Assembly (NCBI GenBank): GCA_030603385.1
Contig: JAUVXW010000051.1
Span: 1 to 11,944 of the forward strand
Origin: Promethearchaeota archaeon
Lineage (GTDB): Archaea; Asgardarchaeota; Lokiarchaeia; Sigyniarchaeales; SOKP01
Direction: 5' to 3'
DNA length: 11,944 nucleotides
The notes under the pieces were generated by a model that was not told where the DNA came from, searched no databases, and worked only from the letters and a program-made list of their open reading frames with translations. Position numbers and translations under genes: made by a program. Every line of letters starts with the position of its first letter. Within the stretch, counting starts at the first letter, position 1. Positions 1 to 11,944 of the stretch are shown in pieces.

Positions 1-1
1 T

Positions 2-244
2 CAAAATCCTTCCATCTTCATATTTAATATTCATAAATCCCTAGATGATGAGACTCCTGAAGAATTAATTTCTATTGATTATTGGAATGATTTAAATATT
101 CTTGAAAACTCTGGAAGAATTAAAATCCATCAATCTGAACCACTGATAAACATAACTTTTATGGGAAGTTTATCTGCTGATACAATACAAATTCCTGAAG
201 ATATTGAAAATTGTTTTAATGCATTAGAAAAAAATGTCCCATAG
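2..244 (+). CDS. 3' end of a hypothetical protein (5' truncated by window)
   Basis: Frame 2 is open from the window edge: QNPSIFIFNIHKSLDDETPEELISIDYW...CFNALEKNVP, TAG at 242-244. Not in the ORF track; no family recognised. Confidence 0.6.
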   Translation, partial: QNPSIFIFNIHKSLDDETPEELISIDYWNDLNILENSGRIKIHQSEPLINITFMGSLSADTIQIPEDIENCFNALEKNVP

Positions 245-420
245 TTATAAGTAAATCTTTAACGAGATTTCTTTTTTATATTAAATCTATATAAAAATTA
301 TAACATTCAATTTAAATAATCCATATTCTATTTAGGAATTAGAAATGAATTTTGAATACAAAAAACAAATTAAATCGTGCTTTCCCCTCCTAAAATAGTA
401 TGTGAATAGGGCAAAAAGCG

Positions 421-627
421 ATGGAAATAGGAGCTAATGCTGTCATCAACTTTAGGTATAAAGAAGATGGGACTCACATATTTTGTAAGGGTTTGGGAGT
501 TATAGTTGAAGACCTTGAAACCACCTCATCTCCTAAGAAAGAAAATATTAATGTAATCCTCTGTGAGAGCTGTGGAAATGAAAAGCAGAGCTCTCATAAA
601 TTCTGCCCTTTTTGTGGATCAGAATAA
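421..627 (+). pseudogene. Probable 5'-truncated YbjQ/UPF0145-like (heavy-metal-binding fold) fragment with C-terminal zinc ribbon
   Basis: From 406 the frame reads IGQKAMEIGANAVINFRY...CKGLGVIVE, resembling the second half of YbjQ-like domains (A..lGANAVig.r...a.GtaV). It ends CESCG-x8-CPFCG. In-frame stops at 391-393 and 403-405 cut off the expected N-terminal half. Confidence 0.5.
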
Positions 628-682
628 CTTTTTTAAGTATAAATTGGTAATACTAACTTTACTTACTATCCCAAAGACTTAG

Positions 683-714
683 TGAAATGTAAGGTGTATG
701 GGTTGTGTTCCGGA
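683..714 (+). repeat. 3' motif copy 0 (tga..tgta.aggtg..gggttgtgttccgga)
   Basis: Shares TGTGTTCCGGA and the flanking G-rich sequence with the sequences directly after the stops of both paralogs (1550-1593, 2509-2552). Confidence 0.75.
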
Positions 715-716
715 TT

Positions 717-812
717 ATATTTTTTTTCTATTTTTTAGCTAACATTTTTAATTATGCATTCTATTTTCTAATTGATTGAGAGGCTTACTATGTGATTTAA
801 CAACTTATAGAG
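717..812 (+). promoter_or_regulatory. Duplicated upstream block copy 1 (putative archaeal promoter/5' UTR)
   Basis: Near-identical to 1663-1756 (ttctattttttagctaacatttttaatt...ttctattttct.attgattgagagg). It contains a TTTTAATT TATA-like box. The duplication is seen directly; promoter function is inferred. Confidence 0.65.
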
Positions 813-859
813 TATGAGCTTCGAGATGAAGACGAAATATGATTTACTGCTGATAGAAT

Positions 860-1552
860 ATGCCTGAAGAAGAGCGACAGATTTTCACCTGCCCAAAAAA
901 TTAGATGGATTTCCCGTTCGGTTTGGATTGTGGTGCGAAATCTGCCAGAGTGGAAAATATAAAGAAAAGTTCGATTGGTACGTTGGACTGTGATAATTGT
1001 GGTTTATCAAAGGCTGTGCTTGTTAATTCCGTATTAGCCCCTGTCTATGAGTTTGGCTCTTTTATCTATATCGATTCTGCTGTTCAAGAAATTATGCGAT
1101 TAGAGGGCTATTTCGGTTCGTTTGGCGGTGAGAATGAAGGTTATAAGATAAAATTAATTTTTTCTCTTTTACAAGATTTGTGTAAAGCTAAAGCTGCTGA
1201 AGCCTTAGAAGACGATGACGCCTTAGATCTCGCTGAAGTGTTTAAATGGGAAAAGAAGGGATTAGAATATAATCGTCAATTAGAGTGGTTAGAAGAATTT
1301 GTAAAGGAAAATCTGGGAGGTTCTTGGAATGGTATAAAATTTACTGGGCGTGATGGTGGGGGCAGTTCTTATCCCTATCCATATGTTTTTAAACCTCCAT
1401 CTCCACCTGACGATATTGGAGTAGTAATGAATGTGCAGGTTAAACGAGCTTTTAAGGAAGAGACGAGCGATTCTCTAAAATTTTGCTTGTATTGTGGAAG
1501 CAAACTAAGGATAAGCGCAAAGTATTGTCGAGCTTGTGGTAAAAAGTTTTGA
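860..1552 (+). CDS. Elf1-like zinc-ribbon protein with C-terminal extension, paralog 1; predicted spliced CDS join(860..898,929..1552), 220 aa
   Basis: Spliced N-terminus MPEEERQIFTCPK|CGAKSARVENIKKSSIGTLDCDNCGLSKAVLVNSVLAPVYEFGSFI matches the Elf1 pattern F-x-CPxC...G-x-L-x-CxxCG...P(V/I)xxx(G/S)xFI. It is followed by a helical region, YPYPYVFKPPSPPDD and a terminal CLYCG-x9-CRACG ribbon. The ORF track gives only 905..1552. Confidence 0.8.
899..928 (+). other. Predicted 30-nt bulge-helix-bulge mRNA intron 1
   Basis: Central helix CCAA 893-896/TTGG 923-926; 3-nt bulges AAA 897-899 and ATT 927-929; outer exon-exon stem CAGATTTTCACC 878-889/GGTGCGAAATCTG 932-944; inner stem GATGG/CCGTT; in-frame TAG 902-904. 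Confidence 0.78.
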
Positions 1553-1593
1553 TCTTCGTATTAGTGGGAGTGTGTTCCGGAGTTTTTACTCCA
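1550..1593 (+). repeat. 3' motif copy 1, possible terminator hairpin followed by T-rich tract
   Basis: tgatcttcgtattagtgggagtgtgttccggagtttttactcca; GGAGT-TTTT-ACTCC can form a hairpin; T-rich sequence follows. Confidence 0.75.
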
Positions 1594-1662
1594 AAAATTT
1601 TTATTTTCTTTCTTTTTGTATTTATAGTATCTATAGAGTTTGTGTTTCGTTGTGTTTCTTTG

Positions 1663-1756
1663 ATATTTTTTCTATTTTTTAGCTAACATTTTTAATTTTG
1701 GTTTCTATTTTCTTATTGATTGAGAGGTTTGCTGTGTAATCGCACAATTTTAAGAG
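1663..1756 (+). promoter_or_regulatory. Duplicated upstream block copy 2 (putative promoter/5' UTR)
   Basis: Near-identical to 717-812. It runs into an SD-like GAGGTTG (1754-1760) 7 nt before ATG 1768. Confidence 0.65.
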
Positions 1757-1767
1757 GTTGATCTTTA

Positions 1768-2511
1768 ATGAGAAGAAGAAAAAGAGAGCATTTAATCGAC
1801 AGGACGGCTCGTTATCCTGTCCACCCGATAATAAATCGCGGTGAAAGAGTCGTAAAAGAAGTATCCAAGACTTTCACCTGCCCAAAAGACTAGATGGGTT
1901 TCCCGTTCAATTTGGATTGTGGTGAGAGATCGGAAGTAACAGAAAAAATTAGAATGAGTCTCTGTGGTACGGTGAAGTGTATTCATTGTTGGACAACATT
2001 GGGTGTTTTAATTAATGTCAAATTAGAACCTATTTATTCGATTGGAGATTTTATTTCGATAAGTCGTGTTGGTCAGGAATTTCAGAGATTGGAGAGTCAC
2101 ATTGAGCAAATTATTAAACTTGAGAAAAAAAGTGCGATGCAGGAAGTGATGTCGTTTTCTCTTATCTTTGAAGAGTTTTGTAGAGCTAAAGTTGACGAAG
2201 CCAGAGAAATCGGAGCTACTGTCAATAGTGATGTAGTAAAAAAGTGGAGTTTTAAAGCAGAAGCGTGTTCTCGCCAAATCAGTAAGTTTTTTATTGAAAG
2301 CAGCCAGTGGAAAAGGGATGGTAATTTTTACCCCTATCCGTATGTTTTTAAACCTCCTGAACCTCCTGGTGATATAGGTGTTGCAACAAATGTGGAGCAA
2401 ACCAGACCCGTAGAGGAGGAAGCACCTGAAGTAGAGTTATTTTGTAGGTATTGTGGGAGCGTGCTTGCGATGGACGAGAGTTATTGTAGTGTCTGTGGGA
2501 AAAACTCCTGA
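1768..2511 (+). CDS. Elf1-like zinc-ribbon protein with C-terminal extension, paralog 2; predicted spliced CDS join(1768..1887,1918..2511), 237 aa
   Basis: Exon 1 MRRRKREHLIDRTARYPVHPIINRGERVVKEVSKTFTCPK is in frame with exon 2 CGERSEVTEKIRMSLCGTVKCIHCW...LEPIYSIGDFI. The basic MRRRKR start is typical of Elf1. It has YPYPYVFKPPEPPGD and a terminal CRYCG-x9-CSVCG as in paralog 1. The ORF track gives only 1894..2511. Confidence 0.82.
1888..1917 (+). other. Predicted 30-nt bulge-helix-bulge mRNA intron 2
   Basis: Central helix CCAA 1882-1885/TTGG 1912-1915; bulges AAG 1886-1888 and ATT 1916-1918; outer stem CTTTCACC 1871-1878/GGTGAGAG 1921-1928; inner stem GATGGG/CCCGTT; in-frame TAG 1891-1893. 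Confidence 0.78.
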
Positions 2512-2552
2512 TCATTGTAGAGGTGGGGTTGTGTTCCGGAGTTTTTACACCA
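2509..2552 (+). repeat. 3' motif copy 2, followed by T-rich tract (likely terminator region between convergent genes)
   Basis: tgatcattgtagaggtggggttgtgttccggagtttttacacca aligns with 1550-1593 and 683-714. Confidence 0.75.
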
Positions 2553-2603
2553 TTTTTTCTATTTATTCATTTATTTTTTGAAATTTAATGATTTAGATTT
2601 GAA

Positions 2604-4589
2604 TTAAGTTGATTTTGGAATTAAAATATGATCTTTTAAGAGATTTAGTATTTCAGGTGATATATCTTCAATATAATCAATTATGTCCTTATTCTCAAAA
2701 TTAAGATTAAATTTTTTTCTAATTTCTGATAAAACTTTTTTAGCCTCAATTTTAAATATTCCAATGTCTTCCCAATTTTCCAAAAAATCGTCAACCCAAT
2801 GATTTGAATCACTTTTTACTATTTTAGATAGATGAGTCAGTGCTCTTTTAGAAAAGAGTGTTTCATGAATTTGATTATAAATTTCAACGATATTAGTTGA
2901 TGGGGGGAATTTAGATATTTCTGTTCTTGGACTCAGTGTTTCTCTTAACCTATTTTCAACATAATTTAATAAAAGTTTTGAAAATTGATTATTTATTTGA
3001 TTATGGAATATTTCAGTTAATTTTTCCTTAACATCCTCAAATGATTTTGCTTCTACTCTCTCGAAAACTAATTTTGCTATAGCATCAAGATCAAGAAGGT
3101 AACTCTCGATTTGTCTTTTTTTCCATACATGGACATGAAAAACGTCAAAATTTTTAATTCTTTCTATCTCTTCAGGTGAATCTTCATCTTTGTCTCTGAT
3201 ATATATTATTTTTTTATCCTTTAAGAAATTAGTAAAAAAATCTTTAAATTTATTTAGATCTGTAGAATACCTTTTTTCAATAGGGAAAAATTCATATTTT
3301 AAGAAATCTTGTTTTATTTCATTATCTTTGACATATTTATCAATAAATTTCCTCAATAATACTTCATCTGTCGGGCCCTCAACAAAAATTAACTCTTCTG
3401 CACCTCTGAGCATCTCTCTTTTAAAAATTGAAGGAATTATTCCCATTTGATCTAATTGGTCATATAAATCTAGATCTTCTTCAATTAGTTGATGGGTTGA
3501 ATAACCATCTCTTAGATGAAGCGAGATTATGTTATCTAAAGGTAAATTATCAATAATATTAGGTAAATGAGTAGTGAATATGATTTGCTTCGATTCAGAA
3601 AGAACTTTTAAATATTCAACGAACTGATTTGCTAAGCTAGCGTGAAGATGCGCATCAGGTTCATCGATAAGGACAGTATTAACATCCTCATATCCTATAA
3701 TTGAAAAAATTTGAGTAAAAATTTGTGTTCCACCTCCATAAAGTGTAATATCTCGGTTGAACGAATCAAGAATCAATTTAAAATTACCCATAGTATGATC
3801 TAAATCAATTTTGACATTTTCAATCATTCCAAAATTCTCTTCCATCTTCGACTGAAACTGCTCAAAGGCTCGAGGATTCGTTCTCTTTAAATGAAAAAGT
3901 TGTGCTCGAATGTATTTATTTCTAAATTCCGTTCTAAGTTTCCGTTGTAGTTCGCTGTAAGACATATATTTCTCATTTTTTTGAAATTCGCTTAGATAAG
4001 GGTAAATTATTAGAGGTTTAAATGGAAAACTAGCAGGACTATTATGATAATATAATAAAATCTGAGAAAAATTGACATTCAGCTTACTTTTTGTTGAAAT
4101 TACTCCATCTTCAGTTATAAGTTGCTTAATATCATTTATTGCTTTATAAAACATTGTTTCATTGAAGTTCATACCTCCTCTCTTAATAACTCTTGTCGTT
4201 TCGCTAACAACTTCGATGTCAAGCTGAAATTTAAATACAATATCATTTTCTACAAGAAAAGAAGTTATAATTTCCCATTCATCATTATTAAAACGTCTCC
4301 TTTGCTCTACATCAATTTTTCTTAAATCTTTTAGGGTTAAAATCTCCACTTTTGTCAAACTAACCTCGAGCTCGATTCTAGTAGTAAACGCCGGTTCTTT
4401 AAATTTAGTTGGAAAATCATTTTGAACATCACCGCCAAAATTCATACCAAATATTGCTGCAATTGCCTGAATTATTGATGTTTTACCAGCATTATTTTCC
4501 CCTATAAGAGCATTAATCCCATCTTTAAATTCGATAGTTTGATCTTTAAAATGTTTAAAATTAGTTAATTTAAGCCGTAAAATTTTCAT
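2604..4589 (-). CDS. OLD-family ATP-dependent nuclease (ABC/SMC-type ATPase + TOPRIM)
   Basis: N-terminal LKLTNFKHF, Walker A GENNAGKTS, degenerate signature YGGGTQ, Walker B/D-loop VLIDEPDAHLH, H-switch IFTTH, TOPRIM IFVEGPTDE and RDKD, and RQIESYLL. Confidence 0.9.
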   Translation of the reverse strand: MKILRLKLTNFKHFKDQTIEFKDGINALIGENNAGKTSIIQAIAAIFGMNFGGDVQNDFPTKFKEPAFTTRIELEVSLTKVEILTLKDLRKIDVEQRRRFNNDEWEIITSFLVENDIVFKFQLDIEVVSETTRVIKRGGMNFNETMFYKAINDIKQLITEDGVISTKSKLNVNFSQILLYYHNSPASFPFKPLIIYPYLSEFQKNEKYMSYSELQRKLRTEFRNKYIRAQLFHLKRTNPRAFEQFQSKMEENFGMIENVKIDLDHTMGNFKLILDSFNRDITLYGGGTQIFTQIFSIIGYEDVNTVLIDEPDAHLHASLANQFVEYLKVLSESKQIIFTTHLPNIIDNLPLDNIISLHLRDGYSTHQLIEEDLDLYDQLDQMGIIPSIFKREMLRGAEELIFVEGPTDEVLLRKFIDKYVKDNEIKQDFLKYEFFPIEKRYSTDLNKFKDFFTNFLKDKKIIYIRDKDEDSPEEIERIKNFDVFHVHVWKKRQIESYLLDLDAIAKLVFERVEAKSFEDVKEKLTEIFHNQINNQFSKLLLNYVENRLRETLSPRTEISKFPPSTNIVEIYNQIHETLFSKRALTHLSKIVKSDSNHWVDDFLENWEDIGIFKIEAKKVLSEIRKKFNLNFENKDIIDYIEDISPEILNLLKDHILIPKST

Positions 4590-4850
4590 AATATCTTAAC
4601 CCTCCATATTCGAAAATAATAAACTGCTAATATGTTTTAGATGTGAGATATTAATAGATCTTAAATATATTAATTTGATCCCCTTGATTGATTTCTAGCT
4701 AACAACTTGATTTTTTAAAAGTTACTTAGTTTAACTGAATCAACTAATATAGCATATTTTTATATAATTCCCTTCTATAAAATCATGTATAGACTATCCA
4801 TTGAATATGTAAGATATCAGTTAAAAACTATAAAGTTTTAACATATGTAA

Positions 4851-6600
4851 TTGGTCGAGTATCAGATGCTCATTATAGAAGAATTTCGAAAAATTATTTC
4901 GAATGAATTAGGAAATACTTGGGATATAATTCAGAGAGAAATAAAAGAATATTTTAATATAATTGATTTTGCCAACATAAATTATAGGAAAAACTATAGA
5001 AAAATAATCCAACCGCAAGAAGAGATTCTAGATGATCTCCTTAATATTCCAGAAATTTATCCCTTGTTATATGAGATTAAAGAAAGCAATTTTAATAATT
5101 TTGATAGTGATTCAATTACCAAGAATTATAATCATTATGAACACGGTTATTATTTAAGAGATATAATCCTTCCTCAGTTAGATCCGATTGTAAAAAGAAT
5201 AGAAAGTTTTCGAATTGAGAATTTTAATAAATTAGCAGATACTCAGAAAGAAATTCAAATCATCAAGAAATTTATTGATCATAATTTTCAAGATTATGGA
5301 TTAATACATTATGATTCTTATATCAATGTAATAAACGGGGTTGCTTACCATGAGGATTTTTATATCATTTTACCAAACCTTCTCAGATGTGTTTTTGAGA
5401 ATCTGCTTTATGATATTTTTCAAACAGCTCTGGATAAAAAGCACACTGATTTTATCTTTTTGAAGAGTCAGGCAAGAGCAAGAGATTTTTCTCAATTAAT
5501 TGCGTTATTAAATATTCTTAAAGATAAGGGATTCAAACCATATCACAAAGATTCTATTAATCAGAATGTAATTGAGGTATTAAGAGAAATTCAGAAGACC
5601 GGGAATTTATCAGTACATCAAATTCTAAGGCAGATCGACAGAAATTTTGCTGATAATATGAAAGAAAAGGTCAATAGAGTATTATTAGTTTTATTGGTTT
5701 TTTTCACAAAAATTCAAAATAAAAATTTGGTAATAATTGATGAAATTTTAATTGACAAAATTTATAAAACTCTTGGACTTACAGAAACGAAGAAACATAG
5801 AAAATTAATAGATGAGAAGGAGCAGGCATCAAGAATTTCAGCATGGAAGGTTATAATACAAGAGGATAACATTAAAATCGATGAAAAAGCAGTAATTCAA
5901 TCAATTCTACCAGATATTGTTGATGGGAAAATTATAAAAATAAATTGTGGAATTGATGATGAAAAATGGGAAAAACCTAAAAAATTATTAGAATCTGTAA
6001 TAGATGATGTGTTTAATGTGGAAGGCTTTTACAATTACAAATTTGCAGTATTTTCTCTAGCAAGAATTTCATATTCAATCTATTTAGGCTTTCTTCTTAC
6101 AGATCAGGTTAAGATAAGGTATTCCCAATACAATCGGGACTTACAAACTTGGAAATGGGTTAAAGATATACGTGGTTTTGGGTATTCTAGTTTAGACATC
6201 ATAGGATTAGTTAAGAGGAGAAAAAAAAAAAATCACCGAAATTGTAATCAAAATATCTATTTCAGCAAGAATTTTAGATGATGATATCAAAGAATTAGGG
6301 TTAGATCTTAATAATAGAGTTGAACTCAGCGTGATTAAACCTTCAGAAGATTGGCTTATTTCAGAGCATCAGATAGTTAGTGTTGGTCAACTTTTTAGGG
6401 GTATTTTAGCAAATCTAAGGGAAAAACTTCCCAATTTAAATAAAATTCATTTATTTTATGCTGGTCCTACGGCAGGCGCAATTGCTATAGGTCGACAAAT
6501 TAATCCAAGAATGACACCTTTGATTCAACTCTATGAATATAATAGAGCGGATTCGCCCAGATACAAAAAAAGTATTAAATTGGAGGATGATCTCTATTAG
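4851..6600 (+). CDS. CBASS effector: N-terminal HEPN/DUF4145-like domain fused to SAVED; frameshifted at A12 (6221-6232), about 582 aa if one A is removed
   Basis: SAVED motifs span both track ORFs: FAVFSLARISYSIYLGFLL..YSQYNRDLQTWKW (first frame), then ITEIVIKISISARI (open from 6211 in the +1 frame) and IHLFYAGPTAGAIAIGRQIN..IQLYEY. It lies directly upstream of, and overlaps, a CD-NTase. Start uncertain (TTG 4851 or ATG 4866). Confidence 0.85.
6221..6232 (+). repeat. A12 homopolymer at the frameshift point
   Basis: 12 consecutive A; 11 A would give ...LVKRRKKKITEIVIKISIS... in one frame. Confidence 0.9.
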
Positions 6601-7357
6601 TAATGAAAATTATTTAAGAGAACTTCTTGCTACCCAAAATCTAACGAAAAATCAAATTGAAAATTTAAAAAATCAGCGGGATGCAATCGTTGAAGATGTG
6701 GTTAATGAAATTGGGGGGAATCCAACCTTATTTAACGCTGGATCTTATGCTAAGGGTACTATGATTCAAGTTAGCTACGATTTGGATATTGTATTATATT
6801 GGGCAAATAATTTTCGGTATAGTCCTCGTAACCTTTATAATGAAATAGGAAGTGTTCTTCAAAGTAAAGGTAGAAATCCAAAATCTAAAAAAGTAGGATG
6901 GGAAATACCATTTCAAGGAGATTTTCACATAGATGTTATTCCTGGAAAGAAAATCCTAAATAAGCCAAACTATGCATATTTATATAATACTAATACTAAT
7001 AACCGTTTTCAATCAAGTGTCAAAAAACATGTTTCTTTTGTTAAAAAAGCAAATCGCCAGAGTGTAATAAAACTAATGAAATTATGGAAGAAAAGAAAAA
7101 GTGTTCCAATTAAAACTTTTATACTGGAATATATGATTATTGAGGGTTGTAAAAGAGTAAGCCGAAATACTCTGGAACCTCAAATAGGTGCTGCTTTTGA
7201 ATATATCGAAGAAAATATTACTACTAAGAGAATATTAGATCCAGCAAATTCACAAAACATAATTTCAGATGATATTACACAAGAAGAAAAGAATCGAATT
7301 AGAAGGCTCGCAATTCAAGCATTAGATGCTGATAGTTGGAGTAAAGTATTTTTTTAA
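6587..7357 (+). CDS. CBASS cyclic-oligonucleotide synthase (CD-NTase/SMODS, Pol-beta nucleotidyltransferase), about 256 aa
   Basis: GSYAKGT-x6-DLD catalytic motif, third Asp in IDVIPG, IKLMKLWK helix and C-terminal ILDPANSQNII. ATG 6587, overlapping the end of the SAVED gene, is preferred over the track start 6533, although the start is uncertain. Confidence 0.9.
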   Translation: MISISNENYLRELLATQNLTKNQIENLKNQRDAIVEDVVNEIGGNPTLFNAGSYAKGTMIQVSYDLDIVLYWANNFRYSPRNLYNEIGSVLQSKGRNPKSKKVGWEIPFQGDFHIDVIPGKKILNKPNYAYLYNTNTNNRFQSSVKKHVSFVKKANRQSVIKLMKLWKKRKSVPIKTFILEYMIIEGCKRVSRNTLEPQIGAAFEYIEENITTKRILDPANSQNIISDDITQEEKNRIRRLAIQALDADSWSKVFF

Positions 7358-7399
7358 TTATTAATTTCTCTGGAATGGTAAATTAGCTGAGAGAACCAA

Positions 7400-7747
7400 C
7401 TATCCTATCCTAGGAAATAAGATAGATGTTAGATAGAGTTGTCCATTAATAATTTGATATCCGTCAATACCTCCACCTCTCTGAATATCAAATTCTTTTT
7501 CTATTAGTATATAACCAATATTGTCTTTATCCTTGCATTCCTCTAACATAACTTTTAGATATTTGATAGTTTTTGTTTCAGAGATTCCTCGATCTATTAC
7601 TAATTCTAAACCAGCTGGAGTTTTAGAAATTTGCGCTATTCCAAATCTTATAAAACCGTTATTTTGAAGTGGTTTCAAACAGATATATACATAACTTTGA
7701 GGATTTAAATCATCTATCCTATTTTTCAATCTTCTAATTATTTGCAT
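7400..7747 (-). CDS. Hypothetical protein, 115 aa
   Basis: Non-overlapping ORF filling the gap, with protein-like alpha/beta composition; no family recognised. Confidence 0.65.
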   Translation of the reverse strand: MQIIRRLKNRIDDLNPQSYVYICLKPLQNNGFIRFGIAQISKTPAGLELVIDRGISETKTIKYLKVMLEECKDKDNIGYILIEKEFDIQRGGGIDGYQIINGQLYLTSILFPRIG

Positions 7748-7801
7748 TATTAATCAATTTTTAAACTTTTATTCTTAATATCAAAGGAGATATGTCAAGC
7801 A

Positions 7802-8887
7802 TTATTTTTCAAATGGTAATAAAGTATTAATCATCATAATCAGAAAGCTAGTCGCCACCTTTACTTCATCTAAAGTTATAATATGGGGTTTTGATTTTCC
7901 ATGAGATGCCGCTGTGCTTGCTAATCCGCTTATTATAAATTTGCTTGATTCTAAAAGATAGTAGAATCCTTTAGTATCAAGATTTTTACTATATTTCGGA
8001 AATTTAAAGAGATTTGTTATATTTTGTCTCATAGTTTCTGCAAGAGGCCAGACTGTACCATCTTCAGTTTTCTTCCCATCATGAAGAGTTTCTATTTTAT
8101 GGTTTAATAGGAATCTTTTAAAAAAAGACTCTTGAGCCTTTCTACAGTTTGAGAGTGCATCGGGATGGTTTCCATTAGATAGATGCTCGTAGACTTTATC
8201 CATATCCTTAATGACATTATCGTATTTTTTAGCACTCAATAAATCATAGACTCTTCTTTTTTCTTCCGAAGACATTGTTACTCCAAAAAATCTCAAATAA
8301 CCATCATTTGAGAGCGAAAATGCTTCATATCCCAATTCTATTAATATTTCGTTTATTTTTGAGATAAAAGTACTAGATTTACATATTTCCTTGGGAGAAC
8401 GAGCTGATATACCAAAAATATTATAGAATTCACCAAAGATTTGATTATCACCAGCATTTTCAAGAGCCATATCCCATCCCCCAGATTCATCTTTAAGTGC
8501 AAGAAAGTAATATAAAATTCTAAAGAAGTATTGTAATTTCATAAAATCGCGCGTTTTTAAATATATATCATCTTTTGGTTTTTTGTTTATACTAGATAAA
8601 CATTCCATTAACTTTCTACTTAAGTCATTAATGAATCTATAATAATCTTCTACGCGATATCTAAGATATACCCCAGAGTAAGGTGGAAATAATTGATACC
8701 CCTTTTGATCCAATAAATCGAAGATTTTAGAAGCCCAAAGGTTTTTCATTATTTCACCTATACCACGTTCTCTTAATGTGTTTAACCAATGTTCACTAAT
8801 ACTAATATCGTAAGGATAAACTCGGAGTAATCGAGAGAGTAATTCTATCCCCCTCTGAGGATCAGGTTTTACGATTTTTTCTTTCAT
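7802..8887 (-). CDS. Hypothetical protein with C-terminal Abi-C/HEPN-like domain
   Basis: C-terminal pattern ...DKVYEHL..GNHPDALSNCRKAQESFFK...IISGLASTAASHG...EVKVATSFLIMMINTL resembles Abi-C/AbiJ-type HEPN domains. The Arg of the RxxxxH motif is missing. Confidence 0.6.
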   Translation of the reverse strand: MKEKIVKPDPQRGIELLSRLLRVYPYDISISEHWLNTLRERGIGEIMKNLWASKIFDLLDQKGYQLFPPYSGVYLRYRVEDYYRFINDLSRKLMECLSSINKKPKDDIYLKTRDFMKLQYFFRILYYFLALKDESGGWDMALENAGDNQIFGEFYNIFGISARSPKEICKSSTFISKINEILIELGYEAFSLSNDGYLRFFGVTMSSEEKRRVYDLLSAKKYDNVIKDMDKVYEHLSNGNHPDALSNCRKAQESFFKRFLLNHKIETLHDGKKTEDGTVWPLAETMRQNITNLFKFPKYSKNLDTKGFYYLLESSKFIISGLASTAASHGKSKPHIITLDEVKVATSFLIMMINTLLPFEK

Positions 8888-8990
8888 TAGGCATTTGTGT
8901 TTATTGTTCTATTATTATTGAAAGAATAATTTATAGATTAATTAAACTTTTTTATTAAATTGGTATGTTTAATTCGTACCTTCCACCATT

Positions 8991-9713
8991 TTAATCCATA
9001 ATTTTGAATTTCTTCTTAATTGAACTGTAAATAAAGCTAATGTAGGATTGAATATTTCTACAGCATTCACCGAGATAATTATCATCGCATTTTAATTCTT
9101 TATTTATTTCTTTATCTGATAAAACTAATTTCTTAAGATAAACACTGGAAATCTTTCCATCGTTATGAACTATTATATTTCTTCTGTAATAGTTTTCTCT
9201 TAATTGCTCCCAGTATTCAAATTCTTCTTTTAGATTAATATTAAATTTATCCTTTAACAATTGCACAATGGTATCAATATCTAAATATCCATACTGGTTC
9301 ACTTCGTTCTGGATTATGTATTCATGTAAATCGTTAATATCAGAAAATTTTAATATCAATTCATAATTCAGTTGTTTCTTTTTACTTTTCATTAGTTCTG
9401 GTTTATATTTATATAATGTTTGAAAGAAGTCCTTATTGAAGGCTTCAAATAGAGAGAAAAGATAAATTAAACTCATTTTGGGAATATGTTCCTCTATTAA
9501 ATCAAATTTTTCAAATAAGCTATGACCGAGCTTATCGTATTTGTCTGGTTTCCTTTCTTTTACGGGAATATAGTCTTTACCGCTCTCAATACTTTTTAAT
9601 TGTGCAAGTTGAGTTTTCCAAAAATAATTGCTTGCCGCATTCATTTCTAGAACTAAAGTTGTATGATAATTGTAATAATATAATAATTTATCAATTTCAG
9701 AGTTTAAATCCAT
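8991..9713 (-). CDS. HEPN-domain putative RNase
   Basis: LIYLFSLFEAFNKD helix and LRENYYRRNIIVHNDGKI with an intact R-x4-H motif; typical of stand-alone HEPN proteins (RiboL-PSP-HEPN-like). Confidence 0.75.
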   Translation of the reverse strand: MDLNSEIDKLLYYYNYHTTLVLEMNAASNYFWKTQLAQLKSIESGKDYIPVKERKPDKYDKLGHSLFEKFDLIEEHIPKMSLIYLFSLFEAFNKDFFQTLYKYKPELMKSKKKQLNYELILKFSDINDLHEYIIQNEVNQYGYLDIDTIVQLLKDKFNINLKEEFEYWEQLRENYYRRNIIVHNDGKISSVYLKKLVLSDKEINKELKCDDNYLGECCRNIQSYISFIYSSIKKKFKIMD

Positions 9714-9901
9714 AAAATCACTATTTTGATTTTCATTTTTAATATAGCTTAATAAGATATAAGATTTTTTTATCTGTAATTCGTGATATGCTTGGATAAA
9801 ATGAAGTATTTTTTCTTTATAAAAAGAGAGAGATAATTAATTATGGTAAATTTGTGTTAGGCTTGCCCCTTTCGTTTTATAAATCGCAATTATTTTTTAG
9901 G

Positions 9902-10321
9902 TTATGAGATACCCGGGAATCTTCTTTCTAAGATATCAATTAATTTCTGAGCATCTTCTGTTTTTTTCTTACTTAATTCAGCGTATATCGCACATAAGAC
10001 TCTAAACTTAGTTTCATTCATAACCGAATATTTTAATGAGTTTTTACAACTCTCAAAAAAATCTCGTATTTTGATTTTGTAAGCTTTTTCTTTGACATAT
10101 TCGTTTTTATCCTGTTCAGTCAAGAAACTCAAAAGATAATAATGCTGTTCTGGATTTAGATCAAATAACTCAAGTAGCTCCAAAATTCTTTCGGAATCAT
10201 CACTCTTTCTACTATTGATGATCTTTTCTCTTAGTAAAGCAATAGCAACTGACTTTTTGATTTCTTTATTCTTATATTTCTGATACACTTCGTCCGGTGT
10301 TAAATGTGATAAATCAGGCAT
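9902..10321 (-). CDS. Small alpha-helical HEAT-like protein
   Basis: LTPDEVYQKYKNKEIKKSVAIALL...DKNEYVKEKAY...LKYSVMNET resembles the N-terminal helical module that I recall preceding LRR regions in Lokiarchaeia proteins; here it stands alone. Confidence 0.65.
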   Translation of the reverse strand: MPDLSHLTPDEVYQKYKNKEIKKSVAIALLREKIINSRKSDDSERILELLELFDLNPEQHYYLLSFLTEQDKNEYVKEKAYKIKIRDFFESCKNSLKYSVMNETKFRVLCAIYAELSKKKTEDAQKLIDILERRFPGIS

Positions 10322-10488
10322 CTTAAATATATTATCTATAAATATTTATTTAAATATCAATTAAAATGATACTTTTTTTTTACTAATGTCTTTTTCCTTA
10401 TTGATTATTTGTCGTAATAAATATAATGTTTGGATTATTTATTTTAGTTAAGCCTCTCTCGGTTTTTCGTAATTTAAAATAAAAAAGA

Positions 10489-11943
10489 TTAAAAAATATT
10501 AATCAACTTTCTTAAATTATCTTGGATTCCGTAAATAGCTATAGATGCTAATAATTTACTAAAATTTTTGAAATTTCTAACTAGTCTGTTATCCTCTATA
10601 GTATCAGCAGTTAAATTACTGGGATCATCTCTGCTACGTTGAATCTCATCTTTATTAGTTGGAATTGTTTTTGTATCTGTTCTGATGGGATTCTCAGCAA
10701 AATAATTTGAATTGGGAGATTCATTATCATTCTTTTCTCTTCCTTCGTTATAACAGTATTGCATAGCACATGCGGTGAAATAAACTGACCAAGCTAACAA
10801 GGTTTCAACTTTATCATAAAATAAACGATGTACACTGTTTTCTCTACCATTGATTTCGATATCTTCCTTCCAATCCCAATAAACATCAGATGAATATGGT
10901 GTATTATTTAAATACAGCCCGCTATTCTCAGCTTCAAATTTATTATTACCTGTAAAAGGTATATGTTGATGATTTCCATCAGTTCTAAAAGCTGTATTAA
11001 TTGTTTCGAGAGCCATGAAGGTTGCAGCAAGACTTGGTGGGGTCGGAATAATTGGACCAAGAATTGCTTTGTGTGTATTCCATGAGAAGAAAACTGTTTC
11101 AGGACCTCCATTAGATCCATATGATTTATCCCATTTTGTTAGACTTGCTAGTTGATTTTCAAACCATGTGTGATACATAGTTTCAAGATAAACATGTTTG
11201 TGTGTTGATGATTTTAAAACATGTGCAGGTACCATTAGGTCCGCAATATAATGAGTCATTGCACCTAACCAACCTGCTGCTGCTTCAGGTTGCATTGCTG
11301 AAACTCTATTTCCATCTTCGTCTATTTTAGTATTTCCAATACACTTGATGGCTTCTTCTCCAAGCAATGTAATTTTATTTATACAAGCTGGATCTTCAAG
11401 ACCAAAAACATACAAGTTATTACCAATATTTTCTTCTTTAAAATGAAAAAGATCTGTTCCGCCTTGTCCAACCCATTTGCCACCCCATCTCTCTAAATCT
11501 TTAACTCTTGTATCTTCATTTTGTATGTAGATTTCTTGAATATCTGGATAGTCGGTCTTTTTCATATCTGGCATCTGTGTTGCAAAAAGAAAAGTGAAAT
11601 AACCTCTAATTATTTCATGCCGATTTGAAGAAGTAAAATAATTAGCTTTCCATGCTGGCCATTTGTTTCTAGCAATATCTGAGTTTATTAACCAAATCCA
11701 ATCACTAAAAAACAATGGATTCTTAATTACATCTCTTAATGTTCGCAATGCAGCGTCTGCTATCCAATCATGAGTTCCATAATGTGAACCATCATAGCCT
11801 TGTGCCCCTGGAACACTACTTTTTCCAAAAACATATTCAGTTGGATTTTTAGGATGTCTATATCTATCATCTGTCATTACTGTGCCAGGAAATCCCATAC
11901 CCCAATAATTAGGACCATTATTACAAGCGATTGTATCCGAAAT
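10489..11943 (-). CDS. Zinc-dependent phospholipase C / S1-P1 nuclease superfamily protein (5' truncated by window)
   Basis: YGTHDWIA, QMPD, GWLGAMTHYIADLMVPAH and YHTWFE are the Zn-ligand motifs of this fold. The frame stays open past the track start 11898 to the window edge (ISDTIACNNGPNYWG-MGFPG). Confidence 0.8.
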   Translation of the reverse strand: MSDTIACNNGPNYWGMGFPGTVMTDDRYRHPKNPTEYVFGKSSVPGAQGYDGSHYGTHDWIADAALRTLRDVIKNPLFFSDWIWLINSDIARNKWPAWKANYFTSSNRHEIIRGYFTFLFATQMPDMKKTDYPDIQEIYIQNEDTRVKDLERWGGKWVGQGGTDLFHFKEENIGNNLYVFGLEDPACINKITLLGEEAIKCIGNTKIDEDGNRVSAMQPEAAAGWLGAMTHYIADLMVPAHVLKSSTHKHVYLETMYHTWFENQLASLTKWDKSYGSNGGPETVFFSWNTHKAILGPIIPTPPSLAATFMALETINTAFRTDGNHQHIPFTGNNKFEAENSGLYLNNTPYSSDVYWDWKEDIEINGRENSVHRLFYDKVETLLAWSVYFTACAMQYCYNEGREKNDNESPNSNYFAENPIRTDTKTIPTNKDEIQRSRDDPSNLTADTIEDNRLVRNFKNFSKLLASIAIYGIQDNLRKLINIF

Positions 11944-11944
11944 T

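What the first reader, a model, noticed from the sequence alone, without database searches (positions are those of the whole stretch)
878..944. Candidate tRNA-type (bulge-helix-bulge) intron in a protein-coding gene: precise excision restores CPKCG
Seen: the frame from ATG 860 reads MPEEERQIFTCPK-N*MDFPFGLD-CGAKS. The RNA can fold with a 4-bp helix CCAA(893-896)/UUGG(923-926), 3-nt bulges AAA(897-899) and AUU(927-929) on opposite strands, a long outer stem (878-892 with 930-944) and an inner G-U-rich hairpin. Established: archaeal tRNA splicing endonuclease (EndA) cuts BHB motifs after the second nucleotide of each bulge and RtcB ligates the exons. The well-known mRNA case is crenarchaeal cbf5. 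Inference: those cuts (898|899 and 928|929) remove exactly 30 nt including the TAG and give FTCPK|CG, completing the first knuckle of an Elf1-type zinc ribbon. RNA structure and protein motif independently predict the same junction. I do not recall this being described for Elf1-like genes, but cannot check the literature. Caveats: the inner helix is weak, and a 5-bp CCAAA/UUUGG register competes with the BHB fold.
Basis: partly seen in the sequence, partly recalled or inferred. Interest (0 to 1): 0.95.

Follow-up and report, generated by a model that had tools for sequence, protein, structure and literature searches.

The report
tRNA-type mini-introns in two Elf1-like genes
Two neighbouring genes of a Lokiarchaeial (Asgard) archaeon, both offshoots of transcription factor Elf1, are each broken by a 30-base insert shaped like a tRNA intron. 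Comparison with about 100 related genes shows it is almost certainly cut out of the mRNA, a kind of splicing published for the coding part of only one other archaeal gene (cbf5).

Summary
No RNA data were available.

- **Two copies in the window.** Copy 1 is exon 860-898, insert 899-928, exon 929-1552. Both inserts are 30 nt, carry an in-frame TAG and sit between CPK and CG.
- **The genome's real elf1** lies on another contig and has a 31-nt insert at the same site. That length breaks the reading frame.
- **Relatives.** Among 95 distinct Elf1 genes of related Lokiarchaeia, 34 carry an insert of 28, 30, 31 or 32 nt exactly there. The other 61 read straight through as FTCPxCG.
- **Inserts are not translated.** They hold TAA, TAG or TGA, sometimes two stops.
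- **Structure.** The bulge-helix-bulge (BHB) fold is about 90% paired in two alignments, against at most 52% in shifted controls. It shows compensatory changes, including exon-intron pairs in the central helix.
- **Exon codons.** Those forming the exon-exon stem are fixed in 19/19 insert-bearing alleles against 2/38 insert-less ones.
- **Enzymes.** The genome encodes two EndA homologues and RtcB. No PylS was found.

Splicing gives proteins of 220 and 237 aa with an intact four-cysteine zinc ribbon. This scan had already noted the elf1 insert on other DNA. No paper describing it was found.

The parts
860..898 (+). Copy 1, exon 1 (13 codons, MPEEERQIFTCPK)
   Evidence: It ends with the first half of the CPxC knuckle. 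The splice point is after AAA 896-898.
899..928 (+). Copy 1, 30-nt BHB intron (phase 0) with in-frame TAG 902-904
   Evidence: Homologous inserts lie at the same site in 34 Elf1 orthologs and 5 metagenomic paralogs.
929..1552 (+). Copy 1, exon 2 (207 codons plus stop): rest of the Elf1-like zinc ribbon, a middle region, a YPYPYVFKPP motif and a C-terminal zinc ribbon
   Evidence: It aligns to Pfam Elf1 from profile position 28.
878..892 (+). Copy 1, 5' strand of the exon-exon (outer) helix h
   Evidence: 14 pairs with 930-944, U890 bulged.
930..944 (+). Copy 1, 3' strand of the outer helix h
   Evidence: C936 is bulged.
893..896 (+). Copy 1, central 4-bp helix H, exon strand CCAA
   Evidence: It pairs with 923-926. 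These columns show C-G to U-G/U-A and A-U to G-C changes in homologs.
923..926 (+). Copy 1, central helix H, intron strand UUGG
897..899 (+). Copy 1, 5' bulge AAA; predicted cut at 898|899
   Evidence: The rule of cutting between the 2nd and 3rd bulge base is from PMC2738675.
927..929 (+). Copy 1, 3' bulge AUU; predicted cut at 928|929
900..922 (+). Copy 1, inner intron hairpin h'
   Evidence: The hairpin pairs covary in both alignments.
1768..1887 (+). Copy 2, exon 1 (40 codons, MRRRKREHL...KTFTCPK) with an Elf1-like basic N-terminal tail
   Evidence: The same N-terminal tail is fused in frame to the C-terminal part in P0007/P0008.
1888..1917 (+). Copy 2, 30-nt BHB intron with in-frame TAG 1891-1893
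   Evidence: CCAA 1882-1885 pairs with UUGG 1912-1915. The bulges are AAG 1886-1888 and AUU 1916-1918. The helix just inside the 5' bulge is weak, so the motif is relaxed.
1918..2511 (+). Copy 2, exon 2 (197 codons plus stop)
1869..1931 (+). Copy 2, whole BHB region (outer helix 1869-1878 and 1880-1881 with 1919-1928 and 1930-1931)
   Evidence: the BHB fold is -18.9 kcal/mol against an MFE of -20.2.

Best explanation
Both genes carry a 30-nt archaeal BHB intron inside the first zinc knuckle of an Elf1-derived domain.

**Proposed mechanism**
1. In the pre-mRNA the two exon ends pair with each other (878-892 with 930-944 in copy 1).
2. The last exon bases, CCAA, pair with the intron's UUGG.
3. 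This leaves two 3-nt bulges on opposite strands.
4. The host's two-subunit tRNA-splicing endonuclease (EndA) cuts between the 2nd and 3rd base of each bulge: 898|899 and 928|929 in copy 1, 1887|1888 and 1917|1918 in copy 2.
5. RtcB joins the exons and probably circularises the intron.
6. The spliced mRNAs encode proteins of 220 and 237 aa with an intact CPKCG...CxxC zinc ribbon.

**Origin.** The intron was inherited from an intron-bearing elf1 gene of the Lokiarchaeial family. It most resembles the 30-nt class found in a sister genus.

**Shown and inferred.** Shown: the structure, its conservation and covariation, precise presence/absence among orthologs, and the presence of the enzymes. Inferred: the cleavage, the ligation and the expression of these two paralogs.
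For: 1. **Same site in three genes of this genome.** The elf1 copy has a 31-nt insert with TGA and TAA that shifts the frame.
2. **Presence/absence among relatives.** Of 95 distinct Elf1 genes of relatives, 34 carry an insert of 28, 30, 31 or 32 nt at exactly this site and 61 are continuous. Close pairs differ only by the insert, for example L005 against L006.
3. **Covariation.** On 20 sequences, 90% of cells are paired, 11 pairs change on both sides, 0/500 shuffles reach this, and slid controls reach at most 52%. The third base of the Pro codon covaries with an intron base (AU 14, UA 4, GC 2). On the 30-nt class, 89% are paired against at most 50% in controls.
4. **Exon codons of the outer stem.** They are fixed as TTC-ACC...GGT in 19/19 insert-bearing alleles against 2/38 insert-less alleles.
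5. **Independent metagenome contigs.** Five of the window-type paralog all carry the 30-nt insert. The stop is TAA or TAG, two contigs have two stops, two lack any in-frame ATG, and one shows a compensatory CCAA/UUGG to UCAA/UUGA change.
6. **Profile scores.** An HMM of 51 insert-less Elf1 proteins scores the spliced forms 83.7 and 72.7 bits. Read-through gives 70.1 and 58.4, and the ORF from the internal ATG gives 68.7 and 51.8.
7. **Enzymes.** There are two EndA homologues. One is closest to the solved Aeropyrum pernix EndA chain 3p1z_B; the other is more divergent. RtcB scores 558 bits. Asgard archaea are reported to have broad-specificity (alpha-beta)2 EndA (PMC5829648).
8. **Energy.** The BHB fold lies within 0.7-1.3 kcal/mol of the MFE.
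Against: - No transcript, junction read, circular intron or cleavage assay exists for any of these genes, and no RNA run was listed.
- In the thermodynamic model the BHB fold is not the MFE. It takes only 4-6% of the ensemble.
- In copy 2 the helix just inside the 5' bulge is poor, which makes it a relaxed motif.
- In many elf1 orthologs the central helix has 3 Watson-Crick pairs plus one mismatch.
- Both window inserts are in frame and are followed at once by an in-frame ATG. An unspliced mRNA could therefore still give an N-terminally truncated protein.
- The window is a short contig (11.9 kb) of a MAG with 7% estimated contamination, so its host assignment is less sure than for the elf1 contig.
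Confidence: 0.86

Rival explanations
1. The insert is not removed. Translation stops at TAG and restarts at the adjacent ATG (905 or 1894). The real product is then the 215-aa or 205-aa protein without the first zinc knuckle, as gene callers annotate it.
For: TAG is followed directly by an in-frame ATG in both window copies. Database proteins of the family are called this way, for example P0004 and P0005.
Against: - Homologs L150 and L152 have no in-frame ATG in the insert, and L151 and L152 have a second stop after it.
- The upstream FTC(P/S)K and the Elf1-like MRRRK tail are conserved as coding sequence.
- A truncated protein would lack two of the four zinc ligands.
- RNA covariation and the fixed exon codons have no explanation under this reading.
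- It could still occur as a minor by-product of unspliced mRNA.
Confidence: 0.07
2. The two window genes are decaying or silent paralogs. They merely inherited the insert and its structure from elf1, so nothing functional is made from them.
For: No full-length ortholog was found in 134 other genomes of the family. Branches in the tree are very long. Copy 1 has lost the basic N-terminal tail. A neighbouring gene on the contig is frameshifted.
Against: - Both exon-2 frames stay open for 197-207 codons in a genome of 31% G+C.
- Both keep all four zinc-ribbon cysteines and the C-terminal zinc ribbon.
- Five metagenome contigs keep the same architecture and the same BHB, with compensatory changes.
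Confidence: 0.05
3. The stop codon is read through or recoded (for example TAG as pyrrolysine), or the ribosome hops over the insert, so the mRNA is never cut.
For: Both window inserts are 30 nt, in frame, with a single TAG. ARAGORN proposed one tRNA with a CUA anticodon.
Against: - Homologous inserts of 28, 31 and 32 nt break the frame.
- Family members use TAA or carry two stops.
- No PylS was found: the best match is 29 bits against a cut-off of 178.
- The ARAGORN call is a poorly formed, intron-split model.
- There are no matching take-off and landing codons for hopping (AAA against GAU).
Confidence: 0.02

Closest known systems
BHB intron in the cbf5 pre-mRNA of Crenarchaeota (Watanabe et al. 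2002; Yoshinari et al. 2006; Yokobori et al. 2009, PMC2738675)
   Same: It is a short intron inside a protein-coding sequence with a BHB-like, often relaxed, motif. It is cut by a hetero-oligomeric EndA between the 2nd and 3rd bulge base. Its distribution among related species is patchy, which implies gain and precise loss.
   Different: The gene is different (Elf1 family, not a pseudouridine synthase) and so is the phylum (Asgard/Lokiarchaeia). Here the intron has also been carried into duplicated, diverged paralogs. For cbf5, splicing was shown with cDNA and enzyme assays; here it is inferred.
BHB introns of archaeal pre-tRNAs and pre-rRNAs
   Same: The motif is the same (two 3-nt bulges, a 4-bp helix and flanking helices). 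The enzymes are the same (EndA, RtcB), and the host encodes them. Asgard tRNA genes are heavily interrupted (bioRxiv 10.64898/2026.10.13.758758).
   Different: The substrate is an mRNA. The outer helix is built from codons of two exons, so protein and RNA constraints overlap.
BHB intron in the 5' UTR of Haloferax volcanii HVO_1309 mRNA (PMC7714728)
   Same: It is an mRNA substrate of the splicing endonuclease.
   Different: That intron lies in the untranslated leader. Here it interrupts the coding sequence and carries a stop codon.
Elf1 (Pfam PF05129, Zn_ribbon_Elf1), the transcription elongation factor of eukaryotes and archaea
   Same: The window proteins have a four-cysteine zinc ribbon that aligns to Elf1 from profile position 28. 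They are 47% identical to the genome's own Elf1 over about 120 residues. Copy 2 keeps the basic MRRRKR tail.
   Different: They score below Pfam's threshold (17-19 bits against 29.8). They carry a different C-terminal half: a YPYPYVFKPP motif plus a second zinc ribbon. They sit in tandem next to defence-type genes. Their function is unknown.

Membership tests
Archaeal BHB (EndA-dependent) intron | Two 3-nt bulges on opposite strands separated by a 4-bp helix | tested here: met
   Copy 1: CCAA/UUGG with bulges AAA and AUU. Copy 2: the same helix with bulges AAG and AUU.
Archaeal BHB (EndA-dependent) intron | Flanking helices h (exon-exon) and h' (intron hairpin) | tested here: met
   Copy 1 has 14 outer pairs and 8 inner pairs. 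In copy 2 h' next to the bulge is weak, so the motif is relaxed. Both helices covary in homologs.
Archaeal BHB (EndA-dependent) intron | Cuts between the 2nd and 3rd bulge base give a functional product | tested here: met
   The cuts give CPKCG in both copies, matching insert-less orthologs. The spliced forms gain about 14 bits against an Elf1 HMM. The cut rule is from PMC2738675.
Archaeal BHB (EndA-dependent) intron | Homologs that lack precisely the intron | tested here: met
   61 insert-less and 34 insert-bearing distinct Elf1 genes were found. The site is identical and lengths are 28-32 nt.
Archaeal BHB (EndA-dependent) intron | Host encodes the splicing endonuclease and the RtcB ligase | tested here: met
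   Two EndA genes score 99 and 71 bits to PF01974. One is closest to the solved Aeropyrum pernix EndA chain 3p1z_B. RtcB scores 558 bits.
Archaeal BHB (EndA-dependent) intron | Spliced RNA, circular intron or in vitro cleavage observed | not testable with these tools
   No RNA run holder was listed. Cultured Lokiarchaeia-sized closed genomes lack the insert.
Elf1 (PF05129) | Score above Pfam's gathering threshold | tested here: not met
   Window exon 2 scores 17.4-19.3 bits against 29.8, and copy 2 has no hit. The insert-less ortholog of the genome's own elf1 scores 67.4 bits. The window genes are Elf1-derived paralogs, not Elf1 proper.
Elf1 (PF05129) | Four-cysteine zinc ribbon CxxC...CxxC after a basic N-terminal tail | tested here: met
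   After splicing, copy 1 reads CPKC...CDNC and copy 2 reads CPKC...CIHC. The basic tail is present in copy 2 only.
Pyrrolysine / TAG recoding | PylS and a genuine tRNA-Pyl in the genome | tested here: not met
   The best TIGR02367 match is 29 bits against a cut-off of 178. The ARAGORN tRNA(CUA) is a poor split model.
Programmed translational bypass (T4 gene 60 type) | Matching take-off and landing codons flanking the gap | tested here: not met
   The codons are AAA before the gap and GAU at its end. Gap length varies from 28 to 32 nt among homologs.

The most novel reading that the evidence does not exclude
EndA/RtcB splicing of mRNAs may be a regular feature of gene expression in this family of Lokiarchaeia (Asgard archaea). 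Under this reading the elf1 intron has persisted for a long time and was lost precisely several times. It travelled with the gene into new paralogs, and it acts as a switch: unspliced mRNA gives only a short peptide or a zinc-ribbon-less protein, while spliced mRNA gives the full factor. This would be protein-enzyme mRNA splicing controlling a eukaryote-type transcription factor in the closest prokaryotic relatives of eukaryotes.
Probability: 0.25. Interest if true: 0.88.

Novelty: new member of a known kind. Interest (0 to 1): 0.72.

Why it matters
Introns of the tRNA type inside archaeal coding sequences are published for one gene only, cbf5 of Crenarchaeota. One further case lies in a 5' UTR (PMC7714728).

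This finding adds a second gene family, and it lies in Asgard archaea. The data show that such an intron can survive gene duplication and divergence. They also show that it constrains synonymous codons of both exons, and that it is repeatedly and precisely lost.

There is a practical consequence too. Gene callers truncate these genes: database entries start at MGFPF..., MDCG... or VECG.... Elf1 and its paralogs are therefore mis-annotated in many Lokiarchaeial MAGs.

The claim is directly testable with RT-PCR or an EndA assay.

Tried and rejected
- **Sequencing runs.** No RNA holder was listed. Only DNA or unknown runs held small shares (at most 0.14) of the window's words. I did not lay them, so they say nothing on expression or habitat.
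- **Spliced or insert-less window paralog.** I searched JGI metagenome contigs with the 22-nt junction pattern. The two hits were unrelated FTCPKCG zinc-ribbon genes.
- **Viral contigs.** No relative of the window protein was found.
- **Elf1 in other Lokiarchaeial families.** These included closed genomes of 4.36 and 6.04 Mb. All are uninterrupted, so no cultured-strain RNA data can be brought to bear.
- **Pyrrolysine reading.** Rejected.
- **Second intron in the split SAVED gene at 6281/6331.** Rejected; it is a frameshift in an A12 run.
- **Pfam score of the spliced window proteins.** Not run, because the joined sequence has no reference. A home-built HMM of insert-less orthologs was used instead.
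- **Careful tree search.** It did not finish. Only the quick tree was used, and the window copies sit on very long branches, so their exact placement is unsure.
- **Literature.** No paper links Elf1 with a BHB intron. The library lacks most subscription journals.

Full report
**1. The observation**

The window is the whole 11,944-bp contig C2 of an archaeal MAG: 3.89 Mb, 58 contigs, 30.8% G+C, 94% complete, 7% contamination. From ATG 860 the frame reads MPEEERQIFTCPKN, then TAG at 902-904, then MDFPFGLDCGAKS.

- CCAA 893-896 can pair with UUGG 923-926.
- AAA 897-899 and AUU 927-929 are then 3-nt bulges on opposite strands.
- 878-892 pairs with 930-944 through 14 pairs, with U890 and C936 bulged.
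- 900-922 forms a hairpin of 8 pairs, half of them G-U.

This complete hBHBh' fold costs -18.3 kcal/mol against an MFE of -19.0. It takes about 6% of the ensemble. The 67-nt region folds only moderately better than shuffles: z = -2.2, with 8 of 200 as good. The structure alone would therefore not carry the claim.

**2.

A tandem paralog lies 989 nt downstream. ATG 1768 reads MRRRKREHL...KTFTCPKD, then TAG at 1891-1893, then MGFPFNLDCGERS. The two copies are about 36-41% identical as proteins. The 30-nt insert, however, differs at only 5 positions.

A tblastn search of the genome found a third relative on contig C39. It is a typical Elf1 (MGRRKRK...KIFTCPD). It is followed by TGA and TAA, and the rest (CGEKSVKV...KCGNC...EPVD) resumes in another frame after a 31-nt insert. 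A 31-nt insert cannot be bridged by read-through.

**3. Comparison with relatives**

The organism belongs to Promethearchaeota/Lokiarchaeia by the titles of near-identical MAG records. I collected Elf1 loci from related genomes and read the junction in each.

- Among 95 distinct Elf1 rows, 61 are continuous (FTCPxCG).
- The other 34 carry an insert at exactly this point: 19 of 31 nt, 8 of 30 nt, 6 of 32 nt and 1 of 28 nt.
- All insert-bearing genes are in the window's own family (f1).
- The Elf1-type genes read in other Lokiarchaeial families are continuous. These include closed genomes of 4.36 and 6.04 Mb.
- An insert-less ortholog is a bona fide Elf1: PF05129, 67.4 bits, profile positions 1-77 of 79.
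- Exon 2 of the genome's own elf1 and of window copy 1 both start at profile position 28.
- Close sequence pairs differ only in the insert, for example L005 against L006 and L090 against L091.
- A quick tree needs at least 5 gains or losses on well-supported branches. This resembles the cbf5 story (PMC2738675).

**4. RNA structure in the homologs**

I wrote the BHB as a column structure and counted pairs on two alignments.

| Alignment | Sequences | Cells paired | Slid controls | Pairs changed on both sides | Shuffles reaching the observed score |
|---|---|---|---|---|---|
| A2 | 18 elf1 inserts plus both window copies | 90% | 44-52% | 11 | 0/500 |
| A3 | 30-nt class: window copies, 5 metagenome paralogs, 8 elf1 of a sister genus | 89% | 36-50% | 5 | 0/500 |

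- In A2 the third base of the Pro codon (exon) covaries with an intron base: AU 14, UA 4, GC 2. This is direct support for the exon-intron central helix.
- In A3 the central helix shows C-G to U-G/U-A and A-U to G-C changes, and the outer stem shows U-A against C-G.
- The central helix is fully Watson-Crick in the window copies. In many elf1 orthologs it has one mismatch, so those motifs are relaxed.
- In the window's genus, the exon codons that build the outer stem are fixed as TTC-ACC...GGT in 19/19 insert-bearing alleles and in only 2/38 insert-less alleles. The sequences are related, so the Fisher p-value overstates the significance, but the contrast is stark.

**5. More members of the window-type paralog**

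A protein search found seven homologs of about 40% identity in metagenomes. Their called N-termini begin at MGFPFNLDCG, MDCG, MNCG or VECG, which is at or inside the insert.

The five contigs I fetched all carry a 30-nt insert at the same site.

- The stop is TAA in four and TAG in one.
- L151 and L152 have two stops.
- L150 and L152 have no in-frame ATG.
- L151 has CCAA/UUGG changed to UCAA/UUGA, which is compensatory.

None was found.

P0007 and P0008 carry the exon-1-like tail (MRRRKREHLID...) fused in frame to the C-terminal part, but they lack the zinc ribbon. This shows that exon 1 belongs to the same protein.

**6. Splice product**

Cutting between the 2nd and 3rd bulge base (the rule stated in PMC2738675) removes 899-928 and 1888-1917. 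The products are proteins of 220 and 237 aa reading CPKCG. Scores against an HMM built from 51 insert-less Elf1 proteins:

| Form | Copy 1 (bits) | Copy 2 (bits) |
|---|---|---|
| Spliced | 83.7 | 72.7 |
| Read-through | 70.1 | 58.4 |
| ORF from the internal ATG | 68.7 | 51.8 |

**7. Machinery**

- The genome has two EndA homologues of 198 and 200 aa.
- One is closest to the solved Aeropyrum pernix EndA chain 3p1z_B (127 bits). The other is more divergent, with a weak beta-subunit match.
- RtcB is present at 558 bits.
- Asgard archaea are reported to have (alpha-beta)2 EndA with the L1 loop that allows relaxed BHB motifs (PMC5829648).
- PylS was not found: 29 bits against a cut-off of 178.
- The ARAGORN tRNA(CUA) call is a badly formed split model.

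**8. Origin of the window copies**

Their inserts and proteins are closest to the 30-nt elf1 class of a sister genus: 49-53% identity, against 47-48% to the genome's own elf1. They group with that class in the quick tree, but on very long branches.

No full-length ortholog of the architecture (Elf1-like ribbon, then YPYPYVFKPP, then a C-terminal zinc ribbon) was found in 134 other genomes of the family or in viral contigs. The genes sit beside an OLD-type ATPase and a SMODS/SAVED pair.

I read them as diverged duplicates of an intron-bearing elf1. They may have been acquired from a related lineage, or the short contig may be mis-binned. Their function is unknown.

**9. Comparison with what is known, and verdict**

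The closest known case is the cbf5 intron of Crenarchaeota. A 2020 paper states that cbf5 was then the only reported BHB intron beyond tRNA and rRNA, and it adds one in a 5' UTR (PMC7714728).

My searches found no paper linking Elf1 to such an intron. The library is incomplete.

Earlier notes of this scan describe the elf1 insert in other genomes and on contig C39 of this genome. I had found the C39 copy independently and I verified it.

The finding is a new member of a known kind. New here is that two diverged paralogs keep the intron. Splicing itself remains inferred, with confidence 0.86.

Noticed in passing
window 4851-6600 (A-run at 6220-6231): A SAVED-domain effector gene is split into two ORFs (4851-6281 and 6331-6600). 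The cause is a one-base frame change inside a run of 12 A's. It is either a sequencing or assembly error in a homopolymer or a real frameshift, not an intron.
   Followed up: partly
window 2604-4589 (-), 6533-7357 (+), 10489-11898 (-): The contig looks like a defence island. It holds an OLD-type AAA ATPase with a TOPRIM trace, a SMODS-like nucleotidyltransferase next to the SAVED gene (a CBASS-like pair), and a protein with a weak zinc-dependent phospholipase C match. Matches to SMODS and PLC are below Pfam thresholds.
   Followed up: no
P0007, P0008 (metagenome homologs of window copy 2): Two homologs keep the exon-1-like tail MRRRKREHLID... and the C-terminal half in one open frame but lack the whole Elf1-like zinc ribbon (and with it the intron). 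They look like an in-frame deletion variant.
   Followed up: no
L025, L015, L031 and other elf1 loci of the same genus: The 31-nt elf1 insert of this genus is flanked by a 5-nt direct repeat (GAATG...GAATG) that occurs once in insert-less alleles. This leaves the exact cut register ambiguous. It could also be a footprint of how the intron was inserted.
   Followed up: no
G000 whole genome: ARAGORN recognises only 18 tRNA genes in 3.9 Mb, 7 of them with introns. This fits reports that Asgard tRNA genes are heavily interrupted and escape standard finders.
   Followed up: no
L053 and L092 (insert-less elf1 alleles): Two insert-less alleles still carry the exon codons TTC-ACC...GGT that are typical of insert-bearing alleles, as expected shortly after a precise intron loss.
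   Followed up: no
window as a whole (contig C2): The window paralogs are nearer to elf1 of a sister genus than to the elf1 of their own MAG. The contig is short and the MAG has 7% estimated contamination, so mis-binning or horizontal transfer of this contig is possible.
   Followed up: partly

What the first reader, a model, noticed from the sequence alone, without database searches (positions are those of the whole stretch)
1864..1934. Second copy of the BHB intron at the identical position, with structure conserved despite sequence change
Seen: paralog 2 reads ...SKTFTCPK-D*MGFPFNLD-CGERS, with the same 30-nt insert length, same TAG position and same CCAA/TTGG helix and ATT bulge. Codons around the junction (ttc acc tgc cca aaa; ttg gat tgt ggt) are identical between paralogs whose remaining coding sequence is strongly diverged. 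The outer stem differs in sequence yet still pairs (CAGATTTTCACC/GGTGCGAAATCTG versus CTTTCACC/GGTGAGAG, extendable by GA/TC and TCC/GGA), and the inner stem gains a G-C pair. Inference: selection acts on RNA structure, which argues against a dead nonsense mutation or a sequencing error.
Basis: partly seen in the sequence, partly recalled or inferred. Interest (0 to 1): 0.9.

Follow-up and report, generated by a model that had tools for sequence, protein, structure and literature searches.

The report
tRNA-type mini-intron in Elf1-like paralogue
A 30-base insert shaped like a tRNA intron splits the zinc-finger codons of a second Elf1-like gene in this Asgard (Loki-type) archaeon; comparison with relatives indicates the tRNA-splicing enzymes cut it out of the messenger RNA, which in the papers I could search is reported inside only one other archaeal coding sequence (cbf5).

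Summary
Paralogue 2 (ATG 1768, stop 2509-2511) carries a 30-nt insert (1888-1917) with an in-frame TAG. It sits at the same place as the insert in paralogue 1 (899-928). Removing it joins TGC CCA AAA to TGT GGT and restores a CPKCG zinc knuckle.

The RNA can adopt a bulge-helix-bulge (BHB) shape: a 4-bp helix CCAA/UUGG, 3-nt bulges AAG and AUU on opposite strands, an exon-exon outer helix and an inner hairpin.

- A third copy (31 nt) splits the core elf1 gene on contig 39.
- In about 150 related Promethearchaeia (Lokiarchaeial) genomes, elf1 either has this insert (28, 30, 31 or 32 nt, mostly frame-breaking) or lacks it exactly (CPxCG).
- Helices covary: 90.8% of cells pair, against 44-50% for shifted controls.
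- Four further environmental members of the paralogue family (five contigs) keep the insert, with TAA or TAG and a compensated central helix.
- The genome encodes two EndA subunits and RtcB, but no PylS.

No RNA data were available, so splicing itself is inferred.

The scan had already noted this kind of intron on other DNA of this genome (elf1 on contig 39, proteasome, hdrA, histone). In the papers I could search, only the cbf5 mRNA of Crenarchaeota has such an intron inside its coding sequence.

The parts
1768..1887 (+). Exon 1 of Elf1-like paralogue 2 (40 codons, MRRRKREHLID...SKTFTCPK). It ends after the Lys codon of the CPK half-knuckle.
   Evidence: Translation. The same N-terminus is seen in environmental homologues L127/L128 and P0007/P0008.
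1888..1917 (+). 30-nt BHB intron of paralogue 2 (GAC TAG ATG GGT TTC CCG TTC AAT TTG GAT), phase 0, with an in-frame TAG at 1891-1893.
   Evidence: Covariance-model hit at 1865-1935, 69 bits, E 1e-14 to 5e-17. In related strains TAG is TAA (one search place 1893; L127).
1871..1881 (+). 5' strand of the exon-exon helix h: CUUUCACC (1871-1878), unpaired U1879, then G1880 and C1881.
   Evidence: It pairs with 1919-1928. Helix 1 is 95-98% paired across homologues.
1882..1885 (+). Central 4-bp helix H, 5' strand (CCAA).
   Evidence: It pairs with UUGG 1912-1915. Covariation to UCAA/UUGA in L130, and A-U/U-A/G-C at the third pair in the elf1 family.
1886..1888 (+). 5' bulge AAG. The predicted cut lies between 1887 and 1888.
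   Evidence: Geometry rule: the cut falls two nt into each 3-nt bulge. The rule itself is from established knowledge of BHB cleavage. The cut gives the in-frame CPK|CG junction in all 38 distinct introns.
1889..1911 (+). Inner hairpin h' (core stem AUGGG/CCCGU, loop UUU). The pairs next to the 5' bulge are weak in this copy (A-U, C.A, U-A, A.C).
   Evidence: All 9 pairs of the inner helix show double changes in the 42-sequence alignment.
1912..1915 (+). Central helix H, 3' strand (UUGG).
1916..1918 (+). 3' bulge AUU. The predicted cut lies between 1917 and 1918.
   Evidence: Same geometry rule. Exon 2 then begins TGT GGT.
1919..1928 (+). 3' strand of the exon-exon helix h: G1919, U1920, then GGUGAGAG (1921-1928).
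1918..2511 (+). Exon 2 of paralogue 2 (CGERSEV...CIHC..., helical region, YPYPYVFKPPEPPGDIGV motif, C-terminal zinc ribbon; stop 2509-2511). The spliced product is 237 aa.
   Evidence: the spliced N-terminus matches PF05129 at E 6.5e-6.
860..898 (+). Exon 1 of paralogue 1 (MPEEERQIFTCPK).
899..928 (+). 30-nt BHB intron of paralogue 1 (H CCAA 893-896 / UUGG 923-926; bulges AAA 897-899 and AUU 927-929).
   Evidence: Model hit at 876-946, 65.6 bits.
929..1552 (+). Exon 2 of paralogue 1. The spliced product is 220 aa.
   Evidence: the spliced N-terminus scores 36.5 bits against PF05129, above the 29.8-bit cut-off.

Best explanation
The 30 nt at 1888-1917 are an archaeal bulge-helix-bulge (tRNA-type) intron inside the coding sequence of an Elf1-like zinc-ribbon gene.

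Proposed steps (all inferred):
1. The pre-mRNA folds so that exon 1 (CUUUCACC-U-GC) pairs with exon 2 (GU-GGUGAGAG). This sets up a 4-bp helix CCAA/UUGG flanked by the 3-nt bulges AAG and AUU on opposite strands, plus an inner hairpin.
2. The heterotetrameric splicing endonuclease (EndA alpha plus beta) cuts two nucleotides into each bulge.
3. RtcB joins the exons and probably circularises the intron.
4. The spliced mRNA reads TGC CCA AAA TGT GGT and encodes a 237-aa protein with an intact CPKCG...CIHC zinc ribbon.

Unspliced RNA would stop at the TAG two codons into the intron.

The intron is homologous to the one in paralogue 1 and to the intron in the core elf1 gene of several Promethearchaeia genera. 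It was therefore most likely inherited through gene duplication and kept under selection for its fold.

Shown here: the anatomy, the covariation, the exact presence/absence alleles and the presence of the enzymes. Inferred: cleavage, ligation and the protein product.
For: 1. Excision restores CPKCG and the Elf1 match. Exon 2 of paralogue 2 alone gives no PF05129 hit at E <= 0.01; spliced it scores 26.6 bits. Paralogue 1 goes from 19.3 to 36.5 bits, above the 29.8-bit cut-off.
2. A third copy in the core elf1 gene on contig 39 is 31 nt, with exons in different frames. The same cut rule gives CPDCG.
3. In 29 same-genus loci, 21 elf1 genes lack the insert exactly (FTCP[D/E]CGEK) and 8 carry it. 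The model gives 72-nt hits (insert present) or 41-nt hits (insert absent) in 54 genus and 151 order genomes.
4. Lengths among 38 distinct introns are 28, 30, 31 and 32 nt, always between CPx and CG.
5. Covariation in 42 sequences: 90.8% of cells paired against 44-50% for slid partners; 12 of 23 pairs have double changes, including 2 of 4 in the central helix; no shuffle reached the observed values.
6. The exon-exon helix is better kept where the intron is present: 9.69 of 10 pairs, against 8.58 in intron-less alleles of the same family and 6.0 in the sister family. Thr codon ACC occurs in 24/35 against 7/33.
7. Environmental members of the paralogue family (L126-L130) all keep a 30-nt insert here. 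Stops are TAA or TAG, and one has the compensated helix UCAA/UUGA.
8. The motif is 78-86% identical between members whose proteins are 37-52% identical.
9. The machinery is present. There are two EndA paralogues. One is closest to the crenarchaeal-type EndA chains 3p1z_B/3ajv_B, which I recall as the Aeropyrum pernix catalytic subunit. RtcB scores 558 bits. Asgard EndA is reported as the broad-specificity (alpha-beta)2 type (PMC5829648).
10. 36 of 38 introns place a stop in the exon-1 frame within their first two codons, against 10 and 1 within the first three codons of the other two frames.
Against: - No RNA evidence exists: no RNA run holds the locus, and the four runs laid were DNA-like contigs without a spliced joint.
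- The strict BHB conformer is not the minimum-free-energy fold. It is 4.6-9 kcal/mol above it in the six family members, and some MFE folds replace the central helix by an internal loop.
- In paralogue 2 the inner helix next to the 5' bulge is weak (two mismatches in the first four pairs), so the 5' site is a relaxed rather than strict bulge.
- In many elf1 orthologues the 4-bp helix has one non-standard pair (pair 19-53 unpaired in 12 of 40).
- Within the paralogue family alone, covariation is not significant against shuffles.
- The sequences are related, so counts and the p-value overstate independence.
Confidence: 0.85

Rival explanations
1. Translational recoding. The ribosome either reads TAG as an amino acid (pyrrolysine or readthrough), leaving a 10-residue insertion in the knuckle, or hops over the insert as in phage T4 gene 60.
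For: - The insert is a multiple of 3 in both window copies, and TAG is the pyrrolysine codon.
- In paralogue 2 the codon before the stop (GAC) and the codon before exon 2 (GAU) are both Asp. In the genus-type elf1 intron GAA-UGA...GAA-UGC looks like a matched take-off and landing pair.
Against: - No PylS reaches the cut-off (best 29 bits against 178).
- The stop is TAA in orthologous copies and strains (one search place 1893), and UGA or UAA in the elf1 introns.
- 20 of 38 distinct introns are not multiples of 3.
- Take-off and landing codons do not match in paralogue 1 (AAU/GAU) or in the g18 and g20 types (CAA/GAU, AAU/GAU).
- Hopping does not predict covariation of an exon-exon helix or a 4-bp helix between two 3-nt bulges.
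Confidence: 0.04
2. Two separate cistrons. A short leader peptide (41 aa) ends at TAG, and the main protein starts at the adjacent ATG 1894. The hairpin would act as a translational-coupling or regulatory element, and no RNA is removed.
For: - TAG is followed at once by an in-frame ATG in both window copies.
- Gene callers in public data call exactly such ORFs (P0004 and P0005 start MGFPFNLD).
Against: - The ATG is not conserved in the family: ATA in L126 and ACG in L129.
- The product would lack half of its zinc knuckle.
- Intron-less relatives are fused as CPxCG.
- In the 28, 31 and 32-nt relatives the downstream exon is in another frame, and its start would have to be found anew each time.
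Confidence: 0.05
3. Decaying pseudogenes. A small insertion (for example a hairpin-forming mobile remnant) killed an Elf1-like gene before it duplicated, and the similarity of the two copies reflects recent gene conversion.
For: - The two genes sit in a variable, defence-island-like contig (OLD-type ATPase, SAVED, SMODS).
- The upstream promoter-like block is also about 88% identical between the copies, so local homogenisation is plausible.
Against: - Exon 2 stays open for 197-207 codons in all six family members, from independent samples.
- The same insert sits in the only elf1 homologue found, with this query, in several genomes such as G027, G031, G001, G026 and G032.
- Structure-preserving changes accumulate.
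Confidence: 0.03

Closest known systems
BHB intron in the cbf5 (pseudouridine synthase) pre-mRNA of Crenarchaeota (Watanabe et al. 2002; Yokobori et al. 2009, PMC2738675)
   Same: A short tRNA-type intron lies inside a protein-coding sequence. It is removed by the tRNA-splicing endonuclease and ligase. Its distribution is patchy, with exact gain/loss alleles among relatives.
   Different: - The gene is different (Elf1-like zinc ribbon) and the lineage is different (Asgard, Promethearchaeia).
- The intron is present in three paralogues of one genome at the same codon boundary, so it survived gene duplication.
- Splicing of cbf5 was shown by RT-PCR. Here it is only inferred.
BHB introns of archaeal pre-tRNAs, including the heavily interrupted tRNA genes of Asgard archaea (bioRxiv 10.64898/2026.10.13.758758; Marck and Grosjean 2003, from memory)
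   Same: The hBHBh' geometry is the same: a 4-bp helix and two 3-nt bulges on opposite strands, each 3' of its helix strand. The size class is similar, and the same enzymes are presumed to act.
   Different: The host RNA is an mRNA. The outer helix is made of codons (Phe-Thr and Gly-Glu) instead of a tRNA stem, so it constrains synonymous sites.
BHB intron in the 5' UTR of Haloferax volcanii HVO_1309 mRNA (Schwarz et al. 2020, PMC7714728)
   Same: It is an EndA substrate in an mRNA.
   Different: That intron is in the untranslated leader. This one interrupts the reading frame and must be removed to make the protein.
HAC1/XBP1 unconventional cytoplasmic mRNA splicing in eukaryotes (IRE1 plus tRNA ligase/RtcB)
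   Same: Splicing is non-spliceosomal, using an endonuclease plus a tRNA ligase. It acts on a small intron in a coding sequence and changes the protein made.
   Different: The endonuclease is different (IRE1, not EndA/TSEN) and recognises stem-loops, not a BHB. HAC1/XBP1 splicing is regulated by stress. No regulation is shown here.
Elf1/ELOF1 transcription elongation factor (Pfam PF05129)
   Same: The spliced N-terminal domains have the four-Cys ribbon and match the family. The intron-less orthologue of the contig-39 gene scores 67.4 bits over the whole profile.
   Different: The window paralogues are 220 and 237 aa, with an added helical region, a YPYPYVFKPPxPP motif and a second zinc ribbon. 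Paralogue 1 lacks the basic N-terminal tail. Paralogue 2 scores below the Pfam cut-off.

Membership tests
Archaeal bulge-helix-bulge (BHB) intron | Two 3-nt bulges on opposite strands, separated by a 4-bp helix, each bulge 3' of its helix strand. | tested here: met
   Paralogue 2 has CCAA 1882-1885 / UUGG 1912-1915 with bulges AAG 1886-1888 and AUU 1916-1918. Paralogue 1 has the same geometry. Homologues keep the register, often with one non-standard pair in the 4-bp helix.
Archaeal bulge-helix-bulge (BHB) intron | Flanking helices h (exon-exon) and h' (intron-intron) that hold the motif. | tested here: met
   Helix h is 96.5% paired and h' 86.9% paired in 42 sequences, and all 9 h' pairs show double changes. 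In paralogue 2 the h' pairs next to the 5' bulge are weak, so that site is relaxed.
Archaeal bulge-helix-bulge (BHB) intron | Cutting at the bulges and joining the exons gives a functional, uninterrupted product. | tested here: met
   In silico, the junction CPK|CG is in frame in all 38 distinct introns, whatever their length. Elf1 Pfam scores rise after removal. Intron-less orthologues have exactly this junction.
Archaeal bulge-helix-bulge (BHB) intron | The splicing endonuclease EndA and the RNA ligase RtcB are encoded by the organism. | tested here: met
   Two PF01974 genes (99 and 71 bits) and one RtcB gene (558 bits) are present. One EndA is closest to the crenarchaeal-type EndA chains 3p1z_B/3ajv_B. 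The other appears to lack the histidine at the corresponding place, by eye without an alignment.
Archaeal bulge-helix-bulge (BHB) intron | The intron is actually cleaved and the exons ligated in RNA. | not testable with these tools
   No RNA run holds the locus. The contigs laid look like DNA and show no spliced joint.
Elf1 zinc ribbon (PF05129) | Match to the family profile above the curated cut-off (29.8 bits), with a four-Cys ribbon. | tested here: inconclusive
   Spliced paralogue 1 scores 36.5 bits (met). Spliced paralogue 2 scores 26.6 bits, E 6.5e-6 (below the cut-off). Both have CPKC...CxxC. The contig-39 orthologue family scores 67.4 bits.
Pyrrolysine (TAG) decoding | PylS/tRNA-Pyl are present and TAG is kept as TAG in homologues. 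| tested here: not met
   The best PylS_Cterm hit is 29 bits against a cut-off of 178. TAG is TAA in L127/L128 and in strain contigs. The ARAGORN 'tRNA-Pyl' call needed an 8-nt intron and stands alone.
Programmed translational bypassing (T4 gene 60 type) | Matched take-off and landing codons flank the skipped stretch, with a stop after take-off. | tested here: not met
   The codons match only in some lineages (GAA...GAA in the genus type; GAC/GAU in paralogue 2). They do not match in paralogue 1 or in the g18 and g20 types.

The most novel reading that the evidence does not exclude
Splicing of these introns is conditional rather than constitutive. EndA/RtcB activity would then gate how much zinc-ribbon-complete Elf1-like protein is made, with ribosomes stopping at the early in-frame stop on unspliced RNA. 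That would be an archaeal counterpart of HAC1/XBP1-type unconventional mRNA splicing. It would sit within a genome-wide set of tRNA-type mRNA introns in Lokiarchaeial Asgard archaea that are old enough to have been inherited through gene duplication.
Probability: 0.15. Interest if true: 0.9.

Novelty: new member of a known kind. Interest (0 to 1): 0.75.

Why it matters
BHB introns are textbook features of archaeal tRNA and rRNA. In the papers I could search, only cbf5 of Crenarchaeota is reported to have one inside a coding sequence, and a Haloferax gene has one in its 5' UTR (PMC2738675; PMC7714728).

Here the same kind of intron sits in three paralogues of a eukaryote-like transcription factor in an Asgard archaeon. 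It has exact presence/absence alleles across several genera and visible constraint on the codons that form the exon-exon helix. This shows three things:
- Protein-mediated mRNA splicing is more than a single-gene oddity in the archaeal relatives of eukaryotes.
- Such introns can persist through gene duplication and strong protein divergence.
- Gene callers systematically mis-annotate these genes. Public ORFs start inside the intron, for example MGFPFNLD...

It also offers a compact, testable substrate (71 nt) for the broad-specificity Asgard endonuclease.

Tried and rejected
- RNA evidence: no RNA holder is listed for window 600-2700.
- The four runs laid (one study, kind unknown, Logan contigs) behave like DNA of related strains. 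They show no joint at either intron.
- An exact-pattern scan of metagenome contigs for the spliced junction (TTCACMTGCYCAAAATGTGGTG) found two unrelated genes that merely share FTCPKCG. No spliced or intron-less copy of the paralogue family was found.
- Rfam: no family matches 600-2700 at E <= 1.
- Tree of the Elf1 domains: it was left at the quick stage and is poorly resolved. The window paralogues sit on very long branches next to the g20-genus type (highest identity 55% and 50%). Neither their origin nor the number of intron gains and losses can be stated (16 changes on the tree, but the starred branches force only 1).
- Thermodynamic folding alone does not single out the BHB conformer.
- The 16S search in the genome found nothing. 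The organism was named from record titles of near-identical elf1 loci instead.
- The depth spike at 1523-1664 in the metagenome contigs is not explained by copies in this genome. The GTGTTCCGGA core occurs only three times, all in the window, plus one partial match.
- The idea that the TAG-ATG pair is a conserved reinitiation switch is not supported. The ATG is ATA or ACG in two family members.

Full report
**Observation**

The window is the whole 11,944-nt contig C2 of a 3.89-Mb, 30.8% G+C assembly. Two tandem genes read through an in-frame TAG at the same place.
- Paralogue 1 (ATG 860) gives ...QIFTCPKN*MDFPFGLDCGAKS.
- Paralogue 2 (ATG 1768) gives ...SKTFTCPKD*MGFPFNLDCGERS.
- The inserts are 899-928 and 1888-1917, each 30 nt and 25/30 identical to each other.
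- The 64-nt region around them is 86% identical. Exon 2 is 57% identical in nucleotides and 40% in amino acids.

**Anatomy of the copy in question**

- Exon-exon helix: CUUUCACC (1871-1878) pairs with GGUGAGAG (1921-1928). U1879 is unpaired. G1880 and C1881 pair with U1920 and G1919.
- Central helix: CCAA (1882-1885) pairs with UUGG (1912-1915).
- Bulges: the 5' bulge is AAG (1886-1888) and the 3' bulge is AUU (1916-1918). Each lies 3' of its strand of the central helix, as in tRNA BHB motifs.
- Inner hairpin: 1889-1911, with core stem AUGGG/CCCGU.
- Junction: cutting two nucleotides into each bulge removes 1888-1917 and joins TGC CCA AAA to TGT GGT. This gives the knuckle CPKCG, whose partner CIHC lies 17 residues on.

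With the insert removed, the N-terminal domain matches Pfam Elf1 at 26.6 bits (E 6.5e-6), where exon 2 alone gave no hit. For paralogue 1 the score rises from 19.3 to 36.5 bits, above the 29.8-bit cut-off.

**A third copy and natural intron-less alleles**

tblastn found a third relative on contig 39. It has a typical Elf1 start, MGRRKRK...IFTCPD. It then runs into TGA TAA and resumes 31 nt later in another frame. The same cut rule gives CPDCG.

In same-genus genomes the orthologue is a 192-aa protein that matches Elf1 over the whole profile (67.4 bits). Of the 29 same-genus loci taken:
- 21 read FTCP[D/E]CGEK with nothing in between.
- 8 carry a 31-32-nt insert at exactly this point.

A covariance model built on 11 copies gives either 72-nt hits (insert present) or 41-nt hits (insert absent).
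- There is about one hit per genome, and each locus examined is an elf1-type gene. This holds in 54 genomes of the genus and 151 of the order.
- The insert occurs in at least four genera of one family.
- It was not found in the other families searched. Their elf1 genes are uninterrupted: CPKCGHK, CPNCGHK, CPSCGKK.
- Among 38 distinct intron sequences the lengths are 30 (18), 31 (17), 32 (2) and 28 (1) nt. The insert always lies between the CPx codons and the CG codons.
- More than half therefore break the frame unless they are removed from the RNA.

**Structure is under selection**

On the 42-sequence model alignment:
- 90.8% of cells form standard pairs, against 44-50% when partners are slid by 1-3 columns.
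- 12 of 23 pairs show changes on both sides, against 4-8 for slid partners.
- No shuffle of 500 reached the observed values.
- All nine inner-helix pairs covary. Stems seen include GAUCG/CGAUC, GCUCG/CGAGC, AAUUG/CAAUU and GACUG/CAGU(U).
- Two of the four central-helix pairs covary (A-U, U-A, G-C; and G-C, A-U, C-G).

The exon-exon helix is made of codons, and it is better kept where the intron is present.
- It has 9.69 of 10 pairs with the intron.
- It has 8.58 of 10 in intron-less alleles of the same family.
- It has 6.0 of 10 in the sister family.
- The Thr codon ACC is used in 24/35 intron-bearing alleles against 7/33 intron-less ones. The sequences are kin, so that p-value overstates the case.

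**The paralogue family itself**

A protein search with exon 2 of paralogue 1 found seven relatives of 198-206 aa in environmental assemblies. Five begin inside what is here the intron or at its end: MGFPFNLDCG, MDCG, MNCG, VECG. Their DNA (L126-L130) shows:
- the same 30-nt insert after CPK or CSK;
- stops TAA or TAG;
- ATG replaced by ATA or ACG in two of them;
- in L130, a doubly compensated central helix UCAA/UUGA.

The 58-nt core is 78-86% identical between members whose exon-2 proteins are 37-52% identical. The conservation therefore cannot be put down to gene conversion between the two tandem copies alone.

Within these six sequences 88% of cells pair, against 33-50% for slid partners. 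However, only three pairs show double changes, which is not significant against shuffles.

A strain variant at 1893 (G to A, so TAG becomes TAA) also appears in metagenome contigs.

**Machinery and organism**

- The genome has two EndA-family genes. One is closest to the crenarchaeal-type EndA chains 3p1z_B/3ajv_B, which I recall as the Aeropyrum pernix catalytic subunit. The other is divergent and, by eye without an alignment, lacks the histidine at the corresponding place.
- It has one RtcB gene.
- Asgard archaea are reported to have the (alpha-beta)2 endonuclease with the loop that confers broad substrate range (PMC5829648).
- No PylS is present.
- Near-identical elf1 loci carry the titles Promethearchaeia or Promethearchaeota archaeon.

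**Rivals**

- Readthrough or pyrrolysine fails on the TAA and TGA stops, the frame-breaking lengths and the missing PylS.
- Ribosome hopping fails because take-off and landing codons match only in some lineages.
- A stop-start pair of cistrons fails because the ATG is not conserved, and because the protein would lack half its knuckle.
- Pseudogene decay fails because exon 2 stays open in all members. In several genomes the intron-bearing gene is also the only elf1 found with this query.

**Caveats**

- No RNA run holds the locus, so cleavage and ligation are inferred.
- The strict BHB conformer lies 4.6-9 kcal/mol above the minimum-free-energy fold.
- In paralogue 2 the inner helix beside the 5' bulge is weak, so this site is of the relaxed kind.
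- Many orthologues have one non-standard pair in the 4-bp helix.
- The tree is too poorly resolved to count gains and losses or to place the paralogues. Their protein and intron sequences look closest to the 30-nt type of another genus.

**Further inferences**

- 36 of 38 introns put a stop in the exon-1 frame within their first two codons. The other two frames have a stop within their first three codons in only 10 and 1 introns. This would end translation of unspliced RNA early.
- The genus-type intron is flanked by the direct repeat GAATG. This could allow exact loss at the DNA level and may explain the patchy distribution.

**Comparison with what is known**

The papers I could search report a BHB intron inside a coding sequence only for cbf5 of Crenarchaeota. 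They report one in a 5' UTR in Haloferax (PMC2738675; PMC7714728). Searches for Asgard, Elf1 or mRNA BHB introns found nothing further.

Earlier notes of this scan describe the same kind of intron elsewhere in this genome: elf1 on contig 39, proteasome alpha, RNase HII, hdrA, hdrB, a histone, rpoA1 and AMP phosphorylase. I re-derived the contig-39 case independently. I also saw that the proteasome alpha gene on contig 17 is indeed in three pieces in three frames.

**Verdict**

The finding is a real, well-supported new member of a known kind. Its specific value is that the intron is shared by diverged paralogues and by independent environmental relatives.

Noticed in passing
window 717-800 and 1666-1750: An upstream block (TTTTTTCTATTTTTTAGCTAACATTTTTAATT...TTCTATTTTCT.ATTGATTGAGAGG) is about 88% identical in front of both paralogues. 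It is probably a shared promoter or 5' leader. It is as conserved as the intron region, so some homogenisation between the tandem copies is possible.
   Followed up: partly
window 700-730, 1565-1600, 2524-2560: Each of the three tandem genes (421-627, 860-1552, 1768-2511) is followed by a hairpin with the conserved core GUGUUCCGGAGUUUUUA. Its stems differ in a compensated way (GGAGU/ACUCC against GGUG/CACC), and a T-rich run follows. The core occurs only here in the genome. Metagenome contig depth rises about 100-fold over 1523-1664. The cause is unexplained.
   Followed up: partly
window 1310-1552 and 2300-2511; proteins P0009-P0012: The C-terminal module (YPYPYVFKPPxPPxDIGV plus a CxxCG...CxxCG ribbon) recurs on environmental proteins whose N-termini are Roadblock/LC7, Arf/Ras-type small GTPase or receiver domains. 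It behaves as a portable module of unknown role.
   Followed up: no
proteins P0007, P0008 (environmental): Two relatives keep the exon-1 N-terminus of paralogue 2 (MRRRKREHLIDKTARYPV...). They go straight on to GVLVNF..., lacking the whole zinc ribbon and the intron.
   Followed up: no
L009:1348-1923 and other intron-less orthologues; G000 contig 39 about 2045-2650: The core Elf1 of this family is 192 aa, far longer than typical Elf1. It has a helical middle part and an acidic tail ending DDIFDDPGFLEF.
   Followed up: no
elf1 loci of the genus, e.g. L022:1462-1533: The 31-nt genus-type intron is flanked by the 5-nt direct repeat GAATG (CCA GAATG A...C GAATG CGG). A deletion between the repeats would give exactly the intron-less allele. 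This is a possible DNA-level route for the repeated precise losses.
   Followed up: partly
G000 contig 17, about 41819-42434: The proteasome alpha-subunit gene is in three pieces in three frames (Pfam profile 1-61 and 96-189, with a middle piece between them). This is consistent with two further mini-introns, as earlier notes of this scan say.
   Followed up: partly
window 2604-4589 (-), 4851-6278 (+), 6533-7354 (+): An OLD/AAA_15-type ATPase, a SAVED-domain protein and a SMODS nucleotidyltransferase lie here. This is a CBASS-like defence neighbourhood next to the Elf1-like tandem genes.
   Followed up: no
whole genome G000: ARAGORN with intron search finds only 18 tRNA genes. Seven have introns, including a doubtful 'tRNA-Pyl' with an 8-nt intron. 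Many tRNA genes are probably hidden by introns, as reported for Asgard archaea.
   Followed up: no
G004 contigs C94 and C171: One related genome holds both an intron-bearing and an intron-less elf1 copy. This may be strain mixture (9% contamination) or a real polymorphism.
   Followed up: no
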